In this document: positions 1-64,000 of the stretch, one piece after another
Numbering within the stretch: position 1 is the stretch's first letter
How the letters are laid out: each line of letters starts with the position of its first letter
Assembly: GCA_963717115.1 (NCBI GenBank)
Contig: CAVQVO010000011.1
Coordinates: forward strand, 5,861 to 69,860
DNA length: 64,000 nucleotides
Origin: an uncultured Acidimicrobiales bacterium
Lineage (GTDB): Bacteria; Actinomycetota; Acidimicrobiia; Acidimicrobiales; SZUA-35
Reading direction: 5' to 3'
Program-made: the position numbers and the translations under genes
The notes under the pieces: generated by a model
The model's input: only the letters and a program-made list of their open reading frames with translations
The model's database searches: none
What the model was told of the DNA's origin: nothing

Positions 1-438
1 GAACCACAGACAGCCGCTGGCCACCGTCGCCGGATCGATCGGGACCATGACCGAGATGTGGTGATCGCCGAACCGGTACGCCGTTGCGTCCTGGTGCGGA
101 GCGAATCCGGCACCGCCCGGTTGCTTGTAGTTGATCTTCTCCTTGAACAGCATGGCCGGTTCGCCGAACAACTCGCCGAGGATCTCGCTGATCACACCGC
201 GCCGCATGAACACGGTCAGGCCCTCGTGCCGGCCGTCGAAATCCTCGCTGCGGGCGATCGCTGGTCCGTCGTCGGTCTGTTCGAAGTGATGCAGACCGGA
301 CTCGGCGGCCGCTGCCGAGGCTTCGATCTCGTCGACCCACCGGGAGAGCCCGATCATGGTGGCTTGGTCGAGCGCCCGCGGAAGCACGAGCCAACCGGCT
401 CGTCCCCACTCGGATCGCTGATCGGCGCTCAGGTGCAC
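1..438 (-). CDS. Phytanoyl-CoA dioxygenase (PhyH) family Fe(II)/2-oxoglutarate dioxygenase, 3' end runs off the window
   Basis: Not in the ORF track. Manual translation from GTG at 438 gives MHLSADQRSEWGRAGWLVL...LFKEKINYKQPGGAGFAPHQDATAY...SGCLWF, with the HxD iron motif and KEKINYK typical of PhyH/PhnY-like enzymes. Confidence 0.85.
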   Translation of the reverse strand, partial: MHLSADQRSEWGRAGWLVLPRALDQATMIGLSRWVDEIEASAAAAESGLHHFEQTDDGPAIARSEDFDGRHEGLTVFMRRGVISEILGELFGEPAMLFKEKINYKQPGGAGFAPHQDATAYRFGDHHISVMVPIDPATVASGCLWF

Positions 439-546
439 GGCGGCCCTTCGTGTTGGTGGATCCCCGTGTGTCCGAGGGGCGGACCCGGGTCCCTGCAATC
501 TAGGCGAGACCGGCGAGAGCAGCTCGACGCAATGACTCAGCAAGTA

Positions 547-576
547 TTGACTCGATATGTCTTGAGGAAATATGGT
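547..576 (+). promoter_or_regulatory. Putative housekeeping-sigma promoter for arsC
   Basis: TTGACT-N18-TATGGT in an AT-rich patch about 40 nt upstream of the ATG at 618. The spacer holds an imperfect inverted repeat (CTCGATATGTCTTGAG) that could be an ArsR site. Confidence 0.55.
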
Positions 577-617
577 GAGCACGCGGCGCCATCGATCCCA
601 TGCCGGAAAGGCTCACC

Positions 618-1281
618 ATGACCACCAGCCACGATCCGAACGAGCCCGAGGTCGAACTGACCACCGAACAGGTCCTCCTGGTTCGCCAGGTGGCCTCGCG
701 GCTGCGAAGGGAGTTCGATGGCACCTTCAACACCGAGACCATCGAGCGGTACCTGACCGATTCCCTGGAACGACTGGGGGCGCTGGCCAGCGTGAACCGC
801 TGGATGCCGCTCCTCGTGGAACGGTTCACTCGCGATCGTCTGCGGGCCCTCGAGCGGCTCGAAGGCCGGAACGTCGAACGACCGGCCGTCCTGTTCCTCT
901 GCGTCCACAACGCCGGACGGTCCCAGATGGCCGCCGGATGGCTCCGCCACCTCGCCGGCGACCGGGTCGAGGTGTTCTCCGGTGGCTCCGATCCCGGCCT
1001 CGAGACCAACGCCGTTGCCGTTGCCGCCATGGCCGAGGTCGGCATCGACCTCTCTGCGGAGTACCCGAAACCCTGGACCGACGAGATCGCCCGAGCGGCC
1101 GATGTCATCGTCACGATGGGCTGCGGCGAAGCCTGCCCGGTTCATCCGGGCACGCGCTGACGAGGACTGGGAGCTGACCGATCCGACGGGTCAGCCGATC
1201 GAGATCGTTCGAGGCATTCGCGACGACATCCGGGCCCGCGTCGAGTCGCTCGTCGCCGGCCTGGCGCTCGCCACGGCATGA
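618..1281 (+). CDS. arsC: Arsenate reductase, LMW-PTP fold with actinobacterial N-terminal helical extension; one frameshift near 1159
   Basis: FLCVHNAGRSQMA and MGCGEACP motifs. The expected RYEDW reads CGC TGAC GAG GAC TGG (extra G), and the protein continues in the 982..1281 frame as EDWELTDPTGQPIEIVRGIRDDI. Confidence 0.9.
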
Positions 1282-1357
1282 CCACGACCGAGCCCCCGCC
1301 GATCAACGCCGCCCTGCGGCTCCTCGGCATCGGCTGGACGGGCCGAGACGATCCGGC

Positions 1358-3406
1358 TCAGGATGGGGTGGAATCGTCGGGGATCCGGGTGTAGTACTGC
1401 GAGAACTCGTCGCCGACCCCGTAGATCGTGGCATGGGGCCCGAGGTCGAGCACCAGGTCTTCGGTGAGGATCCGGGTTCGAGAGAGCCAGCCCTCGGGAA
1501 GTTGCGTCATCTGTTCGCCCATGGTCGCGAGCGTCTCCAGCGTGAATGCCGGTCCATGGGCCTGCAGCACATAGGCGTGACCGTCGGCGTCGACGAGCTC
1601 GAAGACCGGTCGTCCGGCGGCGTAGACCATCCGTTGGGTCTTCTCCGGGGTGAAGACCTGATAGGGAGCCGCACCACCCTGAGCCAGGAGGAGGGCGATG
1701 GGGACCGTCGCCCCCCAGCGGGCCTCGAGTCCGTCGAACGAGGCGGTCTCGCCCAGCAGGACGGTCTGGGAGTCCATCGTCCAGTACTTCGGACCGTTCT
1801 TGTGCACGTGCACCGCACCGTGCTCGCGTGCCACGGCCTCGAGATCCATCGAATCCCAGAGCTCGGCGGGGGCGTCGTTGAGACCCGTCGTGTTGTAGAT
1901 CTCGCCGGCGTCTCCCTTGACGAGGAGGACCTCGGCGTAGCGCCTGCCCCGTATGTCGTCGAACGTGACCTTCCTGGTGGTTCGTGTGGTGGTGGGCACG
2001 CGGATCCCTTCGTTCTCGAATTGCTGTTTGGTGGTGTAGTGGCCCTCGGGGAAGTAGGGCCCCATGATCGTTCGCTCCTGACCCGGCTCGAGGGCCGTGG
2101 CCGGACTGTGCTCCCAGTCGGGATGACAGGCCATGAACCGCATGATGACCATGCCCCAGTCCTTGCGGTCGCGGGGATCGTCGATCCCTTCGCCCGGCCC
2201 CCAGTCGAGCCATGTGATGCCGTTCTCGGCCGTGGCGTTGGCCGGTCGATCCTCGGGGCGGCTCACCACCACGGTGTAGGAGCCGTCGTCGTCGAGTGGC
2301 ACCTGCAGGTCGTAGACGCCGTCCCAGAGCTCCCCGCACGGAGCCGAGGCGGCGGTCACGACCGACCAGTACTTGACCTGACCGTCACCCATCACCTCGG
2401 CCCCGTCGTAGGTATCGGGGAAGGTGGGCATCTTGGCCCGGAACACGTAGACGGGACCGAACTGCCGAGACAGGAAGTTCATCAGATAGACCGTCGTGGG
2501 ATCGCCTCCGCCCTCCATCTCGGTCTGCAGTTCGAGCTTCGCCCGGTCCTCGGGTCTCATGAAGGCTCCGGCCACCGTGTATCGGATGCCGCGGAAGATC
2601 TCCCAGTTGCCGTCGCGGCGGGCCGGCGCCGAGGCGGGGTCGAGGCTCGGGTCGTTGGCCTCGGAGGCGACGAGTTCGTACCAGCGCTCCGGCGACACGG
2701 GCGGGGGAGCCGATCCGATGCGTTCGCCGAATCGGTCGGCGACCTCCTGCGACGACAGGTGCGTTCCATCGGCCAGCGTCGCCTCGTAGGTGACGATCGA
2801 TCGGATCGACGACGGCGTGTCGCCCGGTTCCAGACCCGCACCGTCGAGGCCCCGGTCGGAGACGAAGACCCGGAAGATGATCTGAACGGAGCGCTCGGAG
2901 CGGCCGACATACATCGTGTTGGCGGCTCGCCGAGTCGGATCGCTCGGGGCGTCGTCGGCGAGGATGTGGGCGGTGTAGTGGCGGTGTTCGCTCCGGCGGT
3001 CGCCTCCGACGACGTAGGGGTTGCTCGAACCCGGGTCGGGCTCGAGGTCCCAGGCCGCCAGGTCTTCGCCGGCCAGGGCGACGAAGGTGTCCCGCTCGAA
3101 GCGGTACGCCGCGATCTTGAAGTAGCGGGCACGGGGGAAGCGGCCGCGCAGGGTGACCCGTGCCCCGGCAGGCAGTCTCAGCTGCCCCACGAAGTACGCC
3201 GGCGTCGAGTCTCCCCAGAGGTTCGGGTTCTGGAAGTCCCGAGGGTTGGCCAGCCGGTTCCAGTAGTGCCAGCCGCGTGGGCCCTGGATCACCGGGTCGT
3301 GGCCGTAGCGCTCATCGGTACGGATGAGCGCTCCCAACGGGAGATCGCCGGGCCGGGGGGCCGATTGGGAACGATCCCGCTGACGGTCCTGCACCTGTTC
3401 ACCCAT
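1358..3406 (-). CDS. Large hypothetical protein with two apparently distinct uncharacterised domains
   Basis: Long ORF with strong coding-like GC3 bias, divergent from a TetR gene. The start (3406 or 3442) is uncertain. Confidence 0.75.
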   Translation of the reverse strand: MGEQVQDRQRDRSQSAPRPGDLPLGALIRTDERYGHDPVIQGPRGWHYWNRLANPRDFQNPNLWGDSTPAYFVGQLRLPAGARVTLRGRFPRARYFKIAAYRFERDTFVALAGEDLAAWDLEPDPGSSNPYVVGGDRRSEHRHYTAHILADDAPSDPTRRAANTMYVGRSERSVQIIFRVFVSDRGLDGAGLEPGDTPSSIRSIVTYEATLADGTHLSSQEVADRFGERIGSAPPPVSPERWYELVASEANDPSLDPASAPARRDGNWEIFRGIRYTVAGAFMRPEDRAKLELQTEMEGGGDPTTVYLMNFLSRQFGPVYVFRAKMPTFPDTYDGAEVMGDGQVKYWSVVTAASAPCGELWDGVYDLQVPLDDDGSYTVVVSRPEDRPANATAENGITWLDWGPGEGIDDPRDRKDWGMVIMRFMACHPDWEHSPATALEPGQERTIMGPYFPEGHYTTKQQFENEGIRVPTTTRTTRKVTFDDIRGRRYAEVLLVKGDAGEIYNTTGLNDAPAELWDSMDLEAVAREHGAVHVHKNGPKYWTMDSQTVLLGETASFDGLEARWGATVPIALLLAQGGAAPYQVFTPEKTQRMVYAAGRPVFELVDADGHAYVLQAHGPAFTLETLATMGEQMTQLPEGWLSRTRILTEDLVLDLGPHATIYGVGDEFSQYYTRIPDDSTPS

Positions 3407-3442
3407 CGGCTCGTCCCCTGGTCGTTCCTTGATGCGCCTCAA

Positions 3443-3459
3443 ACTAGCCGTTAGGCTAA
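3443..3459. promoter_or_regulatory. Putative TetR operator TAGCC-N4-GGCTA overlapping a -10 element (TAGGCT) for leaderless tetR
   Basis: Palindrome in the short divergent intergenic gap. A near copy lies at 4044-4060. Confidence 0.6.
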
Positions 3460-3463
3460 TTCC

Positions 3464-4048
3464 ATGTCAACGAGTGATGGGTCCGAGTCGGTTCCGCGTC
3501 GGGCGGCCAACGGTCGCGACGCACTGATCGAGGCCGCCAAGCGCCTTCTGCCCGATCGCGCCCCGAGCACCATCGCCGGGCGCGATCTCGCGGCCGAGGC
3601 GGGCGTGAACTACGGGCTGGTCCATCACCACTTCGGCGGCAAGGACGCTGCGCTCGCCGCGGGGCTCCTCGCCCTCCGTGACGACTTCATGGCCGCCAAC
3701 GGCGATGTCTCGGCGCTTCCCCTCCTGACCGAGAGTGACCCGTATCTCAAGGCCCTGGTCAGGACGAATGTCGATCACCCCGACCTGCCGGCGGTCGGTG
3801 GGGAGTTCCCGATCAGTGCGGCACTGGTCTCGGCGGTTGCCCAACGGCTGGCGGCGCAGGGCAGGGGCGACTCGCTCGTCGAGGCGAAGGCCCGGGCGAT
3901 CGCCATGACCTCGATCCAGCTCTGCTACGCCGTGTTCGGTCCGGTGCTCCTCGACGCCACGGGCGTCCTCCATCGTGAACGCAACGAGGTCCAGGCCGCG
4001 CTGGCGTCGCTGTACGACGACCTCGCACTCATTTCCCTTGCTGACTAG
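3464..4048 (+). CDS. TetR/AcrR family transcriptional regulator
   Basis: N-terminal HTH RDLAAEAGVNYGLVHHHFGGKD. Confidence 0.9.
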   Translation: MSTSDGSESVPRRAANGRDALIEAAKRLLPDRAPSTIAGRDLAAEAGVNYGLVHHHFGGKDAALAAGLLALRDDFMAANGDVSALPLLTESDPYLKALVRTNVDHPDLPAVGGEFPISAALVSAVAQRLAAQGRGDSLVEAKARAIAMTSIQLCYAVFGPVLLDATGVLHRERNEVQAALASLYDDLALISLAD

Positions 4049-4144
4049 CCATTTGGCTCATCATCGGACCACGAACTCGGGCCGGGCCGGAGGAGACGCC
4101 CACCCCGACCGGACTGCCTCCTCGGTCTGCGGCGTGGTCGACGC

Positions 4145-6625
<2,481 letters not shown>

Positions 6626-6653
6626 CGAACGGCGACCGCAGCCGGGACGACGG

Positions 6654-7499
6654 TCATGGCTCGCGCTCCGGAATCACGACGACCGGGCGATCGGTGCGGT
6701 GGAGGGTCTTGAGGGCGACGCCGCCGATCCGCAGCGCCGAGAGTCCTCCGAGGCCACGGGCACCGACGACCAGCAGGTCGGCTCTCTCGGCCTTGGCTGC
6801 CCGGAGCAGGGCGTCTGCTGCGTTCGAACCCCGCAGCGCCAAGACGTCGAAGGAGACCCCGGCCGACGTCAACTCCTCGGCGAAGTCGTCGCGGATCGTC
6901 TGCTCGAGCGATCGCCTCCAGTTCCGGGGACTGTCGGACCGCGTCCATTCGAGATACGGCTGGTCGACCGAGGCAAGGACGATCCGCAGGTCGGACACTG
7001 CAGCGAGATCACGGACCCAACGCAGCGCCATGCGCGACCCACTCGACCCGTCGACACCGACCAACACGCGTTCCATGGGCACCTCGACGGTGTCGCCGAC
7101 GACGGCGATCGGCCGGAGTGCGTGGTGGGCGAGCCATTCGGCGAGACTCCCGAGGTGGAACAGGCCCGGACCTCGGGACTGCCCGACGCGGCCGACCACG
7201 ATCAGGTCGGCGTCTTCGCGTTCGGCAACGGTCAGGATCCCGCTCCGGGGATCGCCCGGCTCGATCACCGAGCGAACGCGCACGTCACCCAGGCGAGCCG
7301 CCTCGCTCCACGACTCGATGGTCGACCGCTGCGCCGAGAGCAGATCCTCGACCGAATGCGCCACCAGGTCGGCGTTCGGTGGATCGAAGCCCGTCATGAC
7401 GACGATCTCGGCGCCGTGGCGGGATGCCAGGTGAGCGGCCCACCGCATCGCCTCGTTCGAACTCGGAGAACCGTCGGCACCGACCACGATGCGCTTCAC
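6654..7499 (-). CDS. Universal stress protein, tandem Usp domains
   Basis: KRIVVGADGS and RVLVGVDGS domain starts, GARGLGG motif; GTG start after GGAGGT. Confidence 0.9.
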   Translation of the reverse strand: MKRIVVGADGSPSSNEAMRWAAHLASRHGAEIVVMTGFDPPNADLVAHSVEDLLSAQRSTIESWSEAARLGDVRVRSVIEPGDPRSGILTVAEREDADLIVVGRVGQSRGPGLFHLGSLAEWLAHHALRPIAVVGDTVEVPMERVLVGVDGSSGSRMALRWVRDLAAVSDLRIVLASVDQPYLEWTRSDSPRNWRRSLEQTIRDDFAEELTSAGVSFDVLALRGSNAADALLRAAKAERADLLVVGARGLGGLSALRIGGVALKTLHRTDRPVVVIPEREP

Positions 7500-7555
7500 G
7501 CGGACACCTCCCCATCCGTCACCATGATCGTGATCCGATTCCACCGACGCCGGAA

Positions 7556-7635
7556 GAGGCCAAGGTCACGAGGAGCCGTGGTGGTCGCCGTCGGCCGACG
7601 GGGCCGGAATCGTCGAGAGCGGGGACCTTGTTCTC
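7556..7635. promoter_or_regulatory. Two DosR/DevR-like 14-bp boxes between divergent usp genes
   Basis: GAGGCCAAGGTCAC (7556-7569) and GGGACCTTGTTCTC (7622-7635) resemble the GGGAC-N4-GTCCC core. Confidence 0.5.
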
Positions 7636-7753
7636 TGAGCCCGGGGGCGCCGAGCACCTAGCGTTGAGGTCAGGTCGCGGCCGACCCTCTCCGGCAGACG
7701 CTTCCGATGACGGCGGTGATGCCCCGATCTCGGCCAGGAAGAGAGCGACGCTC

Positions 7754-8678
7754 GTGCATCGATTCACCAACATCTTGTTCAGCCCACTCGGCGGAAAAGG
7801 ACAACCCGGCGGCCGTTCGGCGTGTCGCCGAACTCGCCGCCCGCAACGGCGCGACGCTCACGCTGTTCGGGGTGTCGCCCGAGCCGTCCCGATTCCAGCG
7901 CGCCGTGCACCGGGCCGATCACCTCGAAGCGGTTCGGCAAGCGGAAGCGAAGGCCCTGTCGGCCAAACTCAGGCGTTGTGCACGCACGGCGATCGAGGTT
8001 CCGGTCGAGACGACCATCACCAGCGGCAACGTGGCGCTCGGCATCATCGGGCAGGTCCTGATCGCCGGCCACGACCTGGTGGTCGTCACCACCGATGAGG
8101 ACGACGAGGACCACGCAACCATCAAACGGCTACTCCGGAAGTGCCCGTGCCCGGTCTGGGTGATCCGGCGCACCCGGGCCAGGACTCAGCGGGTCTTGGC
8201 GGCCATCGATCCCGACCCTGACCTGGCGGCATTGAATCGCACCATTCTCGAACTCGCCTCGTCGATGGTCAGGCTCCATGGCGGGGAGCTCCATGTCGCG
8301 CACGCGTGGGAACTCTACGGCGAGGCAACCATGCGCTCGTCGGCCTTCATCCACACCGCACCGTCGGAGCTCGAGGCGCTCCTCGAGCGTGAGCGGGACT
8401 CCCACGCCCGAGCAGTGATCGAGACCCTGGCCGCGTCCGGTGTGGACCACGAACCCTGGCGGATCCACCTCGGCAAGGGCCCGGCGCCCGAGATCGTGCG
8501 CGAAGTCGTCGTGAAGAAGCGGATCAATCTCTTGGTGATGGGCACGGTCGCGCGGACCGGCGTCACGGGACTGATCATGGGGAACACCGCCGAATCCGTG
8601 CTCGATCATGTTCCGTGTTCGGTCATCGCCGTCAAGCCGCCGGGTTTCGTCTCGCCGGTCGAGGTCGTGGCCCGGTGA
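7754..8678 (+). CDS. Universal stress protein (UspE-like); frameshift near 7795
   Basis: N-terminus MHRFTNILFSPLG is in one frame and KDNPAAVRR...LLRKCPCPVW...MGTVARTGVTGLIMGNTAE in the next. Confidence 0.88.
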
Positions 8679-8719
8679 GGGGGGCGTAGGCCGGCAAGCC
8701 GCTCGGTTGGGACGCCCTC

Positions 8720-10015
8720 GTGGCCGTTCGGAGATGGATCGTCGACGCAGGGGAGCGGAGGGTGTCTCGAAACTCGATCAGAGTCCTACTCGACCTGTTG
8801 TTGCTGGCGTCCGTGGTGGTCGTGGTCCTCACCGGGGTGATCGTCGAGCAACTGGATCTTCACGAGTTCAGGCTCCACCCCCTGTCCGGCTACGTCATGA
8901 CGGGACTCGTCGCCGTCCACGTGTTCCTGCACCGGGGCTCGATCCTCCGCTTCGTCGGTGGCCGTCTCCACCGTCGCGTCGTGGGGGTGGCGCCTCGCCC
9001 CGAAGAGCCGGTCGTGGCCGATTCGACAGGTCCGGTCGACCGGATCGACGTCGAGTCGGCAGCAGGGGAGCACGGTTCCGATCCACGGCCGGTGGCTCCC
9101 GTGGGACGCCGCGTCGGTGGCTCGAGGCGGTCGCTGCTCGCCGCCTCCGCAGCCGGCCTGGCCGGCGTGACGGCAGGATGGTTTGCCCGCTCCGAGGTGT
9201 CCCCCGAGCCGTATGACGGCGGCGACGTAGGGCTCTTCTATCACCGGGAGAGCTCCCTCGGGGTACGAGGCCTGCTCAGCAACTTCCTCGACTGGGGACG
9301 CCGGCCGCCTCGCTACAAGGACCTCACGACGACCGGAGCGGTGCCGCTGCCAGCCGTCGGCTCCCAACCCGTCATGAGCGTCGCTCAGGCCATGCAGCAG
9401 CGACGTTCGCGGCGCGAATTCGCCGATCGGGCGTTGACCGCCGAGGAGCTGGCATGGATGGTGCATGCCGCGACCGGGATCACCTCGGACGACGAGCGGC
9501 GGACGGCGCCATCGGCCGGGGCCCTCTATCCGATCGAGACCTACGTCGCGGTGAACCGTGTCGAGGGAATCGAGCCGGGGCTCTATCACGTCGACGTACG
9601 AGCGATGGCGCTCCAGCCCATCCGCCTCGGTTCGGTCGGGGGCGACCTGTTGATCGCCGGCCTGGGCCAGGACTTCCTCCGGCGCGCTCCGGCGGTCTTC
9701 GTGTTGAGCGGCTCCTTCCAGCGCACCCGGTGGAAGTACCGCGAGCGCCACTACCGCTACGTGTGCTGGGAGGCGGGACACGTCGCCCAGAACCTCTACC
9801 TCGCCGGAGAGGCCTCCGGGTTGGGTGTCTGCGTGGTCGGCGCCTTTCTCGACGGAGTCCTGAACGACCTGCTTCGAATCGACGGACGCGAGGAAGCCGC
9901 GCTCGGATTCGTCGCGGTCGGCGTCCGCCGAACGGGCCATGAGGCCCAGCCCCCGCCTCTCGGACGAGCCGGGACCGCAGACCCTGGTGCCGCGGCGCGT
10001 TCCCCGTCACACTGA
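8720..10015 (+). CDS. SagB/ThcOx-type nitroreductase-fold protein with N-terminal DUF4405-like membrane domain
   Basis: RRSRREF, RTAPSAGALYPIE and EAGHVAQNLYL motifs; two N-terminal His-containing TM helices. Confidence 0.85.
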   Translation: MAVRRWIVDAGERRVSRNSIRVLLDLLLLASVVVVVLTGVIVEQLDLHEFRLHPLSGYVMTGLVAVHVFLHRGSILRFVGGRLHRRVVGVAPRPEEPVVADSTGPVDRIDVESAAGEHGSDPRPVAPVGRRVGGSRRSLLAASAAGLAGVTAGWFARSEVSPEPYDGGDVGLFYHRESSLGVRGLLSNFLDWGRRPPRYKDLTTTGAVPLPAVGSQPVMSVAQAMQQRRSRREFADRALTAEELAWMVHAATGITSDDERRTAPSAGALYPIETYVAVNRVEGIEPGLYHVDVRAMALQPIRLGSVGGDLLIAGLGQDFLRRAPAVFVLSGSFQRTRWKYRERHYRYVCWEAGHVAQNLYLAGEASGLGVCVVGAFLDGVLNDLLRIDGREEAALGFVAVGVRRTGHEAQPPPLGRAGTADPGAAARSPSH

Positions 10016-10052
10016 TCCAACCCGGCCTCTGCCGGTAGTCCTGGGAGTCGAG

Positions 10053-10952
10053 ATGACGACGGGTCACAAGATCGGTGTGGTGGTCCAGAGCCCCGACGAT
10101 GCGGCCGTGGGTCTGAAGCGATGCATCGCCCTGGCCAGGCGAACGGGGAGTTCACTACACGTGATCGACCTCACCGAGCCGCCGCCGAGATGGCTGGTCG
10201 AGACCCGGCACCAGCGTCACGACCAAGCCGAGCGGTTGCGCGACCGGCGAGCGTTGATGGAACGCTTCGTTTCGAATGTCCGGGCCGACGGTGTCGAGGT
10301 CTCGGTCACCGCCCGACGTGGTCAACGCGTGGTGGAACTGGTCGACGAGATCCGCACCGTCGGACTCGATCTGGTGGTGATCGTCGGTGCCAGGCTGCGA
10401 TCGTCCCCCGTGACGGCGGAAGCATTCCTGAACCGAGTCGTTCGGAAATCGCCGGTGCCGGTGCTCGTCCTGCGGCCGCTCGAACCCGGGAGGTCAGGGA
10501 CGGTGATCGCACTCGACATCTCGGTCGAGGATGACGGTTCCCGGGCTCTCGTCGAATCGATCGCCGCCCAGGCATTGAGGATGACACCGGACGGCCATGC
10601 CGTCACCATCGTCCACGTCTTGGAGCTGCCCGATGGTTTCGCGCCGCGAGAACCCGAGTCGGTCCGGCTGATCGAGTCGGCGGTGAGCCGGTACCGGACG
10701 AAGCTGGAGTCGCTCGCCGACGAGCTCGACCCGTCGGGCCGAATCGAGGTCGTTGTACGCGTCGGGGGTGCCGCGGCCGAGATCGCCGGGATCAGCCGGG
10801 ACCTGCGAGCAGAACTGGTCGCCATCGGAACCGTCGGTCGTTCCGGACCGGCTGGCCTTCTCATCGGCAACACCGCCGAGGCAACGCTGCGGGGCGTGGC
10901 CTGTTCGGTCCTGACCGTGAAACCCACCGGTTTCCGGTCACCCTTGGGATGA
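10053..10952 (+). CDS. Universal stress protein (UspE-like)
   Basis: RKSPVPVLVL and GTVGRSGPAGLLIGNTAE motifs. Confidence 0.88.
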   Translation: MTTGHKIGVVVQSPDDAAVGLKRCIALARRTGSSLHVIDLTEPPPRWLVETRHQRHDQAERLRDRRALMERFVSNVRADGVEVSVTARRGQRVVELVDEIRTVGLDLVVIVGARLRSSPVTAEAFLNRVVRKSPVPVLVLRPLEPGRSGTVIALDISVEDDGSRALVESIAAQALRMTPDGHAVTIVHVLELPDGFAPREPESVRLIESAVSRYRTKLESLADELDPSGRIEVVVRVGGAAAEIAGISRDLRAELVAIGTVGRSGPAGLLIGNTAEATLRGVACSVLTVKPTGFRSPLG

Positions 10953-11070
10953 TCGTCACGCCCGTCGATCCTGTCGAACTCGGTCGACCCCGGGGAACCG
11001 TCGACGGGTGTACCTCGTTCGACCCGTCCTGTGCCACCATCGAGGTGGTGAAAACGGTCGAGCAACCATC

Positions 11071-12867
11071 GTGCTGAAATCGCTCGGCTCGACCGTCGCC
11101 CAGGTCACGGCACGTTTCGGACAGCGGGGCAGCGGCTTCGATCCCGTCGAACCCTCCATGCTCGTCGCCAGCCGGGCGCAGCGTCGACGTCAGCTGAAGA
11201 CGCTGGTGATGCTCGGCATCGTCTTCGTCGTGATGGTCGGCGGGTTCAGTGCGGTGTTCCACTCGTTGATGGATCGCGAGGGTCGGGCGTACTCGTGGGC
11301 CACCAGCGTGTACTGGACCCTGACCACCATGACCACGCTCGGGTTCGGCGACATCACCTTCGAGTCCGACGCCGGTCGGGTGTTCTCGATCGTGGTGCTG
11401 TTGTCGGGGTCCACGTTCCTGCTCGTGGTGTTGCCGTTCGTGTTCATCCAGTTCGTCCTGCTGCCCTGGATGATGGAGCGAGAGCGACGTCGGACCCCAC
11501 GCGAAGCGCCGTCCTCGATCCGCGACCACGTGCTCCTCACCGCGATGGGCCCGGTGGAGGCGGCGTTGGTCGAGCGAGCCGTTCAGGCCGCGGTGGCCTA
11601 CATCGTGATCGTCGACGATCCGACCGAGGCCGGGCAGCTCCACGACGAGGGCATCTCGGTGATGCTCGGCGCCCTCGACGATCCCGAGACGTATCGGCGC
11701 GCGCGGGTCGAGGCGGCGGCGCTCGTCGTGGCGAGCCGCAACGACCCGACGAACACGAACATCGCGTTCACCGTGCGCGAGATCGCCCCCGACGTCGACA
11801 TCGTCGCCAGCGCGAACTCCCCGGCGTCGGTCGACATCCTCGAGATCGCCGGAGCGAACCGCGTCGTGCAACTCGGCGACATCCTCGGTTCGGCGATGGC
11901 CGCTCGGACGCTGGGGTTGGCGGGCCGCAGCAACGTGATCGGGGAGATCGCCGGGTTGTCGATCGCCGAGGCCGGCGCCGGCGGATCGGACCTGGTCGGC
12001 CAGACGCTCGCCCAGGCGCAACTCCGGGCCAAGCTCGGGGTCGGCATCGTCGGCGTCTGGAATCGCGGCCGGTTCGAGGTCGCCACGGCCGACTCCACCA
12101 TCGACTCGTCGACGATGCTGCTCCTCGCCGGTACCCCCGAACAGCTCGCCGCCTACGACGAACAACACGCCACCGAAGGTGATCGGGGTCGTCAGCACAA
12201 GGTGATCATCGGCGGCGGACGCGTCGGTCGGGCGGCCGCCGAGGCGTTCTCGGCCGAAGGCATCGCACACACCATCATCGAGCAGGTCGCCGACCGGCGT
12301 CGTCCGGGGTTCCAGTACGTGATCGGCGACGCAGCGGACCGCTCGGTCCTCGAATCGGCCGGGATCGACGAGGCGAGTGCGGTGCTGATCACCACCCATG
12401 ACGACGACATCAACGTGTACCTCACCCGATACATCCGTGGGCTGCGGCCCGACGTTCGGTTGGTCTCGCGGGCCCGGCTCGATCGCAACGTCTCGACGCT
12501 CTACCGGGCCGGCGCCGACTCGGTGCTGTCCTACGCGGCGACCGGCTCGGCGGCGATCTGGAACCACTTCCGGGGCATCGAGACCGTGCTGGTTTCCGAA
12601 GGGCTCAACGTGTTCCGCACCCCGGTGCCCCGCCAGCTCGCAGGCAAGACGTTGGCCGATGCGCACGTCTACCGGCGCACGGGCTGCAACGTGGTCGCCG
12701 TGGATCGCAACGGCAGCATCGAGGGCAATCCCGACCCCCGACGACCGTTGCCGGCCGACGGGGAACTGGTCCTCGTTGCCACCGACGAGGCCGAAGCCCG
12801 CTTCTCCGAGGAGTACCCGCGGGCCCGACGGCGGCTGCTGCGCATCGACGAGTCACCTCGGCCGTGA
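11071..12867 (+). CDS. Potassium channel protein with two RCK (TrkA-N/TrkA-C) repeats
   Basis: TMTTLGFGDI selectivity filter between two TM helices; IIGGGRVG Rossmann motif. Confidence 0.92.
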   Translation: MLKSLGSTVAQVTARFGQRGSGFDPVEPSMLVASRAQRRRQLKTLVMLGIVFVVMVGGFSAVFHSLMDREGRAYSWATSVYWTLTTMTTLGFGDITFESDAGRVFSIVVLLSGSTFLLVVLPFVFIQFVLLPWMMERERRRTPREAPSSIRDHVLLTAMGPVEAALVERAVQAAVAYIVIVDDPTEAGQLHDEGISVMLGALDDPETYRRARVEAAALVVASRNDPTNTNIAFTVREIAPDVDIVASANSPASVDILEIAGANRVVQLGDILGSAMAARTLGLAGRSNVIGEIAGLSIAEAGAGGSDLVGQTLAQAQLRAKLGVGIVGVWNRGRFEVATADSTIDSSTMLLLAGTPEQLAAYDEQHATEGDRGRQHKVIIGGGRVGRAAAEAFSAEGIAHTIIEQVADRRRPGFQYVIGDAADRSVLESAGIDEASAVLITTHDDDINVYLTRYIRGLRPDVRLVSRARLDRNVSTLYRAGADSVLSYAATGSAAIWNHFRGIETVLVSEGLNVFRTPVPRQLAGKTLADAHVYRRTGCNVVAVDRNGSIEGNPDPRRPLPADGELVLVATDEAEARFSEEYPRARRRLLRIDESPRP

Positions 12868-12909
12868 CGGCGGCCCGCCTCGGCGGGGCGAAACCGCAGC
12901 CGGTCGCCG

Positions 12910-13318
12910 TCAGCTCGCGTCGGACTTGGGCAGCAGCTGGGTCGATTCGACGAGACGGGAGTCGGCCAGGGCGGCGGACCGGATGGGGGCGATGGCCTGA
13001 TAGTCGGGGTCGTTGACCATGTCGACGAACTGGCGCCGGGTCGGGTAGCGGACGAGGAGGATGACGTCCCACTCCTCGTCGCCGATGACGGTGACACCGG
13101 CCCGGCCCATCCAGATCGGCTCGCCGCCGAACCGAGGGCCCAGCTCGGCGAAGGCCTTGCCGTAGACCCCGTAGGCCTCCCGACCGGTCAGGCCGTCGAC
13201 GCCGTGGCCGTCCTCGGCCCGGTCGCGGTACTTGCAGGAGATTGAGCATCACGACCGGCTCGTCGAGGTCGCCCTCGGCCATCGTGGACAACTCGTCGGA
13301 ATCCGGAGCGAAAGCCAT
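12910..13318 (-). CDS. DUF1330 family protein; frameshift near 13234
   Basis: PVVMLNLL|KYRDRA...EAYGVYG...WDVILLVRYPTRRQFVDMVNDPDYQ...RSAALADSRL. Confidence 0.8.
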
Positions 13319-13480
13319 GTCGCAGTCTGGCACGACTCGATGCCGCGGTGAGTCCCTCGCCCCGGCCGATCGTCGAGCATGATGCCAAGGGACCGTGTCG
13401 ACACGGTGGGACCGATCTGACAGGCTCGTCGACACAGCCGATGGTTGGCTCGTCGCACTGCCGACGGGGAGGATCAGAAC

Positions 13481-14785
13481 ATGGGGTGGGACTTCGAGAC
13501 CGACGCCGCGTTCCAGGCCGAGCTCGACTGGATCGAGGACTTCGTGCGGGAGGAGATCGAGCCGCTCGACTTCATCGTCAAGAGCCCGTACGACATCAAC
13601 GATCCCATCCGGGCCGAGATCATCCCGCCCCTCCAGCGGCAGGTCCAAGAGCGCGGTCTGTGGGCGTGCCATCTCGGCCCCGACCTCGGTGGGCTCGGCT
13701 ACGGACAGGTGAAGCTGGCCCTGATGAACGAGATCCTCGGCCGGGCCCGGTCGGCGCCGACCGTGTTCGGCTGCCAGGCGCCCGACACCGGCAACAGCGA
13801 GATCCTCGCCCACTACGGCACCCCCGAACAGAAGGAGCAGTTCCTCGAGCCCCTGCTGCGCAACGAGATCGTGTCGTGCTACTCGATGACCGAGGTCCAG
13901 GGCGGCGCCGACCCCAAGGTCTTCACCACCACCGCGGTCCAGGACGGCGACGAGTGGGTCATCAACGGCGAGAAGTGGTTCTCGTCGAACGCCCGCTACG
14001 CGTCGTTCCTCATCGCCATGGTCGTGACCGACCCCGACAACGCGCCGCTGCAGCGGTTCTCGATGTTCCTCGTCCCGTCCGACACGCCCGGGCTGGAGAT
14101 CGTTCGCAACGTGGGCCTGGGCTACGAGGCCGAGAGCGAGGACCACGGCAGCCACGCGTACGTGCGCTACGACAACGTGCGGGTGCCGGCCGAGAACCTG
14201 CTGGGCGAGCGGGGCGGCGGCTTCGTCGTCGCCCAGACCCGCCTGGGCGGCGGCCGCATCCATCACGCCATGCGCACCAGCGGCCGCGTGCAGCGCCTCT
14301 TCGACATGATGTGCGAGCGGTCGATCAGCCGCACCACGCAGGGCGAGCTGTTGTCCCGCAAGCAGATGGTGCAGGAGATGATCGCCGACTCGTGGATCGA
14401 GATGGAGATGTTCCGGCTGCTCGTCCTGCGCACGGCGTGGCGGATCGACAAGTACCAGGACTACAAGAAGGTGCGCCGCGACATCTCGGCGGTGAAGGCG
14501 GCCATGCCCGGGGTGTACCGGAACGTGGCCAGTCGGGCCCTCCAGATCCACGGCTCGCTCGGGGCCTCGTGGGAGATGCCCTTCGCCAAGGAGGTCATCG
14601 AGTCGTTCCACATGGGCCTGGCCGACGGACCGACCGAGGTGCACAAGGTCCAGGTGGCCCGCCGGGTGCTCGACGACTACGTCCCGTGCGACGACCTCTT
14701 CCCGTCCACCCACCTCCCCAAGCGTCGGGCCGCAGCAGACGCCAAGTACGCCGACGTCCTGGAACGCCATCTCGAGACCCAGTGA
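13481..14785 (+). CDS. Acyl-CoA dehydrogenase
   Basis: APDTGNSEIL, CYSMTE, WVINGEKWFSS and RLGGGRIHH motifs; GGAGG RBS. Confidence 0.95.
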   Translation: MGWDFETDAAFQAELDWIEDFVREEIEPLDFIVKSPYDINDPIRAEIIPPLQRQVQERGLWACHLGPDLGGLGYGQVKLALMNEILGRARSAPTVFGCQAPDTGNSEILAHYGTPEQKEQFLEPLLRNEIVSCYSMTEVQGGADPKVFTTTAVQDGDEWVINGEKWFSSNARYASFLIAMVVTDPDNAPLQRFSMFLVPSDTPGLEIVRNVGLGYEAESEDHGSHAYVRYDNVRVPAENLLGERGGGFVVAQTRLGGGRIHHAMRTSGRVQRLFDMMCERSISRTTQGELLSRKQMVQEMIADSWIEMEMFRLLVLRTAWRIDKYQDYKKVRRDISAVKAAMPGVYRNVASRALQIHGSLGASWEMPFAKEVIESFHMGLADGPTEVHKVQVARRVLDDYVPCDDLFPSTHLPKRRAAADAKYADVLERHLETQ

Positions 14786-14827
14786 GGCTCGCACGACACG
14801 GCGGCCGCGACGGGGTACGGTCCGTCG

Positions 14828-15956
14828 ATGACGACTGACGAGGAGATCCCGGTCGATCCGTTCGCCGACGAGCCCCGCCCGAGATGGCCGAGGTCCGCCC
14901 CGGCGAGGCCCTCGACTGGGGACGCATCGAGGCACACCTGCGGGCCGAGCTGCCGCGCCGACCTCGACCTGTCGGGGCCGTTCGAGGTCCTCCAGTTCCC
15001 CAACGGTGCGGCCAACCTCACCTACCTGATCCGGTTCGGCGACACCGAGCTCGTGCTGCGCCGGCCCCCGTTCGGCACCATCGCCCCCGGTGCCCACGAC
15101 ATGAAGCGGGAGCACAAGGTGCTGTCGCGTCTCTGGGAGTTCTTCGACAAGGCGCCCCGGGCCTACCTGTTCTGCGACGACCATGACATCGCCGGCTCGG
15201 ACTTCTTCGTGATGGAGCGCCGCCGGGGCGAGGTCGTGCGCGGGGTCATCCCCGAGTCGATGCGCGACCTTCCCGACGTCGGTCACCGGATGGGCCTGGC
15301 CCTGGTCGACGCCATCGCCGAGTTCCACCTCCTCGACCCCGAGGCCTGCGGCCTCGGCGATCTCGGCCGACCCGACGGCTTCGTCGAGCGCCAGGTCGGC
15401 AGGCTGGAAGAAGCGCTGGGACCTGGTCGCCGACCCGGGCAACGACGCCCCGATGACGGCCATCCACGCCCGGCTCGCCGCGTCGATGCCCGAGAGCCAG
15501 CGGGTCTCGTTCGTGCACAACGACCTGAAGCTCGACAACGCCATGTTCGAGACCGGCAATCCCGACCGGGTCGTCGCGTTCTTCGACTGGGACATGACCA
15601 CCCTCGGCGACCCCCTCATCGACCTCGGCACCCTGCTGAACTACTGGCCCGAACCCCGACGACACCGACGAGGTCCGCCGGTCGAGCCACGACGGCATGA
15701 CCCGCATGGGCCTGCCGACCCGGGCCGAGGTGGCCCGGCGCTACGGCGAGCAGACCGGCCTCGATGTGTCGGGCATCGGGTGGTACGAGGCCTTCGCCCA
15801 GTGGAAGACCGCCGTCGTGGTCCAGCAGCTCCACCACCGCTGGAAGATGGGCGACTCGACCGACGAGCGCATGGAGACCATCGCCGACAGCGTCCCCGGC
15901 ACTCATGCGCACCGCCTCGCAGTTGCTCGAGACCGCCCGAGAGGCAGTCGTCATGA
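14828..15956 (+). CDS. APH-like phosphotransferase of the ACAD10/11-associated type; at least four frameshifts
   Basis: NLTYL...VLRRPP...AHDMKRE, VHNDLKLDN and FDWDM...GDPLIDLG pieces are spread over several frames. Confidence 0.85.
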
Positions 15957-16786
15957 AGCTCGGATTCGTCCTGCCCAACAACTGGGGCATCCCCGACGTC
16001 AACGACGTGGTCGACCTCGCCGTCGAAGCCGAGGAGCTGGGGCTCGACTCGGTGTGGGTGAACCATCACGTGCTCAACGTCGGGTACGTCGAGGATCGCC
16101 TCGGCGACCGGCCCTACCACGACGCCCTCACCGTGCTCACCGCGGCCGGCGGCCCGCACCGAACGGGTGCAGGCTCGGCACCTCGGTGCTGGTGCTTCCC
16201 TACCTCCATCCGATGGTGCTGGCCAAGACCCTGGCCACGATCGACCAGCTGAGTGGTGGGCGGGTGATCGCCGGTCTGGGGGTCGGGAGTCTTCCGGAGG
16301 AGAACGCGGCCCTGGGCGTCGGCTACGACGATCGTGGCCGCTTCTCCGACGAGATGCATCGAGGTCATGATGGCGCTGTGGTCGGAGGCCGAGGCCTCCT
16401 TCGAGCGGCGAGTTCTTCGGGTTCGACGGGATCAAGGCCGCCCCGAAACCGGCGCAATCGGCGCTGCCGATCTGGATCGGCGGCAGCGGTGCTCCGGCCC
16501 GTCGCCGAGCCGCCCGGTACGGCGCCGGGATGGCATCCGATGTGTTCGGTGCGGGGCTTGGCCCGCCGGCTGCCGAGGCTCGACGAGGCCCTGGCGCGCC
16601 GAAGGTCGAACCCGGGCCGACCTGGTCGTTGCCCCTCGCATCCTCGTCGACGACGTGCCCGATCGGGCTGCGGTCGAGGCGTGGGCCGAGGCCGGAGCCG
16701 ACCACCTGATCGTCGGCACGTCATCGTTCGAACTCGATGAGATCCGCGCCGGGCTGGCCCACATCGCCTCGCTGGTCGAGGCCTGA
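15953..16786 (+). CDS. LLM-class (probably F420-dependent) oxidoreductase; several frameshifts
   Basis: AEELGLDSVWVNHH, LGTSVLVLPY...LAKTLATIDQLSGGR and PIWIGG pieces in shifting frames. Confidence 0.85.
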
Positions 16787-16932
16787 CCGAGGGCCCGGCG
16801 ACGGCCCCGTTGCCGCGAATCCGACATGGTTGGTTCGACCGGAACGTCGCGGGCGATCGAGCCTGGAAGCGGGCGCCGTGATCCGACTCCGACAGCAGGG
16901 CGAGCCGACCTCGGCTGCGCCATCATGGGCCG

Positions 16933-17916
16933 GTGACCGAACCGTCGACGACCCCTCGATCGAGATGGGGACGCGCTGTACTCGGCGGTCGGTCTCGAAC
17001 CTCCCACCCTGCGGAGAACCGACATCGCCGACGGTCCGGCATCGACCCGGCCCAGTCGCTGCGGTGGTGGCGGGCGATGGGATTCGCCGAGGTCGGTGAT
17101 GACGAGGTGGCGTTCGGTCACGCCGACCTCGACCAGGCGATCCGACTACGCGACCTGTTGGACGAGGGGGTGATCGACGATGGTGACATCCTGCGATTGG
17201 CGCGTCTGATGGGGGCGTCGTTCTCTCGGCTCGTCGACGCCCAACTGGCGGTGGTCGCCGACGATCTGCCCACCAGCGTCTCCCGGGTGCCGGCCGACCG
17301 CACCGAGTTCGACGTGTTGTCGTTCCTCGAGTCCACGATGATTTTCGTGTGGCGTCGCCACCTGTTGGCGGCGCTGGCCCAGAATCTCGATGCCGGCGAA
17401 CACGACTCCCAGCAGGCGGTCGGGTTCGCCGATCTGTCGGGCTTCTCGCGGATCAGCAAGAGCAGCGGGCCCGAACAAATCACCGAGATCGTCGAGACGT
17501 TCGAGTCGATGGCGTTCGACGTGGTGTCGGCTCACGACGGCCGAGTCGTGAAACTGATCGGTGACGAGGTCATGTTCGTCGCCAAGACCATCGACGATGC
17601 GGTCGCGATCGCACTCGATCTGATCGTTCGGCTGGCCCCGATCGAGGCCGTTCCACCGGTGCACTGCGGCATCGCCTTCGGCGAGACGGTGCGGGTCGGC
17701 GGCGACGTCTTCGGTCCGACCGTGAACCTCGCCAGCCGACTGACCGGATTGGCCCGACCCGACCGCGTGGCGGTGCCCCGTGCCGACGGTGCCCATCTCC
17801 TCGATCGGGAGGACCTCGATGCGCGCGGGATTCGTCGGATCTACGACCTCAAGGGTGTCGGCCGAACCCGGATCATCTCGATTCGTCCGCTGGTCGAGGA
17901 GGCCGATCCAGCCTGA
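16933..17916 (+). CDS. Class III adenylate cyclase (Rv2212-like with N-terminal regulatory domain); 5' end uncertain and probably frameshifted
   Basis: GFADLSGFS, VVKLIGDEVMF and GDVFGPTVNLASRL contain the canonical D, K, D, D, N, R residues. Confidence 0.9.
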   Translation: MTEPSTTPRSRWGRAVLGGRSRTSHPAENRHRRRSGIDPAQSLRWWRAMGFAEVGDDEVAFGHADLDQAIRLRDLLDEGVIDDGDILRLARLMGASFSRLVDAQLAVVADDLPTSVSRVPADRTEFDVLSFLESTMIFVWRRHLLAALAQNLDAGEHDSQQAVGFADLSGFSRISKSSGPEQITEIVETFESMAFDVVSAHDGRVVKLIGDEVMFVAKTIDDAVAIALDLIVRLAPIEAVPPVHCGIAFGETVRVGGDVFGPTVNLASRLTGLARPDRVAVPRADGAHLLDREDLDARGIRRIYDLKGVGRTRIISIRPLVEEADPA

Positions 17917-18019
17917 GGTGGCCGTGCCGAGGTCGGCTAGGTGCGAGGCCCTTTCCCTGCGCCGTGGAGTTGGGTAGGTTTCCAAGGCACGAGATGCAGT
18001 TGCGATTGGGAGGGAAACC

Positions 18020-18394
18020 ATGAGCGCAAGACAGAGCGGTGAACTCAACTTCGGCACGGGAAACCTGGCGTCGGAGGACGATTTCGAGACGGGCTCGGCG
18101 TCGGTCGTCGACGACTTCGGGTCCGGTGCGGCGCCGGCGACACGAGCGCCGCTCGACAGCGATGGCGACGGACTGACCGACGAATTCGAGCTCAAAGAGT
18201 TCGGGAGCGATCCGTTTCGTGCCGACACCGACGGCGACGGACTGACCGATGGTCAGGAACTGGCCATCGGTACCGATCCCACCGAGGTCGACAGCGATGG
18301 CGATGGGGTGAAGGACTTCGTCGAGGAGAAGCTCGGCACCGACCCCACCGATGCCGACGACGTGCCGGATGACGACATGCTGGACGACTTCTGA
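18020..18394 (+). CDS. Small acidic protein with DxDxDG (thrombospondin type-3-like) calcium-binding repeats
   Basis: [18 protein letters not shown] and DSDGDGVKD repeats; GGAGG RBS. Confidence 0.8.
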
Positions 18395-18423
18395 ACCCGA
18401 CGTCGTCCAACCTGCAGACTCGA

Positions 18424-19281
18424 TCATGGGTCTCGGCGGGGGGAGCGGTGACCGGGAACGACGTCGTCGAGGAAGTCGAGCACGACCCGCGAGAGTGCTG
18501 CGGGGTCGTCGAGCGACGGGCAGTGGGCCGAGTCGGCAAGGGACACCAATCGCGCCGAGGGGATCGCATCGACGATCTCGGCGCCCTGCCGGCGGATACC
18601 CGGGAGGTCGTGCTCGCCGACGACGACCATCACTGGGACGCTCAGCTCGGCAAGACGGTCCCAGGCCTCGACGCGCTCGGCCGATGCGCCGGTCGGGCCG
18701 GCGCGTAGGGCACGCCCGTTCATCTCGAGCATGAGGTCACGGGCGCGGCCGGTCACCCGCCCTTCGGGCTGGTCGACCCCGTCGAGCCAGTATCGAACCT
18801 CGAGCCGATTCACGAGGTCGAGATCGCCGGCCGCCTCGGCCGCTGCCACGAGGTCATCCTGTACGGCCTCGGCCGCCGATGTCGGCCAATCGTCGTAGCG
18901 ATAGCCGGACGGTGAGGGAGCGATGAGCACCAGGGCGGTGACCTGGTCGGGGTGAGCCAGAGCGAGATCCAGGGCCAGGCCACCGCCCAGGCTGTTGCCG
19001 ACCACGACAGCCGGCCTGGCATCGGTGGCCTTCGAGACGGTCAGGAGGTCGACGAGATCGTCGTGTTCCTCGGTCACGAAGTCGGTCGATCCGAAGCCCC
19101 GGCGGTCGTAGGCGATCACTCGGCAACCGGCGTCGGCCCAATCCCGAGCGCACCATTGCCACACCCGGCTGTCGCCGACGCCGGGATGGAGGGCCAGGAT
19201 CGTGGGGCCTGCGTCGCCCCACGAGGTGACGTGGAGATGAGCGCCACCGCTTGCGACTCGTTCGGGAACCATCGACCGCAT
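18424..19281 (-). CDS. Alpha/beta hydrolase
   Basis: YDRRGFG, GNSLGG nucleophile elbow, SAHC. Confidence 0.9.
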   Translation of the reverse strand: MRSMVPERVASGGAHLHVTSWGDAGPTILALHPGVGDSRVWQWCARDWADAGCRVIAYDRRGFGSTDFVTEEHDDLVDLLTVSKATDARPAVVVGNSLGGGLALDLALAHPDQVTALVLIAPSPSGYRYDDWPTSAAEAVQDDLVAAAEAAGDLDLVNRLEVRYWLDGVDQPEGRVTGRARDLMLEMNGRALRAGPTGASAERVEAWDRLAELSVPVMVVVGEHDLPGIRRQGAEIVDAIPSARLVSLADSAHCPSLDDPAALSRVVLDFLDDVVPGHRSPRRDP

Positions 19282-19340
19282 CGTAGGAGCGTCGATGGAC
19301 GTCGTCCGGTGGATTCACCCCAGGTCGTCTCGGGTGCGGC

Positions 19341-19917
19341 TCAGCGAAGGTCGAGTCGCATCAGGACTCGGGGGAAGCCGTTCAGCACCGAGTCGGTGTC
19401 GGCCGCCTCGACGAAGCCGGCCTTCTGGAACAGCGCCATCGTGCCGACGTAGGCCATGGTCGGAGTCGATCCTGGCCCCCTGGTTGTCGAGCGGGTAGCC
19501 CTCGATCGCCACGGCGCCGTTCGCCCGGGCGAACGCGACCGCCCCGGCGAGCAGGTGATGCGAGATGCCTTCCTTGCGGTGGCCCGGCCGCACCCGGATG
19601 CACCAGACCGACCAGACGTCGAGGTCGTCGACGTGGGGGATCTTGCGGTTGCGGGCAAAGGAGGTGTCGGCGCGAGGATGAACGGCAGCCCAGCCGACCA
19701 CCTCGTCACCGTCGTAGGCGAGCACGCCCGGCGGAGGGCGCTGCTGCACCAGGAGCCGCACCCGTTCGCCTCGATCAGGCCCGACGAGCTCGCGGTTCTC
19801 CCTCGAGGAACCGAGCCGATAGCTCAGACACCAGCACACCGTTGCGTCGGGCCGTTTCGGCCCGACCATGGTCTGCACGTCCTCGAACACCGTCGCCGGG
19901 CGTACCTCGATCGCCAT
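19341..19917 (-). CDS. GNAT family acetyltransferase; frameshift near 19463
   Basis: CWCLSYR, VWSVWCIRVRPGHRKEG, AIEGYP, then MAYVGTMALFQKAGF in the second frame. Confidence 0.85.
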
Positions 19918-20007
19918 GTCGCGACTCTTTCAGTGGCGACGAAGCTCGTCAACGCACACGTGTCGCTCGTGTCGCGGTGCCGGCCGGAATCCAAGCTCGA
20001 GATCGGG

Positions 20008-20187
20008 TCAGTACTCGCCGCGCAGCCCGAACCGGTTCTTGCCATCGCCTTCGTCGGGGTCGTCGGCGATGTTCGGGTTCTGCTCGATTTCGATTTCCAT
20101 CAACGCCAGGCTGCCGGCCATCACGGTTCCCCACACGGTGATCGCAAAGACGATCACTCCGACGATGAAGATCGCGGTTTCGCTCAT
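20008..20187 (-). CDS. Small single-TM membrane protein
   Basis: MSETAIFIVGVIVFAITVWGTVMAG; ATGA overlap with the upstream gene. Confidence 0.65.
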   Translation of the reverse strand: MSETAIFIVGVIVFAITVWGTVMAGSLALMEIEIEQNPNIADDPDEGDGKNRFGLRGEY

Positions 20188-20402
20188 CGTCGCACCGCCT
20201 TGTTCGCTTTGGCTGCGGGTGTGTCGACCGGGGTGAGCAGAAGCGTTCCCAGCGAGTGGATCGACGGGACCCACAGGCCGACGAAGATCCCGGCCGTCGT
20301 TTCGTCTTGCACGAAGTACAACCAGACGGAGAACAGGAAGGAAGCGAACCCGGCGATCATGAAGGGGAGCTTCAGGCGAATCGATTGGGGAAGGGTGGGC
20401 AT
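20184..20402 (-). CDS. Small two-TM membrane protein (GIFVGLWVPSI motif)
   Basis: GAGGAG RBS before ATG, two hydrophobic helices, coupled to the next gene. Confidence 0.7.
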   Translation of the reverse strand: MPTLPQSIRLKLPFMIAGFASFLFSVWLYFVQDETTAGIFVGLWVPSIHSLGTLLLTPVDTPAAKANKAVRR

Positions 20403-20776
20403 CGGGACTCCTCGGTGGTTGTCGTTCTCAACGGTACTTCGCTTCGGCGACGCTTCGAGATGCGTCCAGTCGAGAACGATCCTTCCGATGGCAGCCGACC
20501 GGCGAGCGAATCGCACCGGACGTGCAGTCCACACCGGGCCGAGGTCCGGGAGGCATCGCCGCAGCCCGAACCTCGGCGATGTCGGTGGGTGGCACCTCAT
20601 TCTCAGAAGATGTCACCCGGTCGAGGTGGCTCGGACGTCTGTACGTGTAGAGGAAACCGTCAGAGACGGCGTATGAGAACGAGCGAGATGTCCGAACGTG
20701 GTCGAGGGTTGGGAACGGTCGAGCCGAACCGTGCGCTCGGACTCGATCCGTCGGGGAACGGTGTCGGAGCCCGTGC

Positions 20777-21178
20777 GTGATGTCGACGTCGCCGGATCCC
20801 TTTCGCGTGCTGGGGGTCTCCCCGGATGCGTCGATGGATGCCATCCGCCTCGCGTATCGGGAACGGATGCGGGCATTGCATCCCGACCGAGGCGGAGCCG
20901 ACGACGCGGAGGCGCACCGCGAGATGGCCGCCGTTGCCGATGCATGGCGGCGACTCGGCAACGATCCCCACGGCCCGTTCGCGCCGGGGTTCGGGGAGGG
21001 ATCGGAGGAGGAGACCGCGGGCGGTGCCGACCCGCCGGTTCGGGTCATGGGCCGCGAGGCGATGGTCGACGTCGGACCCACTCCGAGGCTGCTGAGGTCG
21101 GTGTTCGCGATCGCCGTCGTCCTGCTCCTGGCGTGGTCGGCGATCTTCGTCGTGATCGCGTTCTCCCAGTCCGGATGA
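20777..21178 (+). CDS. J-domain protein with C-terminal TM helix
   Basis: DPFRVLGVSPDAS...HPDRGG J-domain. Confidence 0.85.
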   Translation: MMSTSPDPFRVLGVSPDASMDAIRLAYRERMRALHPDRGGADDAEAHREMAAVADAWRRLGNDPHGPFAPGFGEGSEEETAGGADPPVRVMGREAMVDVGPTPRLLRSVFAIAVVLLLAWSAIFVVIAFSQSG

Positions 21179-21200
21179 CTCACGAAACGAGGATCTCGTC

Positions 21201-22589
21201 ATGACGACCAAGCGGCTTCCCGGGCCGGGTGGGCTGGCTCAGATCGGCCATCTCCGACGGCTCCTGGCCGAACCGGTGCCGGTGCTCGACGAGTTGAGCC
21301 GGATCCATGGGCCGATGATCGGGTTCGGTTCGGGACCCATGCGGATGGCGATCGTCGGGGACCCCGAGGCGGTCGGCGAACTCTTCGCCATGTCGTCCGA
21401 TCGGTTCCGGTGGGGTCACAAGTTCAACGTCCTGGGGTTCGTGGTCGGGAGGTCGTCGCTCATCGTGTCCGACGGGGTCGATCATCGGCGGCGGCGCAAG
21501 GCGGTGACCCCCGGCTTCGCTCGGCGTCGGCTCAACGGGTGGATCCCCATGATCGTGGCCGAGACCGACGCTGCGATCGACCGCCTCGCGCTGGAGCCTC
21601 GGGCGGGCCAGGCCCCGGTCGACCTGTATCCGGTGGGTCGGGATCTCGTCCTCCGGGTGGTGGTACGCGCGATGTTCGGCGAGTCGATGGCGGCTCGGAC
21701 CGGTGAGATCGGGGAACTGTTCCAACGCCCCCAGGCCTATCTCGAATCACCGGCGGTGAAGCAGTTGCCTCACCCCTTCCCGTTCACCAGACGGGCCAAG
21801 GTTCGCAGCGATCGACGCTCCCTCGACGCCATCATCGACGCCGAGATCGCGCAACGTCGAGCCCGGAGTCCAGGGGATGCCCCCGACGTGTTGTCGGCGT
21901 TGGTCGAGGCCGACGATTTGAACGACGCCGAGATACGCGATCAGGTGGCGACCCTGATCGGCGCGGGCTACGACACGACGTCGGCGTCATTGGCGTGGAT
22001 GCTGTGGTGCGCCACGACGACGCCGGGCCTGTGGGAACGACTTCGTTCCGAAGCCAGCACGGCCTTCGACCCGGAGACCCAGGCGGCGTCGGACCTGGAT
22101 CAGCGCCTCCTGGGTCGGCTGGATCTCGCCGGCCGAGTCATGCGCGAAACCCTGCGGCTCCACCCCGCCGGCGTGGTCGCACCCCGCGAAGCTGCAACCG
22201 ACATCGAGGTGGGCGGCTACCGCATCCCGAGCGGGACCCTGATCCTGTGGTCGGCCTACCTGACCGGCCGCGACCCGACCATGTGGCCCGATCCCGAGCG
22301 GTTCGATCCCGATCGGTTCGCCGACCTCGACGACGCTCGACGATCCGACACCGACCGGTCCTGGATTCCCTTCGGGGGCGGTGCCCGAAACTGCATCGGC
22401 TTCGCGCTCGCCCAGATGGAACTGACCATCATCCTGGCCCGAATGGCCCAGCGACTCGATCTCACGGCGACCACGGCCACCGTGCCCCGTCCCCACGGCT
22501 TGGTGGTCAACCGCCCCACCGGCGGCGCGCCCATGCACGTTCGTCTGGCACCACGAAACGAGGTGCTTCGTGACCCGGCCGACGCCTGA
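21201..22589 (+). CDS. Cytochrome P450
   Basis: AGYDTT, ETLR, PERFDPDRF and FGGGARNCIG heme motif. Confidence 0.95.
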   Translation: MTTKRLPGPGGLAQIGHLRRLLAEPVPVLDELSRIHGPMIGFGSGPMRMAIVGDPEAVGELFAMSSDRFRWGHKFNVLGFVVGRSSLIVSDGVDHRRRRKAVTPGFARRRLNGWIPMIVAETDAAIDRLALEPRAGQAPVDLYPVGRDLVLRVVVRAMFGESMAARTGEIGELFQRPQAYLESPAVKQLPHPFPFTRRAKVRSDRRSLDAIIDAEIAQRRARSPGDAPDVLSALVEADDLNDAEIRDQVATLIGAGYDTTSASLAWMLWCATTTPGLWERLRSEASTAFDPETQAASDLDQRLLGRLDLAGRVMRETLRLHPAGVVAPREAATDIEVGGYRIPSGTLILWSAYLTGRDPTMWPDPERFDPDRFADLDDARRSDTDRSWIPFGGGARNCIGFALAQMELTIILARMAQRLDLTATTATVPRPHGLVVNRPTGGAPMHVRLAPRNEVLRDPADA

Positions 22590-23259
22590 GCAGGTCGCTG
22601 CGGGGCACGCGTTCTACACCAAGCGCTCCCTCGCCGTGTACGACATCGCCATTCTCGGATACTTCTCGCGGGTCGCCTGGAGATGTCCGGCGCGCCGGTT
22701 GCTCGCTCACTACGACACCCACATCTCGGCGAATCACCTCGACGTCGGTGTCGGTACCGGCTACTTCCTCGACCGTTGCACCTTCCCGTCGACGCCACCG
22801 CGCGTCGCACTGATGGATCTCAACCCGACCTGTCTCGAGGTGGCCGCCCGCCGGGTTGCCCGGTACCGGCCCGCGACCTACCGAGCCGATGCCCTCGAAG
22901 CCGTGACGATCGATGCGGCGCTGTTCGACTCGATCGGTCTGACCTACCTCCTCCACTGCCTCCCCGGCTCCATTCGTGCGAAGGCGGTCGTGTTCGAGAA
23001 CCTCGGTGCGCTCGCCAACCCGGGAGCGACCGTGTTCGGGGCGACCCTGCTCCACGGCGGGGTGCGACGCAACTGGATGGCCAGACAGGTCATGGCCCGC
23101 AACAACCGGCACGGGATCTTCTCCAACGCCGAAGACGACCTGGAGGGATTGACGTGGGCGGTGACGCAACACCTGACGGACTCCGAGGTCACGGTCGTCG
23201 GTTGTGTGGGACTCTTCTCGGGGCGGGTACCGGGACCGACGAACGGAGAACGACGATGA
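22570..23259 (+). CDS. Class I SAM-dependent methyltransferase
   Basis: HLDVGVGTG motif I and YLLHCLPG; overlaps the P450 stop. Confidence 0.9.
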   Translation: MTRPTPEQVAAGHAFYTKRSLAVYDIAILGYFSRVAWRCPARRLLAHYDTHISANHLDVGVGTGYFLDRCTFPSTPPRVALMDLNPTCLEVAARRVARYRPATYRADALEAVTIDAALFDSIGLTYLLHCLPGSIRAKAVVFENLGALANPGATVFGATLLHGGVRRNWMARQVMARNNRHGIFSNAEDDLEGLTWAVTQHLTDSEVTVVGCVGLFSGRVPGPTNGERR

Positions 23260-24953
23260 CGGCGATCTGGGTCGTCGACAGCGAGCCGAGCGAGCGCTTC
23301 ACGCTGTACACCCGCGGCAACGTCGGGGAGGTGTTCCCCCGTGTGGTCACGGCCCTCACCGGATCGCTGATCGGCGATGCGATCCGCGAGGCGCAATCCG
23401 AGGTCCTGGTCGAGATGGGGGCGCTCCGCGCTCATGAGGTGACGGGTCCTTCGGCCACCACCGGGGTCTTCGGCGGCTACCTGTACATGAACGGATCGGC
23501 CATGAGGCTCTTCGGTGTTCGCATGCCGGGCATGTCGTGGCGCGAGGCCGATCAGCAGATCATCGGTGCCGTCGACGGCATGCCGCCCTACGAACCGAAG
23601 AAGGGTGACCGCAACCTCGCTGCGTCGCTGGCGATCGTGCTTCACTCCACGAAGCTGCTGCGACGGCCCGACCTCGAGTTCCTCGACGCTGCCCGCCGCG
23701 ACGCCGAGCGCTGGCTGTCGACGCTGCCCGATCTCGCCGCCTCATCCGACGACGAGCTCCTTCGGTGGCTCGACGACTTCCCGGCTCGCCAGGCGGCCAG
23801 CATGAAGCGACTCCTGCAGGCGGCCATGTTCGCGGGCGCTCCTCGCGGGATCCTCGACCAGTTGCTCGCCGCCCGCCGGGCACCGCCGGGCCTGGCCAAC
23901 CGGATCGTGAGCGGCACCGGTCACGTCGATTCGGCGCGACTCGCCCAGCGCCTGTGGGTCCTCGGCCGCATCGTTGCGGCCGATGCACGGCTGCAGGCCG
24001 CCTTCGACGTCGGGCTCGATCGGATCGCCGAACGGACGACCGACACCGATCTGGCGCCTGCGGTCGATGCCTTTCTCGCCGACCACGGGCATCGGGGGAA
24101 CGACGAGTACGAGCTGGCGACACCGGCGTGGGTCATGGATCCGGCACCGGTCTATGCCGCCGTCGACCGGCTCCGCCATGCCCCCGAAGCGCGGGACCCC
24201 GAGGCCACGACCCGGCGCCTGGCCGCCGACGCCGAGTGTGCGCTGACCGAAGCGGTGGCGCTCGTGCGGCGTCCGATGCGCCGGCTCGTCCGTCGCAGCG
24301 CATTGGTTGCCCGTCAGGGGGCGATCGCCCGGGAGCGGGCCAAGGACATCCTGGTGCTGGAGAACCTCGGGGCCCGGCTCGTGCTGCACGAACTGGTTCG
24401 CCGAGCGGCCGAACGGGGCGGCCTGAGCGCTCCTCGACTCGGCTTCGGTGTCACCATCGACGAGCTGCCCGGCTACCTCGAGCGGCCGGCCGCCTTCCGT
24501 GAGCTGATCGCCGAACGGGCCGATCGGGAGGCCTACCTCAACCGACGGGTGCCGCCTCCGTGGTTCGATGGCCGGATTCCCGACCCGTCGACGTGGCCGC
24601 TCCGCGACGAGCGCGCAGCCGAGCGCCCCTCGACCGGCACGGTCATCTCGGGGATCGCCGTGAGCGGTGGATCGGCAACGGGCCCCGCCCGAGTCATCGA
24701 TGATCCGGCCGACCCCCGAGGGCTCGAACCGGGTGACGTCCTGGTCTGCTCGATCACCGACCCGTCCTGGACCCCGCTGTTCCTGGGTGCGATCGCCGTG
24801 GTGTGCGACAGCGGGGCGGTGCAGAGTCACGCGGCGATCGTGGCTCGGGAACTCGGGATCCCTGCGGTGATGAGCGCCGTCGGCGTCACGGCCGTCGCCG
24901 ACGGCACGATGCTCCACGTCGACGGCGACGCCGGCACGGTCCGGATCGTCTGA
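23256..24953 (+). CDS. PEP-utilising enzyme mobile-domain protein (rifampicin phosphotransferase / phenylphosphate synthase-like, no ATP-grasp domain)
   Basis: YTRGNVGEVFP, HGHRG, TDPSWTPLF and SHAAIVARELGIPAV phospho-His motif; ATGA overlap. Confidence 0.88.
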   Translation: MTAIWVVDSEPSERFTLYTRGNVGEVFPRVVTALTGSLIGDAIREAQSEVLVEMGALRAHEVTGPSATTGVFGGYLYMNGSAMRLFGVRMPGMSWREADQQIIGAVDGMPPYEPKKGDRNLAASLAIVLHSTKLLRRPDLEFLDAARRDAERWLSTLPDLAASSDDELLRWLDDFPARQAASMKRLLQAAMFAGAPRGILDQLLAARRAPPGLANRIVSGTGHVDSARLAQRLWVLGRIVAADARLQAAFDVGLDRIAERTTDTDLAPAVDAFLADHGHRGNDEYELATPAWVMDPAPVYAAVDRLRHAPEARDPEATTRRLAADAECALTEAVALVRRPMRRLVRRSALVARQGAIARERAKDILVLENLGARLVLHELVRRAAERGGLSAPRLGFGVTIDELPGYLERPAAFRELIAERADREAYLNRRVPPPWFDGRIPDPSTWPLRDERAAERPSTGTVISGIAVSGGSATGPARVIDDPADPRGLEPGDVLVCSITDPSWTPLFLGAIAVVCDSGAVQSHAAIVARELGIPAVMSAVGVTAVADGTMLHVDGDAGTVRIV

Positions 24954-25150
24954 CCGCCGCCGATCTCCGGTGATGCTCGACCTCCGTCGCCCGACGTGCT
25001 CGCCTCAGCGGTGCGTGTCACACCCCATCACTACGATCATCGGTACGGAGTTGGTCACCGGTTCGCCGGTACCGGATCCGCTCGAAGTCCCGACTTCCCA
25101 GCCTGTCGTGGTGGTCCGGCCCGTTGTCGGGGCCGGGGGAAGGGGGAACC

Positions 25151-26473
25151 GTGTCGATCCTGATCGATCACCTCCGGGGCGCTCAACGCCAGCTGGCATC
25201 CGTCCGCACCGATCTGCGAGCGCTCGATGCCGGCCACCTGGACGCATCCGGTCTTCGGCACGTCATGGCCGAAGCCCGGTCCACCGAGCGGTTGCTGGCA
25301 GCGGTGGTGGTCGAGATCGGTCGGCGGGCACGCGAACTGGCCGAGGTCGGCCAGGTGGGAGACCCGGTCGAGCCCTTGCTCGACCAGGGGCAGGTATCGG
25401 CCGGGCAGGCTCGCACCGAGGCCCGCCGCGCCGACGTGGCCTTCGTGCTGCCCCTGCTCGGTGATGCACTGGCGGACGGCGTGGTCGGGCCCGAACATCT
25501 CGACGCCGTCGGTCGCGCCAGCCGCCACCTCGATCCCGAACAGCAGACCGCCCTGCAGCAGCAGGAGGTCGAGCTGCTCGAAGCCGCTCGCCGGATGCCG
25601 GTCGACACCTTCAACCGCCATCTACGGCGCCAGGTCGACCGGATCCGAAACGACCACGGTCTGCAGCGGGCCCTCGACCAGCGAGCCTGCTCGACGCTGC
25701 GAACCTGGACGGGGGCCGATGGCATGGGCCACTTCCGAGGCGACCTCGACCCCGAACGGTTCGCGGTCCTCGCCGGCGCCATCGACCGTCAGATGGCAGC
25801 GCTGGCTGCCTCGTCGGACGGCACGGTCGTGAAGGATCACCACCTCGCCGCCACCGCGCTGGTCGACCTCGTCGGTCACGGCAACGGACGGCAGGGTCGA
25901 GCCCACATCACCCTGCTGGTCGATGCCCAAACCGCACGACGAGGTGCGCACGGTCACACGCTGAGCCAGACCGCCGACGGAGCGGAGCTTCCACCGCAGA
26001 CCATCGACCGGTTCGCCTGTGACGCGGTCATTCGCAAGGTCGTTCTCGACGATCGGGGGGTCCCGATCGACGTCGGACGGCGGTACCGCACGGCCACCGA
26101 CGCCCAGTGGCATGCGCTCCGATCAGTTCATTCCACCTGCGCGTGGAGCGGGTGTGATCGTCCCATCAGTTGGTGCCAGGCCCACCACGTCCTCGAATGG
26201 GAGCGCCACGGGCTGACCGATCTCGACAACCTCGTCCCGCTCTGCTCGAGCCACCATCACCAGGTCCACGAAGGGGGCTGGAGCCTTCAGCTCCTCGCCG
26301 ATCGCACGCTGCGGATTCGACGACCCGACGGCCGACACCACGTCGACGTCGTACCCAATCGGGGCGGAGCCCCGAGCGCACACGGCGGGGTCGAACGGCC
26401 CGCAGCGAGAGCAGGACCCGGCCCGCTCGGTTCCGGGATCCCGGAAGCAGGAGGCCGGGATCCCACCGATTGA
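25151..26473 (+). CDS. DUF222 + HNH endonuclease (REP13E12-like)
   Basis: CAWSGC...WCQAHHV...GLTDLDNLVPLCSSHHHQVH. Confidence 0.9.
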   Translation: MSILIDHLRGAQRQLASVRTDLRALDAGHLDASGLRHVMAEARSTERLLAAVVVEIGRRARELAEVGQVGDPVEPLLDQGQVSAGQARTEARRADVAFVLPLLGDALADGVVGPEHLDAVGRASRHLDPEQQTALQQQEVELLEAARRMPVDTFNRHLRRQVDRIRNDHGLQRALDQRACSTLRTWTGADGMGHFRGDLDPERFAVLAGAIDRQMAALAASSDGTVVKDHHLAATALVDLVGHGNGRQGRAHITLLVDAQTARRGAHGHTLSQTADGAELPPQTIDRFACDAVIRKVVLDDRGVPIDVGRRYRTATDAQWHALRSVHSTCAWSGCDRPISWCQAHHVLEWERHGLTDLDNLVPLCSSHHHQVHEGGWSLQLLADRTLRIRRPDGRHHVDVVPNRGGAPSAHGGVERPAARAGPGPLGSGIPEAGGRDPTD

Positions 26474-26619
26474 GCCGGCACTCGGTCCGGCGCAGCGTGG
26501 CAAGGCTGGGTGTGGACAGGCCGGATCGAAGAGGCGACGTCGGCGCGGTCGGAGGCGAGAGGGAACGACGCCGGCCGGAGCACGCCGAAGCCCCATCGCT
26601 CGCGGCCTCGCGGAACAGA

Positions 26620-27510
26620 TCAACCGAACTCGGGATCGAGACCTCGCGGCTTGATCCGGCGGATCAACGCTTCCTGGGTCATCGAGGCGACCAGGCTGCC
26701 GTCGATGCCGTGGATCGAGCCCCGCACCAGCCCTCGCGAGTTCTGGTTGCTGACGGCATGGAAGTCGAAGTACATCCATTCGTCGACCCGCGCCGGACGA
26801 TGGAACCACACGGCATGGTCCAGGCTGGCCGACATCGTCTCGGTGAACGCCGACTGCCAACGTTCTCCCAGCGTCGGAACGGCGGCTGCGGTGACGGCTC
26901 CCATGTCGGTGGCATAGGTGAGCGCGCAGGTGTGAAGGAGTTGATCGTCGGGGAGTGGCGATTTGGCCTTGACCCACACCCGACGGGTCGAGGTGTAGAC
27001 GCCGTCGGCTCCCGGTGTGACGGGCCCGAGTTCTCGGGAGTGGAACGGTGAACGGTCCAACCACTCGGCGTGCAACGCGTCTCGGGGAACCCGATCGGCG
27101 GCGTCGTCGGGGTGACCGGCTTCGGGCGGGAGGGTGAGCTGGTAGTCGGTCTCGTCCTCTTCGAACCTGTGGAAACTGGCGGTCAAGTTGAAGATGGCCT
27201 CGCCGAACTGGACGGCAACGACCCGTCGGGTCGTGAACGATCGGCCGTTGCGGATCCGTTCGACGTGAAACACGATCGGGCGCCCGGGCACGCCGCCTCG
27301 GAGGAAATAGCCGTGCATGGAATGCGGTCGGTGGCCGTCGTCGACGGTCAGGGTGGCCGCCCGCAAGGCTTGAGCCGCCACCAGTCCGCCGAAGACCCGC
27401 TGGTTGTGGCGCTCCGCCGGATTGCGACCCCGGTACAGATCGACGTCGAGTTCTTCCAGCGTGAGCTGGTCGATCAGGGTGTCGACCGGGGATGTCTGCG
27501 TCATGCCCAT
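26620..27510 (-). CDS. tesB: Acyl-CoA thioesterase II
   Basis: RVFGGLVAAQAL, HSMHGYFLRGG, SLDHAVWFH and SMTQEAL motifs. Confidence 0.92.
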   Translation of the reverse strand: MGMTQTSPVDTLIDQLTLEELDVDLYRGRNPAERHNQRVFGGLVAAQALRAATLTVDDGHRPHSMHGYFLRGGVPGRPIVFHVERIRNGRSFTTRRVVAVQFGEAIFNLTASFHRFEEDETDYQLTLPPEAGHPDDAADRVPRDALHAEWLDRSPFHSRELGPVTPGADGVYTSTRRVWVKAKSPLPDDQLLHTCALTYATDMGAVTAAAVPTLGERWQSAFTETMSASLDHAVWFHRPARVDEWMYFDFHAVSNQNSRGLVRGSIHGIDGSLVASMTQEALIRRIKPRGLDPEFG

Positions 27511-27720
27511 GTGTACCCGGCCCGGCCGAGTGGCCGCAACCGGCCCGTGCGTGACCCGGGTCGGCCCGGTTGCGTTGGGGTCGACGAGCGCGGGGAGGGA
27601 CGTGCCGGCTGGGGAGCGCGCCGCGGCACCCAACCCACGATGAATGGATTGCCAGGGGCGGGGACCTCACAACTAGCATCGCCACCGACGCCGTTCGGCA
27701 TCTCTCCGGGGGAGGACGCG

Positions 27721-29052
27721 ATGACTGACACGCAGATCGACCGTGCAACCTGGTTGGCGCGCAAGCCGGTCCGCAGCCCCGAGATGGAACAGGCCATCTT
27801 CGGTGGCGACGTCGGTGAGGCTGCCGACCTGGCGCTCGACGAGATCAACCCGATGAACCCGCATCTGTTCCGCGAGCATCGCTGGCACGACCACTTCGCT
27901 CGGTTGCGCCACGAGGACCCGGTGCACTTCAACGAACTCGGGTCCTCGGGCCGGTACTGGTCGGTGACCCGCTACGACGACGTGCGGGCCGTCGAGAGCG
28001 ACTGGAAGACCTACTCCTCGGCCCACGGCATCACGATCGGACCGCCGGTCGGATCACCGTTGCCCGAGGGGATCGGGAATGGGTCGGCGTCCTTCATCGC
28101 GATGGACCCGCCGGATCAGACCGACCAGCGCAAGACCGTTCGGGGTATCTCGGCGCCCAGCAGTCTTCGTAACCTCGACGATCTCATTCGGGAGCGCACC
28201 GTCGGCGTGCTCGACGGACTGCCCGAAGGCGAGACCTTCGACTGGGTCGAGAACGTGTCGATCGAGCTGACCACGCTGTTGTTGGCGACGCTGTTCGACT
28301 TCCCGCTCGAGGATCGGCACAAACTCACCCGTTGGTCGGATGTCGTGACCTCGATTCCCCAGCCCGGCGGGGTCGTCGAGTCGGGAGCCCAGCAGCGAGC
28401 CGAAGTTCGCGAGTGTCTCGAGTACTTCGAGCAGCTCTGGATCGAACGCGAGGCGAATCCCGGCTTCGATCTCGTCTCGATGCTCGTGCATGGTGATGCC
28501 ACCCGGGGCATGCCGGCCGCGGCACATCTGGGCAATCTGTTCCTGCTGATCGTCGGTGGGAACGACACCACCCGCAATTCGATGTCGGGCAGTGTGTACG
28601 GCCTGAACCGGTATCCCGATCAGTACACCGACCTGATCGCCGACCCGTCACTCGTCACCAAGCTCGTTCCCGAGATCATCCGCTGGCAGACGCCGTTGGC
28701 GTACATGCGACGGACGGCGACCCGCGACGCCGAGCTCGGCGGCAAGCAGATCCGCAAGGACGACCAGGTGCTGATGTGGTACCTCTCGGCGAATCGAGAC
28801 GAAAGGGTCTTCGGCGACGACGCCGATGCCATCGACCTCCATCGACCGAACCCCGATCGGCATCTGTCGTTCGGTTACGGCATCCACTTCTGCATGGGCA
28901 GCCGTCTCGCCGAACTCCAATTGCGCATCCTGTGGGAGGAGATCCTGCAACGCTTCGATCGCATCGAGGTCGTCGCTGAACCCGAACGCACGCTTTCGGC
29001 CTTCATCAATGGGTACACGAGCCTGTCCGTCCAGGTCACCCGCAGGCGCTGA
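27721..29052 (+). CDS. Cytochrome P450, CYP153-like
   Basis: FIAMDPP, LLIVGGNDTTRNS, EIIRWQTPLAYMRRTA and HLSFGYGIHFCMG. Confidence 0.93.
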   Translation: MTDTQIDRATWLARKPVRSPEMEQAIFGGDVGEAADLALDEINPMNPHLFREHRWHDHFARLRHEDPVHFNELGSSGRYWSVTRYDDVRAVESDWKTYSSAHGITIGPPVGSPLPEGIGNGSASFIAMDPPDQTDQRKTVRGISAPSSLRNLDDLIRERTVGVLDGLPEGETFDWVENVSIELTTLLLATLFDFPLEDRHKLTRWSDVVTSIPQPGGVVESGAQQRAEVRECLEYFEQLWIEREANPGFDLVSMLVHGDATRGMPAAAHLGNLFLLIVGGNDTTRNSMSGSVYGLNRYPDQYTDLIADPSLVTKLVPEIIRWQTPLAYMRRTATRDAELGGKQIRKDDQVLMWYLSANRDERVFGDDADAIDLHRPNPDRHLSFGYGIHFCMGSRLAELQLRILWEEILQRFDRIEVVAEPERTLSAFINGYTSLSVQVTRRR

Positions 29053-29090
29053 TTCCGGCCGATCGATTCTGCCCGATCGGCGTCGGTGCG

Positions 29091-29297
29091 TCAGCCCCGG
29101 TCGGTATCGCCGGGGTCGAAGATCTCCTCGATCGGGAGCGCGAAGAGTCGGGCGATCCGGAACGCGAGTGGCAGGCTGGGGTCGTAGCGGCCGTTCTCGA
29201 GCGCGTTCACGGTCTGGCGACTCACGTCGAGTGCGTCGGCCAGGGCGGCCTGGCTCATGTCTCGGCTTGCACGGAGGAGCTTCAGTTGGTTCTTCAC
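29091..29297 (-). CDS. Small XRE-family HTH regulator
   Basis: MSQAALADALDVSRQTVNALENGRYDPSLPLAF; GTGA overlap with the upstream gene. Confidence 0.9.
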   Translation of the reverse strand: MKNQLKLLRASRDMSQAALADALDVSRQTVNALENGRYDPSLPLAFRIARLFALPIEEIFDPGDTDRG

Positions 29298-29722
29298 GAC
29301 TGGCGTGTGGCGAGAATGCCCGATGTCACCGCCCATCCCATCATCCCGGCGCTGAAGATCAGCCACGGTGCGAGCCGCCCGAACAAGCCGGTGTCGCCGG
29401 GGATCGAGAAGAGGCCGGTGGCCAACGCCGTCGTCATGGCGGCACCGAAACCCACCGACATCGCGCGGTGGTGCACCGAACGGGTCAACTCGTCGGATCG
29501 TCCGATCATCCGCACGATGGCTCGGATCGCCCAGAGGCTCGGTAGGAGCGGCAGCATTGCGAGGAGGCGGTTGCCGGCCGTTGGCTCGTCTCCGACGGCG
29601 CCGACGACGAAGGCGATGGCGGCGACGTAGCCGATCATCCCCGGGAGGAATTCACGGAAGTAGGTCCGGTTGCGTCGGCGGTCGCCTTCGCTCATGCGGG
29701 GTTCGTCGTTCGAGGTCATCAT
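29294..29722 (-). CDS. Four-TM membrane protein co-transcribed with the XRE regulator
   Basis: Hydrophobic C-terminal part of ORF 29294..30463; ATG lies 7 nt after a -10 element. Confidence 0.8.
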   Translation of the reverse strand: MMTSNDEPRMSEGDRRRNRTYFREFLPGMIGYVAAIAFVVGAVGDEPTAGNRLLAMLPLLPSLWAIRAIVRMIGRSDELTRSVHHRAMSVGFGAAMTTALATGLFSIPGDTGLFGRLAPWLIFSAGMMGWAVTSGILATRQS

Positions 29723-29729
29723 GGGACGG

Positions 29730-29770
29730 AATGTAAAAGAAGCTTTCCATTGTGTCAAGGTCCGTTGACA
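29730..29770 (-). promoter_or_regulatory. Leaderless promoter TTGACA-N17-TACATT with two tandem palindromic operators
   Basis: TGTCAA-N6-TTGACA (29753-29770) and TGTAAA-N6-TTTCCA (29732-29749) overlap the -35 and -10. Confidence 0.8.
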
Positions 29771-29899
29771 GCTCGAAATCGACCAAGGCCTGACGGGGCA
29801 TCGCTCGGGATGGCAGGGTTCGGAAGGTCGACCAACGGGGAACGATCCACCAACCCGACCCGAGAGCATCGAACCCCGCTCGAAACCAAGGGAGCAGCC

Positions 29900-30313
29900 A
29901 TGACGACGATCGACGACCCCACTGGCTTCATTCGAGCCTCGATGCCGCTCTGCGAGACTCTCGGCATCTCGGCCACCGCGCTCGACCCCGAGCGAGTCGA
30001 GCTGACGATGGAATGGGCCGAATCGCTCTGCACCATCGATCATCTCCTGCACGGGGGTGCCCTCATGGCGCTGGCCGACTCCGCGGGCGCAGTCGCCGCC
30101 TTCCTCAACCTGCCCGACGGTGCGACCGGCACGTCGACCATCGAATCGAAGACCAACTTCATCGGTGGCGTCCGGGATGGCTCGGTCGTCGCGACGGCGG
30201 CACCGCTCCACGTGGGATCGACCACGATCGTCGTCGAGACCGAGATCCGTCAAGGCGATCGCCTCATCGCCAAGACCACCCAGACCCAAGCGGTCCGTCG
30301 GCCACGCACCTGA
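29900..30313 (+). CDS. PaaI family hotdog-fold thioesterase
   Basis: LHGGALMALADSAG and TIESKTNF. Confidence 0.9.
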   Translation: MTTIDDPTGFIRASMPLCETLGISATALDPERVELTMEWAESLCTIDHLLHGGALMALADSAGAVAAFLNLPDGATGTSTIESKTNFIGGVRDGSVVATAAPLHVGSTTIVVETEIRQGDRLIAKTTQTQAVRRPRT

Positions 30314-30401
30314 ACCGCGATCGCCCGCGTCACGCGTCGGCACGCAGGCCGACCACGACCGACTCGGCGAGCCCGCCACCAGCGGACGAGACCTCGGGCC
30401 G

Positions 30402-30415
30402 GGGACCTTGGTCTC
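30402..30415. promoter_or_regulatory. DosR-like box upstream of the lipoprotein gene
   Basis: GGGACCTTGGTCTC; 30401-30417 matches 7621-7637 at 16 of 17 nt. Confidence 0.45.
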
Positions 30416-30450
30416 TGCCCCCGACGATCGCCGGGGAGGATGGTCGAGAC

Positions 30451-31131
30451 ATGGCCCTTTCACGTTTCGCCCGGTGTTCGCCGGGCCGCCGACCTCTGGT
30501 CCTCGCGGTGTTCATGGTCCCGCTCCTGTTCGGCTGTGGTAGCGACGACGGGTCGAGCACGGCAGCGTCGGCGACGACCACGACCGAGTCGACCACGACG
30601 ACGACCGCCACGTCGACTGCCACGACCGAGGCGACGGCAACAACGACTGCCACGTCGACTGCCACGACCGAGGCGACGGCAACGACAGCGGCAACGGCCG
30701 ACACCGTCGTCGTCGAGGTCTTCTTCGGTCACGGCGACGGGACCGACTGCAGTGAGGTGATCGGCTTCGAGCGCGAGGTCGACGCCGCCATCGACCCGGC
30801 GACCGCCGCCTTCGCTGAGCTCGTCGCCGGACCGACCGCCGCCGAGGAGGCGGCCGGCGCCCATTCGTTCTTCTCGTCGGCCACGGCCGATGTCCTTCGG
30901 TCGGTTTCCCTGACCGAGGGTGTCCTCACGGTCGACTTCGACGACATCCGGACCGAGATCTCCAACGCCAGCACGAGCTGCGGGAGTGCGGCGTTCACCT
31001 CGAGCCTCAATGCCACTGCCTTCCAGTTCCCGGCCGTCGAAACTGCTCGCTACCTGTTCGCCGGGTCCTGTGAGGACTTCGGCGGCTTCCTCCAGACCGA
31101 CATCTGCGAGTTCCCACGCAACGGATCGTGA
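30451..31131 (+). CDS. Lipoprotein with Thr/Ala-rich linker and GerMN-like domain
   Basis: LLFGC lipobox; ELVAGPTAAEEAAG and LNATAFQFPAV. Confidence 0.8.
   Translation: MALSRFARCSPGRRPLVLAVFMVPLLFGCGSDDGSSTAASATTTTESTTTTTATSTATTEATATTTATSTATTEATATTAATADTVVVEVFFGHGDGTDCSEVIGFEREVDAAIDPATAAFAELVAGPTAAEEAAGAHSFFSSATADVLRSVSLTEGVLTVDFDDIRTEISNASTSCGSAAFTSSLNATAFQFPAVETARYLFAGSCEDFGGFLQTDICEFPRNGS
30601..30686 (+). repeat. In-frame 42-bp tandem duplication (TTATSTATTEATAT x2)
   Basis: ACGACYGCCACGTCGACTGCCACGACCGAGGCGACGGCAAC occurs twice in tandem. Confidence 0.85.
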
Positions 31132-31177
31132 GCACGGGACCGGGTTCGGAGGGTGACCCCCGTCTGGACTCGACGCC

Positions 31178-31786
31178 TCAGCAACTCGCAGATCGGGCCG
31201 GCAGGAGTCCAATGGTCTCGGACTGCGTTCGCCGGCCGTCGGTGCGGATACCGACGACCGCACAGGGGATCTCGTCGAGGAGTCGTCGGAACAACCGACT
31301 GCCGCGGCGCCGCCGACCGAGCACGACCAGGTCGGCAACCGCACCGTGCCGGGCGAGTACGTCGGCGGGGTTGCCGTGCTCGACCATCGTGTCGGCCCGC
31401 TCTCGGCCGATCAAGCGATCGACGGTCATGCGAACCGTTGCCCACTCGGGCCTCCCGAGTTGATCGGCGATCATGGCGGATGGGCCGTTGGACACCGTGA
31501 TCGGCGTGCGTGTGGCATGAACGACGAGGATCCGATCGTTTTCGGCAAGCGAGACGGCTGCCCACGCGAGCGCCGCGAGCGATGCCGCCGAGCCCGAGTA
31601 GCCGACGACCACGAGCCGACCGGACGACGGAGCGCAGTTCTCGAGGTCCTGGCGATCGTCACCGATGGCGCAAGTCGATCGGTGCTCGGCTCGCTCGAGC
31701 ACCGAACTCGAGGTGTCAGGTGGGCGTTCGATCAACGCGTGGGCCATCGTCTGCGATCCCGTGGTGGTGGGCATCGTCGTGGTCAA
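31178..31786 (-). CDS. Universal stress protein (single domain); start uncertain
   Basis: VVVGYSGSAASLAALAWA and ADLVVLGRR. Confidence 0.75.
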   Translation of the reverse strand: MTTTMPTTTGSQTMAHALIERPPDTSSSVLERAEHRSTCAIGDDRQDLENCAPSSGRLVVVGYSGSAASLAALAWAAVSLAENDRILVVHATRTPITVSNGPSAMIADQLGRPEWATVRMTVDRLIGRERADTMVEHGNPADVLARHGAVADLVVLGRRRRGSRLFRRLLDEIPCAVVGIRTDGRRTQSETIGLLPARSASC

Positions 31787-31922
31787 GGGGCACCTCCGAA
31801 ACCGTGAGCGGGTTGGGTGTCTCGATTCTCGCCGAGTCGTGTGTCGCCCGTCCCTCGAATGTGCGCGGATCGTGCGCGATCGGATTCACCGCTCTGGATT
31901 CCCCACTGCAGGTGTCGGGCGG

Positions 31923-32501
31923 TCAGCTGCCCAGGAGCTCGGCGTAGTCCTGCGCCGATACGGGTCGCTCGGTCAGCGCGCCGCTGCCGGTGGGTACCGC
32001 GGTCACCCGTCCCTCGAGGCCGATCACCACGTCGTCGACGCCGTCGAACCCGGTGAGGGTCAACACGATCTGGCCCACGGCGAGGATTTCCTCGATGCCG
32101 CCGATGGCGGTGAAGTCGTTCGTGAGATCGACGGTCGCCGTCGTGCCGTCGATGTCCACACCACCGAGGGCCGTCGACGAGGGGATGGCCGTGGCCAGCC
32201 CGGCGCGTGCCTCGGAATCGGTTGGCCCGGCCAGGAGCGACGCCACCGTTTCGGTGAGGCCGGCGCCGGCGCGGAGATCACGGGTGACGTGGACCAGGCG
32301 ATCCTCTCGAACGAGGTAGAGGGACACCGCTGTCGCCTCCTCCGGATCCCCGTCGTCGACGCCACCGGTGAGCACGAACGGCTGCGCAGGCTCGTCGGCG
32401 ATCATCGTCGGTGATACCTCGGTTCCAACGCCGCATCCGGTCGCCGTCGCTCCGACGAGCGTCACGACGATCGCGACGGCAGCAAACCTGGCGCACCTCA
32501 C
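31923..32501 (-). CDS. GerMN-domain lipoprotein (LpqB-like partner of the two-component system)
   Basis: TGC lipobox; LLAGPTDSEARAGLATAIP and AVGQIVLTLT. Confidence 0.85.
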   Translation of the reverse strand: MRCARFAAVAIVVTLVGATATGCGVGTEVSPTMIADEPAQPFVLTGGVDDGDPEEATAVSLYLVREDRLVHVTRDLRAGAGLTETVASLLAGPTDSEARAGLATAIPSSTALGGVDIDGTTATVDLTNDFTAIGGIEEILAVGQIVLTLTGFDGVDDVVIGLEGRVTAVPTGSGALTERPVSAQDYAELLGS

Positions 32502-33916
32502 TGATCGCTCCGAGGGAGTTCCAACACGAATCGGGCTCCGCCCGCCGGACTGGCATCACACCAGATCCGCCCTCCGAAGGCCGTGATCGTCTCGGCAACG
32601 AGTGCCAGACCGAGGCCGGACCCCAACGACAACCGGCCCGGGCCCACCCGGGCGAACCGGTCGAAGATCCGCTCTCGCGACTCCGCCGGCACACCGGGGC
32701 CGAGATCGTCGACGATGACGCGAGCCACCGCCGGGTTTGCTTCGACCGCGATGCGGTGCACCCCATCTGCGTGATGATCGGCGTTCTCGATGAGGTTCGC
32801 CATGATCCGTTCGAAAGCGGGCTCGTTCACCACGATCAGGGCACCGAGGGCGGACTGCTCGATGACGAGCGCGATGTCGGGCCGTCGAAGGCGGCGAAGG
32901 GTCCGTTGCATCAACTCACCGATGCCGACCTCGGATCGATCGGGAAAGACGATGCCGGCGTCGTGCTTGGACATCTCGGTGAGATCGATCACCATGCGCT
33001 GGAAGCGGGCCAGGTCGCCGGAGAGGAGGTCGAGTGCTTCGCGGCCTTCCTCCGACAGTTCGTTGCGTCGGTGCTCGAGTACCGCCGCCGAGGTCAGCAG
33101 TGTCGTCAGCGGAGAGCGGAGCTCGTGGCTGACGTCGGACGCGAACCTCGCCTCGCGTTGGAGCCGACGCTCCAACGAGTCGGCCATGGCGTTGAACGAG
33201 GACGACAGCCGCTGCAGATCGTGGTCGTCGGCTGCGCTGAGACGGGAGTCGAAGCTCCCGCCGGCGATCTGCTCGGCCACCGTGCTGACGGCGTCGAGCG
33301 GCCGGACGACGCGCTCGCCGATCCAATGGCCCAACGCAGCGCCGATCAACGTCGACAGGATCGAGCCCACGATCAGCGAAGCCGCCAGGGTGTCGAGCGT
33401 CTCTTCGAGGTCGCCGAGGACGAAGACCTCGAAGTAGACGAGCGAGGCGTCCTCGACCGGGATGGCCACGCCGAGGACGGTCTCGCCGGCCACCGAGAAA
33501 CGCTGCCGGACGGACGCACCCGACAGTGCTGCGTCGACGAAGCCCGCTGGCAGCTGATCCGGCTGGATCTGCAGCGAGGCGGTGAACCACTGGCCGTTGC
33601 GATGGAGCAGCGGTCTGGAGCGCACCTGCGGACGCAGCGACGACAGGAGCTCGGTCTCACTGACTCCGGTGCTCCGCATCCCCGAGGCCACGAGCCGTGA
33701 GTTGGCCCGAACCTGCTCGACAGCTCCGGCTTGGCGCTCGTCGACCAGTGCGTCCCGCACCACGAGATAGGTGCCCAGACCGAGTCCGGCGGCGATGCAG
33801 GCCGCAACGGCGGCCACACGTACCGCGATCCGGACGCGCAGCCGGCGCCAGGGTTCGGCGCCGCGGCGGCGCAGTGCCGCGCTGCGGCGCCGGAGCGACC
33901 CCCACCGATTCGTCAC
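32498..33916 (-). CDS. HAMP-domain sensor histidine kinase (MtrB-like)
   Basis: DVSHELRSPLT H-box, NLIENA, DLGPGV, GSGLGL; two TM segments. Confidence 0.93.
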   Translation of the reverse strand: MTNRWGSLRRRSAALRRRGAEPWRRLRVRIAVRVAAVAACIAAGLGLGTYLVVRDALVDERQAGAVEQVRANSRLVASGMRSTGVSETELLSSLRPQVRSRPLLHRNGQWFTASLQIQPDQLPAGFVDAALSGASVRQRFSVAGETVLGVAIPVEDASLVYFEVFVLGDLEETLDTLAASLIVGSILSTLIGAALGHWIGERVVRPLDAVSTVAEQIAGGSFDSRLSAADDHDLQRLSSSFNAMADSLERRLQREARFASDVSHELRSPLTTLLTSAAVLEHRRNELSEEGREALDLLSGDLARFQRMVIDLTEMSKHDAGIVFPDRSEVGIGELMQRTLRRLRRPDIALVIEQSALGALIVVNEPAFERIMANLIENADHHADGVHRIAVEANPAVARVIVDDLGPGVPAESRERIFDRFARVGPGRLSLGSGLGLALVAETITAFGGRIWCDASPAGGARFVLELPRSDQ

Positions 33917-33929
33917 CGCCCCGGGGCAC

Positions 33930-34238
33930 TCACGAATCGTTGACCTGGTCGAGCCCGGCGTCGAGCGTTCGGCGTGGTCGGATGATGTGGTTGTCCACCA
34001 CTCGATCGTCTCCCTGTCGTGTGTCCACACGGAATCCACGAGCTGATGCCGAGACCGTACCTGGTCCGGATGGGTGACGATTGCTCGGGGCGATCGAAGC
34101 CATGCGGTCTGGGTCGGACCAGGTCGTCGTTCCGACGGCGACGGTGCCATGGCCGAGTCGGGCCTCGTGGCGTTCGCGCCCGTCCTGGAGGTTCCCGACG
34201 CTCGGGACTCGGCTGCTCGGACTGCTGGCCGCGATCAT
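33930..34238 (-). pseudogene. Degenerate, frameshifted OmpR-type winged-helix domain
   Basis: SVGNLQDGRERHEARLG, THPDQVRSRHQLVDSVWTHD and GDDRVVDNHIIRPRRTLD lie in alternating frames and mirror a Trans_reg_C domain. Confidence 0.6.
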
Positions 34239-34244
34239 CGAGCG

Positions 34245-34970
34245 TCAGCCGGGACCGGCGTCGGGATCGAACTTGTAGCCCAGGCCTCGGACGGTCACGA
34301 TCCAGTCCTTCAGGCCCGCCGCTTCATCGAGCTTCGAGCGGAGTCGGGCAACGTGGGCGTCGACGACGCGGAGGTCGCCGTAGTAGTCGTAGCCCCACAC
34401 CCGCGAGAGCAGATCTTCCCGGGATAGGACCCGCCGAGCGCTCGATGCCAGCTCACTGAGGAGTTTGAACTCCGTTGTGGTGACCTCGATGCGTTCGCGT
34501 TCGAAGGTGACGGCCGCCGCGTCGATCCCGACCACGAGCCCACCGAACACCAATTCCGTCGGACCGTCACCCGACTCGAACAACCCGTCGACTCGACGCA
34601 GGAGGGATCGGATCCGCGCCGCCAGTTCCTTCACGTTGTACGGCTTCGTCACGTAGTCGTCGGCGCCGCACTCGAGTCCGGCGACGACATCGTGTGAGTC
34701 GTCCCTGGCGGTCACGATGACGATCGGGATCGCACTCGTCCGACGGACCGTGCGGATGAGGTCCAATCCACTGATGCCCGGGAGCATCACGTCGACCAGC
34801 AACAGCTCCGGCTGGTCGGTGGCGATCACGTCGAGCGCGATCTCTGCGGTCGCAGCCTCGACCACGTCGTAGCCCTCATCGCGCATGGCCAATCGAAGGG
34901 ATGCACGGATGCGCTCGTCGTCCTCCACGAGCAGGATGCGGTGTCGTCCCGATGCCGTCACGAGGCCCAT
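34245..34970 (-). CDS. OmpR-family response regulator (MtrA-like)
   Basis: ILLVEDD, DVMLPG, GADDYVTKP and IVTVRGLGYKF. Confidence 0.95.
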   Translation of the reverse strand: MGLVTASGRHRILLVEDDERIRASLRLAMRDEGYDVVEAATAEIALDVIATDQPELLLVDVMLPGISGLDLIRTVRRTSAIPIVIVTARDDSHDVVAGLECGADDYVTKPYNVKELAARIRSLLRRVDGLFESGDGPTELVFGGLVVGIDAAAVTFERERIEVTTTEFKLLSELASSARRVLSREDLLSRVWGYDYYGDLRVVDAHVARLRSKLDEAAGLKDWIVTVRGLGYKFDPDAGPG

Positions 34971-35471
34971 TGTGTCATCCAGACGCGATCGCTGGTCGAT
35001 CGTTCGTGGGCGGACGCCGGGCCGGTCACCCGGCCCTTCTCGACCAGGCGGCGCGAAGGCGTCGTCGGCGATCGCGGCTGGCCGCCGACGCTTCGGTGCT
35101 GGCTCCCGGGGGTACGGAGGCGACATGGGCAGTGATCGTCGTCGCACGTCGTCGTGGGAGACTCGGTGGTTCGGCGTGGGGTCGCCCCCGACGGAGATCG
35201 TCGAGGGCCATCGACGAACTGGCCGAGGCGTTCGGGCCGTTGGTCGCGCCCCACAGCCGCTGGAATGCCGGGTATCCGGCCTTCATCGGTCTCGTCCGCC
35301 GCGGGCTGATCGGTGACGAATGCACACCACGGGCACTTCGTCGATGATCGAGCATCGGCCGCGATGGCCACCGGTCTGGTCGTCGGTCTTGGTGGGGGTC
35401 GGTGCGACGGCTGCGACGGCCGCTATCGGTCAAACCGACTCGGTCTCGTACCCCGCCGGTCGCGCCCAGGG

Positions 35472-35936
35472 TCAGCGTTTCTTGCCGTCGAGGAACAGTT
35501 GGATGGCTTTGTCGATGCGGCGTTGCCGAGTCTCGTCGGACTTGGCGCCCATGATCTGGTCGAGGTGGTAGCGCTGGAGGCTGTTCGACAGGGCAGCAAA
35601 GAACGCTTCGGTGCCGGGGTGCCGGCGGAGTGCGGCCCCGAAGTCGTCGGGGATGTCGACCTCTCGGGCGGTCTCGTTGAGGGTGAGGCTGACCGTGACG
35701 GGATCACCGGCGACGAGGCCGGTGTCGTTGCGGACGGCTGAGCTCACGCTGAGCATCGACTGGCCCTTCATGGCGCCGATCGTGCTGCGATACCGATAAC
35801 CGTTCAGATCGACATCGACCGGAGGCCGCTTGCCGGCCCCGAGCGCTTCGATCGCGTCGGGCGGGACGACGATGCCGGTGTTGTTGCCGAACCCGGTCAA
35901 GGTCGTCTCGAACCGGACGGTGGCTGGCTTGGTCAT
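35472..35936 (-). CDS. DUF1905 + YdeI/OmpD-associated domain protein
   Basis: TGIVVP...GKRPPV...YRSTI and AKSDETRQRRIDK. Confidence 0.85.
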   Translation of the reverse strand: MTKPATVRFETTLTGFGNNTGIVVPPDAIEALGAGKRPPVDVDLNGYRYRSTIGAMKGQSMLSVSSAVRNDTGLVAGDPVTVSLTLNETAREVDIPDDFGAALRRHPGTEAFFAALSNSLQRYHLDQIMGAKSDETRQRRIDKAIQLFLDGKKR

Positions 35937-36106
35937 GATTTCGTCTTTCTCCGGTCGAGCATCAGGCCACGCGCCTGGCGCTGCCGAACGGGTCGCGTGT
36001 CCGACGGTCGATCCCGTTGGGCTCCGCGTGCGAACGATAGGGCATGGTCCGCCGCCTCGTCCGCGTTCCTCCGGCACGACGCAGCGTCGATCGACCAGAG
36101 TGGGTG

Positions 36107-36877
36107 ATGCCGCAAATCGACGAGTCGACGATTTCCTCCGTTCTCGACGTGTACCTTCCCGAGCGTGCTCGACTGATCGAGCTGCTCGCCGGCCTCGACC
36201 CCGAGCAGTGGGAGCTGCCGACGGAGTGCCCGGCCTACTCGATCAAGGGCATCGCCGCCCACGTCCTCGGTGACGACCTCAGCCTGCTCAGCCGTCAGCG
36301 CGACCACGCCGTGCAGGGCCTCGTTCTGATCGCCGAGCAGAGGCCGGGCGCGGACTTCCGCGAGCTGCTCGACGCCTTCAACGATCAGTGGGTCGATGCG
36401 GTTCGCTTCTTCAGCCCCGCGCTGCTGCTCGAGCTGCTCGAGCTCTCCGGCCGTTGGACACACGACTACTACCGCAACGTCGATCCGTGCTCACCGGGTG
36501 AGCCGGTCCCGTTGTTCGGCGTCGGGTTCGGTGACTCGTCGCCGTTCTGGCACGCGATCGCTCGTGAGTACCTGGAGCGCTGGGCCCACCACTCCCAGAT
36601 CCGTCGAGCGCTCGGCCTGGGGTCGCTGGCCGACTCGCCGTTCCTCGACATCGGGCACGACATCATCGCCACCGTCGCCGGTGCGCCGACCGGTGACGAG
36701 GACCGGCAGGTGGGGGACACCGAGCGACCGATCCGGATCGGTCCACTCGTCCTCGGTACCCGCCAACGAGCCGCCGACGTCCTCACGCTCGGACACCGCG
36801 TCGCGGAGGTGGCTGCGCTGGTCGATGGCCCCAGCGACCTGGTCGACGAGTTCGCGAGCCGCGTCGGTCGACGGTGA
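36107..36877 (+). CDS. Mycothiol-dependent maleylpyruvate isomerase-like (DinB superfamily) protein
   Basis: WELPTECPAYSIKGIAAHV and ERWAHHSQIR. Confidence 0.85.
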   Translation: MPQIDESTISSVLDVYLPERARLIELLAGLDPEQWELPTECPAYSIKGIAAHVLGDDLSLLSRQRDHAVQGLVLIAEQRPGADFRELLDAFNDQWVDAVRFFSPALLLELLELSGRWTHDYYRNVDPCSPGEPVPLFGVGFGDSSPFWHAIAREYLERWAHHSQIRRALGLGSLADSPFLDIGHDIIATVAGAPTGDEDRQVGDTERPIRIGPLVLGTRQRAADVLTLGHRVAEVAALVDGPSDLVDEFASRVGRR

Positions 36878-36992
36878 CGGAGCGGGCGGCGACCGGGCCG
36901 GACGCCGTCCCGTCGTTCGGAGCTCGCGCTCGCTTCTCCGAGTCGGCGGGCTCGATTGTGCGACAATCGATCCGGGCCGAAAGGGGACTTCC

Positions 36993-38402
36993 ATGCAGCA
37001 GCTCAGCGGACAGGACGCCTCGTTCGTCTATTCGGAGCAAACCCACGCACCGACACACATCACGTCGATCGGCATCTACGACCAATCGACGGCGCCTGAT
37101 GGACGGGTGACGTTCAAGGGAATCCTCGGCGAGATCGAACCTCGCCTGCACCTGGCACGGGCCTTTCGCCAGAAGCTGGTCCGGGTCCCGAACGACCTCG
37201 ACCATCCGTGGTGGGTCGAAGATGGTGACTTCGACCTCGAATACCACGTGCGCCACATCGCCTTGCCGAAGCCCGGCGACTGGCGACAGTTCTGCATCCA
37301 GGTCGCTCGGCTCCACGCACGCCCCCTCGACCTGTCGCGGCCGCTGTGGGAGATGTACGTCATCGAGGGGCTCGACGACATCGAGGGTGTTCCCGAGGGC
37401 GCGTTCGGCGTGGTGCTCAAGATCCATCACGCTGCCGTCGACGGCAAGTCCGGCGTCGAGATGAGCACGGCGATCCACACCCAGACGCCGGCGCTCGAGG
37501 TGCCGGAGCCGCCCGAGACGCGGTGGCGGCCCGACCGGGATCCGACATCGGCCGAGCTGCTGGCCCGTGCCGGTGTCAACGCCTGGATGGCACCGGCCCG
37601 CGGCGTGCGTCTGGCCACCAGGCTGGTTCCGGGAGCGGCGCGCGCCGTTCGGGTCCAGCGCCGCCAGCGTGAAGCCGCATCGATGGCGGCGGCGCCGGTC
37701 AGCCGGTTCAACGGCCCGGTGAGTCGACATCGGGTGATCGATGCCTGCTTCTTCGAGTTCGCCGACCTGAAACCGATGCGAGCGTTGGTGCCCGGAGCCA
37801 CGGTCAACGACGTCGCACTCTCGGTGCTCGGCGGCGGGCTGCGCCAGTACCTGTTGGACGAGGCCGAGTTGCCGGGGGCGTCGCTGCGGGCGATGACGCC
37901 GGTGTCGGTGCGAGCCGAGAACGAGCAGGGATCCCTGGGCAATCAGGTGTCGGCGATGCTCGTCTCGCTCGCCACCGACGTGGCCGACCCGGTGGAGCGG
38001 CTCGTTGCGGTGCACGCCTCGACGGCGGCGTCGAAGGAGATCACCGAAGCGGTCGGTGCCCGAAACCTCACCGAGCTCTCCCAGCTGGCGCCGGGCGCGT
38101 TGATCGGGCTCGGAACACGACTCGCGGGGCAGTTCTCCCGCCGCGGCATGGCCGGCGCCGTCAACACCGTGGTGACCAACGTGCCGGGCCCCCGGGAACC
38201 GCTCTACTTCGCCGGCGCCGAGCTGCTGCGCACCTTCGGGGCCGGGCCGGTGGTCGACGGCATGGGACTCATCAACATCGTCACCAGCTACACCGACCAG
38301 TTCGTGCTGTCGTTCACCGCCGATCGCGAGATGATGCCCGACCCGGCCCACTATGCCGACTGCATCGACGCCAGCTTCCAGGCGCTCGCTGCGGCGACCT
38401 GA
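36993..38402 (+). CDS. Wax ester synthase / diacylglycerol acyltransferase
   Basis: MQQLSGQDASF, KIHHAAVDG and TNVPGP. Confidence 0.95.
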   Translation: MQQLSGQDASFVYSEQTHAPTHITSIGIYDQSTAPDGRVTFKGILGEIEPRLHLARAFRQKLVRVPNDLDHPWWVEDGDFDLEYHVRHIALPKPGDWRQFCIQVARLHARPLDLSRPLWEMYVIEGLDDIEGVPEGAFGVVLKIHHAAVDGKSGVEMSTAIHTQTPALEVPEPPETRWRPDRDPTSAELLARAGVNAWMAPARGVRLATRLVPGAARAVRVQRRQREAASMAAAPVSRFNGPVSRHRVIDACFFEFADLKPMRALVPGATVNDVALSVLGGGLRQYLLDEAELPGASLRAMTPVSVRAENEQGSLGNQVSAMLVSLATDVADPVERLVAVHASTAASKEITEAVGARNLTELSQLAPGALIGLGTRLAGQFSRRGMAGAVNTVVTNVPGPREPLYFAGAELLRTFGAGPVVDGMGLINIVTSYTDQFVLSFTADREMMPDPAHYADCIDASFQALAAAT

Positions 38403-38452
38403 CGCCTCGTCTCACGTCGACCGTCCGGCCGCGAAGGGCATCGAATCGATCC

Positions 38453-39433
38453 ATGGCCGCCTCCGCCGACATCCGAGCTGCGGCAACCTCGGTCATGCCC
38501 GACGTCGACTCGATCCAGGTCGAGCCGCTTCCGGGCGGGAGCTCGGCCTTCGTCGCTCGGCTCGTGCTGACGTCACCGCACGGGGTTCGGCGGCGCGTGG
38601 TCTTTCGACAGCACGCCGATCGAGCCGCCAAGGACCACACCGGGCTCGTTGCGGCAAAGGAGTTCCATCTCACGAGGCAGCTCGCGGCCGAAGGCCTCGA
38701 AGTGGCGCCGCCGCTGGCCCTGCACGGCGAGCCGACGTCCGGCGGCCCGTGGCTGGTCTCGGAGTGGGTCGAAGGCTCGACCTCGGTCGATCCGGCCGAC
38801 GTCGACTCGGCGCTGTCGCAGATGGCCCGGTTTCTCGCTCGTCTGCATGCCGTGGATCCGGTGTCGACGATCGCTCCGGGGCTGACGCCGATCGAGGACC
38901 CCGTTGCCGCCCTGCCGAGGTACCTGCCCGACGACGAGACCGGTCACGAGCTCCAGCGGGCGCTCGGCCTCGGTGTGCCCCGGCGTCCCAACGCCGACGT
39001 CGTCCTCCACGGAGATTTCTGGCCGGGCAACGTGCTGTTCGAGCGCAACGAACTCGTGGCCGTGCTCGACTGGGAGGACGCCGCCCTCGGAGATCCGCTC
39101 GTCGATCTCGCCGGAGCGCGAGTCGAACTGACCTGCGCCTACGGTCACCACGCTGCCGAGCGGTTCACCAGCCGCTACCTCGACACCGTTCGTCGGCGTG
39201 CGGTTCCGCTCCTCACGCACGATCTGGCCCTCTGGGATGCGTACGTCTCGACGACGGCGCTGTCGGCGATGCACCGATGGGGCCTCTCGCCGGACGAAGA
39301 GGCGGCCCGGCGAGACGCCACGACGCAATTCCTCGGTTCGGCAACGAAGGTGCTCGTCATGCGGTCCCGACAGGGGCTCCATCGTGGGCCCGAAGGAGCG
39401 CTCGATCCGGTCAGACGTCCTCGCGAGGAATGA
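38453..39433 (+). CDS. APH/choline kinase-like phosphotransferase
   Basis: LHGDFWPGNVL and LDWEDAALGDP. Confidence 0.88.
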   Translation: MAASADIRAAATSVMPDVDSIQVEPLPGGSSAFVARLVLTSPHGVRRRVVFRQHADRAAKDHTGLVAAKEFHLTRQLAAEGLEVAPPLALHGEPTSGGPWLVSEWVEGSTSVDPADVDSALSQMARFLARLHAVDPVSTIAPGLTPIEDPVAALPRYLPDDETGHELQRALGLGVPRRPNADVVLHGDFWPGNVLFERNELVAVLDWEDAALGDPLVDLAGARVELTCAYGHHAAERFTSRYLDTVRRRAVPLLTHDLALWDAYVSTTALSAMHRWGLSPDEEAARRDATTQFLGSATKVLVMRSRQGLHRGPEGALDPVRRPREE

Positions 39434-39857
39434 AGCTGAACTTGCCGTCGTGCTCGAGGACGCCGAGCTGGATCCGGTCGAGATCGGCGAAACCCTTCTC
39501 GCGGGCGGCGCCGAGGAGGTCTTCGATGGTGAGTCGTTCGGTCCGGAGCCGATCGGTGAGCGGCTGCCCGTCGCGAACCACGACGACGGCCTGTCCGTCG
39601 AGGATCCGTTCGGCCGGCCGGAACCGTCTGGCCAGGCCGTCGCCGATGAGCATCCAGCCCACGAAGGTGGACACGGCGATGAGGGCACCCGTGACCGACA
39701 TGTCTTCCTGGGTGATGCCTTGTTGGACGAAGTCACCGAGGACCACGATCACCAACAGGTCGAGGGGCGACAGCTCGGCGAGGGACCGCTTCCCGGTGCC
39801 GCGGGTGACGAGCCACAGAAACCAGTAGATGATGGTGGCTCGGACGACGAGTTCCAT
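39411..39857 (-). CDS. DUF421 (YetF-like) membrane protein
   Basis: GKRSLAELSPLDL and VLEHDGKFSFI. Confidence 0.9.
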   Translation of the reverse strand: MELVVRATIIYWFLWLVTRGTGKRSLAELSPLDLLVIVVLGDFVQQGITQEDMSVTGALIAVSTFVGWMLIGDGLARRFRPAERILDGQAVVVVRDGQPLTDRLRTERLTIEDLLGAAREKGFADLDRIQLGVLEHDGKFSFIPREDV

Positions 39858-39865
39858 GTCGGTCC

Positions 39866-40417
39866 CTATCCGAAGACCCGGGTGTGGAACGACACCGAGA
39901 CCGGCTCGTCTCCGGGGGAACTCACGGTGACCGTGGCGTCGCGTCCTCGATGGATGTTGGGTTGCAGTCGGGCGTCGACATCGACGACCAGTTCCGGTTC
40001 GTCGTCGATCCGGAAGGTCCACGTGACGGTCTCGCCGTCGAAGGCCGACGTGTCCGGAGTTGGCTGGACGCCGTTCTGGTCGAACATCGACAGGTAGTCG
40101 TCGCCGATCGAGACCGACACGGTGTCGGGAAGCGAGCCGGGCCCGATCGAGCGAACCGTCACCCGCAGGGGCGTCGAAAGGCCGGGCCGGGAGACCGATG
40201 CGTGCAGGGCCTCGACGGAGAACGTCGTATTGGCGGCGGTGACGGTCGAGGTTCGGAGCCCGGCGATCCCGGCCAGGGCCCCGGTGACGAGCACCCCGAT
40301 CACCGCAATGGCGACCATGCGGAGCAACCGATCGAACCGATCCCAGCTCGCATCGGGATCGGCGGGCGCCGTTGTGTGTCGCCGCACCGGGCTCGGCGCT
40401 GGACCGGGCTCGGTCAC
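39866..40417 (-). CDS. Hypothetical single-TM protein in the DUF421 operon
   Basis: GTGA overlap with the Rieske gene; one TM helix followed by a beta-rich domain. Confidence 0.75.
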   Translation of the reverse strand: MTEPGPAPSPVRRHTTAPADPDASWDRFDRLLRMVAIAVIGVLVTGALAGIAGLRTSTVTAANTTFSVEALHASVSRPGLSTPLRVTVRSIGPGSLPDTVSVSIGDDYLSMFDQNGVQPTPDTSAFDGETVTWTFRIDDEPELVVDVDARLQPNIHRGRDATVTVSSPGDEPVSVSFHTRVFG

Positions 40418-41364
40418 CGCCGACGCCCCGCCGCCGCTTCGGTGCCGTCCGATGGAACGTCGGGCAGCGTCGGCACGAGGGACAGCGCGGTCACCGGCTT
40501 CCGGCGGAGTCCGCCGAACTCGCGGCGACGGACGTCGACGCCGTCGCCCTCACGGACCTCGTAGACCGGTTGGGGAGCGGTCGCCGGGCCCGACGCGACC
40601 GCTCCGGTGGCGAGATCGAACCGACTGCCGTGCCAGGGACACCTGATGCAGTCGCCATCGACGTCGCCCTCGTGCAGCGGCCCTCCCCGATGGGTGCAGC
40701 GGTCCTCGAGGACGTGCAGCCGGCCCCGGGCGTGCACGGCCACCATGGCCACTCCGCCCGCCTCGGCAGGCACGGCTTTGCGCCCGGCCGGCGTTCTCAG
40801 CAGGTCGAGTGGAGACCAGTCGATGGGACCACTCTGGAAGGCCGTGGTGTCGACGCCGACACCGCGGCGATACGCCAGGTGGCCACCCAGATAGCCGGCC
40901 GCGCCGAGCAGGGATCCGCCGACGAGGCCGAGCCCGACCCCGGCCCGTCGGTGTCCGCCTCCTCGCACCAGCAGCGAGAGTGCGAAGGTGGCGGTGGCGG
41001 CGTGGTTCACCAGGGCGTGGGCCGTCCCGACACGGTGCTCGGCCTCGTCGGTGTCGAGCCAATCGGCGAGGCCGGTGGCCGCAGCCGGAGCCGCTGCCGC
41101 CAGGCCCACTTGCACGAGCCGTCGTGAGGTTCGGCCCGTTCGATCGACGCCGGTGAGGTCGACGAGGATCGAGGCGAGCCAGCACGACATCGGGGCCATC
41201 ACCGCCATCGGATGAGCGGGATGACCGAGCCGACGACCGGTCAGGAGGTCTCGGCGTCGACCCGCCCCGACGAGCGTGGCGACCAAGGGCTTGACTCGGT
41301 GGCCCCAACGGTCGAGTCCCTCCGACCGCTCCAACCAGCCGACGGTTTTCTCGAGCATCGCCAT
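40414..41364 (-). CDS. DUF2231 membrane domain + Rieske [2Fe-2S] protein
   Basis: LGHPAHP, TGLADW, CTHRGGPL and CPWHGSRF; AAGGAG RBS. Confidence 0.92.
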   Translation of the reverse strand: MAMLEKTVGWLERSEGLDRWGHRVKPLVATLVGAGRRRDLLTGRRLGHPAHPMAVMAPMSCWLASILVDLTGVDRTGRTSRRLVQVGLAAAAPAAATGLADWLDTDEAEHRVGTAHALVNHAATATFALSLLVRGGGHRRAGVGLGLVGGSLLGAAGYLGGHLAYRRGVGVDTTAFQSGPIDWSPLDLLRTPAGRKAVPAEAGGVAMVAVHARGRLHVLEDRCTHRGGPLHEGDVDGDCIRCPWHGSRFDLATGAVASGPATAPQPVYEVREGDGVDVRRREFGGLRRKPVTALSLVPTLPDVPSDGTEAAAGRRR

Positions 41365-41467
41365 CTCCTTCGTGATGCGGATCGGTGCGGTCGTCCGAGG
41401 ACTCGAGCGCGGCGGCGCCGGGCGACGCCACGCAGAAGTCTCGGAACGGCGGCGAAGTCGCCGTGGA

Positions 41468-41493
41468 CTACCCCTCCACGACCGATCCGAAAC
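41468..41493 (-). promoter_or_regulatory. SigF/SigB-type promoter for the Rieske-DUF421 operon
   Basis: Minus strand reads GTTT-N16-GGGTAG. Confidence 0.7.
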
Positions 41494-41729
41494 GGACCCG
41501 TTGTGGTTCGAGGGCGAGCCCACACCGGAACGGCGTCGACGCAGGTCCCTGGGGTCGAAGGTCCGGTCTGGTCATCGCGACGGTGGGTAGGATCGCGGTG
41601 AATCCGAGGGGCGTGCCGGCATCGCCGGGCAGTCAGCGCCGCTGTCGGCAAGCCGAGTCCGCAGATGCGTGCTGCGGAAGGGGTCGATCCGTGCCGGTCC
41701 GAGCCAGTGAACCAGCAGATGCAGCGCCG

Positions 41730-44690
41730 GTGGCGACGTCGCGCCCGACGTGGACCCTCGCGCCGTGGCTGCTCTTCGTCGGTTCGGCCGTTGCGTACTG
41801 GCTCGGGTCACGACTTGCCTTCGAACTCGCCGATCGCTCCGGCCTGGGAGCGGTGTTCTTCGTCCCCGCCGGGATCACCCTGGCGCTCCTCGTCAGGACG
41901 CCGACGTCGAGGTGGTGGCTGGTCCTGGCGGCAGCGGCCGTCGTCGAATTCGGCAGCGACCTCCAGACCGGGCTGTCGGCGCCGTCGGCCGCCGGCTTCG
42001 CGGCAGCCAACGTCGTCGAGCCCCTGATCGGGGCCATGTTGATGCTGCGCTGGGCCGACGCCCGCGTCGGCCTGGCCCGACGGCGAAGTGTTGCCGCCTT
42101 CCTGGTCGGGGCCGTTGCGATCGGGCCGATCGTGGGGGCCGTCTTCGGCGCCACCACCGACTACGCCGCCAATGCCGACGCGTGGTGGGAGACGCTGTGG
42201 CAGTGGTGGCTCGGTGATGCCCTGGCAGTCCTCATCGTCGGCGGCTCCCTCCTGGCCTGGACCTCGCCGCTGACCCGGCTGCCCCGAGCGGGGCGATGGC
42301 GATTCGCTGCCCTTCTGCTCCTCGTCGCCGTCATGCCGGCGACGACCACCGGACTCTCCGATGTCCCGCTCGAGTTCCTGACGACGGCCTTGGTCATCGT
42401 CGCCGGGGGTCTCCTCGGTGCGAGGGGCGCGGCCGCAGCCGCCGCGGTTGCGGCCGTGAGCATGGCGATCGTGCTCGGATTCGAGGACTCCCCCGTGTGG
42501 ATGGGCGTCTCCGACGCCACGGCGTGGGCCACGATCAAGGCCCAGCTCGGGGTGGCCACCATCGCCGGCCTCGCCTTGGCCGCCGAGGTCTACGAGCGAC
42601 AGGCCCACGCCGAAACGGTCGTCATCGCCGAATCCGAACGCCAGAACGCGGCATTCACCCGCCGTGTCCTCGATCAACTGATCAGTTTCGTCACCGTGCT
42701 GACGCCTGAGGGCACGGTGATCGAGACCAATCACGTACCGCTGCGTGCCGATGGCCTGCCCGACCCCGATGTCATCGGTCGACCGGTCTGGGAGGCCCCG
42801 TGGTGGCGATATGACCCTGCGGTCCAGCAGCAGTTGGCCGTGGCCGTCGCCCAGGCGGCCACCGGTGCCTTGGCCTCGTACGACGTTCCGATGCGCATCG
42901 ACGACGTCGACCTGTGGGTCGAGCTCCAGATCAGCCCCCTGCGCAACGACCACGGGACCATCACCCACCTCATCAAGACCTGTACCGATCTCACCGAACG
43001 TCGTGAATCCCAACTGAGTCTCGCCGCGACCGCGGCGGCCGAGCGGGCGACTCGGGAGCGAGTCGAGCTCCTCGGACGGGTTGCGGGCAACCTCGCCGCG
43101 ACCGTCACGATGGAGGACGTCGCCGACGCCGTCCTGGCCGACATCGAGGCGGCCCTCGGGCCCCAGCTGGTGGCGCTCGACGTTCGAGAATGCGACGAGG
43201 TCCACACCTACGCCGGTCGGGCCCACGACCGGAGCGATCTCGGATCCGGCCCCACCGGAGAGATCGCGGTCGGACTGCCGGGTCCGGCGGCGATCGTTTC
43301 CAATCAGCTGATCGTCCTCGACTCGTTCGATGCGATCGTCGAACACTTCCCCGCGGCCGCCGAGGTGGCGAAACGGCACCACGTCGAATCGATCGCCGCA
43401 TTCCCGATTCGTTCCTCGGTCGCCGAAGCCAACGCCACGCTGGTCGTCGGCGCCACCGACGCCGACTGGTTCACCTCCGACCGGATCGAGCTGCTCGACA
43501 GCATCGCAGCCCAGACCGCTCAGGCCATCGGACGGGCACGGCTGCACGCCGAGGTCGTGGCATCCCGTGATCGTGAGCACGCCATCGCCCTTCGCCTCCA
43601 GGATGCGCTGCTGCCCGACGAGCTGGTCGAGCATGTCGACCTCGACACCGCCGCTCGCTACCTGGCCGCAACCGAGGCGCTCACCGTCGGCGGGGACTGG
43701 TACGACACCTTCACCTGGGCCGACGGGCACATCGGATTGATGGTCGGTGACGTCGTGGGCCACGATCTCGAGGCGGCGGCCACCATGGGCCGCCTCCGAG
43801 CCGCCCTGGCTGCCCTCGTACCCCTCGGGCCGCCCGACCCCGCGTCGGTGCTCGACGCACTCGACGCCTGCGCCACCGGACCCGATGGCGCCGAGTTCGT
43901 CACGGCGGCCTGCGTCGTGATCGACCTCGCCGCGAGCCGGCTGGCCTACGCGACCGCCGGTCACCCGCCGCCCCTCGTCGTCACCTCGGACGGTCACGTC
44001 GAACGCCTCGATCAGGCCGTTTCGACTCCGGCGGGACGCCTCACCTCGAGCCATCGGAAGCAGGCCGTCCTCGCCTTTCCGCCGGGGGCGACGGTCGTGC
44101 TCTACACCGACGGTCTGATCGAGCGACGGGGTCTGCCGATCACCGACGGCATCGACCGTCTCGCCGACGCGGCCCAGGCGATCTCGGATCGAAGGGTTCC
44201 GACTGCGATCGAGTGGGTAGACGGTCTGCTCGACCTCATGACCGATGGATTCGTCGGTGACGACGTCGCCGTTCTCGTTGCCCGTCGTCCCTTGGTTTCA
44301 CCCGTGTTCCGTCATCAGTTCCCAGCCGACAAGCGCCACCTTCGAGACCTTCGGCGGCACCTCGGGGAATGGCTTGCGGCGTCGGGAATCGACGAATCGG
44401 CCCGGACCGACGTGTTGCTGGCCGTCGGTGAGGCGGCCACCAACGCCATCGAACATGCCTACCGCAACGTCGGGACGGGGGAGACCGGAACCGTCGACGT
44501 CGACCTCACCCGAACCGGTGACGAGATCATCGTCCATGTCGTCGACCACGGGACCTGGAAACCCGCAGTGTCCGAACCCGGACGAGGACGAGGCACCCCG
44601 ATCATGCAGTCCATCGCCGACCACTTCGAACGCCGGACCGGCGCCGACGGCACGATCGTCACCATGCGCCTGCCCGCGACTCGACGGTGA
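41730..44690 (+). CDS. MASE1-PAS-GAF-SpoIIE(PP2C)-HATPase multidomain signalling protein; start uncertain
   Basis: N-terminal TM bundle (ANVVEPL, WWLGDAL), PAS, VGGDWYD, GDVVGH, LYTDGLIE and EAATNAIEHAY. Confidence 0.9.
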   Translation: MATSRPTWTLAPWLLFVGSAVAYWLGSRLAFELADRSGLGAVFFVPAGITLALLVRTPTSRWWLVLAAAAVVEFGSDLQTGLSAPSAAGFAAANVVEPLIGAMLMLRWADARVGLARRRSVAAFLVGAVAIGPIVGAVFGATTDYAANADAWWETLWQWWLGDALAVLIVGGSLLAWTSPLTRLPRAGRWRFAALLLLVAVMPATTTGLSDVPLEFLTTALVIVAGGLLGARGAAAAAAVAAVSMAIVLGFEDSPVWMGVSDATAWATIKAQLGVATIAGLALAAEVYERQAHAETVVIAESERQNAAFTRRVLDQLISFVTVLTPEGTVIETNHVPLRADGLPDPDVIGRPVWEAPWWRYDPAVQQQLAVAVAQAATGALASYDVPMRIDDVDLWVELQISPLRNDHGTITHLIKTCTDLTERRESQLSLAATAAAERATRERVELLGRVAGNLAATVTMEDVADAVLADIEAALGPQLVALDVRECDEVHTYAGRAHDRSDLGSGPTGEIAVGLPGPAAIVSNQLIVLDSFDAIVEHFPAAAEVAKRHHVESIAAFPIRSSVAEANATLVVGATDADWFTSDRIELLDSIAAQTAQAIGRARLHAEVVASRDREHAIALRLQDALLPDELVEHVDLDTAARYLAATEALTVGGDWYDTFTWADGHIGLMVGDVVGHDLEAAATMGRLRAALAALVPLGPPDPASVLDALDACATGPDGAEFVTAACVVIDLAASRLAYATAGHPPPLVVTSDGHVERLDQAVSTPAGRLTSSHRKQAVLAFPPGATVVLYTDGLIERRGLPITDGIDRLADAAQAISDRRVPTAIEWVDGLLDLMTDGFVGDDVAVLVARRPLVSPVFRHQFPADKRHLRDLRRHLGEWLAASGIDESARTDVLLAVGEAATNAIEHAYRNVGTGETGTVDVDLTRTGDEIIVHVVDHGTWKPAVSEPGRGRGTPIMQSIADHFERRTGADGTIVTMRLPATRR

Positions 44691-44710
44691 TCGTCGATCC
44701 CGGCTCGCCG

Positions 44711-44737
44711 GTTTGGGAATCGAGACGTATGGGGTAG
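44711..44737 (+). promoter_or_regulatory. SigF/SigB-type promoter
   Basis: GTTT-N17-GGGTAG, 8 nt before the ATG at 44746. Confidence 0.6.
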
Positions 44738-44745
44738 GCCACGCC

Positions 44746-45015
44746 ATGGCCATCGCCGCGGGGTCGCCCTCGCAGATCAGCCCCGATCCCTCGGTCACCG
44801 ATCATCGTGGTTCGGGTGATGCCATGACCGGTGCCCTGGCCGTGGCGCTCCTCCGCGGGCTCGATCCGCCATCGCTCCTGGCCCTCGGCTGTGGCGCCGG
44901 CTCCGCCAGCGCCACCCGCCACGGGCTCGCCACCGCGGATGCCCGGCTCATCTCGGAACTCGCGGCACGCTGCCACGTCGAGGCACTCCCACCACGTCGG
45001 GCGGCGCATCGCTGA
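44746..45015 (+). pseudogene. C-terminal remnant of a PfkB-family sugar kinase
   Basis: DHRGSGDAMTGALAVAL...GAGSASATRHGL is the PfkB C-terminal signature; the rest of the enzyme is absent. Confidence 0.7.
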
Positions 45016-45100
45016 TCGGCTCCTCGCAATCGATCGTGCGGTTCGCCGGCGACTCGCCTCGGCGCTGCCCGGAGCCGATGGACCGGTCTACCGTCGCCCC

Positions 45101-45511
45101 ATGCACATCGAGAACCTGGCGCTGATCGTCACGGACCACGACACCGCCATTCACTTCTTCGTCGAAGCGCTGGGATTCGAGCTCGTCGAGGATTCTCCGG
45201 CCTCGACCAACGACGGCCGACCGAAGCGATGGGTCGTCGTGCGTCCGCCCCTCGCGCAGACCGGGCTGCTGTTGGCTCGAGCCGACGGCGAGCATCAGGA
45301 GGTCGCCGTCGGCGAGCAGTTCGCCGGGCGCGTTGGGCTCTTCTTGCGGGTGGACGACTTCGAGATGGCACGACGACGGATGCTCGACCATGGTGTCGAG
45401 TTCGTCTCCGAGCCCCGAGACGAGCCGTACGGTCGCGTGGCCGTCTTCCTCGACATCGAGGGCAACCGATGGGATCTGCTCGGACCTCCGAGTCGGATGG
45501 CCTCCGGGTGA
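45101..45511 (+). CDS. VOC/glyoxalase family protein
   Basis: KRWVVVRPP and EPYGRVAVFLDIEGNRWDL. Confidence 0.9.
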   Translation: MHIENLALIVTDHDTAIHFFVEALGFELVEDSPASTNDGRPKRWVVVRPPLAQTGLLLARADGEHQEVAVGEQFAGRVGLFLRVDDFEMARRRMLDHGVEFVSEPRDEPYGRVAVFLDIEGNRWDLLGPPSRMASG

Positions 45512-45657
45512 TGCCGGCCGTTCGGCCACTCCGCTGGAGCTTCCTGCCGAACCACGTCACCCCGGGATCTCCGGCTCGCCGATCGGGGGCGGGAACGCCC
45601 CCGGTCGGCGACACACGTCCTGGTGCGACCCCGGAAGCGTTCGTCTACCTTGTCGCC

Positions 45658-46926
45658 GTGACTGTGTTGATCGCCGGTGGCGGCATTGCCGGGTTGACCA
45701 TGGCGTTGACCTGTCATGAGATCGGTGTGGACGCCGTGGTGCTCGAGTCGGTCCGGACCATTGCCCCGCTCGGTGTCGGGATCAACCTGCAGCCGAACGC
45801 GATCCGGGAGCTCTTCGACCTGGGGTTCGCCGACGACCTCGACGGCATCGGGGTCGAAGCCGACGAGTGGACGCTTGCCGGACGGAACGGCAAGGTGGTG
45901 TGGTCGGAGCGGCGAGGACGTTCGGCCGGGTACCGCTGGCCTCAGTACTCGGTTCATCGGGGCGAGTTGCAGATGCTGCTCTATCGAGCGGTCCGGGAGC
46001 GGCTCGGGCCGGATGCCATCCTCACCGGCCACCGAGTGACCGGCTACCAGAACACGCCCGACGGCGTCATCGCACACGTCGACATCCGCGACGGGGGGAC
46101 CGCAGAGTTCCGCGGCTCGGTCCTCCTCGCAGCCGACGGTTTGCACTCGGCGGTGCGAGCGCAGATGCATCCGGGTCAGCCCGAACCACAGTGGGGTGGG
46201 CAGGTGCTCTGGCGTGGCGCAACCCACGGCCCGCCGATTCGATCGGGCGCCGGGTTCACGCTCGTCGGGACCCTCGATCAACGCTTCGTGCACTATCCGA
46301 TCTCGTCGATCGACCCCGAGACCGGCCTCCAGTTGCAGAACTGGATCGCCGAACTCACCCTCGATACCGGCGACGGGGTCGCCGCCAGCTGGAACAAGCA
46401 GGTCGATGTCGACTCCTTCCTGCCCGCCTTCGTCGACTGGTCGTTCGACTGGCTCGACATTCCTGCCCTCGTTCGCAGCACCCCGGCGGTGTGGGAGTAC
46501 CCGATGGTCGATCGTGATCCCGTCGACCGGTGGGTCGATGGCCGGACCTGCCTGATCGGCGATGCCGCCCACGTGATGTATCCCGTGGGGTCGAACGGTG
46601 CGAGCCAGGCGATCGTCGATGCCCGAGTGATGGGTGCCGCATTCGTCGAGGCGGGTGTCTGGCCCGCCGCCCTCCGGGCGTTCGAAGACAAGCTGCTCGC
46701 ACCCATGTCGGAACTCGTGCTGCGCAACCGCGGCCACGGTCCGATCGGCATTCTCGGAATCGTCGACGAGCGGTGTGGTGGCTGGTTCGACGACATCGAC
46801 GACGTCATCGACCGCAGCGAGATCGAGGCGTTCATGTCCAACTACAAGGCGGCCGCCGGTTTCGCCGTCGAGGCACTGAACGCCGCACCCCCCACGATCG
46901 AACCCGGCGCGACCGTCCGGTCGTGA
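45658..46926 (+). CDS. FAD-dependent monooxygenase (PhzS/salicylate hydroxylase-like)
   Basis: IAGGGIAG, AADGLHS and IGDAAHVMYPVGSNGASQA. Confidence 0.92.
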   Translation: MTVLIAGGGIAGLTMALTCHEIGVDAVVLESVRTIAPLGVGINLQPNAIRELFDLGFADDLDGIGVEADEWTLAGRNGKVVWSERRGRSAGYRWPQYSVHRGELQMLLYRAVRERLGPDAILTGHRVTGYQNTPDGVIAHVDIRDGGTAEFRGSVLLAADGLHSAVRAQMHPGQPEPQWGGQVLWRGATHGPPIRSGAGFTLVGTLDQRFVHYPISSIDPETGLQLQNWIAELTLDTGDGVAASWNKQVDVDSFLPAFVDWSFDWLDIPALVRSTPAVWEYPMVDRDPVDRWVDGRTCLIGDAAHVMYPVGSNGASQAIVDARVMGAAFVEAGVWPAALRAFEDKLLAPMSELVLRNRGHGPIGILGIVDERCGGWFDDIDDVIDRSEIEAFMSNYKAAAGFAVEALNAAPPTIEPGATVRS

Positions 46927-47059
46927 GCCGATGTCGACGACGTGGGCGATGGGCCACAGCACCGCCGCGACCAGTACGAGCGTCGCCGCCAGCCGGTTTC
47001 GGGCCGGGAGCCAGCCGGCCACTCTGAGCACGACGAACCCGTAGGCGATCGCGCTCGCT

Positions 47060-47294
47060 GCCGAGTTGGTCAGGGCGCGCGACGACGGTCGGCTCGTCGG
47101 ACTCACCGGCCGCGAGGCCGACGTCCTCGAACTCATGCGCGGGGGCTGTCGAACAGCGCGATCTGTCGGGAACTGCACCTCAGCATCAAGACCGTCGAAC
47201 CGGTGATCAGCTCGATCTTCGCGAAGCTCGGGCTCGAAGCCGACTGCACGACCAACCGACGCGTCCTCGCCGTGGTCGCCTACCTCCGGCCTGA
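47060..47294 (+). pseudogene. C-terminal LuxR HTH remnant of a NarL-type response regulator; frameshift near 47137
   Basis: LTGREADVLELM|RGLSNSAICRELHLSIKTVEPVISSIFAKLGL...NRRVLAVVAYL, with no receiver domain or start. Confidence 0.75.
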
Positions 47295-47489
47295 CTCCCC
47301 GTATCCTCCGACAACGGACTCGGGCTCGGTCGTCTCGGCCCCGAACGAGCGTCGGTGTTCCGGTCGATGGGACTGCCCCGGAACTCGAGTCGTGCGCCGG
47401 GCTGCGGTCGTACGGCCCAGTGGTCGATTCCTTGCCCGTGATGTCCGTGGCCCTCGACGTCACGTGGTGCTTGGCCTACGGTCGCAGCC

Positions 47490-48056
47490 GTGAGCGAGAA
47501 CCTGCGCAACTACGTCAAGGCCGTGTACTCCTTCGAGCATGTGCTCAAGTCGGCGAAAGACTCGGTGTTTCGCAAGAAGGCGCCATGTGCCGGGTGGACC
47601 GGCGAGGACGTTTACGTACACGCGATGGGCAACCTCAAGATGATCCACGCCTTCGCCACGACCGGTCACGGTCCCAAGACGTCACCGAAGCTCGGCAAGG
47701 ACCCCATTGGGGCCTGGGAGAAGTTGCGGGATCAGACGCTCGAGGCGCTCGACCAGCCCGGTGTGCTGCAAGGCACCGCGCACGAGCCGTTCGGGCCCGA
47801 GTTCGGCTCCGTGCCCGTCGACAGCCTCGTCGGTTTCATGGCGGCCGAACTCGCGGTGCACGTGTGGGACATGGCGAGAACGGCGAAGGTCGACGAACGC
47901 CTCGATCCCGCACTCGTGCGGTTCGCGAATGTCACCTGGCGGTCACTCGGCGAAGAGGTGCTGAGGGGGGACGGCATGTTCGGACCACGCATCCGCTCCG
48001 AGCGAACCGCCGACGCCCAGACCAAGCTCCTGCAGTTCCTCGGCCGTCACGTCTGA
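47490..48056 (+). CDS. TIGR03086-like (MDMPI/DinB superfamily) protein
   Basis: PCAGWT...H, VHVWDMAR and LLQFLGR. Confidence 0.85.
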   Translation: MSENLRNYVKAVYSFEHVLKSAKDSVFRKKAPCAGWTGEDVYVHAMGNLKMIHAFATTGHGPKTSPKLGKDPIGAWEKLRDQTLEALDQPGVLQGTAHEPFGPEFGSVPVDSLVGFMAAELAVHVWDMARTAKVDERLDPALVRFANVTWRSLGEEVLRGDGMFGPRIRSERTADAQTKLLQFLGRHV

Positions 48057-48106
48057 GGAGGGGCTCCCAACGTCGAGCGACGCGCCGCGGCGTCAGCGGC
48101 GGGTGA

Positions 48107-48736
48107 TCAGAATTGGGGTATCGCCGGTGCGTCGGGTCGGTCTCGGTCGTGGGCTGGGTCGTCGTGGGGCAGCGTGCCGGCGAACCAAGCGTCTCGCTTC
48201 CAGTCGGGAACGGGTGGCTCGTGATCCTCGGTCGGGACGAACTGCGACCTCTCCACCAGTTCGTAGTGATGGACGTAGCGACGGCAGTTCGCGAACACGG
48301 CCTGCGTCGTGACCCGAACGATCATCGTGGCCCCGGCGTACTGCTCGAGCCGAAACGGATCGTGATCGTCGATGCTCGCCACCCCGTTGAGACGCAGTCG
48401 GGATCCTGTCTCGAAATCGATGAACAACATGCCCACCTGTGCGTTTGCGACCAGGTTGCCTGCCGTGAGGAACATCCCGTTGCCGTCATAGACGGGGAAC
48501 GAGACCGCAGTCTCGTCGATGACCTTCACGAACCCGGGCTCGCCCCCCTTGTAGGAACACTGGGGTGCGCCACGCTCGTCGGCGGTGGCGATGAAGAACA
48601 TGTCGCGCGCCTCGATGAACGCCCGATGAGTTTCGCTGATGTGATCGCTGGACGCTTCTGCGAGCCGGTCGGCGAGTCGTCTCGTGTCGAAGCGGTCCTG
48701 GAAACCCCGTTGAGCCGAGTGATAGTCCTGTCCCAC
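48107..48736 (-). CDS. Pyridoxamine 5'-phosphate oxidase-like FMN-binding protein
   Basis: MFFIATAD, CSYKGGEPGFV, YDGNGMF and NCRRY. Confidence 0.9.
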   Translation of the reverse strand: MGQDYHSAQRGFQDRFDTRRLADRLAEASSDHISETHRAFIEARDMFFIATADERGAPQCSYKGGEPGFVKVIDETAVSFPVYDGNGMFLTAGNLVANAQVGMLFIDFETGSRLRLNGVASIDDHDPFRLEQYAGATMIVRVTTQAVFANCRRYVHHYELVERSQFVPTEDHEPPVPDWKRDAWFAGTLPHDDPAHDRDRPDAPAIPQF

Positions 48737-48867
48737 AACTGACCCCCCTTGTCGATGACCCGAACACTAGTCCTCGACCGTTCGATACGAGGTCGGCCCG
48801 GTGCGGTCGACGGCCCCGTCGTTTTCATGGCGGCCGATGTCGTCGTGGATCTCTCGGTCCGCCACCC

Positions 48868-49830
48868 TCACCCCCTACCCAGGTCGAACATCGTCACCTT
48901 GGCGGCTCGGCCGCCGAGGCTCGCGTAGAAGGCCAGGGCGTGCGAGTCGTCGTCGTCGGCCGGCACGAACACGACATCGATCCCGCGATCGGCCGCACCG
49001 GCGACCAGCGCCTCGACGAGTCGTCGGCCGATGCCACGACGCTGATGGTCGGCTCGGACGGCAAGGTCGTAGACGAACAGCTCCGTGCGTTCGTCGCGTG
49101 TCATCGCGAGCTCGTGGCCGGTGATGCATCCGATCGCTTCCCCGTCCTGGAAGGCGCCGATCGCCCAGAACGAGGCGTTGGCGAGCAGACCGGCCACGTA
49201 GTCGTCGGACAACACCTCGTGGTCTTCGTCGAACACGTCGTGCATCATCTCGAACGCGGCGCGGGCCTGCGCTACGTCGCCCACTCCGAGCCGTTGGAGC
49301 ACCACGCCGCCCGGGCCCACGCCCGGGCCGGCCACACGGGGGCTGATCGTCCAGTAGTCACGCATCAGATCGTGCGACCAGGCTGGTTGGCGGACCGGGG
49401 TCCTCGGAGCGAACTCGACCAGGTAGGGCTTGAGATCGAGGACGGGGGTGCCGTCGATGGCGTCGAGCCCTCGGACGGTCACGACCCGTCGATCGACGTC
49501 GACGATCTCGCAGGTCGTCACACCGATTCGGTTCGGTCGGCCCTTCGCTCGCTGGGCGAAGATGCCGACGCGCGGCCAGTCCGATCTCCCGCGCGGGTGG
49601 CGGGCGCCGACGGTGATCGTCGCCTCGTCGACCTGGTCGAAGCGATACACGACCTCGAGGTGGGAGAACTCGTCGAGTCCGGTGAGCGCATCGGTCGGGA
49701 AGCGGTCGTCGAGGACGATCTCGCTGCGCACGTCGCCCCAGTCGTCGTCGATCGACTCGGTGCGTCCGCCTCGAACGATTCCGATCGGAACCACGGTGAG
49801 AGCATTCGTGCGAATCGGCGGCGTCGTCAT
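48868..49830 (-). CDS. Fusion of a TrmO/TsaA-like SAM-binding methyltransferase and an AAC(3)-I-like GNAT acetyltransferase
   Basis: GIFAQRAKGRPNRIG and LDAIDGTPVLDLKPY, a Gly/Pro linker, then ELFVYDLAVRADHQRRGIG...PADDDDSHALAFY. Confidence 0.85.
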   Translation of the reverse strand: MTTPPIRTNALTVVPIGIVRGGRTESIDDDWGDVRSEIVLDDRFPTDALTGLDEFSHLEVVYRFDQVDEATITVGARHPRGRSDWPRVGIFAQRAKGRPNRIGVTTCEIVDVDRRVVTVRGLDAIDGTPVLDLKPYLVEFAPRTPVRQPAWSHDLMRDYWTISPRVAGPGVGPGGVVLQRLGVGDVAQARAAFEMMHDVFDEDHEVLSDDYVAGLLANASFWAIGAFQDGEAIGCITGHELAMTRDERTELFVYDLAVRADHQRRGIGRRLVEALVAGAADRGIDVVFVPADDDDSHALAFYASLGGRAAKVTMFDLGRG

Positions 49831-49990
49831 GGGAACACTCTTCATCGTCCTTCGGGTCGACCGACCATCACGCCGGTGGCTCGTCCACAGGAGAACACTC
49901 GACGGAATCTCAGCACACCGAGTGACTGATCGCGGGGAATTCGTGGTTGCTCCCGTCGGTCTGGTCGCGCAACAGCGAGCGATCGGTTCC

Positions 49991-50374
49991 CTACCCGACG
50001 ACGCAGAACTCGTTTCCCTCTGGATCCTGCATCACGGTGAGGTCGCGATTCGGCAGCTCGTCGACCACGGTCGCACCGAGAGCGACCAAGCGCTGCACCT
50101 CCGAGGTGCGGTGGCCTGCTCTGACGTCGATGTGAACCCGGTTCTTGACGACCTTCGATTCTGGAACCTCCTGGAACCACAGTCGGGGTCCGGTCGGTGC
50201 CTCGAGGAGCACGGTTGGATCGTCGTCGAGGTCGGTGATGCCGAGTAGTGCGAGCCGGGCGACCTCGTCTTCGTCATACGGCGCGACCTCGTAGTCGTCG
50301 AGCACCTGCGACCAGAACCGTGCCAGCGACGCCGGGTGGCGGCAGTCGATCACGATGTCGGCGAGTGCGGCCAC
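49991..50374 (-). CDS. VOC (glyoxalase-like) protein
   Basis: IVIDCRHPASLARFW, KNRVHID and QDPEGNEFC. Confidence 0.88.
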   Translation of the reverse strand: MAALADIVIDCRHPASLARFWSQVLDDYEVAPYDEDEVARLALLGITDLDDDPTVLLEAPTGPRLWFQEVPESKVVKNRVHIDVRAGHRTSEVQRLVALGATVVDELPNRDLTVMQDPEGNEFCVVG

Positions 50375-51012
50375 GTCCACATCGTGCCACGCCGCTCGTT
50401 CGGCCACCCGGGGCCGGCGGGTCGGGCGTCGGTCCAGAACGTCAGAACCAGCACGGCCGCGCCGGCGAGTGCGAGCGAGATCCAGATCCCCGCACTGCGT
50501 GCCCAGTCCTCGTGCGGCCAGATCGGGAACAGGGGAGCGTGGTCGTCGGCCGGCCGTGCCAGGGCGAGCCCGAGGATCAGCGGCGAGACGACACCGGCGA
50601 TTCGGTGTCCCGGCTCGGAACGGCCGCGTTGGCGCATCAGGCAGCCGGTGGCGTAGCCGAGCATCGATGCGGCGAGGCCCTGCAGTGCGAACAGTCGAAG
50701 ATGGTCCGGTAGGTCTTCGCGTATCACGACGTGAACCGAGATCCAGGTGGCGACCAACACGACTGGCGACAGCGAGCGCGCCGCGCTCCGCCACCAGAGC
50801 GGTCGGGAGGTCACGTCGACGATGGGAGCGCATCGCTCGTCCACTGCCCATGCCGACATGCCGGCGATGACGCCGATCGCGCCGCCGCGCAGCGGCCACA
50901 TCGAGTTCGGCCACCGGGCCACGATCACGAGGAGTCCGATCGTGGTCGCGGCCGAGCCGGCCAGGAGCCTCCAGGAGGTCGCAGCGCGGAGGTAGACGAA
51001 GGTCGATCGCAT
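50350..51012 (-). CDS. ABC transporter-associated membrane protein
   Basis: Multiple TM helices; last gene of the ECF/ABC operon. Confidence 0.75.
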   Translation of the reverse strand: MRSTFVYLRAATSWRLLAGSAATTIGLLVIVARWPNSMWPLRGGAIGVIAGMSAWAVDERCAPIVDVTSRPLWWRSAARSLSPVVLVATWISVHVVIREDLPDHLRLFALQGLAASMLGYATGCLMRQRGRSEPGHRIAGVVSPLILGLALARPADDHAPLFPIWPHEDWARSAGIWISLALAGAAVLVLTFWTDARPAGPGWPNERRGTMWTWPHSPTS

Positions 51013-51025
51013 GCCGGGACCGACC

Positions 51026-51940
51026 TCACCCACCCCAGGAGCTGCCCGCACCAGGGAGCGGGTTGATGATGGTGTCGGCGATGCCGGTCCACATCGCGAG
51101 CAAACAGGTACCGACGGCAACGGCGACGACGACGCGCAGCCACACCGTCGTGCGGCGCAGGTGCCGATCATCGTCGTGTCGGACCGCGACGAGGGCACCG
51201 ATCGCGCACAGCGAGAGGAGGTACACCACCCACCACTGCGGCGACCCGCTCAACACCAGCGATCGCTCCGAATCACCGTCGATGCCGAACGGGCCACCCC
51301 AGTACGTCCATGGCATCGCGACGCGGATGCGACGGAGTGGTTCGAAGAGGCCCTGGAAGACGATGCAGAGCGCGACGAGCCCGACCGATGCGGCGATCGG
51401 GGCGGCGCGCCAACTCGTGTGGCGGGCGATCACCACACCGAGGATCGGGCCACCGAGGCAGCTGATCGCGCCGGTTCCGAACCAGACCGCAGCGACCCAG
51501 GTATCCGACATCATCGCTGCGTAACCGTTGGACGGCGGTGGGTTGGTGTGGAACCGGATGATGGTGGCTGCGACGAAGCCGGTGCCGGCCACGAACGGCA
51601 GGAAGCACGCCGTGAGATGTGCGACCGTCCGTGTCGCTTCGGTGACGGGAGTCGGGCCGGCGGCACGAGCGCAACGATCCGAGGCCCAGACCCGGAGCGT
51701 GCTGGTCGAGATGCCGAGCAGCCCCATGAGCGCGGCCGGTGCGATCAGTGCGAGTTCGTCGACGGGTTCGTCGGCATCGAGGTAGGGGAGGAGCGCGGCG
51801 TAGGTCAGGAGCACGCCCAGAACGAAGAGCGGATGACGGAGGTATCGCCCGAACTCGATCAGCGCGAGGTCGCGCCAGGCGGCGGACGATCCCGACGGTG
51901 CCGATGCCACCGGACGGACGGCGTACGTTTCGGCGGTCAT
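51026..51940 (-). CDS. ABC transporter permease-like membrane protein
   Basis: About six TM helices; ATGA overlap with the ATPase gene. Confidence 0.78.
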   Translation of the reverse strand: MTAETYAVRPVASAPSGSSAAWRDLALIEFGRYLRHPLFVLGVLLTYAALLPYLDADEPVDELALIAPAALMGLLGISTSTLRVWASDRCARAAGPTPVTEATRTVAHLTACFLPFVAGTGFVAATIIRFHTNPPPSNGYAAMMSDTWVAAVWFGTGAISCLGGPILGVVIARHTSWRAAPIAASVGLVALCIVFQGLFEPLRRIRVAMPWTYWGGPFGIDGDSERSLVLSGSPQWWVVYLLSLCAIGALVAVRHDDDRHLRRTTVWLRVVVAVAVGTCLLAMWTGIADTIINPLPGAGSSWGG

Positions 51941-52800
51941 GCTGCGACCTCGCTCGCCTGTGGGCCGATCAACAACAGGTAGGCGTCCTCCACGGTGGGG
52001 GATGCCGGTCGTGCCTCGGGTGGCGGGTGGCCGCCGACCGACCGGATCCGTTGGCTGGGGTCTCGCCACGAGGCGACCGCCCCGGGTATCGGTTGGTCGT
52101 CGAGGAAGACGCGATCTCGGGCGGTCTCGATGAACGTCGGGACATCGCCGGCGAACGCCAGTCGTCCGCGGTCCATGACGATCACTCGATCGCAGACCGC
52201 ACCGACGTCTTCGGTTTGGTGGGTGGCGAGCAGCACGATTCCGTGGCGGGCCCGATCGGAGAGTGTTGCCCGGAACACCGCCCGTTGCTCGGGATCGAGC
52301 CCGGTCGTCGGTTCGTCGAGGATCAGCAGTTCGGGGTCGCCGATCAGCGCTTGCGCGAAGGCGAGGCGGCGGCGCTGGCCGCCGGACAACTTGCGGATCT
52401 TGATCGTCGGTCGGTCGTCGAGCTGCACGGCGGCCAGAACCCGACGGATCTCGGCATGGCGGTTCGGCTTGTCGTTCCACTCCTTCAGCACGGCGATGTA
52501 TTCGAGGAAGCCGAACGCGGTCATCCCGGAGGGATACTCGACCTCCTGGGGCATGAACCCGAGCCGTCGGCGGATCTCGGTTCGCTCGGCGAGGGTGCCA
52601 TCGGCACGGTGGCCGAGCACCCGTATCGAGCCGGCATCGGGCGCTGCGGCGGTCGACAACAGACCGAGCAGCGTGGTCTTGCCTGCACCGTTCGGGCCGA
52701 GCAGTGCCGTGATGCCTCGGTCGAGGGTGAACGAGACGTCATCGAGCGCAAGAGTCGAGCCGTATCGTCGCGTGACGTGTTCGAGCTGGATGCTGTTCAT
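51937..52800 (-). CDS. ABC transporter ATP-binding protein
   Basis: GPNGAGKT, LSGGQ and ILDEPTTGLDP. Confidence 0.95.
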   Translation of the reverse strand: MNSIQLEHVTRRYGSTLALDDVSFTLDRGITALLGPNGAGKTTLLGLLSTAAAPDAGSIRVLGHRADGTLAERTEIRRRLGFMPQEVEYPSGMTAFGFLEYIAVLKEWNDKPNRHAEIRRVLAAVQLDDRPTIKIRKLSGGQRRRLAFAQALIGDPELLILDEPTTGLDPEQRAVFRATLSDRARHGIVLLATHQTEDVGAVCDRVIVMDRGRLAFAGDVPTFIETARDRVFLDDQPIPGAVASWRDPSQRIRSVGGHPPPEARPASPTVEDAYLLLIGPQASEVAA

Positions 52801-52840
52801 CAACTCGGTTCCTTTCGTTTGGGCGGATGGATTCGGTGAG

Positions 52841-53683
52841 TCACGGAACCGTGATCGCGACGGGGACGTCGAGCGACTCCAGACGGTGTCGGAGCAGCAC
52901 CCCGGCGGCGGCCGCGATCGCCAGCGACACGAGCTGAACCGAAGGCGCGGTCAGCGAGTTCTGGAGGTCGCGAAGTTGCCAGGCGACGACGATGCCGAGC
53001 CAGACCCCCGAGACGATGGCTGCCGGAACCAGTGGATCGGTCCACGTCGACGCGACGAGCACGACGAGGGTGCACGCAGCACACGGCAGCAGCCATGCGA
53101 CCGCGATCCACGGGTTGCCCGGGATCACGGCACCGAAGGCGACGGCGAGCGGCAATGCACTCGCAACCACGTAGGCGGTACGCCACAGGAGGAGCCGGGC
53201 CGGAGAGTAGGGGGCCGTGGTCTCGAGCAACACGCTGCTGTGGGTGTTGAGACGAAACGTTGCGGCGACACCGAGTGGCGGAAGCAGTGGTGCGAGCACG
53301 ATGAAGGCCAGTCGGGCCCGGTCGGTGTCGCCCAGTGCCGATGCGAGGGCCGCAACGGCGAGGATGAGCGTTGTCGCGAGGGTCCATTGAGCGCACTGCG
53401 ACCCGATCGCTCGGATGACCACGGTGTCGGCGTCGCGCACCCCGAGTCGGCGGAGCCATCTCGGAGCACGACCGGCATCGAGGTCCTCGACACGAGTCGA
53501 GATCCGGTCCCACACCTGATCGAACGACACCGAACCGAGCGCACCCCCGCTCGTGCGGGCGAGTGCAGCGCGGCAGATGGCGCACCTCGAGAGGTGTGCC
53601 TCCACCGATGCACGCGGGATCCCGTCGAGCCGGCGGTCGTGGTAGGCCGACAGTGCGGCATCGTCGACATGCCAGGTGTTCAT
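52841..53683 (-). CDS. zf-HC2 membrane anti-sigma factor
   Basis: H...EAHLSRCAIC motif followed by TM helices. Confidence 0.9.
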   Translation of the reverse strand: MNTWHVDDAALSAYHDRRLDGIPRASVEAHLSRCAICRAALARTSGGALGSVSFDQVWDRISTRVEDLDAGRAPRWLRRLGVRDADTVVIRAIGSQCAQWTLATTLILAVAALASALGDTDRARLAFIVLAPLLPPLGVAATFRLNTHSSVLLETTAPYSPARLLLWRTAYVVASALPLAVAFGAVIPGNPWIAVAWLLPCAACTLVVLVASTWTDPLVPAAIVSGVWLGIVVAWQLRDLQNSLTAPSVQLVSLAIAAAAGVLLRHRLESLDVPVAITVP

Positions 53684-54255
53684 CGCAGTTCTCCCAACTC
53701 CAGCTTCCTGACGCCGAGTTCGGCGCGCAGCACCGACTTGGCCTTGCGCATCCTGCCCTTCACGGTGCCCTCCGGCAGCCCGAGCATCCGACCGGCCTGG
53801 CGGGCGGTCAGACCGTCGAAGACCATCGCCTGGACCACATCCAGGAGCTCGGGCGACAACCGCGCCAGCGCTGCGCCGGCATCGCCGAACGCGATGTGTT
53901 CGAGCACCCTCGCCTCGGCGCTGTCGGCCGACATCGATGCCGGGAACGGGTCGGGACGTGACTGTCGGCCGGCACGCCGGAGCTGGGTCACGAGCTGGCG
54001 AACGGCGATGCCCCAGATCCAGGCGGCGACGTCGCCCTCGTTTCGCCATCGCGGGGCACTCTTCCACACCGCGAGGAACGTCTCCTCCACCGCATCGGCG
54101 ACCAGTGCATCGTCGAAGCACCGGGTGCGCAAGCGGGCGGTCAGCCACGGCACATGCCGGTCGTAGAGGCACCGCAGCGCCTCGAGATCCTCTGCTGCGA
54201 TCGCAGCGACGAGGGCGGCATCGTCGAATGTGTCGAGGTGGCGCCGGGCCCTCAT
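53680..54255 (-). CDS. ECF RNA polymerase sigma factor
   Basis: DAVEETFLAVW, AWIWGIAVR and LGLPEGTVKGRM. Confidence 0.93.
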   Translation of the reverse strand: MRARRHLDTFDDAALVAAIAAEDLEALRCLYDRHVPWLTARLRTRCFDDALVADAVEETFLAVWKSAPRWRNEGDVAAWIWGIAVRQLVTQLRRAGRQSRPDPFPASMSADSAEARVLEHIAFGDAGAALARLSPELLDVVQAMVFDGLTARQAGRMLGLPEGTVKGRMRKAKSVLRAELGVRKLELGELR

Positions 54256-54418
54256 CGCGCGAGTCTCGCAGAGTCGATCCGGTCGACGAGGCGGACCAGG
54301 ACGACGTGCCCAAATGGTTCGTCGATTCGTCCCGGACACGTCATACCCCTCTGTCGCTCGAGCGGACGATTCGGGATCACGCCGACCGCAGAAACGACAC
54401 GACTGCGGCCAGCTTGGC

Positions 54419-54460
54419 GACATCGACATCGGCATCGACATCGACATCGACATCGACATC
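54419..54460. repeat. Intergenic hexanucleotide microsatellite (GACATC)x7
   Basis: Seven units, one of them GGCATC. Confidence 0.9.
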
Positions 54461-54547
54461 GTGACGCCACGACGCCACGGACCGCCGATCTCGTTCGACG
54501 TGATCCCGAACGGCACCGTCGAGCGACAGCCGGTTGAGGAGGTCATC

Positions 54548-56187
54548 ATGTCCGAGAACATCCAGCCAGGGTCCGCGACGCCGGCGCGAACAGACGCACC
54601 GGAGCGCGTGGTCGTCGGGAGGAACGCCATCGTCGGGCGGCGCCGGCGCCATGATTGCCGCACCGCACGGGCGGGACGTCTCGCTCGACGACTGGGAGCG
54701 GCGATACTCGTGACAGCAGCCGCCGCCTGCGGTTCCGGCAGTGACGGGGCGGAGGAATCGGTGTCCAGCGCAGTCGTGGCGGCGCCCGACAGCGAGGTGG
54801 TGCAGCTGCGGATCGGGACCAACGATCCAGCTGATGCTCCGACGGCGTTCGCAATCGCCGAGTTCGTCCGTCAGGTCGAGGAGCTGTCCGCCGGTTCGAT
54901 CATCGTCGAGCCGGTGTGGCGCGCTGCCGGCGATCCGGCGCCCGACGACTGGGATCAAGCGGTCGCGGCGAAGGTGATCGCTGGTGACCTCGATCTCGCC
55001 CTGGTCCCGTCGGCTTCGTGGGACACCGAGCACGACATCGTCCTTGCGGGCGTTGAACGCTCCGTTCCTCGTCGATTCCCAGGAGCTCGTCGCGGCCATC
55101 GTCTCGGGTGACATCGCCGGGGAGTTGATGGCGGGTCTCGACGAAACGGGTGTCACGGGGCTGGCGTTGCTTCCCGAAGGACTCCGGTACGTGTTCTCGT
55201 ACGGCGACGCATTGACGGCGCCCGGGCGACTTCGAAGGAGCGACGATCAGGTCGCCACGATCCGACACGGTGTACTCACTGTTCGAGGCGTTCGGCGCAA
55301 CCGCCGACGACCCGCAGGGGTCCGAGTTCGACGAACAGGCCGCCGACGGGTCACTGGCCGGGGTCGAGTCGTCGTTCGCCCGGGCAGCCGGATTGCCGGG
55401 CGGCCCGACGACAGCGGTCGGAAACCTGCCGCTGTTCCCCAAGGTCAACACGCTCGTCGTCAACGACGCCAGGTTCGCGACCTTGACCGAAGCCCAACAG
55501 CAGGTGCTCCACGATGCCGCAGCGGAGACGCTCGACTCGATCCTCACCGACGCCACCGGCGAGGCGGCTCTCGCTGCCGACTACTGCGCGGCCGGTGGAA
55601 CGATCGTCGCAATCGACGACGGGCAACTCGCGGCGTTCGAAGCAGCGGCAGCTCCGGTCTACGCCGAACTCGAGGCCGACCCGTCGACCGGCGCCATGAT
55701 CGATCGCATCGACGACCTCGAGCTCGAGCTGCCAACCAGCTCGTCGATCGTGCCGTGCGGCCCAGGGCAGGACACAGCCACGACGGAACCCTTCGACGGC
55801 GACACCATCCCGATCGGCACCTACGAACGCACGATCACGACCGCCGACGGATCCGACCTCGACCCGACCATCGTCGCCGACATCCTCGGCCCGAGCGGCG
55901 AGAAGCTCACCGAACTCGAGATCGCAGCCGACGCCTGGACCCTCTACGAGGTCACCGACGACGGAGAACGCAGCGTCGCCGACCTCGGCACGTACCACTA
56001 CGACTCCGACGGACGCTGGATCACGGTCAGCACGAGCGGTGGATGCTCCGGGTGCGTCATCGGTTTCGACTGGACCCTCGACGGCGACCAGCTCACGCTC
56101 ACCCTGGCCGAGGTCGCCGATCATTCGATCTATGACGACGGCGTGCGCCTCATGACCGAGGGCGGCTACCAGGCCACGGTGGAGTAG
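54548..56187 (+). CDS. DctP-like TRAP substrate-binding lipoprotein with an extra C-terminal domain; frameshifts near 55030 and 55225
   Basis: GAGGAGG RBS, AAACG lipobox, FVRQVEELSAGSI, LRALNAPFLV, GLR, GATIRSP and FATLTEAQQQVL. Confidence 0.8.
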
Positions 56188-56204
56188 CGGCCGGCGAGCA
56201 CGAT

Positions 56205-56223
56205 GACTACCCAACGGGTAATC
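56205..56223. promoter_or_regulatory. Putative operator of the XRE/MmyB-like regulator
   Basis: GACTACCC-AAC-GGGTAATC palindrome; a related copy lies at 56787-56805. Confidence 0.65.
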
Positions 56224-56257
56224 GCTCGATCGTCGTCCACCGTTCACGCTGTGGTTC

Positions 56258-56713
56258 ATGACGACGACGAACCTCAACGCACGGACCACCGACCCTCGTT
56301 CACCGCTTCGAGGAGTGCTCGCCACGAACTCGGTCACCTCGGCCGCTGCCGGCCTCGCTGCGGCGATTGCTCCCGCGACGGTTGGTGAGGTCCTCGGCAT
56401 CGTCCATGATCGGGGCGACCTGATCGTACGAGTCGTCGGCCTCGGACTGATCCTGTTCGCCGTCGAGGTCGCCGTGACCGCGGTTCGCCACCGAGAGGCG
56501 ACGATCGCCCGGGACTCCCTGCTGATCTCCGCCGCCGATCTTGCCTGGGTGATCTCGACCATCGTCGTGTTGGCAACCGTCGATCTGTCGACGACCGGTC
56601 GAGTGATCGCTGCGGTGATGGGCGTCGGCGTTGCCACCTTCGCGGCCCTCCAGCTTCGCCTCGGGCGCAGCTCCATCGACCGAACCCACGACCGACCGGA
56701 AAATCGGCGATGA
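56258..56713 (+). CDS. Four-TM hypothetical membrane protein
   Basis: Hydrophobic helices; ADLAWV motif. Confidence 0.78.
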   Translation: MTTTNLNARTTDPRSPLRGVLATNSVTSAAAGLAAAIAPATVGEVLGIVHDRGDLIVRVVGLGLILFAVEVAVTAVRHREATIARDSLLISAADLAWVISTIVVLATVDLSTTGRVIAAVMGVGVATFAALQLRLGRSSIDRTHDRPENRR

Positions 56714-56786
56714 CCGACCTCGCCGCCGCCATCGACGCCCATCTCACGGGCTTCGGTCCACGTCCCGAACACGACTGAACGGTTTC

Positions 56787-56805
56787 CGTTACCTCAGAGG
56801 TCATC
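56787..56805. promoter_or_regulatory. Second operator copy upstream of the XRE gene
   Basis: CGTTACCTCAGAGGTCATC, followed by TACGAT 6 nt before the ATG (leaderless). Confidence 0.6.
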
Positions 56806-56838
56806 GATGGGGCCTCCGGCCGAACCTACGATCAGCCC

Positions 56839-57627
56839 ATGGCAACAGCGACCATTGGTGACCTCCTCAAGACCTGGCGATCCCGAAGGTCGTGCAGTCA
56901 GATGGCCCTGGCGCTCGACACCGGTGTCTCGACCAGGCACCTCAGCTTCGTCGAAACCGGCCGATCCAGGCCCAGCCCGGAACTGGTGTTGGCTCTCGCC
57001 GAGCGCCTCGAGGTCCCGCTGCGCGAACGAAACACGATGCTGCTCGCCGCCGGCTATGCGCCCCGTTTCACCAGCCATCCGCTCGACGACGAGGCCATGG
57101 CGCTGATCCGGTCGTCGCTCGAGCGGGTTCTCGATGCGCACGATCCCTTTCCCGGTTTGGTCCTCGACAAGCATTGGAACATCGTCATGGCGAACCGGGC
57201 AGCCACCCGGCTGCTCGAGCTGCTCCCACCGGAACTGCGCCAGGAACCGGTCAACCTGTTCCGGGTCAGTCTCCACCCGGATGGACTCGCCCGGTACACG
57301 ACCAACTTCGACCATTGGGGTGGCTACCTGCTCCGCCAACTCGACCGTCTCGCCGTCAGGTTCGGCGACGACGAATTCCCGTCGCTCCGCAACACGGTCG
57401 AGCAATACCCGAACGTGGCCGCTCTCGCCCGAAACCCGGCGAGGGCGACCGACGCCGATCTGGTCATCTCCTGCGAACTCGACCTGTTCGGTCGGCAGCT
57501 CCGGCTCTTCACCACGCTCACGACCTTCGGATCGCCACTCGATGTGACCCTCGACGAACTCCTCATCGAGCTGTTCTTTCCTGCCGACACCCCGACCGAG
57601 CACGCGCTCGCAGACCTCGACCGCTGA
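56839..57627 (+). CDS. XRE-family regulator with MmyB-like ligand-binding domain
   Basis: SQMALALDTGVSTRHLSFVETGRSRPS, LLAAGYAP and IELFFPAD. Confidence 0.93.
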   Translation: MATATIGDLLKTWRSRRSCSQMALALDTGVSTRHLSFVETGRSRPSPELVLALAERLEVPLRERNTMLLAAGYAPRFTSHPLDDEAMALIRSSLERVLDAHDPFPGLVLDKHWNIVMANRAATRLLELLPPELRQEPVNLFRVSLHPDGLARYTTNFDHWGGYLLRQLDRLAVRFGDDEFPSLRNTVEQYPNVAALARNPARATDADLVISCELDLFGRQLRLFTTLTTFGSPLDVTLDELLIELFFPADTPTEHALADLDR

Positions 57628-57813
57628 CGCCGGCGAGACCCGCCACCACCCGGCCACCGCTGGTGCGACGCTGCCCTGCACTCCTTCGTCGAGGCCTGGG
57701 CTTCGAGCTCCCCGATGTCCTCCGGGGATGTGGGAAAACACTCCGGCCCACATCGCGGCTGCGGGTTACCTTGGTTGCGTGACACGCGTGCTTCGCGACG
57801 GCAGGGATCCACG

Positions 57814-60441
57814 ATGCGAGTGAATGAGCGGATCCTGCCGGGCGGCGACGTCACGTTCGTCTTCACCGACATCGAGGGATCGACCAGACTCCTGAGGGAA
57901 CTCGGTGACGAGCGATACGCAGAACTCCTGGAGCGCCACGACGAGCTCCTTCGGATCTGTTGGGATCGACACCGCGGCATCGAGGTCGGAAACGAGGGGG
58001 ATTCCTTCTTCGTCGTCTTCACGCAGCCGAGCGACGCCGTTCTCGCCTGCACCGAGGCCCAACTCGCCCTCGCCTCGGAGTCCTGGGGGCCCGGCGGGCA
58101 GATCCGGGTTCGTATGGGCATCCATTCCGGGATCGCGCAACCTCGCAACTCCGACTACGCGTCGCTCACGGTTCACCAGGCTGCGAGGGTGATGTCTGCG
58201 GCGTCGGGGGCCCAGGTGTTCATGACGAAGCAGGTCGCAGCACGGATCGACGACGACGACGGGTACTCCGTCAACGTGATCGGCAGGTATCGGATCCGCG
58301 ACTTCGACGGCCCGGTCGAACTCTTCGAACTGCGGGACGACCGATGGCCGGCGGCCCATTTTTCGCCACGTGTCCCGCCCGCCGATACGCACAACCTGAT
58401 CCGTCCTCGCACCTCGTTGATCGGCAGGCAGGAGGAGCTCGAGAACGTCCCCGAGTTGGTCGGGTCGGGTGTGTTGACGTCCTTGGTGGGGCCGGGTGGT
58501 GTCGGCAAGACCCGCTTGGCGATCGAGGTCGGTTTGGCGTGCGCTGCACGTTGGTCAGACGGCGTTTGGATGGCAGAGCTCGACCGCGCGACCACGCTCG
58601 AGACCATGGTCGGCTCGGTCGCTCGAGCGTTGGGGTTGCGGCTCGATCTCGGAGCCGATCCGATGGACGAGCTGCTCGATCGGTGTTCGCAACGCAGCTC
58701 CTTGCTCATCCTCGACAATTGTGAGCACCTCCTTGGAATGTGCGCGCAGCTCGCATCGGGGCTGCTTCACCGAGCCCCGAGCATGGGTGTGCTGGCAACG
58801 TCGCGCACCCCACTCGGGCTCGTGGCCGAGCGGGTCTGGAGGCTCGGCCCCCTGGACACGTCACCAACCACCGGACCGACAGGGTCGACACCGGACGCAA
58901 TACGACTGTTCCGCGACCGGATCGAACTCGGCCGGTCGACGGTTGGATCGTCGTCGAGCGACGATGAAATCGGCAGGATCTGCGCCCAACTCGATGGGAT
59001 CCCCCTGGCGATCGAACTGGTTGCGGCCAATGCGCACCGGATGCCCCTGAGCGAGATCTCGGCTGCGCTCGACGATCATGTCTCGTTCCCCGAGGTCCGG
59101 GACCCCACCGTTCCCGAGCGTCACCGCTCACTCGACAACGTGCTCGAGTGGAGCCACGTCCTTCTCGACGACGACGGACGAGCGTTGCTCTCGAGCGTCT
59201 GCGACCTTCCTGCCGGGTTCGACATCGAGACCGCCCATGCTGCGGTCGGCGGGCTCGGGCAGCAGCAACTCGGCCGGACGATGAGGGCCACTTGGTCGCT
59301 CGTCGACAACTCGCTCATCGAACCCGATTCGTCGTCAGGGGGGCGCAGGTATCGCTGTTCGTCGCTCGTCAGGAACTTCGCCGTCACCCGCACCGATACT
59401 GCGAGCCGAAGCGTCTGCACCGCTCGGTTGATCGATCACTATCTGAGGACCCTCGGCCCACATCGCACGCCTGATCAGGCATGGGCGAGTCTCCTGGGTG
59501 AGGAGCTCGACAATCTGCGCCACCTGACGATGATCGGCTCCAGCGCTCCCATCGAGGATCGCCAGGCTCTGGCTTGGACGATCGGCCGCTATCTGGACAT
59601 GACGGATCAGTTCGCATTCGCCATCGCCGAACTCGACTCCTTCGCCAGGCATCTCAGCGACCCGACCCCCGAGCTCGTCGCAATTCGATCGCTGATCGCC
59701 GACATCCATCTTCGACGAGGAGACCTCGAGTGCGCCGAGGCGGAGATCGCCGTTGCGGAACGGCTCCTCGCTCAGGTCGGTCCGGTCGAGTGGGACGACG
59801 TCTGTGTCCCTCGAACTCGTGGCGATATCGCATTGCGGCAAGGCAACACGGACCTCGCCCTTCGAATCGCGCTCGATGCTCTGGAGACCTCGCCATCACC
59901 GCGTGGGGCTGCACGGGTCTGGGATCTGATCGGGATCATCCATGCGACGGCCGACGACCCGGTCGAAGCGGCCATCGCATTCCGCCGAGAACTCGAGCTG
60001 TGGAGGGAAGTCGGCTCGTTCGCCCCCCAGGCGACGACGCTCGGAAACCTTGCGGAAGTGGCGCTTCGTGCCGGCGACGAGCGGGCTGCGGCCGAGTACC
60101 AGCTGGGTTGTCTCGACATCGCCATGGAACTCGGACAGCCGGTTCTCTCAGCATTCTCGATCGTGGTGGCGGCCCAACTCGCTGCGCTGCGTCAGCGCTG
60201 GCCCGACGCCGTACGCCTCCAGAGCGCTGCCGATCACGCCCTCGAGAGCATCGGATACGTCATGTACGACAGCGACAAGGTCCAACGCCGGCAGATGTTG
60301 AACGAGGCAGCAAAAGAGCTGACCGAAGCAGAGGTCGCCAGACTGCGCGACGCTGGAGCCGATCTCGACCTCGGGACCGCATCGACGGAGGCATCGGCAT
60401 TCCTGCGGAGCCTCATCAGGAATGGGGTGGCACATGAGTGA
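57814..60441 (+). CDS. Class III nucleotide cyclase + STAND (NB-ARC-like) NTPase + TPR-like repeat protein
   Basis: TFVFTDIEGST, EGDSFF, RMGIHSG, Walker A GPGGVGKT, Walker B LLILDNCEH, LDGIPLAIEL and a helical-repeat C-terminus. Confidence 0.92.
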   Translation: MRVNERILPGGDVTFVFTDIEGSTRLLRELGDERYAELLERHDELLRICWDRHRGIEVGNEGDSFFVVFTQPSDAVLACTEAQLALASESWGPGGQIRVRMGIHSGIAQPRNSDYASLTVHQAARVMSAASGAQVFMTKQVAARIDDDDGYSVNVIGRYRIRDFDGPVELFELRDDRWPAAHFSPRVPPADTHNLIRPRTSLIGRQEELENVPELVGSGVLTSLVGPGGVGKTRLAIEVGLACAARWSDGVWMAELDRATTLETMVGSVARALGLRLDLGADPMDELLDRCSQRSSLLILDNCEHLLGMCAQLASGLLHRAPSMGVLATSRTPLGLVAERVWRLGPLDTSPTTGPTGSTPDAIRLFRDRIELGRSTVGSSSSDDEIGRICAQLDGIPLAIELVAANAHRMPLSEISAALDDHVSFPEVRDPTVPERHRSLDNVLEWSHVLLDDDGRALLSSVCDLPAGFDIETAHAAVGGLGQQQLGRTMRATWSLVDNSLIEPDSSSGGRRYRCSSLVRNFAVTRTDTASRSVCTARLIDHYLRTLGPHRTPDQAWASLLGEELDNLRHLTMIGSSAPIEDRQALAWTIGRYLDMTDQFAFAIAELDSFARHLSDPTPELVAIRSLIADIHLRRGDLECAEAEIAVAERLLAQVGPVEWDDVCVPRTRGDIALRQGNTDLALRIALDALETSPSPRGAARVWDLIGIIHATADDPVEAAIAFRRELELWREVGSFAPQATTLGNLAEVALRAGDERAAAEYQLGCLDIAMELGQPVLSAFSIVVAAQLAALRQRWPDAVRLQSAADHALESIGYVMYDSDKVQRRQMLNEAAKELTEAEVARLRDAGADLDLGTASTEASAFLRSLIRNGVAHE

Positions 60442-61844
60442 CTCGTCGCCGTACCGCTGGACCGATTCGGTCGCAGTCGAGTGGAACGACGCAGGTGGAT
60501 ACGCCTATCGGCCCGGTGAGGTCCTGCTTCGAGGCAAGGCGGCGATGAGATTCGTTCAGCGAATCGAGCCCGACGTGGCCGTGGAGCCTCTCGAAGACGC
60601 GATCCGGGAGCTCTTCGCTCAGGTCGAGGCACCCGATTCGGTCGAAGCGTTCATGGCCAGCGAAGCCGTCCCGCCCGGCGTGTGGCAATGGCGCCGACTG
60701 ACCGGTGTGACCGACGTGGTCGGCGTCGTTCGCGCTGCGAGGGCGGCCGGCCACCGGGTCCAGCCGAACCACGTGCTCTTTGCCGACAACTGCTCGTGCG
60801 GGGAATCGTGTCCTCCGCACCCGTCCCTGGCGAACGACCTCGCCGGGCTGCTCGGCAACCCGCTGCGCGCCAACCCGCTGCGTGCGAACCCGTTGCGTGC
60901 GAACCCCTTGCGCGCCAACCCGCTGCGTGCGAACCCCTTGCGCGCCAACCCGTTGCGTGCGAACAAGCCGCCGGTCAACAGCGCGGTCCCGGCCCCCGAG
61001 GTCGACGTCGTGGAGACCGGACTCCCTCAGATCGATCCGAAGCCACGGGCGATCGTCTTCGACACGGGCTATGCCGACGATGGATTTCCGCTCCTCGCCA
61101 TCGCAGACATCTCGGGGGCGCGCGAGGTGCCGGACGCCATACCGGTACTCCTGGGCGGCGATGGGTATCTGGATCCGGTGGCAGGCCACGGAACGTTCAT
61201 TTCCGGCCTCGTCCAACTCCTCAGCCGAGGGACACCGATCACGGTGAGGCGCGGTCATCGGCCCACTCGGAGACGCAGACGAACTCACGCTGTCGGCCTG
61301 GCTCCTGGGCCAACTGATCCTGGACTCTGCCGAGGGCACGACCGAGAGCTGGCCGAGAACGGTGTTCAGCATCTCGATGAGCGGAGACCTCATCAGCCCC
61401 ATTGCGTTGGTCGGCGAGGTCGTCTCGTTGGTCCAGACGAAGGGCATCACGGTGGTGGCATCGGCAGGAAACGCTGCTGCCTGCCGTCCCGCCTATCCCG
61501 CAGCGCTTCCGGGAGTCATCTCGGTCGGCGCCCTCGGTCCATGCGGGCCCGCCGAGTTCACCAACTACGGACCTTGGGTACGGGCCTGTGCGCCGGGGGT
61601 CGACCTGATCAGTTCGTTCTTCGGATTCAACGGTGCGAATGTCGCGATCAACGGAGTCGACATCGATGACTTCCGCGGCTGGGCGTACTGGAGTGGTACC
61701 TCGTTCTCGGTCCCGATCGTCGTTGCCGCGCTGATCAACGACATGCGACTGCGCGGTCGAACGGGAAAGGAAGCGGTCGACGCGATCATCGATGCCCCGC
61801 ATCTCGCTCGGATCCCGTGCCTCGGCACGATCGTCAACATGTAG
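60434..61844 (+). CDS. S8 subtilisin-like serine protease with internal ANPLR repeats; one frameshift near 61250
   Basis: FDTG (Asp), GHGTF (His), SAGN (oxyanion Asn) and SGTSFS (Ser). Removing one base near 61250 joins ORFs 60422..61669 and 61362..61844 via AVIGPLGDADELTLSAW. Confidence 0.9.
60854..60964 (+). repeat. 15-bp coding tandem repeat: GNPLR + (ANPLR)x6 + AN
   Basis: Units GCS AAC CCS YTG CGY; differences among the six ANPLR units are all synonymous. Confidence 0.95.
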
Positions 61845-62169
61845 CCCGCCCTCGAATCGCCGAGCAAATCGTCAGGCCGATCGCCGATGATGTACCCCGG
61901 CTTCTGGGTTTCGGTCCGACGATCCGGTTCCGACGTCGCCCTCGCAGGTGCGGTTCCCGGCGCCGACCGACCCAGGCTCGAATCCATCATCGGAGCGTAG
62001 GCCCAGCTGGACAAGCGTCTGGACGAGTCGAAGCACACGCACCCATCGTCGGATGGAGTTCCTGATCTCGACTTCTTCCAGCGTTGGCGGGTTGGCCATC
62101 CGGGTTCAGGCTTTGCGAGCGCCGCTCGGGTTCTGCGACGACTCGAATGGGTGGATGCGGGTGGCGACT

Positions 62170-62320
62170 CGCTCGGAGTGCGATCAGAACTCCGGCGACC
62201 ATGACCATGGCGCCGACGGTTTCGGCACGCCCGGGAACCCGATCGAGCAGGACGGCTGCTGACGCCATGGCGACGACGGGTGCGAGCAGCACGAACGGCA
62301 CGACATCAGCCGAACGAGTC
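62170..62320 (-). pseudogene. C-terminal remnant of an EamA/DMT transporter
   Basis: VVPFVLLAPVVAMASAAVLLDRVPGRAETVGAMVMVAGVLIA resembles the last two EamA helices; no upstream TM helices. Confidence 0.55.
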
Positions 62321-62535
62321 GACCAGGACTGACCGCCGCGGACCGGCTCGAAGCGGTCGCCCGACCGCTCCAACCGAAGGATGAGTCGCGGTCGAAGTGG
62401 CTGCTGTCGGGCCGGGTGTGGGCATGGGACTCGGTGGTGACGACGGCGAGCGTGGTGCCGGTCTTGGGTCATCGTCGGCGGTGCGTTGCGGCCGAACCGC
62501 TATCGTCGGTTTCGAGGGATGCATCACGGATCTCT

Positions 62536-62576
62536 CCCGACGAGGGGCGCACCGTACCGGCCGGAACGACGGGCGC
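62536..62576 (+). ncRNA. Guanidine-III (ykkC-III) riboswitch
   Basis: CCCGACGAGGGGCGCACCGTACCGGCCGGAACGACGGGCGC closely follows the ykkC-III pattern (GACGAGG..GCGC.CGTAC..GG..GACGGCGC) and abuts the AGGAG RBS of an SMR gene. Confidence 0.85.
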
Positions 62577-62590
62577 AGGAGAGAGTCGTC

Positions 62591-62908
62591 ATGGCGTGGG
62601 TCGTTCTGGTGGTCGCAGGACTGTTCGAGGTCGCATGGGCGAGTCTGTTGGATTCGACGAAGGGGTTCACTCGGCTCTGGCCGACGATGGGCTTCGTGGT
62701 CACGCTCGCGGTCAGCATGTACCTCTTGAGCGTCGCGACGCGCACGATTCCTGTTGGAACCGGTTACGCCGTGTGGGTCGGGATCGGTGCGGTCGGAGCG
62801 TTCCTGGTCGGCGTCGTGTTCAAGGGCGACGAGACCAGCGTGGGGCAGGTCACGGCGGTCGCGGCATTGGTGATGTCGATCGTCGCCGTCAAGCTGACGG
62901 CGGTCTGA
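62591..62908 (+). CDS. gdx: SMR family exporter, guanidinium exporter (SugE/Gdx type)
   Basis: MAWVVLVVAGLFEVAW with the conserved Glu, IPVGTGYAVWVGIG and the upstream riboswitch. Confidence 0.88.
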   Translation: MAWVVLVVAGLFEVAWASLLDSTKGFTRLWPTMGFVVTLAVSMYLLSVATRTIPVGTGYAVWVGIGAVGAFLVGVVFKGDETSVGQVTAVAALVMSIVAVKLTAV

Positions 62909-63055
62909 ATCGAGCTCATCGGTCGGGTCCTGCAGGAGTACCGGATGAGCGGTCGCCAGTCGTGATCGGTCATGGTGACGGCGGCGGAGATGCAGCCGCT
63001 GCTTCACCCGGGCCTGGCGGTTGTGGTCCGATGTCGGCCGGAGTCCCCGGCCCGA

Positions 63056-64000
63056 TCACGTCTTCCCGACGACGAGAACCACCAGGGCGACGTCGTCGTT
63101 GCGAGATTCGAAGGGCAGGATCGCGGCGAGCAGTCCCCGGATGCGGTCGGCAATCGCTTCGGCTGCGCCGCCACCGCATGCCGCTTCGGCAACGATCGCT
63201 CTCCAGCGGGCATCGTCGAGGTCGTGTGGTGGCGTGACATCGGTGGCGCCGTCGGTGTGGAAGACGACGACGTCGCCGGGCTCCAGATCGATCGTGGTCG
63301 GACTCACCCCGGGGTCGTCGAAGTAGCCGAGGAGCGTGCCGGGTCGACCGAACGCCGTCGCGTCACTGCGTCTGATCAACGTCGGCAGAGGATGACCACC
63401 GCAGGACACGGTGAGTGCCGCGTTCTCGAGCGTGAGGTCGATCGTGGCGTAGAGGCAGGTGAGGAAGGTCGAATGACCGGAGCGTCGCACGGCGCGGTTG
63501 AGGGAGTGCATGACGACCTCGTGGTCGTCGCCGTGCCAGGCGCTGTCGCGAATCGTGTGGCGAGCAAGCCCGGTGAGTGCAGCGGCGGACGGGCCGGTTC
63601 CACACACATCGCCGAGCACCAAGGCGTAGAGGCCTGCGTCCTCGAGCGCGAACAGATCGTAGAAGTCGCCACCGACCTCGGTGACCTCGCCGTTCGGCCA
63701 ATACCGTACGGCGACGTCGATACCGGGGAGCTCCGGCAGCGACATCGGGAGCAGACTGCGCTGAAGCGTCTGAGCGATCTCGCGCTGCTCGTCGTGGAGG
63801 CGGAGGTTCTCGATGCTCGAGGCGATGCGAGCCGCCACGGTCTCCGCCAGGGTCACGTCGTCGGAGGTGTAGCGCCGTGACGACTTCGAAGCGATGAACT
63901 GGAGCGCTCCGACCACTCGCGTGCGCTTCTTCATCGCAACGGTGATCGCCGAACCCAGATCGAGACGAAGAACCAGGTCGAGGGCTTCGGGTGAGAGGTC
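63056..64000 (-). CDS. GAF + SpoIIE (PP2C) phosphatase, 5' end outside the window
   Basis: LQRSLLP, VGGDFYD, GDVCG, HTDG and DDVA motifs. Confidence 0.92.
   Translation of the reverse strand, partial: DLSPEALDLVLRLDLGSAITVAMKKRTRVVGALQFIASKSSRRYTSDDVTLAETVAARIASSIENLRLHDEQREIAQTLQRSLLPMSLPELPGIDVAVRYWPNGEVTEVGGDFYDLFALEDAGLYALVLGDVCGTGPSAAALTGLARHTIRDSAWHGDDHEVVMHSLNRAVRRSGHSTFLTCLYATIDLTLENAALTVSCGGHPLPTLIRRSDATAFGRPGTLLGYFDDPGVSPTTIDLEPGDVVVFHTDGATDVTPPHDLDDARWRAIVAEAACGGGAAEAIADRIRGLLAAILPFESRNDDVALVVLVVGKT

Follow-up and report, generated by a model that had tools for sequence, protein, structure and literature searches.

A cyclase-STAND-TPR gene and the subtilase gene that follows it in the genome of an uncultured Acidimicrobiales bacterium form a conserved, tightly linked unit; across the subtilase family, it is the TPR-bearing partner that is exchanged (STAND versus TPR-CHAT/sigma), with the subtilase kept throughout. 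The subtilase carries a tandem pentapeptide array, and the pattern of nucleotide differences indicates that the repeat peptide is under purifying selection. We tentatively propose that the zymogen is the input of the unit, the repeats are the ligand of the TPR region, and the predicted cyclase is the output.

Results

Within the window (the whole stretch of DNA analysed, 64,000 nucleotides), both genes and all features described below lie on the + strand. The cyclase-STAND-TPR gene (57814–60441) encodes 875 aa with a class III cyclase, an AfsR-like NB-ARC part, a TPR sensor region and no HTH; the second gene (60434–61844) encodes a signal-less pro-subtilase (S8) of the ECF54-associated family and is split by one extra base in the assembly. 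The genes overlap by 8 nt, as initially annotated, the subtilase start codon (ATG, 60434) preceding the stop codon of the first gene (TGA, 60439–60441). Conserved adjacency of subtilase and STAND-TPR genes had been set as a test in the initial annotation, and it is observed in both directions: of 172 subtilase loci, 39 have an orthologous cyclase-STAND-TPR gene as their immediate upstream neighbour in the same orientation, and in many of these the stop and start overlap or nearly abut; and, in a reverse test with the TPR profile on a 401-genome sample of the class, an S8 gene adjoins 9/9 places scoring >300 bits (4/4 among those neither in nor near the profile) and 0/9 weaker matches. Distances among S8 and STAND proteins are correlated (rho 0.71, 21 pairs; 0/2000 permutations), a co-divergence expected from linkage alone. 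The partner is missing upstream of two subtilases of the clade, one N-terminally truncated (L033) and one intact with ~800 bp visible (L151). No third conserved gene or candidate substrate gene was found at the STAND loci, where the largest cluster holds 4 of 323 flank genes; a promoter/terminator scan (one site, no terminators) was uninformative.

The domain assignments made for the first gene are borne out by Pfam and by motifs. The 875-aa protein, which aligns with 25 orthologues over its full length at 35–43% identity, matches Guanylate_cyc at aa 11–162 (E 8e-11) and TPR_12 (E 1e-8), matches AAA_22 below its cut-off, and matches no HTH family. The class III cyclase domain (57844–58299) retains both metal-binding aspartates and the transition-state arginine (D19 in 56/57 relatives, D63 and R125 in 57/57) and has a His at the transition-state Asn site; among solved structures, Ma1120 and LipJ match it best, and LipJ also has His at this site. 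The adenine-selecting Lys plus Asp of canonical class III adenylyl cyclases are not conserved: the Lys site is G59 in this protein and Lys in 4/57 relatives, and the Asp site is Asp in 34/57. As both base-selecting positions vary, the predicted cyclase may be a weak enzyme. The STAND NTPase (58489–58725 from Walker A to Walker B) is intact, with Walker A GPGGVGKT (aa 226–233), Walker B LLILDNCE (D301, E304), sensor and GxPL motifs followed by superstructure repeats, as in STAND/NB-ARC proteins; K232 and D301 are present in 57/57 full-length relatives. The module matches AfsR, Sr35 and Apaf-1, and AfsR is the best solved match of the NB-ARC part. In the TPR region (59611–60393), for which Pins/LGN are the nearest solved TPRs, W660, R701, N745, E748 and Q763 are near-invariant (each 56/57). 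The C-termini of the 57 relatives extend at most 49 aa past the TPR match, and nine of the 57 carry a fused SARP DNA-binding domain. Compared with Rv0386/AfsR-type STAND regulators, the protein differs in lacking a C-terminal LuxR HTH, in belonging to a dedicated conserved TPR clade, in its linkage to a subtilase, and in its variable base-selecting residues.

The subtilase has the full S8 set reported earlier: D210 (61061–61063), H252 (61187–61189), the oxyanion Asn (at 61470, in the segment 61470–61484 that ends with a Cys four residues on) and the Ser of WSGTSF (61701–61703). The Asn and Ser lie, after the one-base shift, in a different frame from D210 and H252; the triad and the oxyanion Asn are invariant across 99 relatives. 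An AlphaFold model of the intact relative L049 (mean pLDDT 87.9) has a subtilisin fold with an N-terminal prodomain, and its top Foldseek matches are pro-Tk-subtilisin, PCSK9 and pro-subtilisin E; boundaries transferred by alignment place a folded prodomain ending in a QPNH strand at 60476–60784. Inspection of the N-terminus revealed no hydrophobic signal, in agreement with the initial annotation, and no twin-Arg signal. The subtilase is likely to be a latent cytoplasmic zymogen. A search of the ESM Atlas returned nothing beyond generic S8 and TPR clusters.

The prodomain–catalytic junction holds a Cys/His cluster, CSCGESCPPHP (60791–60823), and a 15-nt repeat of 7.4 copies (60847–60964) that encodes NPLRA x7 (60854–60964). 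The initial annotation rightly called the subtilase repeat-bearing and underplayed the array; repeats are present at 39/39 STAND loci, two of them degenerate. The general unit is (A/G)-(N/S/H)-P-hydrophobic-x, placed between prodomain and catalytic domain, identical within a protein and different between lineages, in 3–17 copies; Pro is followed by a hydrophobic residue in 34/34 arrays, and the array ends on the Asn-position residue, before Pro, in 23/34. Arrays were delimited by requiring a DNA identity of 66% or more from one unit to the next and leaving out the end units, a definition that favours clean arrays; a few out-of-frame stretches are included in the ECF54 set. The 37 arrays contain 217 synonymous and 29 replacement differences (pN/pS 0.039); at this locus there are 15 and 0, so that all differences among core copies are synonymous. 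A neutral DNA tandem repeat is ruled out by the pN/pS.

In the L049 model the array directly follows the last prodomain strand with pLDDT ~50, compared with confident flanking domains, and a folded solenoid is not supported by this model. The Cys cluster is usually N-terminal to the array, and co-occurs with the Cys that follows the oxyanion Asn; with phylogenetic pairing, this covariation falls short of significance (5 pairs, p 0.25). Array and cluster are both missing in 33 ECF54-type subtilases, which implies that the array is dispensable for the ancestral module. Complex prediction for the TPR half (aa 530–870) and the repeat segment gave a score of 0.01 with no controls folded, and counts neither way.

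The subtilase is homologous to that of the ECF54 context of Actinobacteria, which comprises an ECF sigma factor, a subtilase, a TPR-CHAT protein and a carboxypeptidase-regulatory-like protein and is a prediction in the parts of its descriptions consulted (PMC7826278, PMC8999054). At 102 of the 172 subtilase loci the neighbours are TPR-CHAT, sigma and small-protein genes instead of a STAND gene, these loci being assigned as ECF54-type by gene context; no locus (0/172) holds both partner types. The ECF sigma, TPR-CHAT and small partner are absent at this locus and all 39 STAND loci, and the sole CHAT match of this genome is on another contig. In the subtilase tree, STAND-linked members group with 14 from sigma/TPR-CHAT loci in a clade of 60 rows (support 96), and partner type has switched at least two times. 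The outputs (sigma, cyclase or SARP) are on the partner side.

Discussion

With the subtilase constant, the partner swapped and the outputs on the partner side, the comparison supports a protease-to-partner direction; of the three mechanisms put forward in the initial annotation, the one in which the protease makes the TPR ligand appears, from sequence comparison, to fit best. In our tentative scheme, a trigger, perhaps redox or metal at the junction Cys cluster, would free the protease; self-processing at the prodomain junction would release or expose several identical peptides per molecule; and the TPR groove of the partner would bind these peptides. The most plausible cut site would be the bond behind the hydrophobic residue in A-N-P-hydrophobic, a sequence similar to AAPF, the classic subtilisin substrate. 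With peptide bound, the STAND ATPase would turn on, and the predicted cyclase domains would be brought together to make a cyclic nucleotide; cAMP or cGMP might then act via cNMP-binding proteins whose genes lie in other parts of the genome or, in partners that have it, via the fused SARP domain.

Several observations sit against a peptide ligand. Near-invariance of the TPR residues named above, next to wide variation at the two variable repeat positions, is not what one would expect of a sequence-specific ligand; arrays that end on the Asn-position residue (23/34) also fit a Pro-blocked inhibitory register; and the TPRs of STAND and CHAT proteins share generic similarity only (hhalign probability 67%), with the array absent from 33 ECF54-type subtilases.

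In the opposite direction, the array would hold the protease shut as a pseudo-substrate present in several copies, and the activated STAND-TPR protein would pull it away, making the protease the effector; this is the alternative we take most seriously, while thinking it unlikely. Non-repeat relatives, many of them close kin, have in 22/36 cases a single small-x-Pro element 7 residues past the PNH Asn, a site that we take to lie just after the autoprocessing bond of pro-subtilisins; such an element would fit inhibition, as would the predominance of arrays ending on the residue before Pro. Intracellular subtilisins, likewise without a signal peptide, are described in the portion of the source consulted as blocked by an x-x-Pro-aromatic (LIPY/F) pro-peptide with Pro at P1′ (PMC6220982), a Pro-hydrophobic element that is also N-terminal to the catalytic domain. 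However, the repeat does not match the first two positions of the published [LVI]-[IFLV]-P-[YFH] pattern, the folded prodomain is retained here, and the element is repeated: one copy would fill the active site, leaving 3–17 identical copies unexplained. In addition, no conserved substrate gene accompanies the STAND loci, and the STAND protein already has an output domain.

The initial annotation set the pair beside conflict and defence systems. In a guard or bait version of that idea, which we consider improbable, the array would bait foreign proteases or binders, the STAND protein would monitor the intact zymogen, and loss of the zymogen would provoke a cyclic-nucleotide signal or growth arrest. 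The module is indeed rare and patchy, with carriers mostly uncultured actinobacteria (0/4 congeneric genomes, 7/401 class genomes, and its own genome only among 401 phylum genomes); the repeat unit varies from lineage to lineage; published conflict systems, as far as the consulted part of the source describes them, include cases where a cyclase replaces a caspase (PMC7159879); and toxin-antitoxin, AIPR or patatin genes occur in a few flanks. Nevertheless, neither protein matches a PADLOC model, Avs and bacterial NLR defence models included; STAND-locus flanks are mostly metabolic or housekeeping, with no defence-island signal seen in them, and the PADLOC matches among flank genes (14/125, taken without a control set) are largely generic domains. 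Arrays are homogenised, whereas baits usually diversify within an array. Viral contigs held distant S8s only (at most 38% identity, none matching the prodomain), and the one plasmid match is on an 11.9-Mb record, leaving no true plasmid with a family member. The comparison with IetAS also fails: in IetAS/SgiAT (PMC5006074), too, a gene for an ATPase immediately precedes one for a cytoplasmic subtilisin, but the present partner is an 875-aa STAND protein with cyclase and TPR parts, not a simple AAA antitoxin, it is not on plasmids, and neither PADLOC nor NCBIfam matched an IetA-type AAA antitoxin or IetS-type protease.

With the module real in relatives, the protease gene of this genome might still be a true pseudogene, as the initial annotation allowed in flagging a frameshift at 61250 that would leave the protease dead; we regard this as quite improbable. 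The assembly does contain the frameshift (61250–61254), and the tree branches of both proteins of this locus are rather long. The extra base, at 61253, is missing in 2/2 bridging contigs (runs X1, X3), which come from near-identical strains (98–99% alike) of one study and not from the source strain's reads, and 21 of 268 orthologous genes of this assembly, including an RNA polymerase alpha-like gene identified from its sequence, are frame-changed relative to a congeneric genome; together these point to a probable assembly error. Every catalytic residue is also retained, and the protease gene is probably intact in the living strain. Lastly, the enzyme might be a fused precursor-protease of a small natural peptide, exported after the repeats have been cut or cyclised by the protease itself, with the STAND-cyclase as linked regulator only. 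This would account for identical, selected, lineage-specific cores and for weak sub-threshold matches to RiPP-associated STAND-TPR families (partner) and to PatA/PatG (protease), but is very unlikely given that there is no conserved transporter or tailoring enzyme, that those NCBIfam matches score far under the cut-off and stem from shared domains, and that the ECF54-type context points to intracellular signalling.

Returning to the protease-to-partner scheme, we found no description in the literature of this cyclase-STAND-TPR and repeat-bearing subtilase combination, as the initial annotation had supposed; its subtilase nevertheless belongs to the ECF54-associated family, so the pair is a known context re-wired and not wholly without precedent. 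Both arrangements pair a protease of one family with a TPR-bearing signalling protein, and a single cyclase-STAND-TPR gene here replaces the sigma, TPR-CHAT and small-protein genes. The repeat array, Cys cluster and STAND partner go unmentioned in the consulted parts of the ECF54 descriptions, where the protease module is predicted and not explained (PMC7826278, PMC8999054). For the sister context, Craspase offers a model: in the Csx29-Csx30-CASP-sigma system, as presented in the part of the report consulted, an activated TPR-CHAT protease cuts a sigma inhibitor (PMC10028731); unlike Craspase, this locus has no Cas7-11 or RNA trigger and lacks CHAT and sigma genes.

More broadly, and with considerable doubt, cytoplasmic pro-subtilases of this kind might store their own peptide second messenger in multiple copies at the prodomain junction under a cysteine latch, for burst release to activate interchangeable TPR receivers: an NLR-like cyclase here, and a caspase-like CHAT protease with sigma in sister ECF54 loci. 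If so, the signal would be a peptide inside the cell, amplified by a protease and coded in a lineage-specific way, and it would give a defined ligand to a large orphan class of actinobacterial STAND-TPR regulators; to our knowledge, activating ligands are largely unknown for many of these. In this pair the gene sequence itself gives the candidate ligand, which is obtainable as a five-residue peptide, and the output, a cyclic nucleotide, is easy to measure. A correct peptide reading would account for both modules and provide an NLR of bacteria that is triggered by a peptide; if it is false, the selected zymogen linker with its multiple copies would remain unusual. Genes for cNMP-binding proteins make up 4 of the 125 nearest flank genes, against 10 matches in the whole of the bacterium's own genome, a post hoc and weak signal.

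A rare two-gene module

The cyclase-STAND-TPR/subtilase pair is a real and rare two-gene module. Its upstream gene (57814-60441, + strand) encodes an 875-residue protein that combines a class III cyclase domain with an intact STAND module and a TPR region and lacks an HTH. The downstream S8 pro-subtilase gene (60434-61844, + strand) starts at 60434 and overlaps the upstream stop by 8 nt. Both features agree with the initial annotation, as do the lack of a signal-like stretch at the subtilase N-terminus (inspected by eye) and the presence of the D/H/N/S residues, with Asp and His in one frame and Asn and Ser in the next, separated by a one-base shift near 61250-61253. Its own genome holds one copy of the subtilase and about ten further cyclase or STAND paralogues.

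The possibility that the frameshift is real, leaving a dead protease, is unlikely: both contigs bridging the site, which come from near-identical strains (98-99% identity to the window; two runs belonging to a single study), have one base fewer at 61253. Frame changes affect 21 of 268 orthologous genes of this assembly relative to 400 kb of a congeneric genome (23 shifts in 94,419 aa), a count of differences between two genomes, either of which may hold a given shift; one such gene is, from its sequence, presumably RNA polymerase alpha. The most likely explanation of the subtilase frameshift, in which we have high confidence, is an assembly error. Elsewhere (54230-56187), what seems to be a single solute-binding-like gene is split between two ORFs that lie in different frames, and the break near 55230-55270 is probably another assembly indel.

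Loci were collected with a subtilase profile built from 24 intact homologues: the best 80 from genomes and the best 80 from metagenomes, together with 12 regions taken from relatives. This gave 172 with a match, the window included and some being duplicates or close kin. The anticipated adjacency is found: among the matches listed, 39/172 are directly preceded, on the same strand, by a cyclase-STAND-TPR orthologue (STAND loci), 102 have TPR-CHAT, sigma and/or small conserved genes nearby (sigma/CHAT loci), none has both partner types and 31 fall in neither group. These 31 comprise 26 with less than 800 bp visible upstream, two ending just after the gene, a frame-broken STAND locus (L055), and two real or possible exceptions to the linkage (L033 and L151). 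Conversely, 401 genomes of the class were searched with a TPR profile. Nine places, in 7 of these genomes, scored above 300 bits, and each adjoins a subtilase (4/4 when counted independently, as five are the profile's own members or nearly identical to them); nine weaker places all lack a neighbouring subtilase. No module match occurred in 400 other genomes of the phylum, and no subtilase match in four congeneric genomes. Matching by sequence alone, irrespective of context, gave 109 representatives of 50%-identity clusters at ≥200 bits, one being a generic TPR protein. Record titles place most STAND loci in Acidimicrobiia and others in Thermoleophilia, Kineosporiaceae and Mycobacteriales.

A peptide array between prodomain and catalytic domain

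In the window's subtilase, a Cys/His cluster and seven copies of NPLRA lie in the stretch from the last prodomain strand to the catalytic Asp. Homologues bear equivalent arrays, the unit being constant within a protein and different between proteins: STAND-linked units are pentamers of A/G, N/S/H, Pro, a hydrophobic residue (34/34) and a variable residue; in sigma/CHAT-linked enzymes the units are pentamers or hexamers, or the array is absent. Adjacent copies differ by 217 synonymous and 29 replacement changes across 37 STAND arrays (pN/pS 0.039), and by 15 and 0 in the window; what is conserved in the array is the peptide and not the DNA. In 22 of 36 relatives without repeats, one small-x-Pro element occupies the corresponding position, so the array seems to have arisen by amplification of this element. 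A few family members (P0032, L133 and L141) have longer or compound units (10-mers, 11-mers), and a second Cys/Gly-rich insert interrupts some arrays (e.g. L026, L031, L119).

An AlphaFold model of a relative (L049), whose best fold matches are pro-subtilisins, is confident for prodomain and catalytic domain and of low confidence for the connecting junction. The junction Cys cluster (60791-60823) and the Cys four residues after the oxyanion Asn (61482-61484) are both present in 84 of 133 enzymes, both absent in 41 and discordant in 8, two of these being parser errors; because the co-occurrence comprises just five independent pairs (p 0.25), a metal or disulfide latch is no more than a lead.

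Relationship to ECF54

Sigma, subtilase, TPR-CHAT and small-protein genes together form the context of the ECF54 group in the available text of PMC7826278 and PMC8999054, and sigma/CHAT loci were assigned to ECF54 by this gene context. In a FastTree phylogeny of 136 catalytic domains, from which the motif parser dropped several loci and in which the outgroup is not cleanly separated, a single clade of 60 rows (support 96) holds every STAND-linked enzyme and 14 pentamer enzymes from sigma/CHAT loci. This clade is nested among hexamer and non-repeat enzymes of sigma/CHAT loci, and the partner must have changed at least twice. The pair is a variant of the ECF54 protease module.

ECF54-type subtilases (within L019-L155, e.g. 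L038, L044, L051, L058, L061) bear a selected array of this type too, in many cases made of hexamers (e.g. NPATFA, PNPGAF, TPYPGG) in up to 15 copies (pN/pS 0.058); the accessible portions of the two ECF54 papers make no mention of it. Two tandem subtilases adjoin a TPR-CHAT gene in L047 (7404-9895) and L071 (7272-9963).

The partner and a proposed direction of signaling

Among 57 full-length relatives of the partner, Walker A and Walker B are invariant, and five TPR residues are kept in 56, one an Asn; such Asn residues clamp peptide backbones in TPR grooves. Cyclase D19, D63 and R125 are kept in 56-57 of the 57, the transition-state site is His or Asn in 56, and both base-selecting sites vary. 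Activity of the predicted cyclase is plausible, because LipJ has the same His as the window's cyclase and Ma1120 is active without the transition-state Asn (PMC4215837, available part). An N-terminal SARP region precedes the cyclase in nine relatives (P0036, P0047, P0062, P0066, P0090, P0093, P0095, P0111, P0125; also seen at L025, 4386-7925), with BTAD in 9/9 and a winged helix in 7/9, a possible direct DNA-binding output. S8 and STAND distances are correlated (rho 0.71).

Both contexts share the protease and differ in the TPR-bearing receiver. The outputs reside in the receivers, and no substrate is encoded at STAND loci. These features favour a direction in which the signal would pass from protease to TPR receiver to output. 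The obvious candidate messenger would be the peptide at the maturation junction, which is under selection, present in multiple copies and apparently flexible; this multiplicity would amplify the signal. We propose this messenger role tentatively, with the catalysis and binding steps predicted; it is directly testable. The main rival, itself unlikely, is that the array is a Pro-blocked protease inhibitor taken off by the partner, a reading that draws on likeness to the LIPY/F pro-peptide of intracellular subtilisins (PMC6220982, as far as its available text goes). A guard or bait role, which would fit both the module's patchy distribution and the replacement of caspase by cyclase that the accessible part of PMC7159879 reports for conflict systems, is improbable: PADLOC, flanking genes, and viral and plasmid sequences gave no support to it or to the defence role first suggested. 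A fused natural-product precursor is most improbable, there being no transport or tailoring genes.

Our full-text literature search, with most subscription papers outside its reach, found no description of the pair or the array, consistent with the initial view that the combination is undescribed. IetAS (PMC5006074), with which the pair had been compared, is, like Craspase (PMC10028731) and DdvA (PMC11506125), an analogy and not a family to which the pair belongs, judging from the available sections of these papers.

Genomic neighbourhood

The flanks of STAND loci hold no third conserved gene. Genes for cNMP-binding or CRP-like proteins adjoin the pair in four loci (L003, 3724-5346; L036, 4457-5161; L119, 2565-3509; L128, 8343-9029). 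In one genome (G360) the pair occurs in near-identical form on each of three contigs (L188, L203, L205), which may be a real duplication or an assembly effect. Just upstream of the window's pair lies a gene for an MmyB-like regulator (HTH_31 and MLTR_LBD; 56839-57627), relatives of which occur near the pair in two further loci (L001, L128), but at different positions. At 54418-54461, the six-base repeat CGACAT runs for 7.3 copies and reads as alternating Asp-Ile or Met-Ser.
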